From: an uncultured Candidatus Bathyarchaeia archaeon
GTDB lineage: Archaea; Thermoproteota; Bathyarchaeia; Bathyarchaeales; Bathycorpusculaceae
Length of the DNA stretch: 64,000 nucleotides
Assembly: GCA_964632845.1 (NCBI GenBank)
Contig: CAZWDU010000003.1
Coordinates: 84,686 to 148,685 of the forward strand
Direction of reading: 5' to 3'
Positions 1 to 64,000 of the stretch are shown here, one piece after another. Position numbers and translations under genes: made by a program. The notes beneath the pieces are model-generated. The model was not told the DNA's origin. It searched no databases and worked only from the letters and a program-made list of their open reading frames with translations. Every line of letters begins with the position of its first letter. The stretch's first letter is position 1.

Positions 1-600
1 ACATCTGACTATGCGCTGTACTGGTTTGATTACTTGGCAGGCTACGATACAGTGTTTGTTGAGCTGGCTTGGAATCATAGCAGAGCTCAGAATATAGCAC
101 TATGCAGAGGAGCAGCTACTGCGCAGGGAAAAGATTGGGGTGCTATACTCACTTGGACTTATGATGAGCCGCCTTACTTGGCGAGTGGACCTGAAATTCT
201 CGGCGACATGCTTACAGCCTATGAAGCAGGAGCAAAATACGTCATCGTCTTCAACTACCCAACCTACCCAGAAGACAACCCGTATGGCATACTATCCGAG
301 GAGCATTTTTCTGCCATGCAACAATTCTGGACTTATATGCGCCAGTATCCGGAATATCATGGAAAAGAAAAAGCTCAAGCAGTTTTTGTTCTTCCAAAAG
401 ATTACGGATGGGGAATGCGGAACCCTCAGGACACCATTTGGGGCTTATGGCGTACAGATACCGCTTCACAGCAAATTTGGACGCAGCTTCAAAACAAGCT
501 CCAGCAACACGGCTCAAAACTAGATATCGTCTACGACGACTCAGCCTTCCCGCTTGCAGGGAAATATTCACAAGTTTACTATTGGAACCAAACAAGCTAA
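1..600 (+). CDS. C-terminal part of an uncharacterised protein (5' end lies outside the window)
   Basis: Frame 1 is open from nt 1 to the TAA at 598-600; track ORF 34..600 is its internal-Met version. It is W/Y-rich with no motif I can name. Confidence 0.5.
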   Translation, partial: TSDYALYWFDYLAGYDTVFVELAWNHSRAQNIALCRGAATAQGKDWGAILTWTYDEPPYLASGPEILGDMLTAYEAGAKYVIVFNYPTYPEDNPYGILSEEHFSAMQQFWTYMRQYPEYHGKEKAQAVFVLPKDYGWGMRNPQDTIWGLWRTDTASQQIWTQLQNKLQQHGSKLDIVYDDSAFPLAGKYSQVYYWNQTS

Positions 601-748
601 GAAGAGTTGCGTCAGATTCGGTTTCATTTGCTTTACATAATAGACTATTCTAGGGAAGGACAAAGGTCACAAGCACGGAGATTAAGAATCGTGACCGAAT
701 CAAACCTTTTTCTAGAGGCAACCCTTCACAAATTTAGAGGAAAAGTAA

Positions 749-1006
749 ATGCTCGAATCAGCGGCTAAACAAAAAGGAAAATTCTGGCCTCAAGTTCGAG
801 CTATGATTTGGGAAAAAGCTCAAGAGCTTTATCAGCTAGATGAGGCTAAAGGCATGACTAACGATTTTACAGGAATAACTGCTACCAAAGCTGAACTCAG
901 TGAAGGCGGATATTTCTACGAAGCAAAACTTATCGTACTCCGAGATTTATTTCTACAAAAGAAAAGGTCGTTCCAACTCATGGAAAAAGAAGCTGCAACA
1001 AAATAG
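749..1006 (+). CDS. hypothetical small protein (85 aa)
   Basis: Clean ORF with helical-looking sequence and no recognisable motif. Confidence 0.35.
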   Translation: MLESAAKQKGKFWPQVRAMIWEKAQELYQLDEAKGMTNDFTGITATKAELSEGGYFYEAKLIVLRDLFLQKKRSFQLMEKEAATK

Positions 1007-1060
1007 CTCAAGGTTAAGTTCTTAGAATCGAATGTTTGCACAATACGTGGGCTAACGAGT

Positions 1061-1396
1061 TCAAGGTCGCTTCTGCGGAATGTACTGAAGCGAAATTGAC
1101 AATCGACTATGGCTCAAGCTATCACGCAAGTCATGATTCATACCCGAATCCTCAAGTCCAACCGTCGCATGACCCACGCGTTTAACTTTCCAGTTCTCAA
1201 GGTTTCCGCGTACAATCTGCGGGTTGCTAGTCACAATGAAGAATGGCATCCGAGTTTGCCTAGTGTAGAGTTCAGCGATGAAATTCAGCAACCGCTTGCC
1301 GATGCCGACGCCTTGGTAATCAGGTAACACAACCAGGCGGCTTACTCGGAAGTATCGGCTGCACATGTGAACGTGGATTACAGCGATGAATGCCAC
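1061..1396 (-). CDS. GNAT N-acetyltransferase domain; the frame is open upstream to nt 1543, so it is probably the C-terminal half of an ABC-ATPase/GNAT fusion
   Basis: GNAT motif A 'RLVVLPDYQGVGIGKRLL'. The upstream in-frame sequence 'VELRVYRCGHSAWKIFRQYHYLNGSLAPHCRCYVAIYHGVPVAF' reads as the missing GNAT N-terminal strands and has no start codon. Confidence 0.7.
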   Translation of the reverse strand: MAFIAVIHVHMCSRYFRVSRLVVLPDYQGVGIGKRLLNFIAELYTRQTRMPFFIVTSNPQIVRGNLENWKVKRVGHATVGLEDSGMNHDLRDSLSHSRLSISLQYIPQKRP

Positions 1397-1452
1397 AGGT
1401 ACACCATGGTAAATCGCGACGTAGCATCGGCAATGTGGCGCAAGGGAACCGT

Positions 1453-2139
1453 TTAGATAGTGATATTGTCGAAAAATTTTCCAAGCGGAGTGGCCGCACC
1501 GATAAACTCTGAGTTCAACGGGCGGCCTGACTCTTTTTTTCGGTCAAACACCATCGTGTCCGTGCAGAAAACCCAGTCAGGCTCCAACCAATCCACAACA
1601 TCATAATGGCACGTTACCGCAATGAACCGTTTTCCCTTTTGGCGCCGGACAGCTTTGCCGATGGCGAACGCGGCAACTTTCGCAACTTCACGATCAACCA
1701 CACTGGTGAACTCATCGAAAACAATCAATTCCTTCCCAGAACAAAGTGCGCGGGCGACGTCGACCCGCATCTTCTCACCCTGACTCAAGCAATCATAGCT
1801 CTTGAGCCAGTCAGGCGGCGAAGCAAACCCCACACTGCACAGAATTCGCGTGATCTCAGCCGTCCCAAGCTCCTCGGGAAAATCATCCAAAACGCAAGAA
1901 TGCGTATACTCAAAGCCTTTCACGTAGGCGTCGGGGAAAAGCTGCTTGGCTATGCTGGTTTTGCCTGTTCCGCTCCTGCCGACGATGACTCCAACTTGCC
2001 AGTCAAAGTCTTCAAAGGACAACTCGCCTCGAAAGCATTTCTCCAGCTTAACATCTGAAAGTGTGTATGAACCGACTACGCTCTGAGCTCTGAAACTCTG
2101 GGGTTGGTTCCAGCTTTTTACAAATTCAAAACGCGGCAT
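1453..2139 (-). CDS. compact ABC-type ATPase (228 aa as an ORF)
   Basis: Walker A 'GRSGTGKTS', signature-like 'LSQGEKMR', Walker B 'LIVFDEFTSVVD' and H-loop 'VTCHYD'. Confidence 0.8.
   Translation of the reverse strand: MPRFEFVKSWNQPQSFRAQSVVGSYTLSDVKLEKCFRGELSFEDFDWQVGVIVGRSGTGKTSIAKQLFPDAYVKGFEYTHSCVLDDFPEELGTAEITRILCSVGFASPPDWLKSYDCLSQGEKMRVDVARALCSGKELIVFDEFTSVVDREVAKVAAFAIGKAVRRQKGKRFIAVTCHYDVVDWLEPDWVFCTDTMVFDRKKESGRPLNSEFIGAATPLGKFFDNITI
1534..1540 (-). other. A7 run (A_AAA_AAA in the ATPase frame); a -1 shift here joins the ATPase frame to the GNAT frame
   Basis: Minus strand reads GAC CGA AAA AAA GAG. The -1 frame continues AGA GTC AGG CCG ... into the GNAT ORF without a stop. Confidence 0.5.
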
Positions 2140-2681
2140 TTCAAACCCTCAGCCACAAACCGTTCAAACTTCGCTTTCTGGTCAGCCTCATCCTTACACT
2201 CTATTATCAGTTCGTAGGTTTCAGGAACCGCACCCATGCGCTCTACTGGACCGCCGAGGTCTTCAGGCAGCTTTTCTCCAATGGATTGCAGCAGTTTTTC
2301 AAGATTATCTTTCTCTCCAGCTTCAATGATTCGACCATACTCTTCAAGGTCTAAGGCGCGTTGATGCTTACCCTTCAGCTTGTTCATGACCTGCCTAAGC
2401 AAGCGCCTGTCAACTTCTGAGACGGGCAGGCGCAGAACTGGGGCGAAGAATTCACCGTGAGTTTTGCAGACCGCAGCACGTTGCTCTCCGTCAGCGAACA
2501 CTCCATCTTTGTTGGTGAGGATTGGGTAGGTCCAACCGTACTTCTGAAGACTAACCCAAACCTGCTCCTGCTGTTTCAAACTCATCTTGTTCGGATTCTG
2601 GCCGTCACTCTTGAGGAGGCGGATGTCCTCTATGAGGTTGACGAAAGCCTCTGGTACACGAATCTTAGTTTGTGATGACAT
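2118..2681 (-). CDS. ParB/Srx N-terminal-domain protein (about 187 aa from the internal ATG at 2681)
   Basis: 'DGQNPNKMSLKQQEQVWVSLQKYGWTYPILTNKDGVFADGEQRAAV' fits the ParB-NTD pattern (NPx..., GxxRxxA arginine patch). Its end overlaps the ATPase start by 22 nt. Confidence 0.65.
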   Translation of the reverse strand: MSSQTKIRVPEAFVNLIEDIRLLKSDGQNPNKMSLKQQEQVWVSLQKYGWTYPILTNKDGVFADGEQRAAVCKTHGEFFAPVLRLPVSEVDRRLLRQVMNKLKGKHQRALDLEEYGRIIEAGEKDNLEKLLQSIGEKLPEDLGGPVERMGAVPETYELIIECKDEADQKAKFERFVAEGLKCRVLNL

Positions 2682-2745
2682 ATCTTTCACCGGAAACCCT
2701 GAGAAAAATGAAAAAGTGGGAAAATATGGAGAACAAGGCAAGCTC

Positions 2746-3192
2746 CTAATGCGTACCCGAAACAACTAGAACGTTGCTGAAATCCGTAAAGCCCGTCACA
2801 TTCGTAGAAACAGTCAACGTGAACGTCGCCTGAACAACCTGCCCAGCCGACAACACTATTCCCTGTCTATCCCATGCCACAGCAAGATAGGAGCCTGCTA
2901 TTGACGGAGACCAACTTGAAACTGCCAAGCTCAACGTCACCGCAACATTCCCAGTGTTCTTAACGTACACACTCCGAGTCACAGAACTGTCAGGATCCAC
3001 TACGCCCCAATCAATGCTCGTAGCATTCACGGTACAAGCTGAATCCTGATAGACACCCAAGTTAACCGCGATAATATTGCCGTAGCTGCTTATCGACTGC
3101 GAACGGCTCAGTGACGCCACTGCTGTGTATGAAACGAGGACTGCCAAGCAAACCACGAACATGGCACCAGCTAACCTTTTTGATTCATTCAA
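2746..3192 (-). CDS. secreted or membrane-anchored beta-sandwich (Ig/CARDB-like) protein
   Basis: The N-terminus 'KRLAGAMFVVCLAVLVSY' is a signal or class-III-like anchor. 'SVYVKNTGNVAVTLSL' is typical of CARDB-type folds. TTG start with GGGGGTGA upstream. Confidence 0.55.
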   Translation of the reverse strand: MNESKRLAGAMFVVCLAVLVSYTAVASLSRSQSISSYGNIIAVNLGVYQDSACTVNATSIDWGVVDPDSSVTRSVYVKNTGNVAVTLSLAVSSWSPSIAGSYLAVAWDRQGIVLSAGQVVQATFTLTVSTNVTGFTDFSNVLVVSGTH

Positions 3193-3285
3193 ACTTACAA
3201 TTCACCCCCAACGAATAAACAAGAAATGAAAAACGCGATTACTACGAGGATCCTAAGCCTTTGGAATGCTCGCAGTAACCTTGAG

Positions 3286-3459
3286 CTAAGTTTTGGTGTT
3301 GACTCCTTCGCTCCAGAAGCCAACAATTGCAGCTGTCACAGTTCCAGCTAAAGCAGCCTCGGCAGGACGACCCAACGCCAGCAAATAACCGCTTATGCCA
3401 GACCCGACGGTGCCAGCTAAAACAACCAGTTTCTCTTTTGTTGCACTAACCTGAACCAA
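3286..3459 (-). CDS. possible 57-aa membrane protein (below the track cutoff)
   Basis: My translation is LVQVSATKEKLVVLAGTVGSGISGYLLALGRPAEAALAGTVTAAIVGFWSEGVNTKT, with a TTG start 8 nt after GGAGGTGA. It is Gly/Ala-rich and hydrophobic. Confidence 0.3.
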   Translation of the reverse strand: MVQVSATKEKLVVLAGTVGSGISGYLLALGRPAEAALAGTVTAAIVGFWSEGVNTKT

Positions 3460-3504
3460 ACATTTTCACCTCCCTTCCAAATTATTACGATCACCTAGAC
3501 GAGA

Positions 3505-4167
3505 CTAAGCAAAGGTGAACGTCAATCTCCATTCAATCGTCAAAGGAACGCTCGTGTTAACAACGAAAGCAGTGAAGTCACCGTCCGCAGCGCTCAAACG
3601 ACTAAACAAAGCCGTGCCAGCACCGTTGAAATCAGTCCAGCCGAAACCCTGCAAACCAGTCTGCAGATAGAGGAACAAGCCAAGTTCTGAAACCGTAATA
3701 GCAGTCAGCGATCCAGCGTTCCACGTCGCTGTCCAAGATACACGATAAGTTCCGCCGCCTGGAGAAGACGTGGCGCCAGCTTGAGAATCAGGACCTGTCC
3801 CAACAGGCGTAGTCAATCCAGTTGTGGTTCCCTGAGTAACGTTTCCGCCAGTTCCAAGCCGCATGTACGTATAGACTCTACCAGTCCACTCACGAGAGAA
3901 GAGATACTTGTAGCTTGAAGAGGCGTTCGTAGTAGAAGCAGATAAAGCATTGATCAAGTGGACTAAGCCCTGGTTGACGATGTGACCTTTGCTTGCGAAC
4001 TTGAGTTTGGCGCCTTCATAAACAAGAATTTCATCAGTTACTTTGACGACGTCGCCGAATGTGTTTCTGCGTTTGAAGACGTCTTTAATTTTCTGCCTTG
4101 AGAGGCAAAGCATACGCTTCAGGTTGTTGTATTCCGCAGTTGTTAGCGGTCTTCTTGGTAATTCCAT
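3505..4167 (-). CDS. putative tail fibre / receptor-binding protein
   Basis: It is the last large gene of the tail module. The middle is Gly/Thr-rich and the C-terminus is beta-rich. Confidence 0.45.
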   Translation of the reverse strand: MELPRRPLTTAEYNNLKRMLCLSRQKIKDVFKRRNTFGDVVKVTDEILVYEGAKLKFASKGHIVNQGLVHLINALSASTTNASSSYKYLFSREWTGRVYTYMRLGTGGNVTQGTTTGLTTPVGTGPDSQAGATSSPGGGTYRVSWTATWNAGSLTAITVSELGLFLYLQTGLQGFGWTDFNGAGTALFSRLSAADGDFTAFVVNTSVPLTIEWRLTFTFA

Positions 4168-4185
4168 TTTTGTTTTGCACCTCCA

Positions 4186-4437
4186 TTAAGAATTCGTAAT
4201 TGTCGTTGATTCTGAATAGATCGGGGCATCTTCGCCCACTTTTCCATCTGCCTGAAGCATGTCCTCCATCTCGCCGAAAGAATCATCAAACATCTTTGCT
4301 TCAGCCAAAACAAAAACTTCAGTCGGAACAGGATGATCGCCAATGCTTCCTCTTAGATAAGCGATGAACCCGCTCTCTTGCCCCATGTTCCAAGCATTCT
4401 CCCTTCCAACTTGTCCCCTAATGATTTCTACTGGCAT
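4186..4437 (-). CDS. hypothetical virion-module protein (83 aa)
   Basis: Sits tightly between the baseplate and fibre genes and is acidic. Confidence 0.4.
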   Translation of the reverse strand: MPVEIIRGQVGRENAWNMGQESGFIAYLRGSIGDHPVPTEVFVLAEAKMFDDSFGEMEDMLQADGKVGEDAPIYSESTTITNS

Positions 4438-4446
4438 TTTTCACCC

Positions 4447-6558
4447 TCACTCATTTGTAATCGTTAGCTCCTCGGAAAAATCTGGAAAATCTTCCCTCGC
4501 AATGTTCTCGTTCATGCTCTGAACGTGAGTCTCGGCATAGACGCAGACTTCCCCAACCTGTTTGGTTCCGCCGTGGTTCACGTAGAGAGATTCAGTCATG
4601 TTGAACTCAAGCTGGCGTCTCTCTTCCAAAAGTGAAGCTTGAGGCGCAGAATTACATTGAATCTCATCTTCGAAGCGAATCAGCTCGATTGGGTCGAAGA
4701 GGATGGCGTCTGAGAAAAGCGCTTGCTCCAAGCTCTGCAGGTACCCGTCTGCCAGGTTGATAGTTATGAAGCCGAATTCTTCTTCGGGCGGCGGTTCTTC
4801 CTCTTCGCCAGTTCCGCCACCCTGAGCGTTATTAAGCCCAGAATCCTTAGCTGATAGCGCCTCTTGAAAGGCCACTAAGGCGTCAGCGAGTTTGAATCCT
4901 CGGTTTTGAAAAAGAACAGCTGTCTTCACGCCTCTAGCTGAGAAGCTGAACTCAACACTTTTAACTTCGCCATTAAACTCGTTTAAGCCGACTTCTGTGT
5001 TGGTGATTGTCGCCATGCAGTAGAGTTCGATAGGCACGATGTTCTGGGTTGTTAAAGCGATTTCCTTAGTGAGTTCCTTGTACTTCTGAAGCAAGCCTTG
5101 AGCTTTGGCTTGAGTGGCTGCCTGAGAGGATAGGCTTGTGTCTTTGAAGGTTTTGTCACGACGCCAGTAACTGCTCCCACTGGTTGAATCGTGCGCTGTG
5201 TACTCGTAGGGTGCGCCAGAACTGGTTTTTCCAACTTGATGGACGTAGTTTACGACTTCGTCGATGTCCCTGTTGCTGATGTTGAATTGGTCAGTTTTGC
5301 TCTTGAACGGAATACTGCTTTGGCTTCGGGCAAGGCTGAACGGCATGAAGTAGACGGTTTTGTTGAAATCGACGCCCCAAACGAAAACACACGCGTCTGC
5401 AAGCTCCTTAATGATCTTAGAAACCGTTACAGCGTTGTACTCAGCTGAAGTGGGCAAATCCTCTGGGATGCCTTCCAGAACATTGTCATAAGAGAATACG
5501 CCGTCGAAGTAGGTTTTAATCAGGTCCTTAACTATGAAGCCACAAGTCTTGTTCGAGTACGTCTTGTTGTAGGCTTCTCGGAAGTCCAAGCGTTTAGCAT
5601 AGCCTTTCCCGCTCTCAATCTTCAGCCGTGAAGGCGGATAGGTTCTCTCGGGAGCTTCAATGTAGCCTCTGAAAAGTAGGTAGAGGATGGCTTCGGTTCC
5701 CGCTCTTATTTCAATCTCAGATTTGACGCTGAGCTCGTCGTACTTGTTGCCCTCGTTCTTTATGGTTAAAGAGGCCTGTGGATGGCTTCCGTCGCGGAGA
5801 GCAACTCTGAAATCTATCACGTCGTCAGTGATTACTCTCTTTTCCAATCCAGTAACGGAGCTCACGATTGCCTTGGCTTTTCGGGTCTGGTTTCCGAAAA
5901 CAAGCAATGTCTTTGCGTAGAACTCTATTGAATCTGAGGCGTTTGCCATCGCGCTGAAGGCACAGCGAAGCGTTCCTGAAAGGCTCGGGTCACACCAATC
6001 GCTAATTGACCAGACCGTCGAACCATCCGAAGCCAGCTTTATCGTGAGGACAACCTGCAGTTTTGACGTGTCAACCGAGTAAGGTGTGACTTCCATCTCA
6101 ATGATGTACTCGGTTCCAAGTGACCAGGAAACGGCGGAGGTGTTAATTTTAGGCGAGTAGTTCTGCGATAACACAAACTTGAATTTGTTATCAGCTGTAG
6201 TCCCGTAAACATCCGCAACCCACATGCCATAAACTTCGGTTCCAAGAAAGTGACCATCCCGAACGTCAGGCGAGAGAAGATAGAAGTAAAAGCCAAAATC
6301 AATAGGCTTCACCATTACACGAATCTTGAATGGCACTTTAAACTCGGCTCGACTCATCAGATTTAAGCTGCCCCAACCGCTCGAATCAACAGCAGCCGCA
6401 AACCGGCAACCGTTAACTGTCGGCTCAATCGTGCCATCGGTGAAATCCACGCTGGAATTCTCACGCGTGAGGAATGCAAACCATTTTCCTCTATCTGGCG
6501 GATAACCAGCCGTGCCAATGAATGAGTCTTTGAAGAGAACGTTCTTGTACTCACCCAT
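4447..6558 (-). CDS. large tail-tip / baseplate protein (Tal-like, 703 aa)
   Basis: Its size and position directly after the Dit-like gene and the TMP match the siphovirus order. Confidence 0.6.
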   Translation of the reverse strand: MGEYKNVLFKDSFIGTAGYPPDRGKWFAFLTRENSSVDFTDGTIEPTVNGCRFAAAVDSSGWGSLNLMSRAEFKVPFKIRVMVKPIDFGFYFYLLSPDVRDGHFLGTEVYGMWVADVYGTTADNKFKFVLSQNYSPKINTSAVSWSLGTEYIIEMEVTPYSVDTSKLQVVLTIKLASDGSTVWSISDWCDPSLSGTLRCAFSAMANASDSIEFYAKTLLVFGNQTRKAKAIVSSVTGLEKRVITDDVIDFRVALRDGSHPQASLTIKNEGNKYDELSVKSEIEIRAGTEAILYLLFRGYIEAPERTYPPSRLKIESGKGYAKRLDFREAYNKTYSNKTCGFIVKDLIKTYFDGVFSYDNVLEGIPEDLPTSAEYNAVTVSKIIKELADACVFVWGVDFNKTVYFMPFSLARSQSSIPFKSKTDQFNISNRDIDEVVNYVHQVGKTSSGAPYEYTAHDSTSGSSYWRRDKTFKDTSLSSQAATQAKAQGLLQKYKELTKEIALTTQNIVPIELYCMATITNTEVGLNEFNGEVKSVEFSFSARGVKTAVLFQNRGFKLADALVAFQEALSAKDSGLNNAQGGGTGEEEEPPPEEEFGFITINLADGYLQSLEQALFSDAILFDPIELIRFEDEIQCNSAPQASLLEERRQLEFNMTESLYVNHGGTKQVGEVCVYAETHVQSMNENIAREDFPDFSEELTITNE

Positions 6559-7367
6559 TACTCGAACCCTCCCACGTCGTCGACAGCGAAAAAGTAGCTC
6601 TGAGCCTGCGACTTTGTCACAGCCAGTTTTATCATGTCAACTTGTCCCCAGTCCAGGTCGCCAAAATTGGCGAATGAAGTCTTGGGAATGCGAAGCCCAA
6701 GCCATTTGTCGGATTCAGTCAACAAGGCTGAAAAATCATAGGTTGCCGTGTGAACGCCTTCAGTAACAGAGACAACAGCACTGGTAATCTCTGAAATGTT
6801 ATCCATCAACCACCCGAAGCTTACCCAGTCAAAATCCTCAAGGTCGATGGCGTCCAAGGGTTCATACGTCACGTTTACTTCTTCAGATGCTTCAGCGCTG
6901 TGACTAACTTTTAGACAACCTAAACCCTCGAACGGAGTTGGAGCGTCAGAAGCAATAGCGACAACGGCGCCTATTGTCGAACTAGACCAGTCAGCGATTC
7001 CGTCGCACGCATTAACTTGCTTGAATAAGCTTTCCTTCAGCGATAAGCCATATCGGAGGATTTCCACGCCAATCTTGACAAGCTTAACCTCTTTGACAAA
7101 AACAACCGTCTTCACGGCGTCAGAGTCCAGTTCTAAGCTGTTTCCAATGCACTTGAACCGTTGGAACTGTTTGAAATCATCGTATCTGCTGGTTCCTCGT
7201 AGTATTCCAGAAAGCTCTATCGTAGAGGCAAGCTCTCCAAGGTCCTGACTGCCTGAACCGCGAGCAGTTGGCAAGTCGATGTCTTCAAGCCTTTTTCTAT
7301 CCGAAAAGCTGAGTCCATTAACGATGCCGAGATTTAGATCGCCAAGCGTAACTGTCATTTTGGTCAC
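6558..7367 (-). CDS. distal tail protein (Dit-like)
   Basis: 269 aa, immediately downstream of the TMP, with a 4-nt overlap at its start and a 1-nt overlap at its end. Confidence 0.5.
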   Translation of the reverse strand: MTKMTVTLGDLNLGIVNGLSFSDRKRLEDIDLPTARGSGSQDLGELASTIELSGILRGTSRYDDFKQFQRFKCIGNSLELDSDAVKTVVFVKEVKLVKIGVEILRYGLSLKESLFKQVNACDGIADWSSSTIGAVVAIASDAPTPFEGLGCLKVSHSAEASEEVNVTYEPLDAIDLEDFDWVSFGWLMDNISEITSAVVSVTEGVHTATYDFSALLTESDKWLGLRIPKTSFANFGDLDWGQVDMIKLAVTKSQAQSYFFAVDDVGGFE

Positions 7368-8446
7368 CTCGGCACAAAGAACGTCTGAGCCTTCAAGTCC
7401 GAGCGCACAATTCGGCTTAGATGCTCGTAGGCAGCTTCAGCAAATTCCCGCGGATCCTGAGCATTACTTAAACTGCCCTCTGGGAAATTAAACGTAGGTG
7501 CCAAGACCAAAGTTTGAGAACCAGCATTCCCAGAAACTCTATCCAATGGAATAACAGCCTCAGCTCCAGCCTCACCAATCAAAGCGACTGTGGGCTTGGT
7601 GACTATGCCTCCTTCCGCCAGCCCGATGAGTCCCTTAATTCCAGCGATACCGGCTCCAACGGCAGCCAAAATCACAGGCACAGCTACACCAAGCGTCACC
7701 GTACCCTGAAACGCCATCCAAGCAACAGTCGCAGCAACAACCGCAGCGATTCCAACCATCAACGCAGAAGCAATACCACGCAAATTTTCAGGAAGAGCCT
7801 TCAACAATGCGTCTCCAGCTAAGAAACCTCCGATGAAGGCGCCTACGCCGAGCGCTGCAGTCTTCGCACTGATGCCAACGTTGTTAATCCTGCTTGAAAC
7901 ATTGCTTAGCATTCCAGTGACGTCGGGAAAATTCTTCCAAACACGACTTAAACTATCAACCATAGAAATGCTCGTGGGAATAACCTGCAATGCGCTTCGC
8001 ATCATAGCCTCGTTCATGTTTCCCTGAACAACTTCCGCTTTTTCAACAGCGAGTTGATAGCGATCCTGAGCCAGCTTCAGGTCGTCAGCTGCGGCTTTAG
8101 CCTGGTCACTATCGGCTCCATACTTTTCAACGGCAACGTTTAATCGCCTCTGAGCATCCTCGACGCTGTTTAGGCTGCTCTTGACTTGGAGGTTGGCTCG
8201 GTCAAGCGAAACCTGCATATCCTGAACACGGTCAACCGCATCATAGAGGCTGAAGGCGCTCGTGGCAAGGTTGTTAAAGCCTAACGCAAGGTCCTTAGTG
8301 CTGGCTTCGCTTTGTTTCTGAGCCTCAGAAACTCGTTTTCCAGCATCCTCGACTTCTTTAAGGCTACCGTTGATTTTGGTTCCAGCGTCCGCTATGGTTT
8401 TACTTGCCTCATCCGTAGCTTTCAGAAGTACATTGATTTCGCTCAT
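7364..8446 (-). CDS. tail tape measure protein
   Basis: The N-terminal half is coiled-coil, the middle is Gly/Ala-rich and hydrophobic, and the C-terminal motif 'GGIVTKPTVALIGEAGAEAVIPL' is typical of TMPs. Confidence 0.8.
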   Translation of the reverse strand: MSEINVLLKATDEASKTIADAGTKINGSLKEVEDAGKRVSEAQKQSEASTKDLALGFNNLATSAFSLYDAVDRVQDMQVSLDRANLQVKSSLNSVEDAQRRLNVAVEKYGADSDQAKAAADDLKLAQDRYQLAVEKAEVVQGNMNEAMMRSALQVIPTSISMVDSLSRVWKNFPDVTGMLSNVSSRINNVGISAKTAALGVGAFIGGFLAGDALLKALPENLRGIASALMVGIAAVVAATVAWMAFQGTVTLGVAVPVILAAVGAGIAGIKGLIGLAEGGIVTKPTVALIGEAGAEAVIPLDRVSGNAGSQTLVLAPTFNFPEGSLSNAQDPREFAEAAYEHLSRIVRSDLKAQTFFVPR

Positions 8447-8452
8447 AACAGT

Positions 8453-8979
8453 CTACTTCGTTTTAGACCATTCCAGCCAACCTGCCAAGAAGCTGAGCTG
8501 GAAAGGAGTTAGCCCAGCGATGTACTCCAGCGAGTAGCCATACTCGTGTGCTATCAAGCCGAAGAGCTGGGCGTCTTTATTGGCTGTAATCCACTCAGCT
8601 GTTGCTGTCGCAAAAAAAGCGGAAACCTCTTCGTCAACCGCTCAGTCAAAATCGCCTTAATATCAAAAGGCATAGCTTCAAAGTCTTCATACGTAAAATC
8701 TGGACTCGCTTTTTGGAGCATCGCATGTACAACACGGTAGGCTTGCTCTTCTTCGTCTTTGACTTCTGCGAGGTTTAACGCCTTGAACTCCCTGCTGGTC
8801 AAATAGCCATATCGGATTTCGCCAAGGTCCTTATCCATGAGCGTTTGAATCTGCTTTGCATTCTCGGCGATTGCTTTAGGGTCGAAGAGTCTCGCGTTCT
8901 TAGCATCGACTTCCTTCTGCTCTGTCTCGTGCTCTTCCAGCTTCTGCTTAAACTCCGCAACCTTGTGTTCTTCAGTCAT
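8453..8979 (-). CDS. predicted -1 frameshift product (gpGT-like) of the tail assembly chaperone
   Basis: After T_TTT_TTG the -1 frame reads ATATAEWITANKDAQLFGLIAHEYGYSLEYIAGLTPFQLSFLAGWLEWSKTK and stops at TAG 8453-8455, 7 nt before the TMP ATG. Confidence 0.65.
8554..8979 (-). CDS. tail assembly chaperone (gpG-like, 0-frame product)
   Basis: Acidic 141-aa ORF between the tail tube gene and the TMP, containing a slippery heptamer near its 3' end. Confidence 0.7.
   Translation of the reverse strand: MTEEHKVAEFKQKLEEHETEQKEVDAKNARLFDPKAIAENAKQIQTLMDKDLGEIRYGYLTSREFKALNLAEVKDEEEQAYRVVHAMLQKASPDFTYEDFEAMPFDIKAILTERLTKRFPLFLRQQQLSGLQPIKTPSSSA
8611..8617 (-). other. slippery heptamer T_TTT_TTG (X_XXY_YYZ) in the chaperone 0 frame
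   Basis: Minus strand reads CCG CTT TTT TTG CGA; the plus strand shows caaaaaaag at 8611-8619. Confidence 0.65.
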
Positions 8980-8985
8980 GGCTCA

Positions 8986-9387
8986 TCACGTCAGAGTTCC
9001 TGGCTGTAGGTCGTCGCCTTCGCCTTCCATAGACTGCATCACAACCCCAGTTTGCTTCTGGTCAAGTTTCCAGTTGGTGAAGACAACGTTTTTCACGGTG
9101 AGCTTAGGCTTGCCTGTTCCAGCGCCCGCAGGATCCAACTCGATGTCCACCGGGTCGCCTGTCAAAACGACCGTGGCATACGTATTATCGACGTACATGC
9201 TTTCCACTGAGACTTTGTAGCTCTGGTTGCCATCTTCGAGGATGGATGGTTTGTTGCTTCCTAAAGCGTAGTCTTTGACGAGTTCGACGCCGATGGATAC
9301 GGAGACGCCTTTTGCGTAGCCAATCGCCGTTCCAGCTTTCTTGACAACGCCATTTCTTCCAACTATTGGAGTACTCATTTTTTTCAA
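8986..9387 (-). CDS. major tail (tube) protein
   Basis: 133 aa, beta-rich, placed directly before the chaperone/TMP pair. Confidence 0.7.
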   Translation of the reverse strand: MKKMSTPIVGRNGVVKKAGTAIGYAKGVSVSIGVELVKDYALGSNKPSILEDGNQSYKVSVESMYVDNTYATVVLTGDPVDIELDPAGAGTGKPKLTVKNVVFTNWKLDQKQTGVVMQSMEGEGDDLQPGTLT

Positions 9388-9399
9388 CTCACGCTAAGT

Positions 9400-9843
9400 T
9401 TATGACTGTGAATGAAAGAGAAGCGCTTCGAAGCGAATTTCTCCCCCATAGAACAGTTTGTTTTCGAACTTGATTTCGCCCGGAGCAAAACTCGTAGGAA
9501 TAACGTCAACGACTTTTCCGCCCAAGGTCCTATCCGCTAGAACGGCATCGACGACGTCAGCCATGACGGTTATGATGTCTTGGAACCAATTCTTAGGCGC
9601 ATATTCGTTGATTATGAGAATCACGCTGAAGTTGACCTTGACTTCTAAGAGTTCTCCAAGCGTTCCCTGTGAGATTGGCGAAGGCAGAGCATTTACAACG
9701 GCTTTAGGCAACTGCCCATACGAGAACTGCTCGCCCAACAACACGGACTTAATGGAACTCTTCGTTTCAATGGCGGCTTTCACCGCGTCGAAGACTTCCT
9801 TGTATGAAGTGTAGAAACCCATTAGCTTAGTAACTCCAGCCAT
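9400..9843 (-). CDS. tail terminator / tail completion protein
   Basis: Assigned by position between the gp10-like gene and the tube gene. Confidence 0.45.
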   Translation of the reverse strand: MAGVTKLMGFYTSYKEVFDAVKAAIETKSSIKSVLLGEQFSYGQLPKAVVNALPSPISQGTLGELLEVKVNFSVILIINEYAPKNWFQDIITVMADVVDAVLADRTLGGKVVDVIPTSFAPGEIKFENKLFYGGEIRFEALLFHSQS

Positions 9844-10250
9844 AACTCGGCGAAGATTTCGTCAACTTTACTACGAGCATCCTCAACCGCATTTTGCATG
9901 AAGGGATTAGGTTGAGAGCCTGGATGATGTACAATAGGAGTGAAGACGGTTCTGCCATTGGCTTCAAACGCGAGAACCGAAGCGTTAACGGGTCTAATCT
10001 CATGCGGTCTAGTGCCTTTTACCACGTACATTGCATAAGGCGCCAAAGCCTGAATCGATGCTTCGCCATCACCAATTTCTTTAACGATTGAACCTGCAAG
10101 TTTGCCAGTCTTCCATGGAGCACGAAAAAACGCGGAAGCATGAGCGACGTCAGCGAGTTTCTCGATTAGCTTCTGCCGTAGTTCTTTGCTGAGCTTACTT
10201 GCAACTTCGTCGAATTCGAGTCCACTAGTGCTTATTTCAACCGAAAACAT
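9822..10250 (-). CDS. HK97 gp10-family head-tail joining protein
   Basis: 'WKTGKLAGSI...ALAPYAMYVVKGTRPH' matches the gp10-family pattern. Confidence 0.65.
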   Translation of the reverse strand: MFSVEISTSGLEFDEVASKLSKELRQKLIEKLADVAHASAFFRAPWKTGKLAGSIVKEIGDGEASIQALAPYAMYVVKGTRPHEIRPVNASVLAFEANGRTVFTPIVHHPGSQPNPFMQNAVEDARSKVDEIFAELWLELLS

Positions 10251-10253
10251 AGT

Positions 10254-10640
10254 TTAGCCTTCACTTGGATGCTGAGCAATTACTTCGCCTTCAAATTGGC
10301 TGAGACCTGCACACGTGAGCGTTTCTTTTTGGAGAATGTTCTTCACGTAAGCTGCAATCTTCGTTTGGTAGGCGTTGCGAAAGTTTATCGCTAAATCCTC
10401 TTTTTGTTCTTCAGGCTTCACGCGTCTAGACCTGAATAAGCTTGCAGCTAAATCGGCACAAGCATACCTTAGCAAGTCAGGGACAGAGGTTAAAGGCGTT
10501 TCAACATGCTTGTTCAAATCTGCATCCATGATTGCTTGAGCCTCAACGATGACATCTGCAAGTTCAGAGTCGAAGCTGACGTTGTCCTGCTCGATTTGCA
10601 GTCGTTGTTTCAAATCCTCTATTGAACAATAGTCGGTCAA
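10254..10640 (-). CDS. gp6-like head-tail connector / adaptor protein
   Basis: The N-terminus 'DYCSIEDLKQRLQIEQD..DSELADVIVEAQAIMD' is the typical adaptor signature. TTG start. Confidence 0.6.
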   Translation of the reverse strand: MTDYCSIEDLKQRLQIEQDNVSFDSELADVIVEAQAIMDADLNKHVETPLTSVPDLLRYACADLAASLFRSRRVKPEEQKEDLAINFRNAYQTKIAAYVKNILQKETLTCAGLSQFEGEVIAQHPSEG

Positions 10641-10719
10641 CTTGATGTTACCTACGCTGTTTTGAGGCTAAATCCAAAAAATGGGGAAAGAGAACGGTAC
10701 GTGAGAAAGTTCAGCGCTG

Positions 10720-11673
10720 TTATGCTGCGGGTGTGACGGTGCAAATGCTGTTGGCGATGCCGCCGTCCGCGCCGAAATCTTGGTGCGTGATGACACTGTT
10801 AAGCAACTTTAGAGGCTCGTAGTAAATCTCCGTTATAGGCTCAGATTGAGCTTCAGCAAGCACCGCAGATTCTCCTTTTGTGCCAACGATTGCGACAGCA
10901 GCAGTGGTGGCAGTTGAGAAATAGGGGTCAGCAAGCCAGTCTAACCCTAAAGCATTTGGTATTTTTCCACTGACAAGTGAGTCGGCGAGTGCTCCGTGGA
11001 ATTGAGAAACGTCATAGTCTGTGGTAAAAGCTGTCCACATGCTTGAAGGCGTGCACATGATAAAGTCGCTTCGGTGTCCATCGTCAGCGTTCAGCTTTAT
11101 GGCTGAGCCGATTTCCGCGAATGTCAGAATGCTTCCGCTCGCACAGGCTAGCGTGTTGCCTTTGTCTGTGATCATGTTGTCGACGACAATGTCGAGCATG
11201 GCTTTGCTTACTGCTTGTCCGCCCAATCTGCCGAATTGTTCAATGAACGGTATCGGAGACTGATTCAATAATAGGCTGCTGATGGGTGATGCGTCACCGT
11301 AGCTGGCTAAGGTGCAGGTGCGTTTTGCCACTGTTGGGTCAGTTGCCGTTACCGCGTTGCCTTCGGGGCTCCACGTCATATATCCTGCTTTGCTGATTAT
11401 CTGCGTCTCGACGGTTATTCCTGCGCCCCTTGCAACAGGAACCATCATGCAAACCGTTCTGGCGTCAACCCATGCGGTTAGCTCAAGCAATGCTCTTTGC
11501 TGAACCATCGTGGGCAACGCAACGTTTGACGTTGACGTGAGAAGCTCTTTAACAGTGAGTTTGGCAGCTTCGCTCTTGTTGAAAGTGTCAATGCTCTCTA
11601 GCAATGTTTTGCGTCGAGGATTCTTGTTCTCGTTTATTTTCTGAAGTAGCTCAATAAATTTTGCTTCATCCAA
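10720..11673 (-). CDS. major capsid protein (HK97-fold type)
   Basis: 317 aa, placed after the protease/scaffold gene, with a strong GGGAGG upstream of its TTG start. Confidence 0.75.
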   Translation of the reverse strand: MDEAKFIELLQKINENKNPRRKTLLESIDTFNKSEAAKLTVKELLTSTSNVALPTMVQQRALLELTAWVDARTVCMMVPVARGAGITVETQIISKAGYMTWSPEGNAVTATDPTVAKRTCTLASYGDASPISSLLLNQSPIPFIEQFGRLGGQAVSKAMLDIVVDNMITDKGNTLACASGSILTFAEIGSAIKLNADDGHRSDFIMCTPSSMWTAFTTDYDVSQFHGALADSLVSGKIPNALGLDWLADPYFSTATTAAVAIVGTKGESAVLAEAQSEPITEIYYEPLKLLNSVITHQDFGADGGIANSICTVTPAA

Positions 11674-11773
11674 ATCTTATTCCTCCCGATTGGAGTTTTA
11701 TTCTCTCGTTTGCACAACCCGCTATCAGGCGTGTGAAGCAGAGAGAACGCTTCCTAACGTGTAGGGAAAACAG

Positions 11774-12838
11774 TTAGTGGGATTTTTTCTCGATTGCCGT
11801 TAAGACTTCCATCGCTACGAGCCTGAAGGCTTCTTGCCTGCTGGCGCCCTCATCGCGTAGCTGATTGAAGCGTTTCCAGTAGCCTTCCCGAGATAAAACG
11901 TCGGGTTCCTGCTTCTGTATGCTCGTAGTATCAGCAGGCTTGTCTGCTTTCGCAGCGAGCTTCTGGTTCAAGTCGTCAATCTGTTTCCTTGAGTCGTCTA
12001 GTTGCTTGCGGAGGTCGCCAATCATGTTCATAACGTCAATTTCAGGTTTTGTGAATTCAGCCAGCTTAGTCTCCAACTTTGTGAGTCGTTCGCTGTTCTG
12101 GCACTCATGAGCCTTTCTTTCCTTCGGCGTTACTACTTGAGCTTTTGAACTGCAACCTTGGCAGCCGAGACACTCAAGAAGCTGTTCAAACGGCTGAATC
12201 CGTGTCACAGGCACTCCAGGCAAAACATCCTTCGTCAACCAAGCCAAACCGTCAAACTGAAGCCCGTTGCATTGACGACTGCCGTCAGCTCCAAGGGTGT
12301 CAGGCCGGACGCCGTGAGCTTCGATGCTTACGTGAATGATGCCCTTCGGATTAGTCTCTGCGTTGTCAAGCAGGTCGCAGAAGTTACCAGCACTGCACAC
12401 AAAATCCTTGGGCACACGAGCCAGTACTTCGCTTACGTTGTTCTCAAACTCTGCGTCAACAAGCTCAATTGCCGAAAGCATCTCTTCGGTGTGGTTAAGG
12501 TTGTTCGGCTTTCTCACCAGAGTTCTTGTTCCCGCAGCGAGTTCCTCAGCCGTGTACTTGTTAGCGTTCATGCTTGTCCAAGGAAAGAGTGCTTCAACTT
12601 TGTACCATTTCGCCGTCTCATCTTCTTTGACACGTTGAATGTGGCACTTTGTCCAGCTAAACGATTCCTTCGGTGGACTGCCATAAGGCAACGTTTCATC
12701 CAGCTTCAGGACAGAGAGCCAATGCTGATACTCTTTCTCGCCGTCAACGCCATAGCGTTTAATGAACGCTGAGAGGATTCTATCAAAATCTACATGACGA
12801 ATAGACATAACAAAGTCACTGTGAGAAAGGCAACTCAA
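11774..12838 (-). CDS. prohead protease fused to a scaffolding-like coiled coil
   Basis: Sits between the portal and MCP genes. It has 'LNHTEE' in the N-terminal domain and a C-terminal heptad-rich region 'LTKLETKLAEF...LRKQLDDSRKQIDDLNQKLAAK'. Confidence 0.5.
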   Translation of the reverse strand: MSCLSHSDFVMSIRHVDFDRILSAFIKRYGVDGEKEYQHWLSVLKLDETLPYGSPPKESFSWTKCHIQRVKEDETAKWYKVEALFPWTSMNANKYTAEELAAGTRTLVRKPNNLNHTEEMLSAIELVDAEFENNVSEVLARVPKDFVCSAGNFCDLLDNAETNPKGIIHVSIEAHGVRPDTLGADGSRQCNGLQFDGLAWLTKDVLPGVPVTRIQPFEQLLECLGCQGCSSKAQVVTPKERKAHECQNSERLTKLETKLAEFTKPEIDVMNMIGDLRKQLDDSRKQIDDLNQKLAAKADKPADTTSIQKQEPDVLSREGYWKRFNQLRDEGASRQEAFRLVAMEVLTAIEKKSH

Positions 12839-12871
12839 AGATGTGAAACTGATACTGCAAAACTACATCAG

Positions 12872-13672
12872 TTACTTGCGTTTCTTCAAATAGATCGCGG
12901 CAGCCGCCAAGAAAGGCGCCACCCATGTCGCAATTGCTACTCCCAACACAAATGGTGACAACTCAAGCTCTCGATTTGAGCGAGGTGCAAACTGTGGAAG
13001 GCTGGGAAAAGGGATATACAATAAGAGAATCCAAAAGAGAATCAAGACTAAAACCGTCAAAACTATGTCAGGAATCTTTTTCGAGAGTCTTACGGGAAAT
13101 AAAAACGGGACGCTTTTGCTGTAACTTTTAAAGCAGTCTCCGAGTTTCTTTGTCAAGCGCCATTCCTCGAACTTGGCAATAGCGATGTACCCAAAAGCTG
13201 ACAATAGCCAATAACTCATAACCTCGAACCTTGTGTTGCTCCAATACTGCCCCATGGTTGCTACCATGAAACTCAACCCAAAAGTAATCAAAATGATGCC
13301 TGTGAACTGAGGGTGCCTCATACGGGAATACAAGCCTGAATCGATGAGTTCATTGCCCTTACGACGGCTCAAAAGCAACTGTACCAGAGCAACCAACAGA
13401 ATCGCGACACCGACAAAGGCGATTAACCTGCCAACCCAGAACTCAACTGCAAAAAGCATTATGTAGACACTATGAATCAGCGTTGCTGTAAACTGTGGGT
13501 TGTCGGTTGAAACCATTTGCCAGATGTAAGGCAGTAGCGGAATCACCATAATTCCCGTGAATATCCCAACGCTAAATACCGTCTGCAACCCAAAGAGCAA
13601 GACGGTGGCAACAGATTCGAATAGATGTCGCGCTTTTTCGCTTACGTTGACGGCATTAATCCCCCATAGCAA
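12872..13672 (-). CDS. ICMT/PEMT-family integral-membrane methyltransferase
   Basis: Multi-TM protein with the C-terminal signature 'GLYSRMRHPQFTGIILITFG ... FEEWRLTKKLGDCFKSYSKSVPFLFP' (RHPxY/FxG ... EE..L...G..Y..Y). Confidence 0.7.
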   Translation of the reverse strand: MLWGINAVNVSEKARHLFESVATVLLFGLQTVFSVGIFTGIMVIPLLPYIWQMVSTDNPQFTATLIHSVYIMLFAVEFWVGRLIAFVGVAILLVALVQLLLSRRKGNELIDSGLYSRMRHPQFTGIILITFGLSFMVATMGQYWSNTRFEVMSYWLLSAFGYIAIAKFEEWRLTKKLGDCFKSYSKSVPFLFPVRLSKKIPDIVLTVLVLILFWILLLYIPFPSLPQFAPRSNRELELSPFVLGVAIATWVAPFLAAAAIYLKKRK

Positions 13673-13764
13673 ATTACCAGTGCCTCCATATAATTCTACA
13701 CATTAGAACATCCGTGTGCAGAAAAATTCTAAGGCAACAGCAGTCAAAAAAACCCTTGACCGTC

Positions 13765-15096
13765 TCAAGTTCCGGCTGCAACCAGATTATTCATAAAGGC
13801 GCCCTTCAAATCTTCAGGTGAGTAGCCGAGCTTCTTGCTGGCTGCCGCAGGACTGATGATGCCATGCTCAATCTCCCTGCATAGTTTCTCGCTTAGTCGG
13901 TACACATCTTCAGCTTTCAAGGGACGCCAAACCAACCGCGCCATCTCAGGCACACCGGCAACCTTGAATACGTTAGCCTGATAGAACCGCTTTAACCTAC
14001 GCTGGTCATCTCTGACTTCAGCCTCTAACAATCGCTCTTGATAGTCAGCTGTAGCCATCGTTGTGGTTCCACCGACACCGAGAGCAATTTCGGGTACGCC
14101 TAAGCCGCCGATAAGTTCGTTCTCGAAATGCTTCAGCACAGGCTCAATCATCTGGCGGCTGTTTCCGATGTTTTTGTAGACTTCCTCGATTTTCAGGATA
14201 GTGCCGTCATTGTAGATGTCGCTTCCGTCAGGTCGCGTCTCCAATTGGTTTTTAACTTTGTTGAAATCCGTTTCGCTTATGTCATGGTCAGCGTCGCCCA
14301 AATCAATCTGAAGCAAAGGATGAGCAAGACGACGTGCAAGCCATGGAAGCTTCTTCTCCATGTACAAAATCGCTTTAAGGCAGGGCAGAATGTTGCGGAG
14401 ACTGCTTGTTCCGAAGCGGTCCCATGGACGGCAGTTGAACTTGAGATGCCAGATTTCTTCAGGTGGGTACTCGACCTTTTTGCCGACGGCTTCGGTGTAA
14501 ACGTATTGCTCCAGCGTTTTCTTGTCTGAAGACAGCTTAATGCCCATGAGCATAGGGTTTAACGGGTCCCAGATGTCGCCGTTTTTGTGCCAGTACATGT
14601 TCCCGAAAATCTTCGCATAAAGCGAACCATCACGCAAATATTCTTCGTCAATGATGGCGAGAGATGCCTTCGCTTTGTCGCTGATTTGATTTTTGCCGCC
14701 GAGGTCTATGTCGTAACCGTTCTGCCAAATCATCGCGTGCTTAACCATTACTGCTCGGTTCACGTAGGGCACGAGGTCGAAAGCATCCTGATAATCCGCA
14801 TAATCGTTAAAGTCTTCGGGCACGGTTACGCCGCTGGAAGGCAAGTAGTTGACCTTAGCCATCTGCGACAGGTTCAACGTTTGAACGCTTTCACTAATCA
14901 GCTTGGCGCCTTGTAGGATTCCGCGAATGCTCGTAGTAGAAGCTGCGTTCTTCATCTCGGTTGAAGCGACAAGATAGTTCTGCGATTCGCTTGCACCGAA
15001 ACTGAGAAGGCACTTTCTAGTCTTTGGCTTAGAAAGCTCTGTTACTTTCTTCTCTAGGTCTCGAATGCGTTTTCCAGCGGTAAACGGATTAAACAT
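13765..15096 (-). CDS. portal protein
   Basis: 443 aa, downstream of the large terminase and upstream of the protease and MCP genes. Confidence 0.75.
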   Translation of the reverse strand: MFNPFTAGKRIRDLEKKVTELSKPKTRKCLLSFGASESQNYLVASTEMKNAASTTSIRGILQGAKLISESVQTLNLSQMAKVNYLPSSGVTVPEDFNDYADYQDAFDLVPYVNRAVMVKHAMIWQNGYDIDLGGKNQISDKAKASLAIIDEEYLRDGSLYAKIFGNMYWHKNGDIWDPLNPMLMGIKLSSDKKTLEQYVYTEAVGKKVEYPPEEIWHLKFNCRPWDRFGTSSLRNILPCLKAILYMEKKLPWLARRLAHPLLQIDLGDADHDISETDFNKVKNQLETRPDGSDIYNDGTILKIEEVYKNIGNSRQMIEPVLKHFENELIGGLGVPEIALGVGGTTTMATADYQERLLEAEVRDDQRRLKRFYQANVFKVAGVPEMARLVWRPLKAEDVYRLSEKLCREIEHGIISPAAASKKLGYSPEDLKGAFMNNLVAAGT

Positions 15097-15586
15097 GAAT
15101 GTTAAGCTCCCATCGACGCTTGTTCACGTTGTAGATCCAAACTGCAGACTTAATCAGAGATGCCACCTGAAGCATGTACGCTTGTCCCGCAGCAACCTGT
15201 TCAGGCGTGTTCTTAACCTTAAACCGTTTGGATTGATGCTCTATTGCCACGCAGTAGCCGACTCCGTAAGGCATCAATGGATAAGCTCTGCACAGCAACG
15301 GGCGGTCATTGTAAATCATGCAGCCAGAGTGCACGTTTAGGAAGGGACACTTTGCATCGCTGAACTGCCACGTCGTCACTTGTCCCGTCAAACTCTTCGT
15401 TAACGGAAAGAAATTAACCGTGACACCCAACCGCTTTGCCAACTGCTCAAGTCTAACCTTTTCTGAGCCTGTGATGGCAGCGCCGAATCGTTTCCCAAAT
15501 AGTTGCCGACAGCACTCGCCGCAAGCCTGACACCTGAATAGTGTTTGTATTTTTGGAATGTCTAAGCTGAAACTGCAGGGATTCAA
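15089..15586 (-). CDS. YkgJ-family CxxCxxCC cysteine-cluster protein
   Basis: 'RCQACGECCRQ' plus the distal 'CPFL..SGCMIYNDRPLLCRAYP'. Its end overlaps the portal start by 8 nt. Confidence 0.7.
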   Translation of the reverse strand: MNPCSFSLDIPKIQTLFRCQACGECCRQLFGKRFGAAITGSEKVRLEQLAKRLGVTVNFFPLTKSLTGQVTTWQFSDAKCPFLNVHSGCMIYNDRPLLCRAYPLMPYGVGYCVAIEHQSKRFKVKNTPEQVAAGQAYMLQVASLIKSAVWIYNVNKRRWELNIHV

Positions 15587-15588
15587 GG

Positions 15589-16917
15589 TTACTTCTCCAA
15601 ATCTCCAAAAGCTACCTTTCCGATACTACGACGTTGCCCAGAGAGCACCGCGAAAGCTCCACTGGCACTGTCTACTTGGTCGTCGTGTTCGCCTTCAGGG
15701 AAAACCTCAGCCTCATCCAAGAACGCGTTAATCCAATCTCCCCTTACGAGGAACACGTTTTTCCTTTCCGCACTAGCACTCAAAGGACCGGCACGTGTCA
15801 CTTTGTCGCCCGTGCTTCGTGTTCCATGATAGTTGAAGCCAACAAGAACTTCCCGAGCGTAGTGGTCGCTGGCGATTTTGCCGCTGGAACCGCCTTCTTC
15901 TTCCATCCAGACCTGAACAGCGCGTCCATCAACCTCAGCCGTTTGCCGAACACGGTCTTCAGTTTGCTTAGGCGAACCGCGAAAACGGCAGATGTCAAAG
16001 ATGAAGAGCTGGCCATCCTTCAACCCTGCAAGTGTTCCGCTTGTCCAGTCAGGGTCTTTGCCCTTCTCCACTTCAGTTGACGCTAAGTCCCAGAACCGAA
16101 CCTTCCGAATCCCAGCAGGAACATCAGACGGCTCGACAATGCGGTCTTCGAACCATTCGCGGCGAAACATCGTGCCCAACTGAGCATCCCAGCAACCCTC
16201 AAGAATCTGCTTCCGACGCACAGGATCCAACTGAAGAAGGCTCTGACGATAGGTTGCTTGGTCAAGCTCAGGATTGTCCTCAAGCCTTGCAGGAATGAAC
16301 GCTCGACCATGACGTTTGCCCTCGATAAGGAAACGCTGCTTCACCCAATTGTGTCCAAGTCCTCCGGGATTTGTGGCACACCGCATCCGCAACGGCACAG
16401 CCATCCCGACTGGACGGCGAAGACGGCTAAACAGGAACACGTACTGAAGCTCAAACCACTCAGTAACTTCGTCAACGCCAATGAATTGAAACTCTGCACT
16501 CCTATACCGCTGCTCATCTCCAACACTTTCGCAGTAGCCGAACACGAGTCTGGCGCCAGAGGGAAAATGCCACGTATGGTTCACTTGGTCCCAACGAGCT
16601 GCGGTCCCGTCTAACCATAGGTGCGAGAGGTCCATCAGCGCTTTCGGCAACGACAAGTCAGGATAGGTTCGCCTTAGGAGCAAAGCCGAGTAGCCAGGAA
16701 TGTTCACGTATTGCAACGCAGCAGAAAGCAAGGCAACGGTTTTGCCTCCGCCACCCGCTCCGCCATACATGCACTCAAGGACGTCGCAGAGTAAGAATTG
16801 AGCTTGAGGGGACCTGCCGTCACTTGTGATTAGCGGCTTCCACTTTATCCACTTGTTCTCCAGAACCGCCCGCCTGAACAACTCTCGTTGAAACGTCTCC
16901 TTTGAAGAGGAACTCAT
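15589..16917 (-). CDS. terminase large subunit
   Basis: Walker A 'GGAGGGGKT', 'LLLRRTYPDL', Walker B 'FIGVDEVTEW', and nuclease-domain Asp motifs 'FWDLAS' and 'HDDQVDSA'. I chose the ATG at 16917; the ORF is open to 16974. Confidence 0.9.
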   Translation of the reverse strand: MSSSSKETFQRELFRRAVLENKWIKWKPLITSDGRSPQAQFLLCDVLECMYGGAGGGGKTVALLSAALQYVNIPGYSALLLRRTYPDLSLPKALMDLSHLWLDGTAARWDQVNHTWHFPSGARLVFGYCESVGDEQRYRSAEFQFIGVDEVTEWFELQYVFLFSRLRRPVGMAVPLRMRCATNPGGLGHNWVKQRFLIEGKRHGRAFIPARLEDNPELDQATYRQSLLQLDPVRRKQILEGCWDAQLGTMFRREWFEDRIVEPSDVPAGIRKVRFWDLASTEVEKGKDPDWTSGTLAGLKDGQLFIFDICRFRGSPKQTEDRVRQTAEVDGRAVQVWMEEEGGSSGKIASDHYAREVLVGFNYHGTRSTGDKVTRAGPLSASAERKNVFLVRGDWINAFLDEAEVFPEGEHDDQVDSASGAFAVLSGQRRSIGKVAFGDLEK

Positions 16918-17470
16918 AACGTCTAAGAAGCTCAGTGGTTTCGGACAATTCGACGTTCTTCTGCACCTGTACAACGTTGTTGATTTTCACTTGAGGCTCC
17001 ATGTTCACTCTCGGAAGCAACCCGAGGCTCTGACGTAGCTCAACCTCAATCTTCACAACTGCTGCTAATGTGCGAGCTGCGCCAACCTTCGCATTGTCGT
17101 TATCGGCACCCTGCATAAGCCTAATCGCGTTTTCTCTCGCCAACTCCAGAAACTTCAGCACGTCTTTACCGTCATCCTGAGCGCTCCAGTTTGCCCAAAT
17201 GAATGGCTCCCACTTAGCTCGGCGGTCATAATCCCGACGTAGAGCAAACTCTGTCACTTTCTTATGGATGCCTTGGCTCTCGTAATTCTCAGTCAGTTGC
17301 TTGGCCAGAGCTCTCAAAGTCACGCTATTGACTGCACCACCGTAGTGCAAAAGCAAGAGGCGTTTGCGCCTATAGAACAGATCCAAATCCATCTGCACAA
17401 AGGGCTTATCCTTTGAGGGTATGGGCTGTTCTGGGACAGCGCTGTCCGAACTCTGTTCATTAGAACTCAT
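16820..17470 (-). CDS. putative terminase small subunit
   Basis: Assigned only by position immediately upstream of, and overlapping, TerL. Confidence 0.45.
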   Translation of the reverse strand: MSSNEQSSDSAVPEQPIPSKDKPFVQMDLDLFYRRKRLLLLHYGGAVNSVTLRALAKQLTENYESQGIHKKVTEFALRRDYDRRAKWEPFIWANWSAQDDGKDVLKFLELARENAIRLMQGADNDNAKVGAARTLAAVVKIEVELRQSLGLLPRVNMEPQVKINNVVQVQKNVELSETTELLRRYEFLFKGDVSTRVVQAGGSGEQVDKVEAANHK

Positions 17471-17472
17471 TT

Positions 17473-17583
17473 CTAAGTAGCCTTCTCGAATTCCTCAGCT
17501 TTAGCGCAAGCTAATCTTGCGTAGCAGTCTCTACAGTCGGTAATCTTTTGCTCGGTTGCGCCCCAGTAACAAGGAAGAGCCAT
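17473..17583 (-). CDS. possible 36-aa Cys-rich mini-protein
   Basis: My translation is MALPCYWGATEQKITDCRDCYARLACAKAEEFEKAT. Its stop lies 2 nt before the TerS ATG. Confidence 0.3.
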   Translation of the reverse strand: MALPCYWGATEQKITDCRDCYARLACAKAEEFEKAT

Positions 17584-17601
17584 AGCGTAGCCTCGTAGTA
17601 A

Positions 17602-17751
17602 CTAAGGTTGATTTTTCGCTGCGATTGTTTGCATAGTAGCTATTCGGTTTCTGATTGTTGCAAGTATGTCTTCGGCAACGATGTCCTGAAGCTCAACAGG
17701 CAATGAAACGATTGGCTTCAAGGCTAAGTCTAATTCTTTCTTAAAGTTCAA
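17602..17751 (-). CDS. possible 49-aa protein
   Basis: TTG start after AAGGAG; translation is (M)NFKKELDLALKPIVSLPVELQDIVAEDILATIRNRIATMQTIAAKNQP. Confidence 0.25.
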   Translation of the reverse strand: MNFKKELDLALKPIVSLPVELQDIVAEDILATIRNRIATMQTIAAKNQP

Positions 17752-17782
17752 ACAAACATCTCCTTTCAAATTAGCCGAGTCT

Positions 17783-18112
17783 TCAGTGGAACACGCCCAT
17801 CCCGATGGCCGTCAAAATTGACACCAGACTGCAGATAACGAAAACTAGAGTAGCCGTGATTTTCTGGTCAATCGCCTTCTGCCTTGACTCTAACGCAGCA
17901 ATCTGTTTCTGATGGATGTTGCACCGTTCATCAATGCCCTTCCGATATTCCATAAAAACGTCTGAGCGAAGAAACTCGGCTGCTGCAAGAGGCACGTCGT
18001 CTTCATGCTTCTTCAACAAGCTGAAATGCACCCTCTCCACGGCTATCACATAACACGAGACCTTTCTCAATTGTCTCGGGAACTGCACCCTTCTGCAACG
18101 CCTCACCACCAA
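17783..18112 (-). CDS. hypothetical protein with a C-terminal TM anchor (true start probably internal, near 18020)
   Basis: Coiled 'QKQIAALESRQKAIDQKI' followed by the TM segment 'TATLVFVICSLVSILTAIGMGVF'. Confidence 0.4.
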   Translation of the reverse strand: MVVRRCRRVQFPRQLRKVSCYVIAVERVHFSLLKKHEDDVPLAAAEFLRSDVFMEYRKGIDERCNIHQKQIAALESRQKAIDQKITATLVFVICSLVSILTAIGMGVFH

Positions 18113-18245
18113 AGCAGACTAGCAAATGCTCAACGACGTCGTCGCGGCTCAATTGGCTTACTGATTCGCTCCGCTGTCGATCCCAGAAAGCATTCTCACG
18201 AATGTAGACTCTAGCTAAGGCTGCTTGACTTCTTTTATGAACCAT
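18003..18245 (-). CDS. hypothetical protein (80 aa from the ATG at 18245)
   Basis: ORF beginning MVHKRSQAALARVYIREN... with no motif. Confidence 0.35.
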   Translation of the reverse strand: MVHKRSQAALARVYIRENAFWDRQRSESVSQLSRDDVVEHLLVCFGGEALQKGAVPETIEKGLVLCDSRGEGAFQLVEEA

Positions 18246-18371
18246 ACTAAAGCACTCTTCCTGCTTTTGCCTGCAGGTGGCGCGTTCCCCCGAAAACTCA
18301 CCACTAAAGTATGGAGAATCCCTTGACCATAAGAAATATTTAAGCACTTGACATAAGACCATCAAATAGAC

Positions 18372-19310
18372 TTAGGCAAACTCTCCGATTATCGATTGCA
18401 CAACAAGGAAGATGACATAAACAGTAACGAGCAGTGCTCCATCTTTTCTATCCAAAACGCCATCCCGAGACAAAGCGTAGACAAGCACTGCGGACACTAT
18501 CATAATTACGCCAGTTGAAAACGGAGAAAAAAGAAGAGCGGGCTTAATCGGCTGAATAAGAGTGATAATGCCTATAGTCAACATGGAATCTGCAAGAACG
18601 TTGCCCAAAATATTTCCCAATCCGAGATCGCCATGCTGCTTTTTGGACGCACGAAGAGCAAAAGCTAACTCAGGCAAGCACGTTCCAACTGCCACGACAG
18701 CTCCAACCAAAAACAACGGCAAACCAAGCGATAAACTCAACTCTTGCGAACTATCAGTAATAAGCGTCGCCCCTGCAAACAGAATTGCTAAACTAACCGC
18801 CAAAACCAAGAATTCAAAAACAAACCGAAGTTTCTGTCGTTTACCAGTCACTGCAGGTCCATCCCGTTTTGTCCTTAGCAAATTAAACCAGTAAAGCATG
18901 AATGCCAGCAACAAAATGACTCCGTCTATGCGTGAGATGTCGCCGTCAACGAACAATAAAACAGGAAGGACAACAGCCAAAAGAGACAGGCGAACGTTCT
19001 TTATTACAGAAGAATTAAGAGTCAGTTTTCCAGCAACCAACACTAAAACTCCGATAACTAAGGTTAAATCGGCAACGTTTGAGCCTAAGATAAGTCCGAA
19101 ACCAAGCGATGAGGTTCCTTCAACAGCCGACAGGACACCAATGGCCATTTCTGGAAGAACAGCGATTATGCCCGCGATCACAAAACTTGTGACAAATTCG
19201 GATAGACGAAAATATTTCGCCAAATTCAGAAGCCGTTTTATCGCTTCATCTGCGCTGAAGACTACGATAGCTAGTCCAACGCAGATTAGCAGGATAGGAA
19301 CTAAAACCAT
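18372..19310 (-). CDS. CaCA-family Na+/Ca2+ exchanger (YrbG / NCX_Mj-like)
   Basis: About 10 TM segments. Alpha-repeat signatures are 'AVLPEMAIG...GSNVADLTLVIG' and 'GTCLPELAFAL...GNILGNVLADSMLTIG'. 'ISRIDGVILL' matches the NCX_Mj layout. Confidence 0.8.
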   Translation of the reverse strand: MVLVPILLICVGLAIVVFSADEAIKRLLNLAKYFRLSEFVTSFVIAGIIAVLPEMAIGVLSAVEGTSSLGFGLILGSNVADLTLVIGVLVLVAGKLTLNSSVIKNVRLSLLAVVLPVLLFVDGDISRIDGVILLLAFMLYWFNLLRTKRDGPAVTGKRQKLRFVFEFLVLAVSLAILFAGATLITDSSQELSLSLGLPLFLVGAVVAVGTCLPELAFALRASKKQHGDLGLGNILGNVLADSMLTIGIITLIQPIKPALLFSPFSTGVIMIVSAVLVYALSRDGVLDRKDGALLVTVYVIFLVVQSIIGEFA

Positions 19311-19441
19311 TGTATATCAATGGGGAAAGGAAACCACTTTATTTAAACCTTTATTCCTTCTCGAAAAAGACTCAAGCTTCTTTTATGCTGAAGCCGATGA
19401 TGCGCGATATTACCCTAAAAGTTCCTTCTTTTCAAACAGAC

Positions 19442-19603
19442 TTATTGGTCGCTCCACAAGTCATTCTTTGCTCGGTTCAGCTTCTTGGCGATTCCGGCAA
19501 AATGCAGCACAAACCGCCCGAAACAGGTCCTGCAATAACCTGATTTGTTTCCTCGACTGATAGGGTCACCGCATTCACGGCATCGTCGAGGCTGCTTACC
19601 CAT
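19442..19603 (-). CDS. zinc-ribbon protein (53 aa from the ATG at 19603)
   Basis: 'CRECGDPISRGNKSGYCRTC' has two CxxC pairs. An ATGGGTAA overlap links it to the upstream gene's stop. Confidence 0.5.
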   Translation of the reverse strand: MGKQPRRCRECGDPISRGNKSGYCRTCFGRFVLHFAGIAKKLNRAKNDLWSDQ

Positions 19604-20051
19604 CGGTTCCGATCTCCTCTCTGGTTTTTCCCCAAATCTCAAACCCAAAATCCGTGAAAACCCACTTCTTACCATGCTTCTCAATCAAGTGCTTGCCGAA
19701 AACATCACCGCACTTGCGATTAACCCGGTTGACAATCCGAAGTATCTTATGTTTCTCAAGCTTGAACGACTTCAAATCTGAAGCTATCTTCTTGGCTAAA
19801 ACGCCGCTGCCTGACTCGTAAATGGTTGAGACAACAGCAAAATCCATATCACTTTCGCAGCAGACCTTCTCAATAAAAGGACGTTCAAAATGGAAGTACC
19901 AGCTTAAACCCTGGAAGAGAATCCGCTGCATCTGCTCAATACGCTCTAAGCGGGCTTCGATGCGGTTCATTCGCTGAATTTCATACTTGTGTTTACCAAC
20001 TTTTTCAGCCTGAGAACGCCTCTTGGGTACAGTTGATTCGCTATTTTCCAT
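19596..20051 (-). CDS. hypothetical protein, possibly a wHTH regulator
   Basis: ATG at 20051 (MENSEST...). It is basic, with 'LKSFKLEKHKILRIVNRVNRK' as a helix-like segment. Confidence 0.4.
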   Translation of the reverse strand: MENSESTVPKRRSQAEKVGKHKYEIQRMNRIEARLERIEQMQRILFQGLSWYFHFERPFIEKVCCESDMDFAVVSTIYESGSGVLAKKIASDLKSFKLEKHKILRIVNRVNRKCGDVFGKHLIEKHGKKWVFTDFGFEIWGKTREEIGTDG

Positions 20052-20296
20052 GCCCATCCATCCCAAACAGGAAAAACGCAACATCAACACGTTTAGAATT
20101 TAACAGTCGGCAACCTACACCTGTCACCTTCAAAACACTGCAACCTGAAAAAACCTCTAAAAGGCGCTGTTTCACGCAAAATACGTCTAAATTGAGCTTA
20201 TGTAGGGGCATGGAAAAACGCAGTTGGGCATGAACACTAACTGCCGAAAACAGGTTACTACGAGTGTAGTAAGTCTTAGAATCTTCGTAGTAAACG

Positions 20297-21424
20297 CTAA
20301 GAGACATAGCCTCTTCCTCCTTCGGCAATAATTTTTGGCGATTCATTTTCACCTTGAGGCTTGGCAGCATCTAAACCGAAGAGTTTACCGAGAGTATCGG
20401 CAAGGCGTTCATTGGCGGTAACTAATCGCTCAATCAACTGCGTTTTCTCAACGTTGTTTTTAACCAAGACCGCAACGTAAGAACAGAGAGAGTCAATCTT
20501 CAATTCTAAGCTTTCAAGAGTTAGAGGAAAATCAACTGCAGCTCTGCCAAGATTCTTTCCAGCGTCGTAAGCCACAGGAAAAGAAGCAGCAATAGCCGCA
20601 TGACGCTTATCCGCGTATTCCAAATGCGGACGCCCACTGAGAATGTCCTGCTTATCATGCGTAGGACTAGCATCTAACGCCCTGTCATCGTCAACCTCGA
20701 CGGTTCCAGCTTCAATCCAAGCATGACATTCTGGCCTGTAAACTCTAAACCGAGGCTTACGCAACGATTCACCAAAATCGCTTAGAAGCATCCCGAACCG
20801 TTCTTCCAAAACAAGCCGAACGCGTTCGACAACACGTGCAGCATCCATCTCCAACTCGTCTACATTGAAGCCCTTCATTTGCCCTGGATGAATAATTACT
20901 GTAGGCTCCACACCCAAATTCAAAACAACCCGCACAGTCCCTAATCGAACGCCGAGCTTAACCCAGTTCCGAGGCTCGCCGAGTTTACGCCAATCTAAAG
21001 CAGTTTGCTCTCTTCGAAGCACCTTAAACTTAACCGCATGATCTTCAAGCAGCACGGGCAATCGAACACGCTCGTCACTACCTGTGAGAAGTTTTGAACC
21101 GTAAGCCGTAAGCTCATAATACTTGACTATGCCGTCGACCTTTAGCCTTAAAGCCCCTGCCCTGAGGAACTTGTTTTTCCAATAAGTCACGTTGCTCTTG
21201 CAGCAACCAGCTACACGAACCGCCTCACTAGCGACGCCGTCAGCTCCAAGAACGCCGAGAATGTCTATTGCTTTCTGAGGTAATGGCTCTAAGAGTTCAA
21301 AACTGTCATTGAACTTTTGAACTGGTTCTTTTGAACTGGGTTCAATGAGTCGACGACGCTCAACCAAAAAAATCAGCTCCTCGCTCTGCTCCTCAACGCT
21401 TCTTTCCGAGTGGGGCACGAGCAA
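20297..21424 (-). CDS. HTH-domain protein, candidate replication or regulatory protein (375 aa)
   Basis: N-terminal 'AIDILGVLGADGVASEAVRVAGCCKSNVTYWKNKFLRAG' is HTH-like. It is the first gene of the train. I see no P-loop and no R..HxxR..Y recombinase pattern. Confidence 0.45.
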   Translation of the reverse strand: MLVPHSERSVEEQSEELIFLVERRRLIEPSSKEPVQKFNDSFELLEPLPQKAIDILGVLGADGVASEAVRVAGCCKSNVTYWKNKFLRAGALRLKVDGIVKYYELTAYGSKLLTGSDERVRLPVLLEDHAVKFKVLRREQTALDWRKLGEPRNWVKLGVRLGTVRVVLNLGVEPTVIIHPGQMKGFNVDELEMDAARVVERVRLVLEERFGMLLSDFGESLRKPRFRVYRPECHAWIEAGTVEVDDDRALDASPTHDKQDILSGRPHLEYADKRHAAIAASFPVAYDAGKNLGRAAVDFPLTLESLELKIDSLCSYVAVLVKNNVEKTQLIERLVTANERLADTLGKLFGLDAAKPQGENESPKIIAEGGRGYVS

Positions 21425-21680
21425 AAGAGACTAGGATCTGAAAAGCCAAAACATTCCAAATCGTCAGACCGGCACTTCCGACCTAAAGATCCCTCAAACA
21501 GTTTAGGACCTGCAAACTCACAGGAACCGCTGGGCACCACTTCAGAATTGACAGGCTCTGGAAACTTGTAGTTCTCCAGTAACTTGGAGCCCATCACGAG
21601 CTACCTCCAAAAAACCGACTAAAAATGCTAGAAAAAAGAAAAAGGGGAAAATAAAGAACAGTATAAAGGCGCGTGTGGAG

Positions 21681-21757
21681 TGGCGCCGCCGAAAGGACTT
21701 GAACCTTTGACCGACTGGTTAACAGCCAGCCGCTCTACCTGGCTGAGCTACGGCGGC
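21681..21757 (-). tRNA. tRNA-Asn (GTT), CCA encoded
   Basis: GCCGCCGTAGCTCAGCCAGGTAGAGCGGCTGGCTGTTAACCAGTCGGTCAAAGGTTCAAGTCCTTTCGGCGGCGCCA, with a 7-bp acceptor stem, anticodon loop CTGTTAA and T-loop GGTTCAAGTCC. Confidence 0.9.
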
Positions 21758-21811
21758 ACACCAAGTGCTTATGCCAGTCTGAGCTCCACAAAAGTATTTA
21801 AATTTAGCCAT

Positions 21812-23407
21812 TCACCGCAACATGTTAACTTCTACTTGTCGCGTTTTGTATTTGGCGATTCCCGCGAAAATCTTGTAAAACTCTCTTAAGAAGCGCACGT
21901 ACCATTTACCCGCAAAAGACAAATTAATGAGGTCATCCAACCAGTAAAAATCGTGCTCCGCACACTTAAACAACAACTGCTTATGCAACTCGTTCATCTC
22001 CGCCTTTCTGAACCAATCCTCGCGGTTCAGCCTGCCTAACGGAACAAAAAACAAAGGTACAATCAAGCTTCGACAACCCTTAAGATCATCCACTAACTCC
22101 ATCGTCTTCAACAAATCCGCCTCCCGCTCTTCAGGAAGCCCCACAATTAACGTGCACGCCGGAACCATCATGTTATCATGCATAATGCCCATCCCAGCCT
22201 TAACCACTTCAGCCCACTCTTCAGCCTTAAACGGATGCGCCTTGGCAGGCATAATCCGCTTAGCTACAGCAGGCGAACCAGTCTCAATGCCAACCTCAGC
22301 ACCCCACCAGGCCTGCTTTTCCCGAATAATCTCAGAAAGCCGCGAAAAAAGCCGCGGATTTGATGCAACCGCAGCAAGCGAACAATGACTCCAACTAATG
22401 CTATCACAGTTTTTCATAACCAACTCATGCAGCCGTATCAACTTCGCCTCATTAGGCATAGTATTCCGCGAACCATAAAGCATCACATCCTCCGCATGAA
22501 GACAACACATATTCACACCACCAGCACGGTTAACACGCATCTCTCGCAGTATCTTCGCGTAAGGATACCACCGTAATGGTCTCAAAGTTACATTACAAAA
22601 CTCACAACCCCTGCAACAACCACGTCCAATCTCAACCAACCCATTAATCGAAGGACCCATAATATCTGGTATATCTCCCACATCAGGCACTTCTTTAACA
22701 CTGGCTTCATAATATCGCGGCACATTTTCGCCATTCAAAACAGCCCTGAAAACTTTGCCAACAATATTCTCTGCCTCGCCCTCAACCACACAATCTATCC
22801 CATTGTTCTCAACAAACTCTGGCCTGTAACGAAACTGCCAAGTGCCAGGACCACCGACAACAATCTTCGCACCCTTCTTTTTTGCAGCTTTAACTGTCTG
22901 ACTACTAAGCAAAGCCTGAAAATACTTTGCCAAGTAAGGCTCCTTCTTCAATATAGCCGCGAGAGTACTTGAAGCTGGACCCAGCCCAAACGGGTCCATA
23001 ACGTAAATACCTATGACCTTGGCGTTATCAGCATACGCTCCCAAGTGATCTGGACTAACCGTGGCGACGCTGAACCCTTCCCTCAAAAGCTGAGCCTCAA
23101 CCTTACGCAAACCATAAGGCGCCGCAAACGGAACACCCCTGCGCGTTCTAATCGGCGGAAAAAACAGAAAACTAAACGCCCACTCAGGAATAAAATTCGG
23201 AGGCGCACAAGTTCCAAAACCTATAAACTCGTTATCATGATAGTTACTCATCAATGTCCTGTCACAGGTTAAAAGCACTTCAGCCCGCTTCGTTGTCCTA
23301 GCCTCCTTGTTTTTTAAATGACAAAACCTGTTTTTCTTATGAGGTTTAAACTGCGATATAACTTTATTGTTGTTGCAACGCTGCCGCAGAAAGTCGTTAA
23401 CACCCAA
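21812..23407 (-). CDS. radical SAM protein with an N-terminal B12-binding-like Rossmann domain
   Basis: 'GRGCCRGCEFCNV' is the CxxxCxxC cluster. 'KIVVGGPGTWQF...VVEGEAE' lies upstream of it. Confidence 0.75.
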   Translation of the reverse strand: MGVNDFLRQRCNNNKVISQFKPHKKNRFCHLKNKEARTTKRAEVLLTCDRTLMSNYHDNEFIGFGTCAPPNFIPEWAFSFLFFPPIRTRRGVPFAAPYGLRKVEAQLLREGFSVATVSPDHLGAYADNAKVIGIYVMDPFGLGPASSTLAAILKKEPYLAKYFQALLSSQTVKAAKKKGAKIVVGGPGTWQFRYRPEFVENNGIDCVVEGEAENIVGKVFRAVLNGENVPRYYEASVKEVPDVGDIPDIMGPSINGLVEIGRGCCRGCEFCNVTLRPLRWYPYAKILREMRVNRAGGVNMCCLHAEDVMLYGSRNTMPNEAKLIRLHELVMKNCDSISWSHCSLAAVASNPRLFSRLSEIIREKQAWWGAEVGIETGSPAVAKRIMPAKAHPFKAEEWAEVVKAGMGIMHDNMMVPACTLIVGLPEEREADLLKTMELVDDLKGCRSLIVPLFFVPLGRLNREDWFRKAEMNELHKQLLFKCAEHDFYWLDDLINLSFAGKWYVRFLREFYKIFAGIAKYKTRQVEVNMLR

Positions 23408-23497
23408 GCGTTTCTCTGTTTTCGCTGCTTCAGCGCGTGCTGCAGCAAGTTAAGTGGGTTTTCTAGAAAAATGTATATCAAGGTATTCCTCCTATTA

Positions 23498-24091
23498 ATG
23501 AGGAAACCATTATGGGGAGTAAAGGGATTAGTGAAGAAGCTATTAGAGGTTAGGTGGCACGGCAGAGGCGGTCAGGGGTCATGGACAGCAAGCGAGTTGC
23601 TTGCGCGGACAGCGTTGTACGAAAACAAGTATATTCAGTCTTTTCCAGAGTTTGGTCCTGAAAGAATGGGTGCACCAGTGACTGCTTTCACGCGGATAAG
23701 CACTGAGCCTATTAGGATACACTGCGCGGTTTACGAGCCAGACGTAGTGGTTGTTTTGGACCCTACGTTGCTGAAGACTGTTCCTGTGGCGTCTGGCATC
23801 GGAGAAGAAGGCGTTTTCGTGGTTAATTCTGCTGATGAACCTGCCAAGGTTCGAGAGAGCCTCAAAACGAAGAAGGGAAAGCTTTGGGTCATACCTGCGA
23901 CGCAGATTGCGCTGCGAGTTTTGGGGATGCCGATAACGAACACGGCTATGCTTGGAACCGTTGCCCGAGCCACGAACATAGTTAAGTTAGAGAGTATCGA
24001 GAAAACAGTTAAGGAACGTTTCCGATTGGATTTGGCGGAGAAAAACTTCGCTGTTATAAAAGAAGCTTATCAGGAGGCAAAACAAGAATGA
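23498..24091 (+). CDS. porG: pyruvate/2-oxoacid:ferredoxin oxidoreductase gamma subunit
   Basis: 'EVRWHGRGGQGSWTASELLA' is the gamma signature. The start is uncertain (ATG 23498 or GTG 23531). Confidence 0.85.
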   Translation: MRKPLWGVKGLVKKLLEVRWHGRGGQGSWTASELLARTALYENKYIQSFPEFGPERMGAPVTAFTRISTEPIRIHCAVYEPDVVVVLDPTLLKTVPVASGIGEEGVFVVNSADEPAKVRESLKTKKGKLWVIPATQIALRVLGMPITNTAMLGTVARATNIVKLESIEKTVKERFRLDLAEKNFAVIKEAYQEAKQE

Positions 24092-24369
24092 CCAGCGAAA
24101 AAGGTTGGAATGAAATTGCAGCTGCAGGCGTGTGCCCGAAGTCAAGCGTTGAGTTCTTAACGGGTGATTGGAAAACGTACATGCCTATACGCGACTTGGA
24201 AAAATGCACTCGCTGCTTGCTGTGCGTGATCTTTTGCCCTGACGGAGCCATACGGTGGCATCCTGAAAAGGGGGACATCAGCTTTGATTACACGTACTGC
24301 AAGGGCTGCGGAATATGCGCCAACGAATGCCCGACTAAGGCGATAACGATGAAACTGGAGCAGGAGTGA
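24088..24369 (+). CDS. porD: 2-oxoacid:ferredoxin oxidoreductase delta subunit (2x[4Fe-4S])
   Basis: 'CTRCLLCVIFCPDGA' and 'CKGCGICANECPTKA'. Confidence 0.9.
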   Translation: MTSEKGWNEIAAAGVCPKSSVEFLTGDWKTYMPIRDLEKCTRCLLCVIFCPDGAIRWHPEKGDISFDYTYCKGCGICANECPTKAITMKLEQE

Positions 24370-24377
24370 ATAATGGC

Positions 24378-25610
24378 ATGACAAGTGTTCATAAACAGAA
24401 AATGACTGCGATGAACGGCGATGAGGCAGTTGCCTACGCGGTTAAGCAATCAGACGTTGACGTGGTTGCTGCTTACCCGATAACGCCGCAAACGATTATC
24501 GTTGAGAAGTTCAGTGAGTATGTGGCTAACGGTGAAACCCAGACAGCGTTCGTATGTGTAGAGTCTGAGCACAGTGCGTTAGCTGCGTCTTTAGCTGCTT
24601 CTGCCACAGGTGCCAGAACTTTCACGGCTACGGCTTCAGCGGGTCTAGCTCTGATGCACGAGATGCTTTTTGTGACTTCAGGTTGTCGTGCGCCGGTGGT
24701 GATGGCTATAGCTAACAGAGCTTTGTCTGCGCCGATTAATATTCACTGTGACCATTCTGATAGCATGGCGGAGAGGGACAGCAGTTGGATACAGATGTAT
24801 GCGGAGAACGCTCAGGAAGCTTATGATTCAGTGATTCAGGCCTTTCGTATAGCTGAGGATTTGAAGGTGCTTTTGCCTGCTATGGTGGGTTTGGACGGTT
24901 TCACTTTGAGTCATTCGTTGGAAAACGTGAATGTGCTTCCAGATGATGTTGTGAAAAAGTTCGTTGGGGCTCGTCAGGTGCCTTTGGTGAAGGCACATGA
25001 AGGAAAAGATGTACCGTTTAAGCTTGACCCTGAGAATCCCATGACTATGGGTCCGATTGTTTTTCCAGATTACTATTTTGAGTTTAAGCGGCAGCAGGAG
25101 GAAGCTATGAAGAATGCTCTTGGCGTTATTCAGCAGGTGAACAAGGAGTTTGCTGAGATAAGCGGCAGAAGCTACGGGAACGGTCTTGTTGACGCTTACT
25201 GTCTTGAAGACGCTGAAATTGCGGCGATATGTTTAGGTTCAACTGCGGGCACGATGAAAACGATTGTGGATGAGCTTAGGCGGGAAGGCGTTAAAGCTGG
25301 GCTTTTAAGGCTGCGCACGTTCAGGCCTTTGCCTGTCGAAGAGATTCGAAGTGCTCTTGCGGGCGTGAAAGCTGTAGCTGTAATGGATAGGAGCATGAGT
25401 TTCGGCGGGAACGGTGGTGCAGTTTGCCATGAGGTCCGCCACTTGTTTTACGATGGGGCAGCGCACCCGTACATTGTGAACTACATTTACGGCTTAGGTG
25501 GAAGAGATTCAAGCCCGAAGGAACTGCGTAGGGTCTACGAAGACTTGCAGGGCACAGTGAAGGCTAAGCGTGTTGAGAAGCCAATACAATATGTGGGGTT
25601 AAGAGAGTAA
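24378..25610 (+). CDS. porA: 2-oxoacid:ferredoxin oxidoreductase alpha subunit
   Basis: 'MNGDEAVAYAVKQSDVDVVAAYPITPQT' is a typical alpha N-terminus. The ATG at 24378 lies 11 nt after GGAG. Confidence 0.9.
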   Translation: MTSVHKQKMTAMNGDEAVAYAVKQSDVDVVAAYPITPQTIIVEKFSEYVANGETQTAFVCVESEHSALAASLAASATGARTFTATASAGLALMHEMLFVTSGCRAPVVMAIANRALSAPINIHCDHSDSMAERDSSWIQMYAENAQEAYDSVIQAFRIAEDLKVLLPAMVGLDGFTLSHSLENVNVLPDDVVKKFVGARQVPLVKAHEGKDVPFKLDPENPMTMGPIVFPDYYFEFKRQQEEAMKNALGVIQQVNKEFAEISGRSYGNGLVDAYCLEDAEIAAICLGSTAGTMKTIVDELRREGVKAGLLRLRTFRPLPVEEIRSALAGVKAVAVMDRSMSFGGNGGAVCHEVRHLFYDGAAHPYIVNYIYGLGGRDSSPKELRRVYEDLQGTVKAKRVEKPIQYVGLRE

Positions 25611-25627
25611 AGGCGGAATGAAAAAGA

Positions 25628-26590
25628 ATGACTGAAGAATGGAAATTCACTACAAAAGACATTGCTGAAAAACCAGACTTGTTCCTTTCAGGGCACAGGG
25701 CTTGCGCAGGCTGTGGACCAGCAACCGTGCTTAGGCTGATAATGAAAGCCACGAGAGGACCGACAATAGTGACTGAAGCTACTGGCTGCATGGAAGTGGT
25801 TTCGTCGATTTACCCGTACACTGCTTGGGCTACGTCGTGGTTGCACACGGCTTTCGAAACTGCGGCTGCGAATGCTTCGGGCATCGAAGCTGCTTTGAAG
25901 ATAATGAAGAAGAAGGGCAAATTGAAAAATGAGCACGTTGACGTTATTGCGATTGCTGGCGACGGCGGAACCTACGATATAGGCATACAAGCGTTATCAG
26001 GCGCTGTTGAACGTGGGCATGATTTCATGTTTGTGCTGTATGATAACGAGGCTTACATGAACACGGGAATTCAGAGAAGCGGTGGAACACCGCACGGTGC
26101 AGCTACAACAACATCACCAGCAGGAGCAGTGATTCCTGGAAAACTGGAGTATAAGAAGCCTATTGCGGAGATTATGGTGGCGCATGAAATGCCCTACGTG
26201 GCTACTGCTTCGCCGTATTACTGGCGTGATTTGGTTGCGAAAGCTAGAAAAGGCTTAGAAGTTGATGGCCCAGCTTTTCTGCACGTGTTTGCACCTTGTC
26301 CACGTGGTTGGCGAAGCAACCCAGCTAAGTCTATTGAGTACACGAAGTTGGCGGTGGAGACGTGCGTGTTTCCCTTGTGGGAGTCAGTTAACGGGAAGTG
26401 TCAGTTGTCTACGCCTAGCAAGCTTATTGCGTTGACTCCGCAGAAGAAGAAGCCTGTAAGTGATTACTTGCAGGGACAAGGACGGTTTAGGCACATGTTT
26501 AAGCCGCAGAACAAGAAGCTGCTTGACGAAGTGCAGCACATTACTGATGAGCGGTGGCAGCGCTTGCTCAAAAAATGTCAAGCACCATAA
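25628..26590 (+). CDS. porB: 2-oxoacid:ferredoxin oxidoreductase beta subunit (TPP-binding)
   Basis: 'GHRACAGCG' and 'IAGDGGTYDIGIQALS...YDNEAYMNTG'. Confidence 0.9.
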   Translation: MTEEWKFTTKDIAEKPDLFLSGHRACAGCGPATVLRLIMKATRGPTIVTEATGCMEVVSSIYPYTAWATSWLHTAFETAAANASGIEAALKIMKKKGKLKNEHVDVIAIAGDGGTYDIGIQALSGAVERGHDFMFVLYDNEAYMNTGIQRSGGTPHGAATTTSPAGAVIPGKLEYKKPIAEIMVAHEMPYVATASPYYWRDLVAKARKGLEVDGPAFLHVFAPCPRGWRSNPAKSIEYTKLAVETCVFPLWESVNGKCQLSTPSKLIALTPQKKKPVSDYLQGQGRFRHMFKPQNKKLLDEVQHITDERWQRLLKKCQAP

Positions 26591-26798
26591 ACCTTCTTTT
26601 CTTTAGTTTTCCGTATTGTGTGCACTATCACGTGTAGAAATCGAGTCCCTTTCATACAAAGTGTGTCCTCTGCTTCTGAATACGCAGAAACTAATAGCAC
26701 GTGATACCCAGAATATTCTATCGTTTTCAGCTGCAGGTGTATGTTAAGGGTTCAGCCTACAGGTTTGCGTGACTGGGGAAAATGTAGAGCTGTTGCGT

Positions 26799-27035
26799 TT
26801 AGTGCTTGGTCAGTACGATGTAAAGGATGTTGTTTCCGCGGAGCAGCACGTTTCCGTAGTTCGTGAGCAACTGCTCGTCTCTGCATTCTGTTGCGCCTTC
26901 AAGCAGAATGTTCATGTGCCCATCACATTTTATCATGTTTCCCTTATACTCGCAGCCATTTTTGAGGACTACTTCGATGTTTCCATGGAGTTGTTTAATG
27001 AGGACGTTTAAAGGTTTTTTACTTGGTTCCATCAT
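26799..27035 (-). CDS. Sm-like (LSm / SmAP) protein, second copy
   Basis: Sm1 'IEVVLKNGCEYKGNMIKCDGHMNILLEGA' and Sm2 'YGNVLLRGNNILYI'. Confidence 0.75.
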   Translation of the reverse strand: MMEPSKKPLNVLIKQLHGNIEVVLKNGCEYKGNMIKCDGHMNILLEGATECRDEQLLTNYGNVLLRGNNILYIVLTKH

Positions 27036-27335
27036 AGCACCGTATTCCATTAGAGTCGATACATGCACATATGCACAACCCATCACATATAAAAGTTTTA
27101 TGAAAGAATTGTCGAGAACCTCTTGGTTGCCTCAAGCTCATGCTGAAAAAATGCCTTCTCGCCTACTCTTTGGAATTGTGAACACAGCCTGCAAAAATTA
27201 TTTCACTTGCCTCTTTCAGCGTTTTCCTAAACTGCAAGACCAGCACGTGAAAAAATATAATCCATTTATAAGAAGCTCAGCCCTTTGTGAGCATAACATC
27301 CAAAACCAATTGTGCGCGTAGGAGAAAAACGGAAG

Positions 27336-27644
27336 ATGCATTTAGAAGAAATGAAAAAAGAAATCGAAACACTAGTCATCGAAAAAGGTTTCTACAACAA
27401 ACCAGAAGATATCCCAAAAAAGTTGCTGTTCGCCTTCATAGAGCTCGGCGAAGCTAGCGACTCATGGAAAAAAGGCGCGTCAGAAGAAAAAATAGCTGAA
27501 GAACTCATAGACGTAATATTCTACATTCTAGACGCAAGCCGCTTAGCATGCCCCACCGTGGACATGGATGCCATATTCAAGAAGAAACTAGAAAAAAACC
27601 ACAACAGACCTTACCAGTACGGCGAAGGACACCGAAACAAATAA
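27336..27644 (+). CDS. MazG-like nucleotide pyrophosphohydrolase
   Basis: 'FAFIELGEASDSW...AEELIDVIFYILD' is the EExxE/D helix pattern. Confidence 0.65.
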   Translation: MHLEEMKKEIETLVIEKGFYNKPEDIPKKLLFAFIELGEASDSWKKGASEEKIAEELIDVIFYILDASRLACPTVDMDAIFKKKLEKNHNRPYQYGEGHRNK

Positions 27645-27680
27645 CTGTATTTCAACGCCTTTCACATTCTGGGACGCAAA

Positions 27681-28148
27681 GTGAACTTTGAATATCCTGC
27701 GGCGCTACGTTTTCAATGCACAAAATGCGGAATATGCTGCGGCGACACACAAGAGAAAATAAGGCATATTCTTCTCTTAAGTGCAGAGGCGGAACAAATC
27801 GCCACGGTAACTTCGCAGCCAATCAACGAGTTCGCAGTGCAAGTTGACGGTAAAGCACCCTACGGTTACGAGATGAAAAAGACATTGGAAAACGGAAAAT
27901 GCGTCTTTCTATCCCAAAACCGCTGCACCATCTATCCGCTAAGACCATTAATCTGCAGGTTCTACCCGTTTGAGCTTAAAATGGCAGCGAACAAAACATA
28001 CCGGTTTCGCTGCACGGACGAGTGCCCAAGCATAGGCAAAGGCAAAGTGCTGGGCAAAAACTATTTTGAAGAGCTTTTTCAGCTAGCACGCGTTAAAACG
28101 CAAGCGCAACGCAAACCCAAAGAGAAAACACACCGCAGAGTGGTTTAG
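27681..28148 (+). CDS. YkgJ-family CxxCxxCC cysteine-cluster protein (host copy)
   Basis: 'QCTKCGICCGD' and 'CVFLSQNRCTIYPLRPLICRFYP'. GTG start. Confidence 0.7.
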   Translation: MNFEYPAALRFQCTKCGICCGDTQEKIRHILLLSAEAEQIATVTSQPINEFAVQVDGKAPYGYEMKKTLENGKCVFLSQNRCTIYPLRPLICRFYPFELKMAANKTYRFRCTDECPSIGKGKVLGKNYFEELFQLARVKTQAQRKPKEKTHRRVV

Positions 28149-28417
28149 TTGTTTGTTTTGGGCTGACTGGACAAAAGGAGCCGTTTTTGTGTGTATTTAT
28201 AACCGCATGCGCATTCAAAACCCAGTACCTTGCCGTTTTTGCACGTTACGCAGCGCCACTTGTGCCCAGTGCAGTTAGTGCTTTGTTTGTGTAGTTTCCA
28301 TAGAACTTTCGCGTCGTTAACCGTGATGGGTGCATCGCGTTTTGCGGATGTTATGTACCAGATTAAGTAGCCTGCGAAGAATGCCCATGTGCTTAGTGTG
28401 ATTGTGGTTAGCATCAT
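28145..28417 (-). CDS. small membrane-anchored Cys-rich protein
   Basis: N-terminal TM segment followed by 'CTGHKWRCVTCKNGKVLGFECACG'. Confidence 0.45.
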   Translation of the reverse strand: MMLTTITLSTWAFFAGYLIWYITSAKRDAPITVNDAKVLWKLHKQSTNCTGHKWRCVTCKNGKVLGFECACGYKYTQKRLLLSSQPKTNN

Positions 28418-28551
28418 GTTTGTTTCTCCTTGTGTATTTGTGTTCTACACTAATACAATATGTCCAGAGTGTGACATATTCCAAAAAATGGAGAAGCCGC
28501 ACCACGCGATATAAGCATTATCGCATATTCCGAACCGAAACCAAAAACAAA

Positions 28552-29031
28552 CTACAACTGCTGCAACACATCAGCCTTCTCCAAAATGCCTCCGCAATAA
28601 TGGCACTTCAGCAACAAAGGCTCCTCAACCTCCACGTAAAACTTCGCCACTGCAGGCTCATCACTGTTGCTCACGCAAGCAGGATTCACACATTTAACCA
28701 AGCCTTCAATAACCCGCGGCAACTTAACCTCCAACTTCTCCACCACACAATAATCGCGAATGATATTGATGGTAGCATGAGGCGCCACCAACGCTATGCG
28801 ATTAACCTCCCGTGCATTCAACGCGCGCCCCTCAACCTTTACAACATCTTTCACTCCAAAACGCTTACTAGGCACATTAACCGCAATAGTCATCACGCGT
28901 CCCTCACGCCCAGTAATCCCCAACATCTTCACCACGTCCAACGCATATCCGCCGCTTATATGGTCAATAACGGTGCCATTTCGAATCTTCGAGACCCGCA
29001 GCTCCCTGTCGCTCAACTCAGACTCCACCAC
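28552..29031 (-). CDS. pyrI: aspartate carbamoyltransferase regulatory subunit
   Basis: 'LRVSKIRNGTVIDHI' plus the C-terminal zinc domain 'CVNPACVSN...LLLKCHYCGG'. Confidence 0.9.
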   Translation of the reverse strand: MVESELSDRELRVSKIRNGTVIDHISGGYALDVVKMLGITGREGRVMTIAVNVPSKRFGVKDVVKVEGRALNAREVNRIALVAPHATINIIRDYCVVEKLEVKLPRVIEGLVKCVNPACVSNSDEPAVAKFYVEVEEPLLLKCHYCGGILEKADVLQQL

Positions 29032-29147
29032 ACAAACACTGTACGTGCTACTAATACATAAAAATTTACAGCTTCACCCGAAACAACAACAAAAAAACAA
29101 AAAAATAATAATACGACGAATGCATAGGGTAGCAGCAGTCTACGCGT

Positions 29148-29231
29148 GCGGGATTGCCCTAGCCTGGTAGGGGGCAGGCCTGCTAAGTCTGTGGTCGAAA
29201 GGCCGCGTGGGTTCAAATCCCACATCCCGCG
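29148..29231 (+). tRNA. tRNA-Ser (GCT), class II with a long variable arm
   Basis: Acceptor GCGGGAT/ATCCCGC, anticodon stem CAGGC/GTCTG with loop CTGCTAA, variable arm GGTC-GAAA-GGCC, T-arm GTGGGTTCAAATCCCAC. No CCA is encoded. Confidence 0.85.
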
Positions 29232-29325
29232 CTTTTACTTCTCTCTATCCATGCTTATCCTGAATGTGAATTGCCTCTTCATAAGACTTAGTTTCTTGTT
29301 TGCATTAAATAATTCATAGACAAGA

Positions 29326-29475
29326 ATGAAACAATTCAAAGACAACAAATTGCGCATGACTGAAGCTTTTAGAGAGAAAATCTTGATGTATGCAGTGAAA
29401 AGGGATATAGTATCTGAAGTTGTAGAGGAAGCTTTAGTACCGCACACTAAGACTAAACCGCAGAATCTGCAGTAA
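29326..29475 (+). CDS. possible 49-aa ribbon-helix-helix-like protein
   Basis: MKQFKDNKLRMTEAFREKILMYAVKRDIVSEVVEEALVPHTKTKPQNLQ has a strand-helix-helix pattern. It competes with the antisense track ORF 29235..29447. Confidence 0.3.
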   Translation: MKQFKDNKLRMTEAFREKILMYAVKRDIVSEVVEEALVPHTKTKPQNLQ

Positions 29476-29634
29476 AAAACTAAAGCTTCATGAGTTTACT
29501 TCTCTTGTAGTGCTTAGCTCTGCCTTTCACTACGGTACTTTATATAAACAGAATCTTTCAGGCGGCTAACTGAACGTTAATGAAGAAGCAGAAAGCCAAC
29601 ACAAATATAACCGCTGCATCAACCAAATAACCGG

Positions 29635-30549
29635 GTGTTTGCCTGCCAGAAGCACGAAAAGAATGGTGAAGCATTGTTGAAGGGAAAAACTTTTTCTTTG
29701 CCTGATGGGCGTCAACTTGGCTACTGCATTGTCGGCGAAGGCAAACCCGTGCTCTACTTCCACGGCACTGCAAGCAGCCGCCTAGAAATTCTACTTTTAG
29801 AAAAGTTTGCGTTTGCCAACAGATTGCAGATAATCGGCGTTGATCGACCTGGCTTTGGATTATCAACTTTTGCGCCTAGGAAAAACCTCAGCGATTTTGC
29901 TTACGACGTTGATTTGCTGGTTGAGCACTTGCGGCTTGACCAAGTTGCAGTTCTCGGCTGGTCTGGAGGCGGCGTTTTCGCGCTTGCTTATGTGGCGCTT
30001 TTCCCAGAACGCGTAAGCAAGGCAGTGGTTGTTGGTGCACCAGCGTTACCCTTTGATGTGGCAACTGCACACAACAGTTCTCTTGCTCGTTTCGCCATGA
30101 AAATCCCATTCCTCGGCATGTTAGCTTTGAGAAACATGAAAGCACAGGTGTTGAAGGCTAACGCGAACATCGACAAATTCTCGGCATCCAAAGACGCGGA
30201 AAAAACGCTTAAAGGTTGGTCCAGAGAGGATGTGAAGTTCTTTTCTAATAAGGCACGGGTGACTTTGTTGTATACGTCGATGGCTGAGGCTTTTCGACAG
30301 GGCAACCAAGGCGTCAAGGCTGTGCTGCAAGAGCATACGCTTTTCATGAAACCGTGGGATGTACCTTTAACGCGGGTCCCTTGTGGCAAAGTGTTTATTT
30401 GGCAAGGTACTGAGGATAAAACTTGCCGCGTTGATAACGCGTTTAGACTTGCCCGAGAAGTCTCAAATGCACATGTGCAGATTTTTAAGGGAAAAGGACA
30501 CTTCGTCATGTTTGATAACTTGAAAAAGCTGGGTGAACTCTTCAGTTGA
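29635..30549 (+). CDS. alpha/beta-fold hydrolase
   Basis: 'VLYFHGTASSR' is the oxyanion region, 'VLGWSGGG' is the GxSxG nucleophile elbow, and there is a C-terminal 'GKGHF'. Confidence 0.8.
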   Translation: MFACQKHEKNGEALLKGKTFSLPDGRQLGYCIVGEGKPVLYFHGTASSRLEILLLEKFAFANRLQIIGVDRPGFGLSTFAPRKNLSDFAYDVDLLVEHLRLDQVAVLGWSGGGVFALAYVALFPERVSKAVVVGAPALPFDVATAHNSSLARFAMKIPFLGMLALRNMKAQVLKANANIDKFSASKDAEKTLKGWSREDVKFFSNKARVTLLYTSMAEAFRQGNQGVKAVLQEHTLFMKPWDVPLTRVPCGKVFIWQGTEDKTCRVDNAFRLAREVSNAHVQIFKGKGHFVMFDNLKKLGELFS

Positions 30550-31391
30550 CAGCAAGATTTTTCTGTTTGCCGTTGGGGGTTAACGGAGGGGACACGCCGA
30601 AAACCCCCAACGTTTCTAGCTACGGCAGTTGGCTGTACCTGTGAGTGGTTGTTTTGTGCACATACCCGTGAGCTTTAACGTTGCTTGCGCTTGAAGGTTG
30701 CGCGTGATTCGGTTTACAGTTGGATAATCCATCCATGTATATAAGGTTTTTGCGTATATACAATAGTGACTATATTGTTGAACATATGTCCATAGAATTT
30801 CTGTGCTGAATTTTGGCGTGGGTTAACGTTGCATAGAGCTTTGCCAAAAAAAGAGGCATTGTAAAAAAAGGAGGTTGAGGGAAAGAGTCAGTTTTCGGGA
30901 TGTTGCTTTAGAAAAACGTTGAGAGCAAAGCGCTCATTGGTATCCCCGTAAGCGTGAAATGCTGCTGAACAGCCTCTCTTTACAGCAATGAGTTTTTGTG
31001 ATTTTCGAGGCTTTGAGATACTGGGACTTTGGCTCTTTCCCTCACTATAATAATAGGCAAAAAATTATATAAGTTTATAGTTTCTTCCCGGAACCTATGC
31101 TATGATTTGTTTGTTGCGTTTTAAGAGACTCTATCGCTTTTTTTGCAGCGTCATTGCAGCCGAGAGTACCAATGCTTTAAGTGGTTTTGTTAGTGAGTCT
31201 TGAATGTGAAAGTGAAGCAGTGATTCTTGTTTAGTGGTTAAGTTTTATGCGCAGAATAGTTAGGTCATGTGCCGATAAAACAACGTAGCACCATGCGCAC
31301 ACAATCATCTAAGACACACCGCACAATTTCGCGAACGCAAAACCGTAAACTCTATATTTCTTAATGAAACCTCTTTTTCAATAGTCTCAGC

Positions 31392-31469
31392 GGGCCCGTA
31401 GCTCAGTCAGGTCAGAGCGGCGGACTCTTAATCCGTAGGCCGCGGGTTCAATTCCCGTCGGGCCCGCCA
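31392..31469 (+). tRNA. tRNA-Lys (CTT), CCA encoded
   Basis: GGGCCCGTAGCTCAGTCAGGTCAGAGCGGCGGACTCTTAATCCGTAGGCCGCGGGTTCAATTCCCGTCGGGCCCGCCA, with anticodon loop CTCTTAA. Confidence 0.9.
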
Positions 31470-31580
31470 CAAACAGGAAGGGCACTCGCGCAGCAAACCG
31501 GCATTGAAGTCGTACTGCTTATTTATTAAAGCAAATAACCAGTAATAGAATGACGTAATGAAGGAGCGAGATTAAAACAA

Positions 31581-32348
31581 ATGAAACAGGTACTTATAAC
31601 GCCCGTTGCGGGAAAACGTTTAATCGCCAAAGCACTCGCAACGCACAGCACAGTTCTAAACGCGTTGAAGTCTGGAACAGTTGTTATCCTCGCAGGTACC
31701 ACAAACGGTTACGTAGCCGAAGAAATCTTCAAGGCAATAGACATTCCGAATGATTTTTCTCGGAAGCATTTTTTCCGCGGCATTATCGTGCCGCCTGGCA
31801 GAAAAGTAACTTCTGAAGGACGTGTGGCTGATGAAAGTAAGTTTCCCGGTGACGTGATAATAACGAAGGGCACATGGCGAAAAGGCGAAACAATATCGGA
31901 TGTAGTTGATGAGCTTAAAGAAGGCGATGTTATCCTGAAAGGCGCGAACGCGTTAGATTTACAAAGAAAGCAGGCAGCCATTCTTATCGGGCATTCTAAA
32001 GCGGGAACAATAGCCGTATCTCTGCAGGCTGTTATGGGACGTCGTGTCCGCCTAATCATGCCCGTTGGGCTAGAGAAACGTGTATGCAGCGATTTGTATG
32101 CGCTGGCGGCGAGAGTGAACGCGCCTGGCGCGAAAGGCTACCGGCTGTTTCCTGTTCCAGGTCAAGTATTCACCGAGATTGATGCTATAAACCTCTTAAC
32201 TGGTGCCACTGCGGAGTTGGTTGCAGCTGGCGGTTTTTGCGGCGCTGAAGGCAGTTGCCTGCTTGCTGTTAGTGGTACAGAAGAGCAGGAGGAAGCTGCT
32301 GAGAAGCTTGTGGCGACTGTTGCGTCAGAACCCGCATTTGATTTCTAA
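31581..32348 (+). CDS. conserved-looking uncharacterised soluble protein (255 aa)
   Basis: Clean ORF with alternating beta/alpha character. I cannot name a family. Confidence 0.55.
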
Positions 32349-32435
32349 GGGCAATAGGTGCGTGGGTGTTGAAGTTGGGTGCCGCTTGCGTCTTGGTGTG
32401 TGTTTTCTGGGTGTTGTGAGGAGCGCAAAAAAAGG

Positions 32436-32469
32436 ATAGTGTTACTGAACGTGCAAACAGTAACACTAT
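32436..32469. promoter_or_regulatory. perfect 12-bp-arm palindrome ATAGTGTTACTG-N10-CAGTAACACTAT; candidate operator (or terminator)
   Basis: Read directly from the sequence. It lies 88 nt after the upstream stop and 168 nt before the nikR ATG. The half-site GTAACACTA recurs at 33523 and 33544. Confidence 0.5.
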
Positions 32470-32636
32470 ACTGCAGATACGCAGCGCTCACCTAAAAAGC
32501 TTGCGGTTCAATTTTCAATTGTCAACATCGACTACAAAATAATCCACAACGCATAGACACTGCTGTAGTTGCAGTCGTTCGCGCTATCAGTGAAAAAGCT
32601 TTTAGGCAAACCCGTTACATTCTAACGTGGATTCCA

Positions 32637-33047
32637 ATGACTAAAATAACACGCGTAGGCGTAACATTCCCCCCAGAACTCCTCAATGACTTCGACGAAA
32701 TAATCGGCAAAATGGGTTATGAAAGCCGCTCTAAAGCCATCCAAGACGCAGTCAGGCTTTTCGTTTCAGAAAAAAAATGGCTCCGACAAGGAGAAAACAC
32801 TAATCAAACGGGCATCATACTGATGGTTTATGACCACGACGCCAGAGGCTTAGAAACCAACCTGACCGATGCACAGCACCACCATTCCACATTGATATTC
32901 TCAACGTTACACATTCACATCAGCGAACGCGACTGCCTTGAAGCGATAGCGGTGAAAGGCAAAGCCTCAGAAATCCGAAGGCTAAGCGATGAACTTGCAA
33001 CGAAGAAAGGCGTCAAAATTCTCAAAACAGTAATCGCAACAGTCTAA
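32637..33047 (+). CDS. nikR: nickel-responsive regulator NikR
   Basis: RHH N-terminus 'RVGVTFPPELLNDFDEII...YESRSKAIQDAVR' and a C-terminal metal-binding domain with 'HHH...HIH...C'. Confidence 0.8.
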   Translation: MTKITRVGVTFPPELLNDFDEIIGKMGYESRSKAIQDAVRLFVSEKKWLRQGENTNQTGIILMVYDHDARGLETNLTDAQHHHSTLIFSTLHIHISERDCLEAIAVKGKASEIRRLSDELATKKGVKILKTVIATV

Positions 33048-33127
33048 CTCATCCAATAGTACGCTTAATAGTGAAAAACGAGAAAAATGGCGGATTTAAG
33101 CCGCCTTTAATTGTGCAATTTTTTCGG

Positions 33128-33505
33128 TTACTTCCGTGTTGTCATTGGTTTGCTGAGTGGACTTAGCTGGTCTGTGACTGCAAGTTTTCTTGTCATCAGT
33201 GTGGATACTGCAAGCAGGCCCATCCAAGAAAGGGATATAGCTAAAGTCATTGAGCCGCCGATGCTGGCGATCTCAGACAGCATCACTGCTGTGTCTGCAG
33301 GTGAAGACATGGCAGTTAGGTATGGTGCCCACGCAGTTATTTCGCCGTGAAAGACGTGTTCGGCAGCGAGTATAACTACTCCGCCCCATAGCATTGAATT
33401 CAGCACGCTTAGTTTTAGTTTGTGTGTGAGGTCGCTGTGTCTGGTTAGTAGTTGTATGATTGTTGTTACTATTGCAAGTGCCATTGGTGCTAGGAAACAT
33501 GCCAT
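33128..33505 (-). CDS. small 3-4 TM membrane protein (125 aa)
   Basis: Hydrophobic, with 'MLWGGVVILAAEHVFHGEI'. It is a paralogue-like partner of 33583..33882. Confidence 0.55.
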   Translation of the reverse strand: MACFLAPMALAIVTTIIQLLTRHSDLTHKLKLSVLNSMLWGGVVILAAEHVFHGEITAWAPYLTAMSSPADTAVMLSEIASIGGSMTLAISLSWMGLLAVSTLMTRKLAVTDQLSPLSKPMTTRK

Positions 33506-33522
33506 TTCATTTTTGCCTCCAA

Positions 33523-33553
33523 GGTAACACTAAATTTAAATATGGTAACACTA
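33523..33553. promoter_or_regulatory. direct repeat GGTAACACTA-N11-GGTAACACTA bracketing the AT-rich box AATTTAAATAT in a divergent promoter
   Basis: Read directly. The repeats start 21 bp apart. Two further GTAACGG copies lie at 33564 and 33573. Confidence 0.5.
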
Positions 33554-33582
33554 GCTAATAAGCGTAACGGAGGTAACGGGAT

Positions 33583-33882
33583 ATGTGGCTGATAATATTT
33601 GCATTCGCTGCGACAATCTCTACTGCAATATGGTATACTCAAGCTGAGAACGACAAATACCTGTTAAAGTTTCTTAGCGCAATATTCTGGGGTACAACAA
33701 TAATGGTGCTTGTTGACCACGTGGTGCCCTTCATAATGGAAGGCGGCGGAGAATTCTTTGAAGTGTCAGCTGAAGCAACGGTTCTCAGCGGCATTATGCT
33801 TGTTGTGGGGCTCGCAGTGTGGGAGGGCGCGCTGTTATTTAAGGACCCTAAAGGCGTGATATTTAAAAGAAAACGTGCATAA
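33583..33882 (+). CDS. small 3-TM membrane protein (99 aa)
   Basis: 'AIFWGTTIMVLVDHVVPFIMEG' parallels the motif in the divergent neighbour. Confidence 0.55.
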   Translation: MWLIIFAFAATISTAIWYTQAENDKYLLKFLSAIFWGTTIMVLVDHVVPFIMEGGGEFFEVSAEATVLSGIMLVVGLAVWEGALLFKDPKGVIFKRKRA

Positions 33883-34081
33883 CGCGTCCGCACTCAACGC
33901 AACCTCAAATCATTTTTTTCTCCCTTTTTCTTGCACCCTGCCGCTACAGTTAACCCTGTTTTTTGCTGATTTGGCAGTTGTTTCAGCGAAATATGTGCAT
34001 GGACAGAATAGGCGTTGCGTGTGTAAAGCTTAAATAAGCAAGTAATACTATTTCTTAAAATCGTATTACTGTGGTGCTGAC

Positions 34082-34321
34082 ATGACTGAAAACAACATGT
34101 GGTTCGAAGGCACACAACTAAAAGAAAGAGAACTGACAAAAATCTTCGAAAACATCAAAGACGAACTTGCTCTAATAACTGCAAGCGTAAAATTCAATTT
34201 CACAACACGAAAAACCAGCGAAAAAGACCTCAAAGTTGTACTCGCATACATCGACGACACCACAAAACTTGTCGACCTGCTGAAGTCCCGCTTAAGCCTT
34301 TTGTCTGAAGCCACAAGCTAA
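34082..34321 (+). CDS. hypothetical helical protein (79 aa)
   Basis: The ORF has plausible composition, but antisense ORFs overlap it. Confidence 0.35.
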   Translation: MTENNMWFEGTQLKERELTKIFENIKDELALITASVKFNFTTRKTSEKDLKVVLAYIDDTTKLVDLLKSRLSLLSEATS

Positions 34322-34338
34322 AAAAACACACGACAAAT

Positions 34339-35127
34339 TCATGACGTTTTTCTGAATTTGGCAACGCGATTGGCAATTAGCGTAGCCATCGCACCTGCCG
34401 CTACGCCACCGTCAATGTTAACAACAGCCAAGCCTAACGAGCATGACTGCAACATAGCCATAAGCGTGCCCAAGCCTTTCTCTCCGAAACCATAACTATT
34501 CGAGGTTGGCACTGCAATTACGGGAACATCAACCATGCCTGCCACCACCGAGGCTAATGCACCTTCTCTGCCTGCAACCACTATGACAACATCAACGTCA
34601 TTAATGATTAAGTCTTTTAAGGGTTGCATGAGCCTATGAATCCCAGCTACACCTAAATCATACGCGGCAAAAACTGTGCAGCCCATCTCCTCAGCGATTA
34701 CTTTTGCTTCTTCCGCCACAGGGATATCCGATGTCCCCGCAGTTAAAAGCCCAATCTTTCCGCCACTAGCTCTAATAACAAAATCGTTCTTTTTTATGAC
34801 AACCATTTTGGCTTTACCGTAAACTTGCAACGCCGCGTCTTTCGGCGCAGCTTTTTTGATTGCGTGCATCTGCTTCGCGTCGCATCTGCTTACTATAACC
34901 CTGCCTTTCTCCGCCAGCATCCGAAGCGATATGCCTACAAGGTCAACTGTTGATTTCCCCTCAGCGAGAACTATTTCAGGTATGCCCTTCCTGCACTCGC
35001 GGTTAGCGTCAATTCTCGCCATGTTCCCCACTTCCGCCACCGCCAGCGGCTTCACTAACTTTTCCGCTTCAGCAACCGTTATCTCGTTTTTCGCAAGCTT
35101 CTCAAGAATTTCATTCAAACTGTACAT
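34339..35127 (-). CDS. larB: nickel-pincer cofactor biosynthesis protein LarB (PurE-like carboxylase/hydrolase)
   Basis: 'GLLTAGTSDIPVAEEAKVIAEEMG' and 'VVAGREGALASVVAGMVDVPVIAVPTS'. Confidence 0.85.
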   Translation of the reverse strand: MYSLNEILEKLAKNEITVAEAEKLVKPLAVAEVGNMARIDANRECRKGIPEIVLAEGKSTVDLVGISLRMLAEKGRVIVSRCDAKQMHAIKKAAPKDAALQVYGKAKMVVIKKNDFVIRASGGKIGLLTAGTSDIPVAEEAKVIAEEMGCTVFAAYDLGVAGIHRLMQPLKDLIINDVDVVIVVAGREGALASVVAGMVDVPVIAVPTSNSYGFGEKGLGTLMAMLQSCSLGLAVVNIDGGVAAGAMATLIANRVAKFRKTS

Positions 35128-35208
35128 GTGTCGCTTCACTTTCTGAGAGACCACAAGCAATATATCATTTATGCTTGCTCTTTCATATCAACTTATCACG
35201 TGGGAATA

Positions 35209-36459
35209 ATGTCAGAAATCAATAAAATGCTTATCATTGACTGCCAAATAGCTGGAATTGCCGGCGACATGTTCCTAGGCGCGTTAATAGATATAGGCGC
35301 CGATGTCAACAAGGTTGTTTCCGCTATAAAATCTCTGGAAAAACCTGTTTACGGCTACAAAAACGTCAAAATCGACATTCAACAAGTTCTACGGAAAGAG
35401 TTCAAAGCCACTAAAATCGACGTCACAGCTGAAAGCACCTCCAGAAAAAACGGCAGTGAACTCGTAGAAATCGTTGAAGAAAACGCAAAGAACCTGAAGC
35501 TTTCCAGTAAAGCACAGCAGTTCGCCTCAAACACCATTCGCACCTTAGTGTATTCCGAGATGAAACTTCACAACAAATCTTCATCTAATGTTCACCTTCA
35601 TGAAGTAAGCCTTGTGGACACCCCAGCAGAAATCATCGGTGCTGCCGTTGCCATGGAAGACCTTGGGCTATTCTATGCCAAAATATATGCAACGCCTGCT
35701 TCGGTTGGCGGTGGCTTATTCAAGTTTTCACACGGCGCAGTATCCAGCCCTGCACCTGCAACTTTGGAGATTTTTAGGTCAAAGAATTTTCCGATAAAAG
35801 GCGGACCTGCCGAGTCAGAGCTGACTACGCCAACAGGAGCAGCCATTCTAGTTAACTTGACAAGTGAAGTAAGCCGTTTTTATCCTGAAATGACCCCGCT
35901 AAAGGCAGGCTACGGCGCAGGAAACAAGGATTTCGAGGAAATGCCAAATGTCCTGCGTCTTACAATAGGCGAGCCCTTAGAAAACTGGTTGCTAAAAGAT
36001 GAAATCGCAATTCTAGAAACAAACGTTGACGACGTAACAGGAGAAATCATCGGCAATACACTGGGCAAACTGCTACGCGAAGGCGCCAAAGACGTAAGCA
36101 TCATCCCCATGTTTACAAAAAAGAACCGCCCCGGCCAAATTCTCAAAATAGTAGCCGACCGAAAAGACGTCAAACATCTTTCGCGAATAATTCTCGAAGA
36201 AACAGGCACGCTTGGCGTCAGAGTGTACCCATGCGAGAGGCACATCATCAATCGTGAAGTAATCTCCGTAGACGTGCTCATCGACAACGTGAAAGCTCGC
36301 GTAAAAGTTAAAATCGCCAAAGACAAACACGGCAAAATCATCCGCACCAAGCCTGAATACGAAGACGCTAAACGCTTAGCGGATAAAACAGGCAAACCCC
36401 TAAGAGAAATCAACGACATAATCATCACAAAAGCCAAAACGGTTTTCTCGAAAAGGTAA
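35209..36459 (+). CDS. larC: nickel insertion protein LarC (DUF111 family)
   Basis: 'MLIIDCQIAGIAGDMFLGALIDIGAD' is the hallmark N-terminus. Confidence 0.85.
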   Translation: MSEINKMLIIDCQIAGIAGDMFLGALIDIGADVNKVVSAIKSLEKPVYGYKNVKIDIQQVLRKEFKATKIDVTAESTSRKNGSELVEIVEENAKNLKLSSKAQQFASNTIRTLVYSEMKLHNKSSSNVHLHEVSLVDTPAEIIGAAVAMEDLGLFYAKIYATPASVGGGLFKFSHGAVSSPAPATLEIFRSKNFPIKGGPAESELTTPTGAAILVNLTSEVSRFYPEMTPLKAGYGAGNKDFEEMPNVLRLTIGEPLENWLLKDEIAILETNVDDVTGEIIGNTLGKLLREGAKDVSIIPMFTKKNRPGQILKIVADRKDVKHLSRIILEETGTLGVRVYPCERHIINREVISVDVLIDNVKARVKVKIAKDKHGKIIRTKPEYEDAKRLADKTGKPLREINDIIITKAKTVFSKR

Positions 36460-36464
36460 ACAGC

Positions 36465-37295
36465 ATGAAAACCCTCACCGAGAAATACGAAACGCTGAAG
36501 CGCTTCATCAAAGACACAGGCAAAGACGGTGTAGTAATTGCTTTTTCCGGCGGCGTAGACAGCGTAACCTTAGCTGCGGTCAGCCACAGAGTTTTAGGCG
36601 ACAGGGCAGTTGCTGTCACGGCTGAATCTCCAACGTACACGCCTGAAGAGCTGGAAGAAGCAAAAAAAGCCGCCGTGGAAATCGGCGTCAAGTTAATCGT
36701 TGTGGAAACAGACGAGTTGTCAGATGAAAATTTCAGCAGGAACCCTGAAAACCGATGCTACTACTGCAAAAAAGCGTTGCTGGCACGCTTGAAAAAAGTT
36801 GCAGAGGAACTGGGGTTTAAAACTGTTTTTGAGGGCACAAACTTCAGCGATTTAACCATGCACAGACCTGGCTTCCAAGCGGTTAAGGAAGCTGAAAACG
36901 TGTACAGCCCGTGGGTTGAAGCAGAATTCACCAAAGAGGAAATTCGCGCAGTAGCCAAGAAGTTGGGTTTATCTGTTCATGGCAAGCCGCCTTTGGCGTG
37001 TTTAGCTTCAAGAATACCTTACCATGAAAGAATTACAGCTGAGAAGTTGAATCGTATCTGCAAAGCAGAGCAAATAATAAGGAAAATAGCGGGCGTTAGA
37101 CAACTTCGAGTCAGAGACCATAACGGCTTAGCACGAATAGAAATCGGAAAAGATGAGCGAGTGCTTCTTTGCGACATTGAGGTTCTGGATAGAATAGCTG
37201 GCGAGTTGAAACGGCTTGGCTTCAAATATGTGACAGCTGACTTGGAAGGGTACCGAACGGGAAGCATGCTTCTAACACTAGACGCTAAAAAGTAA
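36465..37295 (+). CDS. larE: ATP-dependent sacrificial sulfur transferase LarE (PP-loop)
   Basis: PP-loop 'IAFSGGVDS', plus 'CYYCK'. Confidence 0.85.
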   Translation: MKTLTEKYETLKRFIKDTGKDGVVIAFSGGVDSVTLAAVSHRVLGDRAVAVTAESPTYTPEELEEAKKAAVEIGVKLIVVETDELSDENFSRNPENRCYYCKKALLARLKKVAEELGFKTVFEGTNFSDLTMHRPGFQAVKEAENVYSPWVEAEFTKEEIRAVAKKLGLSVHGKPPLACLASRIPYHERITAEKLNRICKAEQIIRKIAGVRQLRVRDHNGLARIEIGKDERVLLCDIEVLDRIAGELKRLGFKYVTADLEGYRTGSMLLTLDAKK

Positions 37296-37329
37296 ATTTT
37301 GCTTTACCGTGCAAGCTAAACACGCATAG

Positions 37330-37815
37330 TCATTGCGCATTATGAGGCGTTAATACGTGACCTTCGCGGTCTATCTCGCCTCTGCGGATTCTCGTAGTGG
37401 ATATGGGCGTGCAGTTTTCAGAGGGCACCATGACCACGGTGACCACCTCAAGCTGCTGCAACCCTGCGTCGCGCCTTTTCTCGTTAATCCTAAGCGCCAC
37501 TGGCTTCGTCTCTTCACTTACAACTAACGCTTCGATACAGCTCACACGCAAAGTTGTGCCAAAAGGGTCATCTAAAGGAACAATCTCCGCTCTTTCTGAG
37601 ACGCCTAGATCGTTCAGAAACGCTTTCAGTTCTTTCAGTCTCTCCGCGTAAGGCGCAGTCACGTGCGGCTTGCCCATCTTCGCTACGAACGCGTCAGAGC
37701 ATAAACCGATGGCAACGAGTTCGCCGATTTCGAATGCTGTCATAAGCAAGACACGGTGTCCTCTGTGAAACTCGTCGAATGTTCCGCCAACCGCCACTTT
37801 CTTAAACTTTTTCAT
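37330..37815 (-). CDS. coaD: archaeal phosphopantetheine adenylyltransferase
   Basis: 'VAVGGTFDEFHRGHRVLL' is the (T/H)xGH nucleotidyltransferase motif. Confidence 0.8.
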   Translation of the reverse strand: MKKFKKVAVGGTFDEFHRGHRVLLMTAFEIGELVAIGLCSDAFVAKMGKPHVTAPYAERLKELKAFLNDLGVSERAEIVPLDDPFGTTLRVSCIEALVVSEETKPVALRINEKRRDAGLQQLEVVTVVMVPSENCTPISTTRIRRGEIDREGHVLTPHNAQ

Positions 37816-38749
37816 GCTCCACCAGCCTGGCGCCTTGCAAGTCAATTTTGGCGATGAATATGTTCTCGTTTGGTAATAACTGCTTAAAAGCTTCTGCTAT
37901 GCGCTCAGCGTTTTCTTCATGGGCTACTGCGTGAACTGCTTCGCCAACCATGTTCTGCGCTGCTCCAACAGCGCCAGCCTTCTCCGCCAACCGCACCAGT
38001 TGCTTGACGCGTTCTGTTGCGAAGCCTGCTTTCTCAGCGAAGTTCCAGCAACAAGCAAGAAAATTTTCTAATGTGGGCTCAGCCAAGATGGCTTCCAATG
38101 TTTTCTTTCCGTAACGGTTAACCTCGTGCCGCTTCTCCGCTGAAGAAAGCACTTGTGTAGTGGGTGTAGGTCCGAAGACGCCTGCGACAATCACGTAGTC
38201 TGGGCTTAAAGGAATGCGGTCAATGACGCTGATGCCTGGTGCGCCAGGCTCAACGGTGAGAATACAGCCGCCAATCATTAATGGACCAACTGTGCCTAAG
38301 CCTGTTTTGCATTTAACCTCGGCAACGTGTGCGATTTTGCCGATTTGGTTGAAAGTCAGTGGTAACTCCAAGGCTTTTGAGAGCGCTAAGCCCGCGGTTA
38401 ATGCGCCGCCTGCGCTTGTGCCGAAGCCAGCGCCTATTGGAACTTCAACTTTGTGTGTGGCAACGATGTCGTAGGCGCTGTCCACCTTGTTCAGCAGCAT
38501 TTGTAGGGCGGTTCGTGTGGTTTCTGCTTCTGGCGCGGGTTTTCCGTTTATGTAAACGCTGATGCGGGTGGTTGTTGCTTTTGAGGCGGAAACGGTGGTT
38601 GAGACGCCTTTTTGAAGCCCGAAACCGCCGCCTCTTGAGCCAACATGCGCTAAATCCAGAATGGGGTTGCCGTCGGTTGTTGTATCGCAGATTTCGAAGA
38701 AGCTTGAAATTCCCGCTGGTGAAAAGGCTTTTGCAGCTTGTTTTGGCAA
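37802..38749 (-). CDS. archaeal pantoate kinase (GHMP kinase superfamily)
   Basis: 'VEVPIGAGFGTSAGGALTAGLALS' is GHMP motif II. It is operon-linked to the PPAT gene. Confidence 0.7.
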   Translation of the reverse strand: MPKQAAKAFSPAGISSFFEICDTTTDGNPILDLAHVGSRGGGFGLQKGVSTTVSASKATTTRISVYINGKPAPEAETTRTALQMLLNKVDSAYDIVATHKVEVPIGAGFGTSAGGALTAGLALSKALELPLTFNQIGKIAHVAEVKCKTGLGTVGPLMIGGCILTVEPGAPGISVIDRIPLSPDYVIVAGVFGPTPTTQVLSSAEKRHEVNRYGKKTLEAILAEPTLENFLACCWNFAEKAGFATERVKQLVRLAEKAGAVGAAQNMVGEAVHAVAHEENAERIAEAFKQLLPNENIFIAKIDLQGARLVEHEKV

Positions 38750-39514
38750 TTACGTCGCCTTTTTCTCGGTTTTCTGTGTAACTCTAAGGGACGGAAAAGC
38801 CCTGTAACACACTTTAAGGACGGGAGGGCAAATCAGGAGCACAAATGGGATTTCCGTGGCGACTGTCCACACGAACACCAGAGGAACAAAGGAAGATTGT
38901 AGGGGTTGCTTGAAGTAGCCGTTTGGAGAGAAGAACAGGTTACTGTAAATCCACACTGTAAGCGCCACTATTGTAGCGCCTACGCTTTGCCCAACTAAGG
39001 TGCCGATGCTGAAATTTGCCCATTCTTTTCTGAAGGCGAACAACACCGCAACTGCGAGTATGCTTGCGACGACAACTATTGTTAGAATGGCAATTAAATC
39101 TGCACTTGGCAATCCCGTGAAGAGCAGAGTTTCGCTTGGCAGCAGAAGCGTGGGCAACAGTAGACCAACAATTATGATCATGCTTCCTATGACCACGCTT
39201 AGGCTCAGTTTTTTGCGGCTGAAATTCGCACGTGACATGTAGCCGAGCAAAAAGCACATGGCAAAATTGCTTGTGACTCCAGCGCATAGGCTGAGTAAGG
39301 GGTCTCCGTGGTACATGACGTCTCGTATGAATATGCCTATGGCTGCTCCTGTTCCGCCTACCCAAGGTCCGAACAAGACGGCGAAAATGCAGGGTATTAC
39401 GACGGCGGGCCAAAATGCTACTCCGCCTAAGCTGAGGCCGAAGCTTGTTAAAATTCCTACTACTGCATACAGGGCGGCGCAGATGCCTATCATTGCAACT
39501 TCTAATGACCGCAT
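38750..39514 (-). CDS. integral membrane protein, ECF S-component / QueT-like
   Basis: About 6 TM segments with 'AALYAVVGILTSF...AFWPAVVIPCIFAVLFGPWVGG'. No gap separates it from the pantoate kinase gene. Confidence 0.5.
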   Translation of the reverse strand: MRSLEVAMIGICAALYAVVGILTSFGLSLGGVAFWPAVVIPCIFAVLFGPWVGGTGAAIGIFIRDVMYHGDPLLSLCAGVTSNFAMCFLLGYMSRANFSRKKLSLSVVIGSMIIIVGLLLPTLLLPSETLLFTGLPSADLIAILTIVVVASILAVAVLFAFRKEWANFSIGTLVGQSVGATIVALTVWIYSNLFFSPNGYFKQPLQSSFVPLVFVWTVATEIPFVLLICPPVLKVCYRAFPSLRVTQKTEKKAT

Positions 39515-39727
39515 TTCACGTTTGCTCCATTTAACTTTGCTAAGCCTCTTTTCAACGAGGCTTGCGTAAATAAAACTTCCCTATAAACTGTTTAAACACG
39601 TTTAAACTTTGGTCATGGTAACGGCCATGCTTGTGCTTGGCGAGCACAAAGGTTTTAATGCAATTCGCGTTCACTGGTTTATAATTCTGCGTCTTCACAG
39701 AAAACGTCCTTCGGATGGTGAAAGCTC

Positions 39728-40678
39728 ATGACAGCCACAGCGTCTGCTCCTGTAACAGGATCAAGGTTTTCCCGAGTGGACGTGTTGCTGATTCTCATGA
39801 GTTTCGTTTGGGGTATAAACTTTTCCTTTGTGAAGGGTGCGCTGATAGATTTCTCGCCTTTAAGCTTTAACGCGCTTCGTTTTGGCACTTCATCAGTGAT
39901 TTTGCTATGCTTATTGTGGTTTCGTGAACGCAATTTGCGCATCAGTCGGAAGGATGTAGGCTATTTTGTTATGCTGGGGTTGATTGGGAACACGGCGTAT
40001 CAACTGTTCTTCATTCACGGCATTGCGCTTACCACGGCAACTAACTCTTCGCTGATTATAGCTACAACGCCCATTTTCATAGTCATTTTTGGTTCTGCCT
40101 TGCGCGTGGAGAAGGTAACCAGCCGAATCGTGCAGGGTGTGATTTTGTCTTTCGTTGGCATAGTCATGATCATTTTAGGTTCAGGAAAAAACTTGAGCTT
40201 CACAGACCAGAGTTGGATGGGCGACTTGTTAACCATAGCGAACCCTATCTGCTGGGGTCTTTACACCGTGCTTTCGAAGCCCTTGTTAAAGGAGTATTCA
40301 CCGCTTAAACTGACGACAATAACCATGGCTATAGGCACCGTGCCCATACTCCTTGTTTCGGCACCAGCGTTAAGCACGGAGAACTGGGATGCAATTTCAA
40401 CCAATTCTTGGTTGGGCTTGGCGTTTTCCGCTGTTTTCGCCATAGCCATAGGCTACGTGGTATGGTACACGGGCGTGAACCGCATTGGCACTTCAAGAAC
40501 CGCGCTTTACGAGAACCTCGTAACTGTTTTCGCTGTGGCTTCAGCGTGGATCATGTTATCGGAAAGCATAACTGCCATCCAAATAGTCGGTACCGCTCTC
40601 GTTTTCGTCAGCTTGTACGTGGCGAGAAGGAACAACAAGAAAACGCAGGATAACGGGAAAAAACCTCTAAATACGTGA
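39728..40678 (+). CDS. EamA/DMT-family transporter
   Basis: Ten TM segments in two repeats, with 'LIWGINFSFVKGAL' and 'ICWGLYTVLSKPLL'. Confidence 0.8.
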   Translation: MTATASAPVTGSRFSRVDVLLILMSFVWGINFSFVKGALIDFSPLSFNALRFGTSSVILLCLLWFRERNLRISRKDVGYFVMLGLIGNTAYQLFFIHGIALTTATNSSLIIATTPIFIVIFGSALRVEKVTSRIVQGVILSFVGIVMIILGSGKNLSFTDQSWMGDLLTIANPICWGLYTVLSKPLLKEYSPLKLTTITMAIGTVPILLVSAPALSTENWDAISTNSWLGLAFSAVFAIAIGYVVWYTGVNRIGTSRTALYENLVTVFAVASAWIMLSESITAIQIVGTALVFVSLYVARRNNKKTQDNGKKPLNT

Positions 40679-40713
40679 ACGCCAAAGATTAAGCCTGAAT
40701 AGGCTGGGATGTT

Positions 40714-40989
40714 ATGAAAATTTTGCTTGACGAAATGTACGCGGGATTAAAGGAGTACTTTGAGACGTTAGGTTACGAAGTGCTTACGGCGCAGAAAGCG
40801 GGTTTGCAAGGTGCAAAAGACAGGGCTGTCGTGGAGTACGCGGGCAAGCATGGTTTGGTTCTGGTTACGCAGGACCAGAAGCCTGCGGAGTTGGCGGAGC
40901 TTACAGGCGTCAAGTGCGTACTAATTTCTAACGGGATGATTGCTAAAATCGCGGATGCGAAAATAAAAGAGAAATACGTTGAAGCTTAA
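40714..40989 (+). CDS. PIN-like (DUF5615-type) small protein
   Basis: 'MKILLDEMY...GAKDRAVVEYAGKHGLVLVTQDQ' fits the pattern. Confidence 0.5.
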   Translation: MKILLDEMYAGLKEYFETLGYEVLTAQKAGLQGAKDRAVVEYAGKHGLVLVTQDQKPAELAELTGVKCVLISNGMIAKIADAKIKEKYVEA

Positions 40990-42059
40990 GCGAGGGTTTT
41001 CTGTTTTTCGCCCTTAACGAAACTTGAAACGCGCACGCCTATAAGTCTGATTTTTCGGTCACGGCGCAAATAAAACTGAAGTAAATCTTTTGCGGTTTTC
41101 TTTAAATCCTGCATGCGGCTAGTCATAAACGGCAAGGTTTTGCTGCGTGTGTGGGTTTCAAAGTTATCGTAGCGCACTTTAATGGTGACTGTTTTAAAGA
41201 AAAGATGCTGGGCTAAAGCTTCTCGGCAGACTTCTTCTGAAAGAGCGTTCAACGCTTTAAGTACTGTGTCCGCGTCATCAGTGTCTTCTTCAAAAGTGGT
41301 TTCGTGGCTTATGCTTTTCACTTCTGTTCTCTCTTCTACTTTGCTTCGGTCGATGCCGCGCGCCATCAAATGCATCTGCGTGCCCATCATGCCAAAAGTC
41401 TCAGTTAACACTGTAGGGTCATAGCGTGCCAAGTCGCCGATGGTGTTTATGCCTAGCGTTTTGAGTTTTTCCTCGGTTTTGCGTCCAACCCACAGGAGCC
41501 TGCGCACGGGTAGGGGCGCCAGAAACTGCTCCACTTCGCCGTCTTTAACGATGGTTAAGCCATCGGGCTTCTGGTAGTCGCTAGCTACTTTTGCCGCCAG
41601 CTTGTTCGGACCTACACCGATTGAACAGGTGAGCTGCTCTTTCTCGCGTATTTCCTGTTTTATCTGCTTAGCCAAAGCCTCAGCTTCAGCGTAGCTTTTG
41701 ACTTTGGCGGTTACATCTAAGAAAGCCTCGTCTATGCCCCATTGTTCGAATTTGTCCGCGTATTTTCTTGCTATTGCCATTATTTCGTTGGAGACTTTGA
41801 TGTAGAGCGGGTAGTTCGGCGGTAGGTAAACGGCTTCTGGGCAGAGTTCCCAAGCGCGGGATATGGGTATGCCTGATTTGACGCCGAGTTTGCGGGCTTC
41901 GTAGTTGCTTGTGCTGACTACGCCTCTGCCTTTGCCCTGCTTCGGGTCAGCGCCAACCACAACAGGCGTACCCTTGTACTCTGGATGCTCGCGCTCTTCG
42001 ACTGCCGTGTAAAAATGATCCATATCCAAATGGAAGATTACGCGTTTCTTTTCACTCAT
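40986..42059 (-). CDS. dinB: Y-family DNA polymerase IV (Dpo4/Dbh type)
   Basis: 'VIFHLDMDHFYTAVEE', 'SIDEAFLDV'-like 'GIDEAFLDVT', and 'CSIGVGPNKLAAKVAS'. Confidence 0.9.
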   Translation of the reverse strand: MSEKKRVIFHLDMDHFYTAVEEREHPEYKGTPVVVGADPKQGKGRGVVSTSNYEARKLGVKSGIPISRAWELCPEAVYLPPNYPLYIKVSNEIMAIARKYADKFEQWGIDEAFLDVTAKVKSYAEAEALAKQIKQEIREKEQLTCSIGVGPNKLAAKVASDYQKPDGLTIVKDGEVEQFLAPLPVRRLLWVGRKTEEKLKTLGINTIGDLARYDPTVLTETFGMMGTQMHLMARGIDRSKVEERTEVKSISHETTFEEDTDDADTVLKALNALSEEVCREALAQHLFFKTVTIKVRYDNFETHTRSKTLPFMTSRMQDLKKTAKDLLQFYLRRDRKIRLIGVRVSSFVKGEKQKTLA

Positions 42060-42218
42060 GCCTGTTCTCTAGAGTTTTTAGAGAGTTTGTGGTTTAAAAG
42101 CTATCGAGACGCGGCCAGATTCAGTGTTTTTCGAGAATGTGTTGGTTTCTGCTGGGGAAAGTTTTTATTAGCGTTTAAGGCTTACTGTTGAACCGTTAGA
42201 ACAAGAAGATGAGCCACT

Positions 42219-42926
42219 ATGGTACTACAAAAAGGCGATTTCATATTAATCGAGTACACAGCCAAGGTAAAGGAAACAAACGAAGTTTTCGACACCACAA
42301 ACGAGGAAACAGCCAAAAAAGAACACCTTCACAAAGAAGGCGAAATCTACGAGCCCAAGCTCATAGTAGTTGGCGAAGGTTGGGTGCTGAAAACTCTCGA
42401 CGAGAGCTTCACGACTATGGAGCCCAACAAAGCGGCAACTGTGGAAATTTCACCTGACAAAGCCTTCGGAGCCAGAGACCCAGAAAAAATTAAACGTGTT
42501 CCACTGAAACAGCTGCTTGCAAAAGATATAAACCCCGCAATCGGAATGCGCATCGAGTATGGCGGAAAAAACGCTACTATACGCTCAATCGGCGCGGGTA
42601 GAGTGCTTCTGGATTTTAATCCGCCGTTAGCGGGAAAAACCCTTGTCTACGATGTCAGCGTGCAGAAAAAGCTTGAAACGAACGAGGAAAAAATTGCTGC
42701 TCTCATCCACCGCAGAGTCCCAATTGCTGAAGCAGAAAAATTCAAGCTTGTCCTTAAAGAAAACGCTTTGACGGTGGACATGCCTGAAGAAGCTTTCTAT
42801 TTGGAAGGAGTCCAAGTTGCGAAAAGAGGCATTTTCGTCGACGTGCAAAAGTTCTTTCCCGACATAACAGCAGTTAATTTCGTTGAAACCTACAAGGTTG
42901 AACCCAAACCCGAAACTAAAGCCTAA
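42219..42926 (+). CDS. FKBP-type peptidyl-prolyl isomerase (long archaeal type)
   Basis: 'KGDFILIEYTAKV..NEVFDTT' and 'GAGRVLLDFNPPLAGKTLVYDV'. Confidence 0.8.
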   Translation: MVLQKGDFILIEYTAKVKETNEVFDTTNEETAKKEHLHKEGEIYEPKLIVVGEGWVLKTLDESFTTMEPNKAATVEISPDKAFGARDPEKIKRVPLKQLLAKDINPAIGMRIEYGGKNATIRSIGAGRVLLDFNPPLAGKTLVYDVSVQKKLETNEEKIAALIHRRVPIAEAEKFKLVLKENALTVDMPEEAFYLEGVQVAKRGIFVDVQKFFPDITAVNFVETYKVEPKPETKA

Positions 42927-43981
42927 CCGATTACTTCTGTTATCCGTGCAACTTTCTCGCAAGCCTCATGATTCAACTTTAGCTTATGCAGAATCGTGTA
43001 CCTTTCAGGTCTCACGGTCGCCGCCATTTCTAAAGCTTTAACCGCATCCTCATCGGTAACACCTAACTCGCAGGCGGTAGTAGGTGCACCTATCTGCTTC
43101 AGTGTATCCCTGATTTGCTGCCAATTCGCGTTGTGCAGATACGCGGTTAACATGGAGCCAACACCGCATTGTTCACCGTGCATAGCATGATGGCAATTAA
43201 TCATGTCAAGTGCGTGGCTGAACAAGTGCTCCGAACCGCTGCATGGGCGACTGCTTCCCGCAATGCTCATGGCAACGCCACAGCTTACCAAAGCTTCAAG
43301 AAGCACGCGCAAGCCTTCATCATTATCAGGCTGAATAAGCTCAGCATTCTGTATAACCAGCTTAGTGCTCATCAAAGCCAAGCTAGCAGCGTATTCGCCG
43401 TAATACTCATTTTTTTCAGCGTGCGCCAACTGCCAATCTTTCACCGCGGTGAACTTTGCAATTACGTCGCCGCAACCGCTTATGACTGAGCGCCAAGGCG
43501 CTTGCGCTATTACGTCGGTATCTGCAATAATGGCTAAGGGTGCTTGCGCCATAACCGAGTAAGGCTTGTCTAATCCTTTAACAGACGCCAGCGGGCTTGC
43601 GATTCCGTCATGAGAAAGCGTGGTGGGAACGCTGATGAACGGTACGTCTTGGCATGCAGAACTCAGTTTTGCAGCGTCTATCTTGGTTCCGCCGCCAACT
43701 GCAAAAAGCACTTGTGGCTTTGAAGAGTTGATTCGCTCTTCAATGGCGGATATGTCCTTAGCGCATGCAGTTTCAACAAGAAGTGTATCCACTGCCATGC
43801 CTGTTGGCTCAAGTAAAGCCCGAACTGTTTTCCCTGCAACCTCGTAGCTTTTTGCGCCTGCGATTATCAGCGCTGAATCGCTGAGGTTTAGCCTTTGCAT
43901 GACCTCGGGAACGCGCGTTAATGTTCCTTTCCCAACGATGACTTCTCTCGGAAGCTGCATGTAATGGTAGGGTGAAGTCAA
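42923..43981 (-). CDS. egsA: sn-glycerol-1-phosphate dehydrogenase
   Basis: 'FAVGGGTKIDAAK' and 'PFISVPTTLSHDGIASPLASV', with a His cluster 'HLFSHALD...HGEQCG'. Confidence 0.85.
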   Translation of the reverse strand: MTSPYHYMQLPREVIVGKGTLTRVPEVMQRLNLSDSALIIAGAKSYEVAGKTVRALLEPTGMAVDTLLVETACAKDISAIEERINSSKPQVLFAVGGGTKIDAAKLSSACQDVPFISVPTTLSHDGIASPLASVKGLDKPYSVMAQAPLAIIADTDVIAQAPWRSVISGCGDVIAKFTAVKDWQLAHAEKNEYYGEYAASLALMSTKLVIQNAELIQPDNDEGLRVLLEALVSCGVAMSIAGSSRPCSGSEHLFSHALDMINCHHAMHGEQCGVGSMLTAYLHNANWQQIRDTLKQIGAPTTACELGVTDEDAVKALEMAATVRPERYTILHKLKLNHEACEKVARITEVIG

Positions 43982-44320
43982 ATCTAATCACTGCTGATTT
44001 GTAATGATAAAATAATTGCAGAAGGTTTAAACTTTTTGAATTCGGCGCACGCTCTACTGCTCTGAGACAGCTACCCCCTCCCCTTTAAATATGTTGAAAC
44101 AGAATAATGGTCAAGTTTTTTGATGGAATATCTTTTTTCTGCATCAGCGGCACTGAAGGTCATGTAAACTGAGTTAATTAAAAATATGGCAAACTATGAA
44201 AATCTGTGTCTGCGCCCAATTACCGAACGCGTAACCATACATCAGATTTGACGCATAATCACCCATAAGCCTTATCAGCGACATGCATCATGGTGCGGTA
44301 ATTTACGAGGCACTTGGAAT

Positions 44321-45292
44321 ATGGGAAACCTGACGGTTGCGGTTCTCGGCGCATCAAACTACGCCAGTAGTTTAGGCAAAAAAGGCACATCTACAGACAT
44401 CACGCTGTACAACCTGAAGAAAGGCGAAGGCACAGTAACTTTCATAGAACCCACACGCTACCCTGAACGCTTAGCACCCTTGTTCTTCGCGTGCTCTACA
44501 GCCAAAAAAGCCATAGTTGCCATAGACGAATTAAACGCCACTTTAGGCGAATCACTTGTGATGCTGCAGTGCTGCGGCGTAGACAGCGGTTACTTCGTCC
44601 TCCGCAACTACATCCCACGCGAAAAAGTTGAATCACTCGTGAAAGGCACTGTTCTGGAAAAATACGAGTTCGCAGACGATAATCCCGCCACGTTAAACGA
44701 GGCGCTTTTAGCTGAGGCTGCGCAAGCGAAGCCTAAAACAGCTCTGGACGGCGGAACTCCTTCAGGAACAGTTCCCGTGGACCACGCTTTCAACGTAAAA
44801 GGCGTTGGAACCGTAATCCTAGGCATAGTTGCAAACGGCATAATCCAGAAACACGCCACGCTGAATGTGCTGCCGGGAACAAAGACAACCCAGATTCGCT
44901 CCATTCAAAAACATGATGACGAGTTTGACTTCGCATACGAAGGCGACAGAGTGGGACTAGCGCTAAAAAACGTCGAAGTAGAAGACGTTGACCGAGGCAC
45001 AGTGCTGACAAACGACCCAACAGTTAAAACCTCCAAAAAACTTGAAACACACGCTTCTCTGACCAAGTACTGGCAAACGCCCATAAAAGCAGGCATGGTA
45101 CTGCACGCAGGGCATCAGACGCAATTCCTCAACTGCAAAGTTGAAGCAGTCAGCGATGAGGGAGACTGGCGCAAACCAACACTGACGCTGGCTTTAGAAA
45201 AAGAACTTGTTTACCGTTCTGGCGATGCGGCTGTTTTGATGTATCTGGAAGGCGGAAAACTCCGCGTTGCAGGAACCGTGGAACTGCCATGA
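44321..45292 (+). CDS. EF-Tu/EF1A-like protein with a degenerate G domain
   Basis: Domain II signature 'VDHAFNVKGVGTVILGIVANG...GDRVGLALKNV'. The N-terminus 'VLGASNYASSLGKKGT' lacks GxxxxGK[ST]. Confidence 0.65.
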   Translation: MGNLTVAVLGASNYASSLGKKGTSTDITLYNLKKGEGTVTFIEPTRYPERLAPLFFACSTAKKAIVAIDELNATLGESLVMLQCCGVDSGYFVLRNYIPREKVESLVKGTVLEKYEFADDNPATLNEALLAEAAQAKPKTALDGGTPSGTVPVDHAFNVKGVGTVILGIVANGIIQKHATLNVLPGTKTTQIRSIQKHDDEFDFAYEGDRVGLALKNVEVEDVDRGTVLTNDPTVKTSKKLETHASLTKYWQTPIKAGMVLHAGHQTQFLNCKVEAVSDEGDWRKPTLTLALEKELVYRSGDAAVLMYLEGGKLRVAGTVELP

Positions 45293-45431
45293 GCGCTTAG
45301 CCGAAACTTGACGGATTGAAGCCGCAAGGGACATGAAGTGAAAAATTGCTTGCGGAATACAGTTGGCTTTTGTGTAGCATATTGCTGTGTCACAATTCTT
45401 ATATACGCATAGACGCTACACTATCGGTTTC

Positions 45432-46187
45432 ATGCTGGAAACTGCCAACAAAAAACACGGCAAAGGACTAACTTGGAGACAACCGCTTGTCTGCGTAATC
45501 TCAACAGCCATCTGCACAGTACTTGCGATTTGGGCGGTTGTTGAAGCGCCAGTTTCCACTCCAGTTCCAGGCGTTTCTGGACTTTACATTGCAGCCGCGG
45601 TTTACGTGCCTGTGGCGCTGTGGTTCGGAGCATGGGGCTGTGTGGCGGGTTACCTCAGTTGCCTGTTTATGGGTTTTTACCTTGGAATGCCATTAGAGTT
45701 TTTGCTGGTTTGGTCTCTGGCAGATTTCTTCGAGGGTTTCGTTCCGTTAATCATTTACAGAAAACTCAAAATCAAACCTACTGTCCAGCTTAAGCACTCC
45801 AAAGTAACTTATGGGCTTACCGCCGTTCTTCTGGTAAACGTGGTTGTGTCTGCTTTCGCTTTGGTTAACAGTCTAAGCGAAGTTTTCATCGCCACTTTTA
45901 TTGTAGGCCTTGTAGTTTTGATTGGTCAAGCAGTTATTGAAGACCGGAAAACATGGTTAACTTGGTTGATTGTGGGTGTTTTGCTGGCTAGTTTCGTTTC
46001 AGGGGTCTTTGGAGTGGGCGCAATGCTGGCGTTCGGCAACATCTCCGCAGAAGCGTTTCAAACTGTTTTCTTTGGGTGGGTCTTCGGCGACATAATAGTG
46101 CTGTCAACCATCGGCACAGCGTTAACGGTTGTGCTTACGCCTTACATTCAGAAAACGCGTGTTTACGTGCGGGGTTTCTTCTCTTAA
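45432..46187 (+). CDS. integral membrane protein (ECF S-component / QueT-like)
   Basis: About 6 TM segments, with 'AAAVYVPVALWFGAWGCVAGYLSCLFMG'. Confidence 0.5.
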   Translation: MLETANKKHGKGLTWRQPLVCVISTAICTVLAIWAVVEAPVSTPVPGVSGLYIAAAVYVPVALWFGAWGCVAGYLSCLFMGFYLGMPLEFLLVWSLADFFEGFVPLIIYRKLKIKPTVQLKHSKVTYGLTAVLLVNVVVSAFALVNSLSEVFIATFIVGLVVLIGQAVIEDRKTWLTWLIVGVLLASFVSGVFGVGAMLAFGNISAEAFQTVFFGWVFGDIIVLSTIGTALTVVLTPYIQKTRVYVRGFFS

Positions 46188-46831
46188 GGGCTTTTTTGCT
46201 GTGTGGCGCTAGTTTTTTCTCCGTTTTGGAACATGTACACGTTGCCCATGAACGATAATGCGTTATTGTCGTAAACAAGTGCTGAGCGTTCAGGTATTGC
46301 GTATATTTTTTCTTCTTTGGATAGTTTTTTCAGTTCAGTGTCTTCTGAAGGTTTGTAGTGAGTTTTGATTGCGAATTCCACCAGTCTAAGCCCATTGATT
46401 ATCTTGGTTGTTTGCTTGTTTTTGTCGGTGAGTATGCCTTGTTTGGAAAGGGCTAATGCGCCTGCGCTTCTGCCCACAATTACATGGTTATAATCGTGTA
46501 GCAAAAGGTCGATGTGCTTGTTTTTTAGGCGTTCAAGTAAAACGGTTGTAAGTCCACCTGTTAAGTATATTAAGTCAGCGTTCGCGGCTTTCGTGGCGAT
46601 TTCTTCAGGCGACTCATGGTACTCCGCGAAGTCAACAGCATCTGCACCGAGGCTTCTGAAGTAATCAAACAGCCGTTTTCTGCGTGTGTATGTTTTGTCG
46701 AATGATGCTCTTGCCCAAGGGAAAACGAGGACTGTTGGTGTTCCGCCTGCGGCTTCGAATGCGTTCGCGTTGATGTTTTGTGCGTTTCTTTTGAAGGTGT
46801 TTTCGCCGCCTAGAAGGTACAGTTTCGCCAT
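46184..46831 (-). CDS. peptidase S51 (dipeptidase E-like) family protein
   Basis: 'LIYLTGGLTTVLLERLK' and 'VIVGRSAGALAL' (nucleophile Ser context). Confidence 0.65.
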   Translation of the reverse strand: MAKLYLLGGENTFKRNAQNINANAFEAAGGTPTVLVFPWARASFDKTYTRRKRLFDYFRSLGADAVDFAEYHESPEEIATKAANADLIYLTGGLTTVLLERLKNKHIDLLLHDYNHVIVGRSAGALALSKQGILTDKNKQTTKIINGLRLVEFAIKTHYKPSEDTELKKLSKEEKIYAIPERSALVYDNNALSFMGNVYMFQNGEKTSATQQKSP

Positions 46832-46932
46832 GTATCCCATAGTGTGTTTTCGCGGCTTTAAGGCATGTGCATGTTTAGCCAGCAAAATAATGCTTATTAG
46901 CCATTGCTCAGTGCTGTAGTGGGTGATGCAGC

Positions 46933-47157
46933 ATGTCTTTGGAAGGGTTTGCGGAGTATAAACGTAGAGAATTCTGCAACGACGTGAAATGCCCAGTGCA
47001 GATGGAGTTGAACGCTTTGAAGGATAAGCCTGATGAGTATGAGCGTGTTCGGCAAACGTGCAGTACCGCGTGCAAGTATACTACGTGGCAGTTTCACCAT
47101 TGGCTTATGGAAAAAGGTTATTTAATCCTAAGGCGAAAGGGTTCCGAGGAGACGTAG
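46933..47157 (+). CDS. hypothetical small Cys-containing protein (74 aa)
   Basis: ORF only, with 'FCNDVKCPV...CSTAC'. Confidence 0.35.
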   Translation: MSLEGFAEYKRREFCNDVKCPVQMELNALKDKPDEYERVRQTCSTACKYTTWQFHHWLMEKGYLILRRKGSEET

Positions 47158-47161
47158 AAAT

Positions 47162-47959
47162 ATGGAATGGGGAATGAAAAACCGTTTAGCCCGATTAATA
47201 CAGCCTGACGGCAAAGCACTTTTCCTGCCCGTAGACCACGGGTACTTCCAAGGACCAACACGCATGCTTGAAAAACCAGGCGAAACCATCAAGCCAATAG
47301 TCCAGTACGCAGACGCCGTGATGCTAACGCGCGGCGTACTCAGGAACTGCGTTGACCCAGCAATCTCGAAGCCGATAATACTTAGAGTGTCAGGCGCAGT
47401 AACCGTTGTGGGCGAAGATTTGGCTAACGAAAGCGTGGTCACTTCGATTCGTGAAATTCTCAGGTTGAACGCTTCAGCTGTGTCCATGTCCGTGTTCGTG
47501 GGCACAAAATACGAGAACAAGAGCCTAAGCAACTTGGCCAAGCTCGTGGACGCATGTGAGGATTATGGTGTGCCTGTTATGGCTGTCACGGCGGTTGGTA
47601 AAGAACTGGAAAAGCGCGAAGCGCGGTATCTTGCGTTGTGCTGTCGTGTAGCCGCTGAAATAGGTGCCAGAGTGGTGAAAACGTATTATTGCGCGGAGAA
47701 GTTTGAGAAAGTTGTGGACGGCTGTCCAGTTCCAGTGGTAATTGCTGGCGGACCTAAGGCGGATACGCAGCGTGAAGTGTTTGACTTCGTTTATGATGGT
47801 ATGCAGAAGGGTGCTATTGGCGTGAACTTGGGTAGGAACATTTGGCAGACTGAGCATCCAGTAGCTGTGATTCGGTCTATACGTGAGATAATTCATGATG
47901 GTTACACGCCTAAAGAAGCTGAAGACTTGTTTGAGCAAATTAAAGCTGGAAAAGCATAG
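47162..47959 (+). CDS. class I aldolase of the DhnA/FbaB (DeoC/LacD) family
   Basis: 'LFLPVDHGYFQGP', 'VVKTYY' (Schiff-base Lys region) and 'VVIAGGPK'. Confidence 0.75.
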   Translation: MEWGMKNRLARLIQPDGKALFLPVDHGYFQGPTRMLEKPGETIKPIVQYADAVMLTRGVLRNCVDPAISKPIILRVSGAVTVVGEDLANESVVTSIREILRLNASAVSMSVFVGTKYENKSLSNLAKLVDACEDYGVPVMAVTAVGKELEKREARYLALCCRVAAEIGARVVKTYYCAEKFEKVVDGCPVPVVIAGGPKADTQREVFDFVYDGMQKGAIGVNLGRNIWQTEHPVAVIRSIREIIHDGYTPKEAEDLFEQIKAGKA

Positions 47960-47990
47960 GCGCGTTTACGCCTAATTTTCTGGTGAACGT

Positions 47991-49019
47991 ATGCTTGCAG
48001 CCGTATACTACAATAACAAAGACGTGAGAATCCAAGAGATGCCTATGCCGGAAATCGCTGAGGATGAACTGCTGCTTAAGGTCATGGCATGCGGTGTATG
48101 CGGCAGTGACGTGATAGAGGGGTATAGGGTTCCGAAAGCGCCGAGAGTTTTAGGTCATGAAGCAACAGGCGTAATAGAGAAGGTTGGCGGAAAAGTTAAG
48201 CGGTATCGTGTTGGTGACAGGGTTTTTGTTTCGCATCATGTACCCTGCAACGAGTGCCGCTACTGTGTGAGTGGGCATCATACTGCTTGTGAAACGTTAC
48301 ATACGACAAATTATTATCCAGGTGGTTTTGCGCAGTATATTCGTGTGCCGCGGATTAATGTTGAGCGTGGCGTGTACAAGCTGCCTGCGGATATGTCTTT
48401 TGAGGAAGGCACGTTTATTGAGCCTTTGGCGTGCGCTGTTCGAGGACAAAGGCTTGCAGGAATCCGCGAAGAGGATACGTTGTTGATTATTGGCAGTGGC
48501 ATTTCAGGGTTGCTTCATGTGCAACTGGCGAAGTTCAAAGGCGTAAAGAGAATTGTTGCTGCAGATATCAACGCTTACCGTTTGGGTATGGCTGAGAAGT
48601 TTGGTGCGCATTACGCGGTAAATGCGAAGGAGAATGTACCGCAAAAGCTGAAAGAGCTTAACGATGGGCGATTAGCTGATAAGGTGATTGTGTGTACTGG
48701 GGCAACTCAAGCGGCCTTAGCGGCGTTGGAGTGCGTAGACAAAGGCGGGTTAATCTTGTTTTTTGCTGTGCCTGATCCTACAGTGAAGCTTCCTGTGCCG
48801 ATAACGGAGTTTTGGCGGAATGAGGTGACGATGAAAACTTCTTATGGTGCAGCGCCGAACGATTTGGAGGAGTCTTTGGAGATTTTGGCAGGCAAAAACG
48901 TGAACGTTAAGGACATGATAACACATAGGCTGGGTTTGCGGCAGGCTGCGGAAGGCTTCAGGTTGATGGCTGAAGCTGGAGCTTCTTTGAAAGTGATTCT
49001 TGAGCCTAATAAGGTTTAA
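47991..49019 (+). CDS. zinc-dependent medium-chain alcohol/threonine dehydrogenase
   Basis: 'CGVCGSD', 'GHEATGVIEKVG', 'CNECRYCVSGHHTAC' and Rossmann 'IIGSGISG'. Confidence 0.85.
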   Translation: MLAAVYYNNKDVRIQEMPMPEIAEDELLLKVMACGVCGSDVIEGYRVPKAPRVLGHEATGVIEKVGGKVKRYRVGDRVFVSHHVPCNECRYCVSGHHTACETLHTTNYYPGGFAQYIRVPRINVERGVYKLPADMSFEEGTFIEPLACAVRGQRLAGIREEDTLLIIGSGISGLLHVQLAKFKGVKRIVAADINAYRLGMAEKFGAHYAVNAKENVPQKLKELNDGRLADKVIVCTGATQAALAALECVDKGGLILFFAVPDPTVKLPVPITEFWRNEVTMKTSYGAAPNDLEESLEILAGKNVNVKDMITHRLGLRQAAEGFRLMAEAGASLKVILEPNKV

Positions 49020-49258
49020 CTGCAGGGAAGCGAGAAAGAACGAAGCCATCGTTTGGGTTGCTGTGTTCTCTGCATTTTGGAAGCTATCGCGTGGAAAAAC
49101 TCGTATCCCCTCTTTATATAGGCTGGCATTAGTTGCTCTGGAAAGGCTATAGCCGCTTATATAAAAGGCTGAAGCTATACCTTGCAGACAGTTCGACACT
49201 GCGGAAGGCAACGTTAAGGTTATTACGCAGAAGTTTCAAGAATTAGCGGTGTATTAGA

Positions 49259-49334
49259 AGCCCGGTGGTGTAGTGGCCAAGCATAGGGGCCTCTGGAGCC
49301 CTCGACGAGAGTTCGAATCTCTCCCGGGCTACCA
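49259..49334 (+). tRNA. tRNA-Gln (CTG), CCA encoded
   Basis: AGCCCGGTGGTGTAGTGGCCAAGCATAGGGGCCTCTGGAGCCCTCGACGAGAGTTCGAATCTCTCCCGGGCTACCA, with anticodon loop CTCTGGA. Confidence 0.85.
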
Positions 49335-49385
49335 ATATGCTTTTTTATTGTGGCGCAGTTGCTGTAGATTAAGTGAAGTGTGTTT

Positions 49386-49502
49386 ATGGCGGATTTGAAG
49401 GGCTGCCCATTCGGGCAAGACATAACCAACGACTGCAAAAACTGCGACTACGGCGACACAAACCATTTTGACGCAGCAACTGGCAAGTGCGTTAAACGCT
49501 GA
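49386..49502 (+). CDS. possible 38-aa Cys-rich mini-protein
   Basis: MADLKGCPFGQDITNDCKNCDYGDTNHFDAATGKCVKR. The antisense 82-aa track ORF runs into the tRNA. Confidence 0.25.
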   Translation: MADLKGCPFGQDITNDCKNCDYGDTNHFDAATGKCVKR

Positions 49503-49674
49503 CCAAATGTGAACGAAAGCGCCCTTTCTGTTGCCCCTTTTTGTTTCAGCTAATGTTGTTTTGTTCAGAATTTTCAAACCGCAATATTAATAAACTCCAC
49601 AGAGCGAATACATGGTGCTACTTCCTAGCGATGGACTTCTCACCGAATCCAAGTTTTAGGGAGACAGAATTAAA

Positions 49675-50313
49675 ATGGCACAGAATAATGCAATTAATCA
49701 GCTAGTACTCAAAGGAACAACAACAATAGGTGTCGTATGCAAAAACGGCGTCATACTAGCCTCAGACACACGCGTAACCATGGGCTTCTACGTGGCACAT
49801 AAATTCGGGAAAAAAGTCTACAAGATAGATGACCACTTAGGCATGACCATAGCGGGAACAGTTGCCGACGCACAACGCGTAGTCGACATCCTCACCGCCA
49901 ACGCGCAACTCTACAAAATCAACATGAACAGGCCTATGCCCGTGAAATCCGCGGCAAGACTCATCGCTAACCTCCTGTTTTCCAACAGGTACGTACCGTT
50001 AGCAACCCAAGTCCTCATAGGCGGTGTAGACGAAACAGGTCCTCACGTGTTCAATTTAGACCCATTCGGAAGCTTAAACGAAGAGAAATCCGTTGCCACA
50101 GGTTCAGGCTCACCCATAGCGTACGGCGTACTTGAAGACAAGTACCAAGAAGGCATGCTTGTCGAGGAGTTACTGCCGATTGTTATTAGAGCGGTTAACG
50201 CGGCTATGAAGCGCGACGTTGCAAGCGGAAACAACTACAACGTCACGGTTATTGATTCGGCTGGCTACCGCGAATTAACCGCTGATGAGAAGAGCCAACT
50301 TCTGGCGCGATAA
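49675..50313 (+). CDS. psmB: proteasome beta subunit
   Basis: Propeptide followed by 'G|TTTIGVVCKNGVILASDTR'. Confidence 0.9.
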   Translation: MAQNNAINQLVLKGTTTIGVVCKNGVILASDTRVTMGFYVAHKFGKKVYKIDDHLGMTIAGTVADAQRVVDILTANAQLYKINMNRPMPVKSAARLIANLLFSNRYVPLATQVLIGGVDETGPHVFNLDPFGSLNEEKSVATGSGSPIAYGVLEDKYQEGMLVEELLPIVIRAVNAAMKRDVASGNNYNVTVIDSAGYRELTADEKSQLLAR

Positions 50314-50328
50314 AGGGAAGTAAAAATC

Positions 50329-52248
50329 GTGGCGCGTAATTCAGACAAAGACAAAATAGAAATAAGCCAATATATACTCCAGCACGTTCCGATAGAAGCG
50401 GAAGTAACCCGCATCGAATATGAAGGCCCCATGCTTTCTGTCTACGCTAAAAAACCTGAAGTTCTAGTTGACCAAAGCAGCATAGTGGCGGAAATCGTAG
50501 GCGTAATCCGCAAACGCATAGTCATACGCCCCGACCCCTCAGTCAGGCTTCAAGAGACAGAAGCAGAAAAAATCACGCGTGAACTTATATCGCCAGAAGC
50601 AGAGATAACGGACATAAATTTTGACCCCAGCCTCGGCGAAATAATAATCGAAACCAAAAAACCCGGCTTAGCTATCGGCAGAAACGGCACAGTTTTGCAG
50701 GAAATCATAAAGAAAACCAAGTGGCGCCCTCACGTCCTGAGAAGCCCACCACTGCGTTCAAAAATGGTCACGCACATGCGGCATTATCTTCATTCAGAAA
50801 GCAAAGAACGCGAAAGGATACTGCGCACGATAGGTGAAAGGATTTTCAGACCAAAAACCTACGAGGTCGGCGACGTACGCATGACCGTGCTTGGAGGCGC
50901 CCAAGAAGTAGGCCGCTCCGCGTTCCTAATCAAAACACGCGAAAGCAGCGTATTATTAGACTGCGGCATCAACCCTGGCTCACAGAGAGCATTTGAAACT
51001 TTCCCACGGTTCGATTCCCCCGAGTTCCAAATAGACTCGTTGGACGCGGTAGTCATAAGCCACGCGCATCTTGACCACTGCGGCTTAGTGCCCTTCCTCT
51101 ACAAGTACGGGTATGACGGACCTGTTTACTGTTCAGCACCTACTTCAAATTTAATGACACTACTTCAGTTGGACTACTTGGACGTGGCAAGCAAGCAGGG
51201 AGCAACACCCCACTATGACCAGAAAGACGTCCGCGAATGCGTCTTGCACACTATTCCCTTACGGTTCGGCGTAGTGACCGATATTGCACCAGACATTCGG
51301 TTAACCCTGCATAACTCGGGGCACATACTAGGCGCTGCCATGTCACATTTGCATATAGGCGAAGGCATGCACAACATAGTTTACACGGGAGACTACAAGT
51401 TTTCCAGAACCATGCTGCTGGAAGCTGCTGCAGCAGAGTTCCCAAGGGTTGAAACCGTGATCACCGAAAGCACCTATGGCGGAGCAGACGATATCATGCC
51501 TTCCAGAGTTGAAGCGGAGGAACGGTTAACCCAAGTCATAAATTCAACTTTAGAGCGAAAGGGCAAAGTGCTTATCCCAGTGCCAGCGGTAGGCAGAGCG
51601 CAGGAAATCATGCTCATCATCGACGGCTACATGAAACGCGGAATGATGAAAGAGGCACCCGTGTTCATTGAAGGCATGATTTCAGAGGCAACAGCCATTC
51701 ACACCGCGTATCCCGAGTATTTGGGCAGAGAAGTTCGCCACAGCATCCTCCACGAAGAGGTTAACCCGTTCCAGTCAGACTACTTCACAATCGTGGAGCA
51801 CCCCAGCGTACGGCAGAGCATAATCGAGGGAGAACCATGCATCGTTCTGGCAACTTCCGGCATGCTTGAAGGCGGACCTGTAATAGAATATTTCAAGAGT
51901 TGGGCTGACAACGAGAAAAACACAATAATTTTCGTCAGCTACCAAATTGAAGGAACCATGGGCAAACGCGTGCAGAAAGGCATAAACGAAGTTACAATGC
52001 TGGACACAGAAGGCAAAATGGCAGTAGTGCAGGTCAAACTGCAAGTGGAATCCATCGAAGGTTTCTCAGGGCACTCAGACAGGCGGCAACTAGTCAGCTA
52101 TTTGACGCATCTTAAACCCACGCCTGAAAGAATCTTCGTATGCCATGGAGAAAAATCGAAAATCGCGAACCTAGCTAACTTCGTAGATAAAAAAGCAGGC
52201 ATCAACACTATTGTTCCGGGAATTCTAGAGACGTTTAGGCTGCTGTAG
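50329..52248 (+). CDS. fttA: aCPSF1/FttA: KH domains plus a beta-CASP metallo-beta-lactamase ribonuclease
   Basis: 'VISHAHLDHCG', N-terminal KH region 'GLAIGRNG', 639 aa. GTG start. Confidence 0.9.
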   Translation: MARNSDKDKIEISQYILQHVPIEAEVTRIEYEGPMLSVYAKKPEVLVDQSSIVAEIVGVIRKRIVIRPDPSVRLQETEAEKITRELISPEAEITDINFDPSLGEIIIETKKPGLAIGRNGTVLQEIIKKTKWRPHVLRSPPLRSKMVTHMRHYLHSESKERERILRTIGERIFRPKTYEVGDVRMTVLGGAQEVGRSAFLIKTRESSVLLDCGINPGSQRAFETFPRFDSPEFQIDSLDAVVISHAHLDHCGLVPFLYKYGYDGPVYCSAPTSNLMTLLQLDYLDVASKQGATPHYDQKDVRECVLHTIPLRFGVVTDIAPDIRLTLHNSGHILGAAMSHLHIGEGMHNIVYTGDYKFSRTMLLEAAAAEFPRVETVITESTYGGADDIMPSRVEAEERLTQVINSTLERKGKVLIPVPAVGRAQEIMLIIDGYMKRGMMKEAPVFIEGMISEATAIHTAYPEYLGREVRHSILHEEVNPFQSDYFTIVEHPSVRQSIIEGEPCIVLATSGMLEGGPVIEYFKSWADNEKNTIIFVSYQIEGTMGKRVQKGINEVTMLDTEGKMAVVQVKLQVESIEGFSGHSDRRQLVSYLTHLKPTPERIFVCHGEKSKIANLANFVDKKAGINTIVPGILETFRLL

Positions 52249-52606
52249 GCAAAGGCTCGTTTGAAACAGGCGTTTTTTCTCGCCAAATTCGTATGTTCGG
52301 AGGACAGATTACCACTCGTTCTTCACCTAGGCGGGCGATATCTCCGCTGATGGATTCAGCGAACTCGTACAACTCGTTTACCGCGTGTTTTACGTCCTCA
52401 ATGCTTTTGCTCGCGAGCGGCGTTATACGCAGAATTAGGATGTTGCCGTTTTTCACTTCTTGCTTTATAGCTTCTAAATCTGATAAGTCGCGGAGCGGCA
52501 TAGCCTTCAGGTAAGTTTTGCTTGTCGTTTCCTTTTCCTCAGGAGAAGGCGCTACTGTGTTTTCGTTTCCTTTCCTCGTTTTGCGGAACACTCCAAGAGT
52601 CGGCAA
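52235..52606 (-). CDS. sepF: cell division protein SepF (archaeal)
   Basis: 'LSDLEAIKQEVKNGNILILRITPL...DIARLGEERVVICPPNIRI'. Confidence 0.7.
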   Translation of the reverse strand: MPTLGVFRKTRKGNENTVAPSPEEKETTSKTYLKAMPLRDLSDLEAIKQEVKNGNILILRITPLASKSIEDVKHAVNELYEFAESISGDIARLGEERVVICPPNIRIWREKTPVSNEPLPTAA

Positions 52607-52781
52607 GTTTCTCCTCTCGTCTTATCTATGTAGTATGTTTCAGCAGTTAAGCGTTTCCCAATTTCAAGTCCCAATTCTATTAGCTAATATGAATTAAATT
52701 AGTAAATAGCTTATGAATCGGTGATATTTATTGTAACCGCACGCTCTTTCTCGACGGAATAGCGTTGCTAAACAAAAGAAA

Positions 52782-53285
52782 CTAATCGGCAAGCACTTTG
52801 GCAAAATTCCAAATCTTATCGCTAACAAAATGCAGCGTCTTAACAACTGCGCCTTTCTTGATGGCTCTCGCAGTTTGCGAATCGTAGAGGCTTGTGCCTA
52901 AAGCCAACGCTTTTCCATGCGTTTCATCAACAACAACTACCAAGTCGCCATTGCCGAATTCTCCCTCAATCCGCCGAATACCCGGAGCCATCACATCAGC
53001 ACCTTTGCATACGTAAGGAACCGCGCCCATGTCCACCACGACTTTAGGTGCGTGTGCAGAAAATTCCCTGAAGAACAGCGTCGGCAAAACAGTTTCTTCA
53101 ACTTTAAAAAACAAAGGTTTGCCGTTAACAAGAATCAGTTGACCGAAATCTGCTTCAACGCTTTCAACGTTTGCTTTTGAACCCAGAATGTCTTCTACAT
53201 TGATTGTTAGCTTTTCGGAAACCTTACTTAAGAGCAGTTTTCCTTCTTTAAGTTTCAACGAGTATCTTCTGTGCTTGTGAGACAT
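52782..53285 (-). CDS. PUA-domain RNA-binding protein
   Basis: 'CKGADVMAPGIRRIEGEFGNGDLVVVVDETHGKALALG'. Confidence 0.7.
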   Translation of the reverse strand: MSHKHRRYSLKLKEGKLLLSKVSEKLTINVEDILGSKANVESVEADFGQLILVNGKPLFFKVEETVLPTLFFREFSAHAPKVVVDMGAVPYVCKGADVMAPGIRRIEGEFGNGDLVVVVDETHGKALALGTSLYDSQTARAIKKGAVVKTLHFVSDKIWNFAKVLAD

Positions 53286-53515
53286 AGCACAACTCTCAAG
53301 TGTTAATGTCTATACAATCGACAACAATGAAGCAATATTTACTTTTCCATCGCCCTTGGTGAGTTATGAATGAAAACAAGCAAATACTTTTTTGCAATGC
53401 AATAGAGACTGCGCCATTCAGGCTTTAACAGCAAGCGAAAATACGTATTGCTTAGATAGGTTTAAATGGGATAAGTTTAAGTATAGAGGAGCATAAGGCA
53501 TACGAGGGTTCAATA

Positions 53516-53743
53516 ATGAGCGAAATGACAACCGAAATTCTTGAACAGAACCTAGGCAAAATCGTACTCGTGAGACTAAAAGGCGGAAAGAGCTTGCGAG
53601 GAAGGCTAAAGGGCTTCGACCAGCACCTGAACCTTGTTCTGGAAGAAACAGAAGACACCACAAACGTTGAGAACATGCGGAAACTAGGCTTGATTATCGT
53701 CCGTGGAGACAACGTAATTCTTATTTCGCCACCGCCTAGGTGA
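53516..53743 (+). CDS. Sm-like protein (SmAP1)
   Basis: 'VLVRLKGGKSLRGRLKGFDQHLNLVLEE...IVRGDNVILIS'. Confidence 0.9.
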   Translation: MSEMTTEILEQNLGKIVLVRLKGGKSLRGRLKGFDQHLNLVLEETEDTTNVENMRKLGLIIVRGDNVILISPPPR

Positions 53744-53749
53744 CAATTC

Positions 53750-53938
53750 TTGGGAAAAGGGACACCATCATTCGGCAAGCACCAAGGCAAAACCGTTCAC
53801 ATTCATTGCAGGAGATGCGGAAGACGCGCATATCACGTCCGCAAGAAAAGATGCGCGGCGTGCGGCTATGGAGAAACCGCAACCATCAGAAATTACAGTT
53901 GGCAAAGAAAGACCCTTCAAAGAGCAAGAGTCGTTTAG
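53750..53938 (+). CDS. rpl37e: 50S ribosomal protein L37e
   Basis: 'GKGTPSFGKHQGKTVHIHCRRCGRRAYHVRKKRCAACGYG'. Confidence 0.9.
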   Translation: MGKGTPSFGKHQGKTVHIHCRRCGRRAYHVRKKRCAACGYGETATIRNYSWQRKTLQRARVV

Positions 53939-54182
53939 ACGCCAACTCGCCTGATTAGTTTTCTAAATCTTCGTTTCTTGATGTCAATAAATATATTTTA
54001 AGTCAGAGACATTCTGACGTTAAAACCGATTCCAACTCTGGAACAAGCAGTATTGCCGTCGTGATTGCGATTAAAAAGTCAGAATCAAACAAAACCACCT
54101 GTACTAGGGTGTATTCTCTTAAGACAGGCGTAACAAACGTTAGCAGCAACGGCGTTATAATTAAACGAGAGAAAAAGTGGTT

Positions 54183-54794
54183 TTAGTCTGTTGGACTGTA
54201 ATAGCCTTTATCGACCTTGACGAAGATCAATGGTCCTTTGCTTTGAGCCATGTCCCGTGCTCGCCTCAAAGCGTTATTTACGGTGAATAGGACGCGTTCT
54301 TTGTCTTTGAGGTATTGAGTTCGTTTTCCACCTAACTCCATTTTCAACAGGTTTTCTGAGAGAATTTCAGTACCGCAGATTTCTCCGTTCTTAACGAGGG
54401 TCGCCGCTACAATTTCCCGCAGTTCTTGTTTGCACTCAATTTTTTGCCACAATGGTTCAGCGTTGGTAATTGTTTTCGAGGCTTTAGCCCATTTGTTGGC
54501 GTTTTGGTCGCCTATAAGGAGCTTAACGCGCTCTTTCCATTTTTTAAGCCACATGCCAGTCCAAACAGCTAGAAACTCTTCCAATTCCTCAGGGTTTTCC
54601 TTGAAAAGCTGCTCCAACCGCTCTACCAGTTCACATTGGTTTGCTGTGCTCCCAATAAGGTTCCAGTGGTACTTAAGATAATTCGTGATGTCTTCGCACG
54701 CTACCTGAAGGATTTTGTGGTCAGAACCTGTTATGTCAAGGTTCGAGTCTGCATCTTGAAGCTTTTCCATTAACATTACTTCTAGGAAGTTCAT
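54183..54794 (-). CDS. hypothetical protein (203 aa)
   Basis: Clean helical ORF with no motif recognised. Confidence 0.5.
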   Translation of the reverse strand: MNFLEVMLMEKLQDADSNLDITGSDHKILQVACEDITNYLKYHWNLIGSTANQCELVERLEQLFKENPEELEEFLAVWTGMWLKKWKERVKLLIGDQNANKWAKASKTITNAEPLWQKIECKQELREIVAATLVKNGEICGTEILSENLLKMELGGKRTQYLKDKERVLFTVNNALRRARDMAQSKGPLIFVKVDKGYYSPTD

Positions 54795-54922
54795 TCAATC
54801 TCCGCTCTGAAGCCTTCTCCACTTCACTTACTGTTATGGAAGGTTTATTAAACTTACTTTTAGTGTGCCTTTATAATTGGTTTAGGCAAGTTTCAGCAAT
54901 ATTCCGTTACTGGGAATATGAT

Positions 54923-55579
54923 TTAGCTGATGCAGTTCGGAAGGTGAGTAACATTTTCTAAAATTAAGTCGGGATTTAACTTGGCAAGTTCAGGTTTTGT
55001 GTAAAGACCTGAAAGGACGGCTACGGTTTTGGCGCCTGCCGCTTTGCCTGCGGTGATATCGATAACGCTGTCGCCTACAATGAGGCACTCAGCAATTTGT
55101 ACATCTATGACCTTAAGCGCCTTTATGAAGGCTTCAGGCGAAGGCTTCGGTTTGTACGTGTCCTGCGTGGTTGCAATGTGACTGAAGTATTGTGCCAAAC
55201 CAAATTGCTGCAGTTCCTTCGCGACGGTACCGTTGGGGACATTGCGCATTGTGACTAGCGCGAGCTTGGCTTTTTGTTGAAGAACTTCAAGGGTAGCGTG
55301 AATGTTGGATATGGGTTTAGTCTTAACCTTTGTGATGGCGTAAAAACTTTTTAGGTATGCGTCGAGAAAGCGTGGTGTGTTGGTGTGTGTAAGGTCGTCT
55401 ATTGGCAGTCTCTGCTCTAACCGTTTTGGAATTGTCAACGCTGTTTGTAGTGTGGGTTGTTCTAAACCTATTGCTTGAAAGGCAATTTGTGCCGCTTCTA
55501 CATAAGCGTCTCGTGAGTCTACTATGGTGCCATCTAAATCAAAGAGAATGGCTTTGGCGTTCAGTTTCGCTGTACTCAT
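54923..55579 (-). CDS. HAD-superfamily phosphatase
   Basis: Motif I 'ILFDLDGTIVDS', motif II 'LVTMR', motif IV 'VGDSVIDITAG'. Confidence 0.8.
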   Translation of the reverse strand: MSTAKLNAKAILFDLDGTIVDSRDAYVEAAQIAFQAIGLEQPTLQTALTIPKRLEQRLPIDDLTHTNTPRFLDAYLKSFYAITKVKTKPISNIHATLEVLQQKAKLALVTMRNVPNGTVAKELQQFGLAQYFSHIATTQDTYKPKPSPEAFIKALKVIDVQIAECLIVGDSVIDITAGKAAGAKTVAVLSGLYTKPELAKLNPDLILENVTHLPNCIS

Positions 55580-55884
55580 GTCGGGTATTTCCGTATTTGG
55601 CTTTGTTAAGGTGTTTTTTCTTTCTTTAAACTTTTTTGCTTCATCCTTGAAAATACTGATGAAATTCGCGTTATCTTCAACAAAACTCGAACTAAGCTAG
55701 AATTGTTTCACGCGTATCCCGTTTACACCATGCTTAGCTGCTTCAGCCAAGCTTCAATAATCTTTTACAAGAACATGTTTAATCTTGATGAGCGAATGGG
55801 AAATTTCTATTCGAAAACAATGGAAAATTATTTATCTACCATCATAAGAAACCATGTACACGGAGTATTACGGAGGAAAATTAG

Positions 55885-56055
55885 ATGTCTAAATGTCCAA
55901 AATGTGGAACAGACGTTTCAAAGCCAAAGAAAGCTTGGAAAATGGCTGGACGCCCAGACAAAATGGGAAAACGCATGCAACTGGAAATCGGGCTTTTTGA
56001 ATGCCCCAAATGCAAAGCTACTTTCCGCGAAGTGCTGAGCAAAAAGAAAATCTAA
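55885..56055 (+). CDS. 56-aa zinc-ribbon protein (below the track cutoff)
   Basis: MSKCPKCGTDVSKPKKAWKMAGRPDKMGKRMQLEIGLFECPKCKATFREVLSKKKI. GGAGG lies 8 nt upstream and there are two CPKC knuckles. Confidence 0.55.
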   Translation: MSKCPKCGTDVSKPKKAWKMAGRPDKMGKRMQLEIGLFECPKCKATFREVLSKKKI

Positions 56056-56208
56056 GCAAGCACATAATGACCTTAATCAACGCTAAAGCTAACAGTCACG
56101 ATTATCCTTTCATCTCCTCATTTTTCCTTTTTTTGAAAACGGTAAGTTTTAAAACATAGACTGCTTAATGAACAGGAATACCTTCGCAAGTCAACAGAAG
56201 GCAACAAT

Positions 56209-56874
56209 TTGACGGCGACTTTCAAAAAACTTTGGAAAAATGAATACATTCAGACCGCCCTAATCATCGGCGTAATCGTGTTAATAGTCCTTGGGTTCTG
56301 GTTCAGCATACAATCAGTGTTGGGCACACAATACCCCGCGTTGGCAGTGATAACGGGCAGCATGTGTATTCCACAAGACGCACAATGCGACGGCCAAAGT
56401 CATCCTTTCGCACGAACACTGCACATCGGAGACCTAATAATCATTCAAGGCGTGAATCCAGAAGACCTCAACGCAGATTATCCGAACAGCGACATAATTG
56501 TTTTTCACAAGCCAACAGATCCTGATGATCTTATTGTGCATAGAATAGCAGCTAAAGGTGTAGGTGAAGATGGCATAATATATTTCTACACAAAAGGGGA
56601 TGGAAACCCCACCAATAAATGGCCCGATCCAATTCAGCCTGCGGAGTATGATTCGTGGGGAAAAGTTCCCGAGAATTTGGTTGTTGGCAAAGTCATCATG
56701 CGCATTCCGTGGGTGGGGCACATCATCCTTTTCATGCACAATTCGGTGGGCTTGCCCATAGTCATAGCACTCATGGTTATATTATTATTAATAGAATTTG
56801 TTCTGCCCCTGTTTAGAAAAAAAGCGCCAGTCGCTGAATCTGAACCACTGAAAGAACCACAACAGCAAGCATAG
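56209..56874 (+). CDS. signal peptidase I (archaeal/eukaryal S26B type)
   Basis: N-terminal TM segment, 'VITGSMCIP' (catalytic Ser), 'GDLIIIQG', 'IVHRIAAK' (His). TTG start. Confidence 0.75.
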   Translation: MTATFKKLWKNEYIQTALIIGVIVLIVLGFWFSIQSVLGTQYPALAVITGSMCIPQDAQCDGQSHPFARTLHIGDLIIIQGVNPEDLNADYPNSDIIVFHKPTDPDDLIVHRIAAKGVGEDGIIYFYTKGDGNPTNKWPDPIQPAEYDSWGKVPENLVVGKVIMRIPWVGHIILFMHNSVGLPIVIALMVILLLIEFVLPLFRKKAPVAESEPLKEPQQQA

Positions 56875-56942
56875 ATGTATTTATAAATAGAGCCACTTAT
56901 AGAAAAGGTATTTAAGCTCACATAAGGAGAGAAGGAAAATTC

Positions 56943-57503
56943 ATGCCGCAAGTTAAAGCTGTGATAAACATTGAAAACGTCGTCGCTTCTGCAACACTGA
57001 ATCAGAAAGTTGACTTGAACGCCGTGGTAAAAGGTTACCCAGGCGTGGAATACCGTCCAGAACAGTTTCCTGGTCTCGTATTCAGGTTGAAAAGACCGAA
57101 AACTGCGACTTTGATTTTTAACTCTGGAAAAATGGTGTGCACGGGCGCAAAGTCTGAAAAAGAAGCGCGTAGAGCCGTAATGAAAGTTGTCAAGGAATTG
57201 AAAAAGGGCGGAATAATAATAATCAGTAAGCCCGATTTAAAAATTCAGAACATCGTCGCCTCAGCAAGTCTAGGCGGCATGATTGATTTGGAAAAAGCAG
57301 CGTTCACTCTTGGAAAAACAATGTATGAACCGGAACAGTTTCCAGGCTTGATTTACAGAATGGACGAGCCGAAAGTTGTGATTCTACTGTTTGCAAGCGG
57401 AAAACTTGTTTGCACTGGAGCCAAAAAAGAGCAAGACGTTTACACCGCAGTGCAAAAACTACATGTGCTGCTGGAAGAGAAGAGCTTAATCTTCTATGAT
57501 TAA
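56943..57503 (+). CDS. tbp: TATA-box binding protein
   Basis: Two repeats, 'IENVVASA...YRPEQFPGLVFRL...FNSGKMVCTGAKS' and 'IQNIVASA...YEPEQFPGLIYRM...FASGKLVCTGAK'. Confidence 0.95.
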   Translation: MPQVKAVINIENVVASATLNQKVDLNAVVKGYPGVEYRPEQFPGLVFRLKRPKTATLIFNSGKMVCTGAKSEKEARRAVMKVVKELKKGGIIIISKPDLKIQNIVASASLGGMIDLEKAAFTLGKTMYEPEQFPGLIYRMDEPKVVILLFASGKLVCTGAKKEQDVYTAVQKLHVLLEEKSLIFYD

Positions 57504-57514
57504 TGCTCTTCAGC

Positions 57515-58144
57515 CTATTTTTTTATTTGTTTAAGAATGGTCTTCAGGTTTTCTTTGTCTATGGCGCCTATCTCGTACAGTGCGTTAGCTACTCCGCTGA
57601 TTTTGAGCAATGCGTGAAGTTGAATTCCGCTTTTTGCAAGTTTTTCTTTCCCGCCTTCTTCCCTGTCCAAAAGCGCAACTGCCTCCGTCACTATGCCGCC
57701 TTCAGCGGTTACGGCTTCTGCCGCTTTCTTCAGGGTTAGTCCTGTGGTAATTAAGTCATCAACAAGTAAAACGCGGTCGCCTGAAACAAGGATGCCTTCC
57801 ACTCTTCTTTGCCGTCCATGCAACCGAACGCCTTTGCGCACGTACAGAAAAGGCTTTTTGAGGTTGTAAGCAATTTGGGAAGCGAAAGGTATGCCAGCAA
57901 TTGGGACGCCTGCTACGCGGTCAAAGTTTTTGAGTGCTATTTGGCTGGTTATTGCTTCGCCGTAGAAATCACAAATTTGTCTGAAAGCATCTGGAAAGCT
58001 GGGCACTATTCTCAGGTCTATGTAGTAAGGGCTTACTTTTCCGCTTGTAAGCTTAAAAAGTCCGAACTTTAAAGCATCTATCTTGTGCAGAATCTTTGCA
58101 ACTTCAACTTTTTGTGTTTCCCTGTCCTTCTGCAAAATTTTCAC
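57515..58144 (-). CDS. pyrE: orotate phosphoribosyltransferase
   Basis: PRPP motif 'RVLLVDDLITTGLT', with 'GKVSPYYIDLR'. Confidence 0.85.
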   Translation of the reverse strand: MKILQKDRETQKVEVAKILHKIDALKFGLFKLTSGKVSPYYIDLRIVPSFPDAFRQICDFYGEAITSQIALKNFDRVAGVPIAGIPFASQIAYNLKKPFLYVRKGVRLHGRQRRVEGILVSGDRVLLVDDLITTGLTLKKAAEAVTAEGGIVTEAVALLDREEGGKEKLAKSGIQLHALLKISGVANALYEIGAIDKENLKTILKQIKK

Positions 58145-58830
58145 TTCCTTTTCGAAACTTGGTAAATATTATTCAGCTCGGGAATTAAACAAGCAGTTCT
58201 CGGCAGTTCCTTTTTCAAGAGTTCAGCAAACTTGTTTTGGCTTGCAACCGAGTTGGTATGATAAGGAACAGCGACCTGTGGCTTTGTTAATCTTGCAATT
58301 TCGAAGCCTGTTTCTGGCGAAGCGCTTGGCGCTATGCCTACAGTACAGAAGACCACATCAAATTTTTCTCTTTCACCGATAGCGGCTAACTCGGGAAACG
58401 GCAAACTGTCGGCTGTGTGAAAAACTTTGACGCCGTCTTCACTGGTGATTATGAAAGTAACTGGCGACGCTGCGGTATGGTTACATTTTTCCGCCTTCAC
58501 GGAAACTTCACCTATTTTAGTTGCAGCGCTCGGGCGAATTTCCTGCAGTTTTTCGGGTGGAATCGTAGGCTGCAGGCTGCGTGTAGAAGCTGGGTCAGAT
58601 ATGATAGTGCAGTCTGTGGCTTTTTGGATTTTTGCTATTAAACGTTGGTCTAGATGGTCATAGTGTTCATGCGTTATTAGAATGGCATCTACATCAGGCA
58701 GGTTGCGCGCTTTTACATCCACAGGGTCTACGACAAGCGTTTTTGAAGGCGTTTTTATCAGTACTCCAGCGTAATGGTTAAACCACACGAACAAAATTGC
58801 GTTTTTTTCAGGAGTAGCTTCAATTGGCAT
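58141..58830 (-). CDS. MBL-fold metallo-hydrolase
   Basis: 'ILITHEHYDHLD'. Confidence 0.8.
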   Translation of the reverse strand: MPIEATPEKNAILFVWFNHYAGVLIKTPSKTLVVDPVDVKARNLPDVDAILITHEHYDHLDQRLIAKIQKATDCTIISDPASTRSLQPTIPPEKLQEIRPSAATKIGEVSVKAEKCNHTAASPVTFIITSEDGVKVFHTADSLPFPELAAIGEREKFDVVFCTVGIAPSASPETGFEIARLTKPQVAVPYHTNSVASQNKFAELLKKELPRTACLIPELNNIYQVSKRK

Positions 58831-58983
58831 AATTCGGTTCCTCGCCTGATAGTATTATTGTTTGCTTTGTTTTAAAGGAGTTGTGCTTGTGGGCTATTGC
58901 ACTACGGCAAACTATAGCTCTTTCTATAGTATAGAGGCTGAAATTTAGAGCGACTTCGTTATAGAATTACTGTTGGATACGGG

Positions 58984-59844
58984 TTAGTTTTGGCATTTTG
59001 GGCAATAGTAGATTTGTCCGCCGCCTAAACTGAGACGCTGCACTCTGGCGCCGCAGGTTGGGCAATCGGTGTCTTTCATGTTTGGACCCATAGCAGGCGT
59101 GTAACTACCTTGCTTGCCGTAAAGGTCAACGAACTGGTTTTTGCCGCCTGTTTGAATTCGTTCTTGAACCAGAAGCTTTATTGCGTTGTAAAGAGCGGCT
59201 TTTTCATCATTACTCAGGCTGGATGCTTTGCGCTTGGGATGAATTTTTGCGCGGTAGATTATGTCTTGGAAGGCACTGTTACTTAAGCCCACTAAAACGG
59301 CGGCTTTACCAACGAGCGCCGATTTGATATTCACGTTTTTTTCAGCCAAATCAGTTAGGAACTGCTCTAAAGTGAACTCTTTCGCGTCTAGTGGCGAGGT
59401 GACTTGGGAGAAGTCGCGCCTATACAGATAATTCTTTTCCAAATCCGCTTCAATTACGGCTTGTATGCATCCTAAACCAGTTAAACTAACTGTTAAGGCT
59501 GTGCTGTCTTGAAAACTGAGCTTGAGGTGAAATTTTGAGGGAACTGTATTTTCGTTTTTGTGAAAAAGGATTATGCCGCCGTACTCAGGTGCAAGAACCA
59601 AGTTCCAAGCGTTACTGAACTTAACCATAATAACGTTTCCTCGTGAAACAACAGAAACCACTTTTTCGCCAACTAAGCTGTCAAACGCTGAGGCATCCTT
59701 GTTAACGCAGCCGATTTTCTGGAGGTTTTGACAATTCTGCAAGTCGCAAGCTTGAACTATTTTGCCAATCAGCACTTCACTCATTTGTGTAGCAAGAATG
59801 TGAGCTTCTGGGAGTTCAACACTCATAAGGTAACCATCACTCAT
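58984..59844 (-). CDS. Fpg/Nei-family DNA glycosylase with an atypical N-terminus
   Basis: 'VELPEAHIL' resembles PELPEV. There is an H2TH region and a C-terminal zinc finger 'CPTCGARVQRLSLGGGQIYYCPKC'. Confidence 0.7.
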   Translation of the reverse strand: MSDGYLMSVELPEAHILATQMSEVLIGKIVQACDLQNCQNLQKIGCVNKDASAFDSLVGEKVVSVVSRGNVIMVKFSNAWNLVLAPEYGGIILFHKNENTVPSKFHLKLSFQDSTALTVSLTGLGCIQAVIEADLEKNYLYRRDFSQVTSPLDAKEFTLEQFLTDLAEKNVNIKSALVGKAAVLVGLSNSAFQDIIYRAKIHPKRKASSLSNDEKAALYNAIKLLVQERIQTGGKNQFVDLYGKQGSYTPAMGPNMKDTDCPTCGARVQRLSLGGGQIYYCPKCQN

Positions 59845-59979
59845 AAAAAGTAATCCAGCACCACTTAATCTTTACTCATGCATGATACGCTAACTTGTTT
59901 CATCCTTACACTGTATCGAGTCTGCCAAAAACCTTATTAGCAAAACGGTATAAACCCCATGTTCAAGGGAGAGTTTCAC

Positions 59980-60312
59980 ATGGTTTATTGTTCAAAATGT
60001 GGCACTCAAAACGAGGACACAGCAGAATACTGCGTGAAATGTGGGGCAAACCTGCAGACAGGAACCTACGCGGCGCGCAGGTACGAACGCAGAAAAGCTG
60101 AACAAGAATGCTTCGGGCTTCCTCACGGCGGCGCAATTGTAGGCTTATCAATTGGCGTAATCATCCTGCTCTGGGGCGTCTTCACGCTAGCCCAGCAAAT
60201 AGGATTAGTCGAAGAGTCGCCAAGCCTCTGGTTCATAATCCTGATAGTTTTTGGCGTTATACTGATTGCTGGCGCAATCTACGGGATAACCCGCACCAAA
60301 CCCGCCCAGTAA
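59980..60312 (+). CDS. zinc-ribbon membrane protein
   Basis: 'MVYCSKCGTQNEDTAEYCVKCG' followed by two TM helices. Confidence 0.65.
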   Translation: MVYCSKCGTQNEDTAEYCVKCGANLQTGTYAARRYERRKAEQECFGLPHGGAIVGLSIGVIILLWGVFTLAQQIGLVEESPSLWFIILIVFGVILIAGAIYGITRTKPAQ

Positions 60313-60321
60313 ACCGCGACA

Positions 60322-61065
60322 TCACGCAATCAGCTCAGCGCTGCAGGAAACTACGGAACACCGCGCACAAATTCGCCTGTGCTCCCATTGAGACAGCGAC
60401 ATCTTCGTTGCCAACCACAACAGGCTTAACGCAACAAAGAAAAAGTCAAGTGAAAAACTGCCAGCGGCTTCTTCCACACCAGCAACAATCAGAAAGGAAC
60501 CTAAAGCCAGGAGAACACCCGCGAAAAACCGTGTAAACCCGTTTTGAAACCGCACGGGCACAACAGGATACAACAACCCAGCCATAACGCCAGCAACGCC
60601 GACTAACACAGGCACAAACGGCTTTTCGCCAACGTGCAAGTTTCCAAAGAAAAACAAGCCAGTGCACACGATAACGATAACTGCGCCCCCCAGAAGTCCC
60701 GAACAAGTAGCACAGAACGCTCTCTTGCCAACGTGCATGACGTGCGTGGAATAAGGCTTGCAAGGGGCATGGTGCCCACGCAGAACCCGCCCGCGCGCTC
60801 CACTGAAGCTATGCATAGTCGTGCCCCGCCTTTTCAAGCCAACAATTCCCGCGCATGACTCAGGATAGAGAACAGCGAAGATGCCTAAAACGCATATAAC
60901 GTCCAAGGCTACGCCAACCGCGGGCTTCCGCAGCGCGGAATCGTCTTGAAACTTGGGCGAGGTAACGACAAACACGAGAGACAGGGCCAGCCCAAAGAAT
61001 GACACAGCAATTAGAAAAATCAGGGTTAGGCTGGCGAATTTGCTGTTAAGTGCCGTCATTTTCAC
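60322..61065 (-). CDS. polytopic membrane protein with a Cys motif (DUF2085-like)
   Basis: 'GKRAFCATCSGLLGG' and a C-terminal 'CARCSVVSC', with about 6 TM segments. Confidence 0.5.
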   Translation of the reverse strand: MKMTALNSKFASLTLIFLIAVSFFGLALSLVFVVTSPKFQDDSALRKPAVGVALDVICVLGIFAVLYPESCAGIVGLKRRGTTMHSFSGARGRVLRGHHAPCKPYSTHVMHVGKRAFCATCSGLLGGAVIVIVCTGLFFFGNLHVGEKPFVPVLVGVAGVMAGLLYPVVPVRFQNGFTRFFAGVLLALGSFLIVAGVEEAAGSFSLDFFFVALSLLWLATKMSLSQWEHRRICARCSVVSCSAELIA

Positions 61066-61072
61066 ATCAAAC

Positions 61073-62500
61073 TCAAACTATACTCCTCAACTGTCGCAAG
61101 ACGTTTTGACGCGCCATATAACGGTAAACGCGCCGTTTCACGCTGTTCTTTGAGAAAACTCCTTGGATTCGCCTGTTCCAAGAACCGAAAAAACCGCGGT
61201 AGCACTTGTAAAGCTCATGCTGCACCTGCTCCCGCGTTAAAGCCCCGGTCGGCATCGTAGCATGCACCATGTCGTAGTTAGCCCAGTTCCAATCCTCAAT
61301 CCAGCCCTTGCGCTTCGCCTCCTCGAAAAGCTCAGTGCCTGGAAACGGCGTCAAAATCATGAAAATAGCAATGTCAGGGTCAACGTGATTAACAAACTGC
61401 CTGAGGCTGGCTATTGATTCTGCTGTGTCACCGCGCTCGCCGATTATGCATGTTGCTTGAGAAAAAATGCTGTTCTGCCGCAGCAACTTCACAGCTGCTT
61501 CCGCATACTCAGGCTTTGAATCTTTGCGGAAATTATTCAAAGTGTTTTTGCTGTGGCTTTCAACGCCAAGCAGTAGCCAATTGATGCCTGCTTTACTCAT
61601 CTTTGCCACAAGCTGCGGATTCGCTGCTACATCATCACAGCGAGCCTGCATAAAACACGTTATATCCCTTGAAAAATCACGCTTAATTAACTCATCACAA
61701 AGCGCGTCCATGCGTTGACCTACGCCAAAGTTGTCATCAGTCAACCACAACAGCCTACTGCCATAATTGTTGTAGAGGAACTCCATTTCGTCGGCTACGC
61801 GCTTCACAGACTTATGCCTCCAAGTGCCCTGCCAATGCTTCCACTGCGAACAAAAAGTGCAGCGATGCGGGCAGCCTCGTGATGCTTCAACCACGCCGTA
61901 GCGTGCTTTGGAGCCAGCCATCATCGTGAAATGGTACCTGTGTGCGTACTCTTCAACGAAATGGTACGCGGGAAACGGCAACTGGTTCAAGTCTCCAATC
62001 AACGGGCGCGGGGGATTATGCAGAATTTTCTGGTGATGTCTAAAAGAAATGCCACGTATGCTTGAGAAAACGGATTTGTCACGCACTGCTTTAACCAACT
62101 CCGCCAAGGTTTCTTCGCCTTCTCCGCGGACAATCACGTCGATTTCAGGGTACGTCTCAAGGCTTTCCTGCGCCAAAGCCGAAAAATGCTGTCCGCCAGC
62201 AACAGTTAACGCCTCAGGCTTCAGTTTCTTGGCAGTTTCCAATGTCCGAGCGGTCACGTAAACGTTGCATGTCGCAAAACCGCTTGACGCCACTACATCA
62301 GGATTAAATGCTTCAATACGCTTCGCTAAGCCTTTCCAGTCCAGAAGCATGGCTTGGCAGTCTAAAACCTCGATTTCCGCATCCGCGATTTTGCTTTCCA
62401 GATAAGCTGCAAGCTGAAGAAGGCCATACGGGGGCGGAAGATACTCGCCCATAACAAACCAGTAATCTTTCGGCGGTTCAACAAACAGGACTTTCACCAA
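61073..62500 (-). CDS. B12-binding-domain radical SAM protein
   Basis: N-terminal 'VKVLFVEPP...' Rossmann domain and 'ASRGCPHRCTFCSQ' (CxxxCxxC). Confidence 0.85.
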   Translation of the reverse strand: MVKVLFVEPPKDYWFVMGEYLPPPYGLLQLAAYLESKIADAEIEVLDCQAMLLDWKGLAKRIEAFNPDVVASSGFATCNVYVTARTLETAKKLKPEALTVAGGQHFSALAQESLETYPEIDVIVRGEGEETLAELVKAVRDKSVFSSIRGISFRHHQKILHNPPRPLIGDLNQLPFPAYHFVEEYAHRYHFTMMAGSKARYGVVEASRGCPHRCTFCSQWKHWQGTWRHKSVKRVADEMEFLYNNYGSRLLWLTDDNFGVGQRMDALCDELIKRDFSRDITCFMQARCDDVAANPQLVAKMSKAGINWLLLGVESHSKNTLNNFRKDSKPEYAEAAVKLLRQNSIFSQATCIIGERGDTAESIASLRQFVNHVDPDIAIFMILTPFPGTELFEEAKRKGWIEDWNWANYDMVHATMPTGALTREQVQHELYKCYRGFFGSWNRRIQGVFSKNSVKRRVYRYMARQNVLRQLRSIV

Positions 62501-62594
62501 GCCAGTTCACTCCAACAGTTACCGTACAATCGCCATGCTGCACCTTGTGTTGTCTTTGTGGTTTTTAGTTTAAATATGCTTTTACGTTACACGC

Positions 62595-63716
62595 TTAGCT
62601 TAAGCTGTCGTAATAGGCTGAGCCTTTAGTTGATAGTATTTCCAGAATTATCTGCTCCGTCTTCTCTCCGACACCGCTGATGGTTCGCAGTTTGCTCTTC
62701 AAGGCTGACAACGGCGTATCCAACTTGGAAATGGCGTACGCAGCGTAGCCGAAGGAAGAGCGTTTTCCTTCTAACTGCAAGAAGTAATCCAACTGCTCCA
62801 GCATCACAACGACTAAGTCGTTTTCCCATAAAATATCCCTGTAAAGCGTCGGCGGCATACGCCTACGCAGCCCAAGCATCTTGGCGGTTTGGTTGAAAAC
62901 CGAGTTCAGCGGAGCGCAATAAGCGTCTGTTGCGTGGCCCCACTCGTTCGCTGGGTAAATTTCCTCGTACTTCGCCACAAGTTCAGGATGCTTCTCGCTG
63001 AGTACAGGATAGAAATGGTCTTTTTGCCTTCCAGTCTTAAGCGTCATGCCGCCGAAAACCACGAAGTCCACACCAACATCCCGCGCTTTCCGCAGCGTTT
63101 CAGATATCATTTCAGGCGTGTCAGTTATGAACGGAATCACAGGAAGAAGAAACATGCCGCACGCAATGCCTTCCTTCTTGAACTTGGCAATTGTTTTTAG
63201 CCGTTCGCTTGGAGAAGGCACATTCGGCTCAAAAACTGCGCTGACCGCGTCATCTGCTGACGAGAAGCTGAAGCTTACGATAGCCCTGTTCTGCTGGTTA
63301 ATTCGCTTAATAATGTCTAAGTCGCGTTCGACAAGCGTAGATTTGGTTAGTATATGCACGGGCCACCTGTACTCGCAAAGGAGCTGCAGGGTTCGGCGCG
63401 TCAGTTGATACTGCACTTCTGCGGGTTGGTAGCTGTCGCCGACTCCGCCGCCTATCATAACATAACCTGGTTTCAGTTTTACGCGTCTGCCAATCGGTTT
63501 CAGTTCTCTGCGCAGCACTTCAACAGCGTTTATTTTCACTGCCACGTTTTCGCCAAAGACGCCGTCAACACGATAGCGTTCCGAACGCCCATCACAGTAC
63601 ACGCAACTGTGGGTGCAGCCTCTGTAGAGGTTCATGCCGTAACGTGAAACGAACCATGAATCAATCTTGCCGCGTTTAAGCAGTATCGACTTTGCCTTGA
63701 TTTCTTGTAGTGTCAC
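62595..63716 (-). CDS. radical SAM protein of the SplB/'DNA repair photolyase' group (COG1533-like) with a C-terminal HhH-like tail
   Basis: 'YRGCTHSCVYCDG', with C-terminal 'ISGVGEKTEQIILE'. Confidence 0.75.
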   Translation of the reverse strand: MTLQEIKAKSILLKRGKIDSWFVSRYGMNLYRGCTHSCVYCDGRSERYRVDGVFGENVAVKINAVEVLRRELKPIGRRVKLKPGYVMIGGGVGDSYQPAEVQYQLTRRTLQLLCEYRWPVHILTKSTLVERDLDIIKRINQQNRAIVSFSFSSADDAVSAVFEPNVPSPSERLKTIAKFKKEGIACGMFLLPVIPFITDTPEMISETLRKARDVGVDFVVFGGMTLKTGRQKDHFYPVLSEKHPELVAKYEEIYPANEWGHATDAYCAPLNSVFNQTAKMLGLRRRMPPTLYRDILWENDLVVVMLEQLDYFLQLEGKRSSFGYAAYAISKLDTPLSALKSKLRTISGVGEKTEQIILEILSTKGSAYYDSLS

Positions 63717-64000
63717 CTTCGCGTGTACACCTTCTGCTTGTACTTGTACTCGTTAACGCGTAAAATATCCATCACTCTAGCGGGCTCTGTCTTCACGAGG
63801 TTTCTGCATGCCCTGTAAGCTATCCAGTAAGAGTTGCGGTCGCCACTTTCAACAAGCTCCCTTGCCAAGTCAAAAACTAGTTCAGGAAGATGCCTTGCCA
63901 AATCGCTCAAGTTGTTCCCCACCGAAGCCCGCGGATACACGGAGCTTTCCCTGAATAGGAGTCTCAGAATGGACAGCGAATACTCTGGGTGCTTGTAGAA
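63713..64000 (-). CDS. HEAT-repeat DNA alkylation repair (AlkD-like) protein, C-terminal part (5' end outside the window)
   Basis: The frame is open to nt 64000, with '...SVGNNLSDLARHLPELVFDLAREL...NSYWIAYRACRNL'. It overlaps the radical SAM gene by 4 nt. Confidence 0.55.
   Translation of the reverse strand, partial: FYKHPEYSLSILRLLFRESSVYPRASVGNNLSDLARHLPELVFDLARELVESGDRNSYWIAYRACRNLVKTEPARVMDILRVNEYKYKQKVYTRR

Follow-up and report, generated by a model that had tools for sequence, protein, structure and literature searches.

What regulates, and what is the function of, a pair of small membrane proteins encoded next to a nickel-responsive regulator in an uncultured Candidatus Bathyarchaeia archaeon? 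The window analysed here, a stretch of 64,000 nucleotides from one contig of this genome, contains a nikR gene, a long palindrome upstream of it and, between two divergent genes for membrane proteins of an unnamed family, further copies of the word found in the palindrome. Nickel is required by hydrogenases, CO dehydrogenase, the Lar nickel-pincer cofactor and methyl-CoM reductase. A sequence-only reading of the window had proposed that the repeated word marks a NikR operator, and that nikR and the two membrane proteins make up a small regulon.

NikR and the box upstream of its gene

The nikR gene (32637..33047, + strand) encodes a 136-aa nickel-responsive RHH repressor that matches Pfam NikR_C (5e-26) and RHH_1 and scores above the cut-off for NCBIfam NikR. 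Its best relative in the PDB is P. horikoshii NikR (2BJ1, E 6e-28), with which the nickel ligands align and are kept as H...HxH-x5-C (QH...HxH-x5-C in the 2BJ1 alignment). Judged by its RHH domain, NikR_C domain and His3Cys ligands, the product of this gene is a canonical NikR.

Upstream of nikR lies a perfect inverted repeat with 12-bp arms, ATAGTGTTACTG (32436-32447) and CAGTAACACTAT (32458-32469), separated by a 10-nt spacer, exactly at the coordinates first given for it; a repeat search lengthens the arms to 15 nt at 93% complementarity. Within this palindrome (32436..32469), the heptamers GTGTTAC (32439-32445) and GTAACAC (32460-32466) are separated by 14 nt (N14) and constitute NikR box 1, in inverted orientation. 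The box is immediately preceded by a conserved A7 tract (32427-32433), and a 45-nt block that contains it, including the spacer, hardly varies among three species of the genus, in contrast to the diverging flanks, a pattern indicating that box 1 is under constraint.

The distance from box 1 to the nikR ATG is 166-170 nt in the window's genome and two sister species (170 nt in the window), compared with ~50 nt between box and ATG in other genera. In these three genomes two AAAAGCTT elements are found downstream of box 1. The corresponding interval of the window (32493..32606, + strand) holds the conserved, promoter-like TAAAAAGCTT (32493-32502) and AAAAAGCTTTTAGG (32593-32606), the latter matching the ATAAAAGCTTTATGG element found 3' of the NikR box in other genera, and both may have a promoter role. 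Across related genomes, a GTAACAC-type pair at exactly N14 occurs upstream of nikR in ~20 of 29 orthologous loci. Its orientation varies (everted in 11, inverted in 4 and direct in 5) with the N14 spacing constant, and the distance from the end of the box to the conserved ATAAAAGCTTTATGG element 3' of it is 8-12 nt in most genera.

Spacing-specific enrichment of the half-sites

The 9-mer GTAACACTA is present in four exact copies in the window, all inside 1.1 kb. The 2.09-Mb genome contains 17 copies, about as many as expected at random, the 13 outside the window being dispersed single copies; given this genomic frequency, four copies within 1.1 kb correspond to a Poisson P of ~3e-10. For the half-site GTAAYAC, of which there are 267 copies genome-wide, pairs with a spacer of 14 were observed five times against 0.034 expected, compared with six pairs for every other spacer from 0 to 60 combined. 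The clustering and the N14 pairing statistics bear out the initial estimate that the repeats occur well beyond chance. With respect to promoters the genome-wide search gave a divided answer, in that the single word is not promoter-specific, whereas all five N14 pairs are intergenic and directly upstream of genes.

A relaxed scan of the genome, allowing up to two mismatches in total, returned background only, with no peak at N14, and the site set that we kept consists of strict GTAAYAC N14 pairs only. Weak pairs near an RbkR-like gene on contig C21 are probably due to chance. A reading of the words as copies of a repeat element was rejected, since the single 9-mer occurs at random frequency in the genome and the signal is confined to the N14 pairs.

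The window itself holds three boxes, one inverted, one direct and one everted, where only two sites had been implied and the third overlooked. Other words had also been drawn into the proposed operators. GTAACGG does occur at 33564 and 33573, as does CCCGTTAC ahead of the nikR ATG, but these copies do not belong to the operators, as the former are not conserved as GTAAC in relatives and the latter is not conserved in relatives either. Both GTAACGG copies overlap the GGAGG Shine-Dalgarno sequence of the 99-aa membrane-protein gene described below.

Box 2 in the divergent control region

The genes for the membrane proteins, mp125 (33128..33505, - strand) and mp99 (33583..33882, + strand), are separated by a gap of 77 nt that contains a shared control region (33516..33573). 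As first noted from the sequence, GGTAACACTA starts at 33523 and again at 33544, 21 bp apart, the two copies flanking AAATTTAAATAT. Box 2 (33524-33551) is a direct repeat composed of GTAACAC (33524-33530), the spacer TAAATTTAAATATG and GTAACAC (33545-33551). On one side of it lies the mp125 Shine-Dalgarno sequence cctcc (33516-33520, - strand), and on the other a second TATA-like element, CTAATAAGC (33555-33563), followed by the mp99 Shine-Dalgarno sequence GGAGG (33569-33573, + strand). Archaeal TATA boxes are located ~26 nt upstream of the transcription start, so the TATA box in the spacer would serve mp99 and the second one mp125.

Footprinting in relatives supports this arrangement. Within the order, a direct GTAACAC-N14-GTAACAC reading toward mp99, with a TATA-like spacer, is present at 12 of 12 orthologous loci in which the divergent pair is intact, at protein identities to the window's mp125 and mp99 of only 44-76%. 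The aligned layout runs from the mp125 start through its Shine-Dalgarno sequence, a half-site, TAAATTTAAATATA, a second half-site, (T/A)ATAAGC and GGAGG to the mp99 start. Across phyla, 35 of 44 divergent loci have a box, which is a direct repeat in 33 of the 35.

Scanning one genome for each species of prokaryote yielded 369 loci with relatives of mp125. Among the best 80 of these, boxes lie in the regulatory region of the pair at 54 loci, from several archaeal phyla, and the density of boxes at the same 80 loci is 6.1 per kb in the regulatory region versus 0.024 per kb elsewhere. Divergent loci have direct boxes with N14, tandem loci mostly everted boxes with N13, and in many tandem loci (often in Thermoplasmatota) the adjacent divergent gene is nikR.

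Box 3 and the extent of the predicted regulon

The third box lies in a promoter region at 34030..34069 (+ strand), where the TATA-like TTAAATAA (34030-34037) is followed by GTAATAC (34042-34048), N14 and GTATTAC (34063-34069). These heptamers, in everted orientation, are those of box 1 with C/T and G/A transitions, at the same N14 spacing. Box 3 ends 12 nt 5' of the ATG of orf79 (34082..34321, + strand), which encodes a 79-aa soluble protein that contains neither His nor Cys and belongs to no family. Although orf79 is restricted to close relatives within the Bathyarchaeia, all six loci with homologues in other genomes have an N14 box 10-15 nt 5' of the ATG, making it a third conserved target of the NikR boxes. 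The genes that follow, larB (34339-35160, - strand), larC (35128-36459, + strand) and larE (36465-37295, + strand), are assigned to synthesis of the nickel-pincer cofactor; together (34339..37295) they provide the syntenic frame of the locus, common to the sister species.

Two further strict N14 boxes lie on other contigs. The one at C4:25151 closely follows a TATA-like element and stands 32 nt ahead of an operon of the type Peripla_BP_2/FecCD/ABC/methyltransferase. At C7:66512 the box is flanked by an ABC ATPase gene, in divergent orientation, and by a Peripla_BP_2/methyltransferase/FecCD operon; 9 nt further on there is a second, weaker box. An orthologue search with the C4 binding protein returned one close orthologue only; the box is kept there, and the conservation of the ABC boxes rests on this one comparison.

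The predicted regulon thus comprises mp125/mp99, orf79, the two FecCD-type ABC importer operons on C4 and C7 and, probably, nikR itself. The operator and mini-regulon put forward in the sequence-only reading are supported by the consensus, the adjacent nikR, the restriction of the pairs to promoters and their conservation; the membership of the membrane-protein pair and, probably, that of nikR stands, but the list was incomplete, since box 3 with orf79 and the C4 and C7 boxes had been missed.

The mp125 and mp99 proteins

Both proteins are small and predicted to span the membrane three times, mp125 with 125 residues and mp99 with 99. They are distant paralogues (hhalign E 9e-4 over 72 columns) with a common LWG...(D/E)H layout. 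Alignments of mp125 show that the invariant residues include E49, H50, H53 and E55, arranged as E49-H50-x2-H53-x-E55 at the end of helix 2, and that M1, C3, F4, P7 and M8 are near-invariant, giving a Met-Ala-Cys N-terminus. The N-terminus of NikM/CbiM helps bind metal, and the near-invariant MAC N-terminus of mp125 recalls it. In a protein of three helices, both parts of this E/H/C cluster would end up on one side of the membrane, where they could make up a metal site. AlphaFold2 (AF2) models of mp125 (pLDDT 68 and 73) consist of three helices at low to moderate confidence, and a Foldseek search of the model against the PDB returned nothing meaningful and no structural relatives.

Searches of Pfam and NCBIfam with 25 members gave zero matches for mp125 and mp99, even at E values up to 5, and comparison with the CbiM/NikM, NiCoT and HupE/UreJ profiles placed them in none of these families. 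The mp125 family is nonetheless sizeable, with 3760 clusters at 90% identity and 388 at 50%. Among the members listed the only name is 'hypothetical protein', bar two stray JGI labels, and nearly all come from metagenome-assembled genomes; when a cultured carrier was sought, the top 120 relatives of an Archaeoglobaceae member all proved to be metagenomic. The pair's family is found in Bathyarchaeia, Methanomethylicia, Caldarchaeales, Desulfurococcaceae, Thermoplasmatota, Archaeoglobaceae and Altiarchaeales, and in a few bacteria.

The association between the two genes is close. Among the best 80 of the 369 loci, mp99 is the immediate neighbour of mp125 in 77, that is, wherever flanking sequence is present. 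Thermoproteota have the genes in divergent orientation; in Thermoplasmatota, Archaeoglobaceae, Altiarchaeales and the few bacteria the arrangement is tandem. In tandem loci the coupling of the two genes is tight, and the library of 50% representatives contained one natural mp125-mp99 fusion (P0148); no in-frame mp99-mp125 fusions were found in the tandem loci. The tight coupling and the natural fusion fit a complex of mp125 with mp99.

Evidence for a proposed role in nickel uptake

The window's genome encodes LarA and four [NiFe]-hydrogenase large subunits. No CbiM/NikM, NiCoT or HupE/UreJ was found in this genome, which is 95% complete, and its one SBP_bac_5 (NikA-type) binding protein has no NikR box upstream.

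The strongest argument for an uptake role of the pair is its exchange in situ with nikMNQO. In the sister species G001 the gene order is nikR, nikM, a PDGLE-type small subunit, nikQ, nikO, larB, larC and larE, and a GTAACAC-N14-GTATTAa box follows the nikM TATA box. The slot between nikR and larB is thus occupied by nikM(N)QO in G001 and by mp125, mp99 and orf79 in the window's genome (G000), in each case behind a NikR box of this type. Two genomes of the genus, G000 and G003, carry the pair but not CbiM; three others, G001, G002 and G004, carry CbiM but not the pair. In a 151-genome sample of the order, CbiM occurs in 1 of 15 pair-positive genomes versus 46 of 136 others; this complementary distribution is suggestive, the genomes being related rather than independent.

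The pair differs from the known nickel transporters in several respects. It has no sequence or profile similarity to the ECF-type importers NikMNQO/CbiMNQO and neither an ATPase nor a T component, consisting instead of two three-helix proteins of ~100-125 aa. The NiCoT (HoxN/NixA) and HupE/UreJ proteins are likewise polytopic and of small to medium size, carry His/Asp motifs within or close to transmembrane helices and are in some cases controlled by NikR; they have 8 or 6 helices in one polypeptide, however, whereas the pair would have 3+3 helices in two. The membrane pair thus falls outside every known nickel transporter family against which it was compared, yet its genomic behaviour resembles that of such a transporter.

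These observations make it probable that mp125 and mp99 transport nickel, and the most likely arrangement is a nickel permease, built as a hetero-oligomer, that takes the place of NikMNQO. Alternatively, the operators may be genuine and the pair regulated by NikR, with the two proteins serving not as an importer but as a component that substitutes for another at low nickel, as a sensor or chaperone anchor, or as an exporter activated by NikR. The same genome has two NikR-boxed ABC importers that could supply nickel uptake without the pair, H. pylori NikR is able to activate genes as well as repress them, and one genome of the sample (G156) carries both CbiM and the pair. We nevertheless regard a function of this kind as unlikely, as a box placed over the TATA element has the geometry of a repressor site, the pair replaces nikMNQO in situ and is exclusive of CbiM within the genus, and the conserved E/H/C cluster fits a metal site.

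Relation to known NikR operators

With regard to the boxes themselves, the best explanation that we can offer, and one that we consider very likely, is that the GTAACAC words make up, as half-sites, the operators of the tetrameric NikR whose gene lies at 32637-33047. The 28-bp core of box 1, GTGTTAC-N14-GTAACAC, is identical to the NikR-box consensus GTGTTAC-[N13/14]-GTAACAC derived from the upstream regions of delta-proteobacterial nik(MN)QO, as given in the part of Rodionov et al. (2004, Genome Biol 5:R90, PMC545781) used here, where a reversed (everted) order of half-sites is also reported for D. psychrophila and D. vulgaris. The bacterial boxes stand before nickel-uptake genes; those described here precede nikR in the window, nikM(N)QO in G001 and two ABC importer operons. 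They differ in belonging to an archaeal host, where they overlap TATA/BRE instead of sigma-70 promoters, and in having FecCD-type ABC systems, the 79-aa protein and the unnamed pair of membrane proteins among their targets. In addition, the direct-repeat layout is strictly conserved at one archaeal target, and is unmentioned for the delta-proteobacterial boxes in the same part of PMC545781.

The E. coli NikR-nikABCDE operator, GTATGA-N16-TCATAC (structure 2HZV; reviewed in PMC7055735 and PMC11672702), has the same 28-bp span and two widely spaced half-sites, and E. coli NikR is a tetramer with two RHH dimers that acts as a nickel-dependent repressor of nickel import. In contrast to the sites described here, the E. 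coli half-site has another sequence and is not a near-palindrome, the inverted orientation alone is known, and there is a single target. The predicted operator can therefore be placed in a published class, and what appears to be new, relative to the part of PMC545781 cited, is the direct-repeat layout, together with the candidate transporter.

Several observations count against this explanation or limit it. The spacer of box 1 is not TATA-like and its distance from nikR is long, and in most relatives the nikR box lies 5' of a BRE/TATA-like element, a position also compatible with activation. Moreover, the genome has a second NikR paralogue, on contig C2, and the identity of the binding protein is deduced from the autoregulatory position of the boxes. 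Binding of the GTAAYAC-N14 sites by another regulator, whether that paralogue or an unrelated factor, with the proximity of nikR being incidental, would accommodate the second homologue but seems improbable to us. The paralogue adjoins znuABC and lies behind a different AT-rich repeat, which is why we attribute the GTAACAC boxes to the NikR of the window; the matching consensus was derived independently, from bacterial nik operons; and the sites occur upstream of the orthologues of this nikR in ~20 genomes and of nikM in G001.

The least probable reading, to which we give hardly any weight, is that the 32436-32469 palindrome is merely a hairpin or terminator for the gene at 31581-32348 and the other copies are due to chance: the palindrome lies 88 nt 3' of the stop codon of that gene and its 12-bp arms could fold in RNA, but archaeal termination depends on oligo-T tracts, which are absent after the palindrome, the nikR box in relatives is mainly everted or direct, and the terminator-only possibility raised at the outset fails because the same N14 half-sites recur at four other promoters, as direct or everted pairs that cannot form hairpins, and are conserved as sequence.

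Proposed mechanism

In the model that follows from assigning the boxes to NikR, an operator would be a 28-bp site made up of two 7-bp half-sites, GTAAYAC, with centres 21 bp (two helical turns) apart. Since the half-site is a near-palindrome of the form GT-nnn-AC, flipping it changes no more than the three bases in the middle and does not shift its centre, and a symmetric RHH dimer should be able to occupy it either way round. In its nickel-bound state NikR would contact each half-site through one RHH dimer, thereby blocking the archaeal pre-initiation complex. At box 2 one NikR tetramer would cover or abut both divergent TATA boxes and, because a TATA box lies inside the spacer, a single tetramer could silence mp125 and mp99 together. 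At orf79 and the C4 ABC operon, the box just 3' of the TATA element would lie over the expected transcription start, and the box upstream of nikR would probably serve autoregulation.

Repression, rather than activation, is the outcome that we would predict for NikR binding at these presumed starts. A box over the TATA element or the start has repressor geometry. Expression would accordingly be expected to drop at high nickel, as it does for uptake genes, and repression under nickel excess would in turn imply uptake functions for the targets. The conservation of box 2 as a direct repeat in 33 of the 35 boxed divergent loci, together with the everted box 3, suggests that two-fold symmetry of the operator is not strictly required in this lineage.

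Implications

The finding is real and is mostly explained by known biology, and it adds a worthwhile new lead. As a whole, we lean, if only slightly, towards the view that mp125 and mp99 represent a new family of two-subunit (3+3 helix) nickel permeases, controlled by NikR across phyla and interchangeable with NikMNQO, and that NikR reads half-sites in any orientation provided that their centres are 21 bp apart.

A survey in 2009 recognized only three families of nickel/cobalt transporters in archaea (PMC2667541). The window's genome is without two of these (CbiM/NikM and NiCoT), and its NikA-type binding protein is unboxed. The pair is a concrete and testable candidate for the missing importer in uncultured lineages that dominate anoxic sediments. 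The natural set of operators, inverted, everted and direct at a fixed spacing, bears on how the NikR tetramer recognizes DNA, and box 2 on how one repressor may shut two overlapping archaeal promoters.

Upstream of nikR

The gene-free stretch that follows an alpha/beta hydrolase gene opens with an imperfect 16-nt inverted repeat (CGTTGGGGGTTAACGG / CCGAAAACCCCCAACG, window 30571-30612), which is probably a terminator-like hairpin. Directly 5' of the predicted NikR operator upstream of nikR lies a gene (31581-32348, plus strand) for a 255-aa protein, for which no match was found in Pfam or NCBIfam. A palindromic promoter-like element (ATAAAAGCTTTATGG / AAAAAGCTTTTAGG) situated ∼30 nt 5' of nikR is kept in many Bathyarchaeia (nikR loci L004-L027). 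Copies of this element precede nikR at 32493-32502 and 32593-32606, and it appears to have been duplicated in this genome and in two sister species (G001 and G002), with ∼100 nt inserted between the copies.

Membrane proteins and lar genes

In a 233-aa protein from the 50% representative library (P0148), one polypeptide chain holds a full mp125-like part followed or preceded by two helices, the final ones, of an mp99-like part. This protein is possibly a natural fusion, which would favour a complex of the two membrane proteins, mp125 and mp99, but it could be a gene-calling artefact. In the window, the longest-ORF calls of larB (minus strand) and larC (plus strand) overlap head-to-head by 33 nt (35128-35160), and the true start codons are probably internal to these calls. 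The larB-larC junction has no NikR box.

NikR-linked transport genes outside the window

Two NikR-boxed Peripla_BP_2/FecCD ABC importer operons, on contigs C4 (locus L031, 4211-7853) and C7 (locus L032, 4689-9036), may be importers of nickel or a nickel-chelate. Both include a SAM-dependent methyltransferase gene, and the binding protein of the C7 operon shows a weak dockerin-like stretch as well as a long linker rich in Thr and Pro.

Contig C2 encodes another paralogue of NikR, a second one with 34% identity (60217-60594; locus L033, 3200-3595, minus strand). Its gene is divergent from a znuABC-type operon (ZnuA/ABC/ABC-3), and a different AT-rich repeat, GTTAATAAATTTTATTAAATTATTTTTGTTAAC, lies between them. 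This arrangement echoes Methanothermobacter, where NikR homologues of such a kind have been suggested as possible zinc sensors (PMC3087415).
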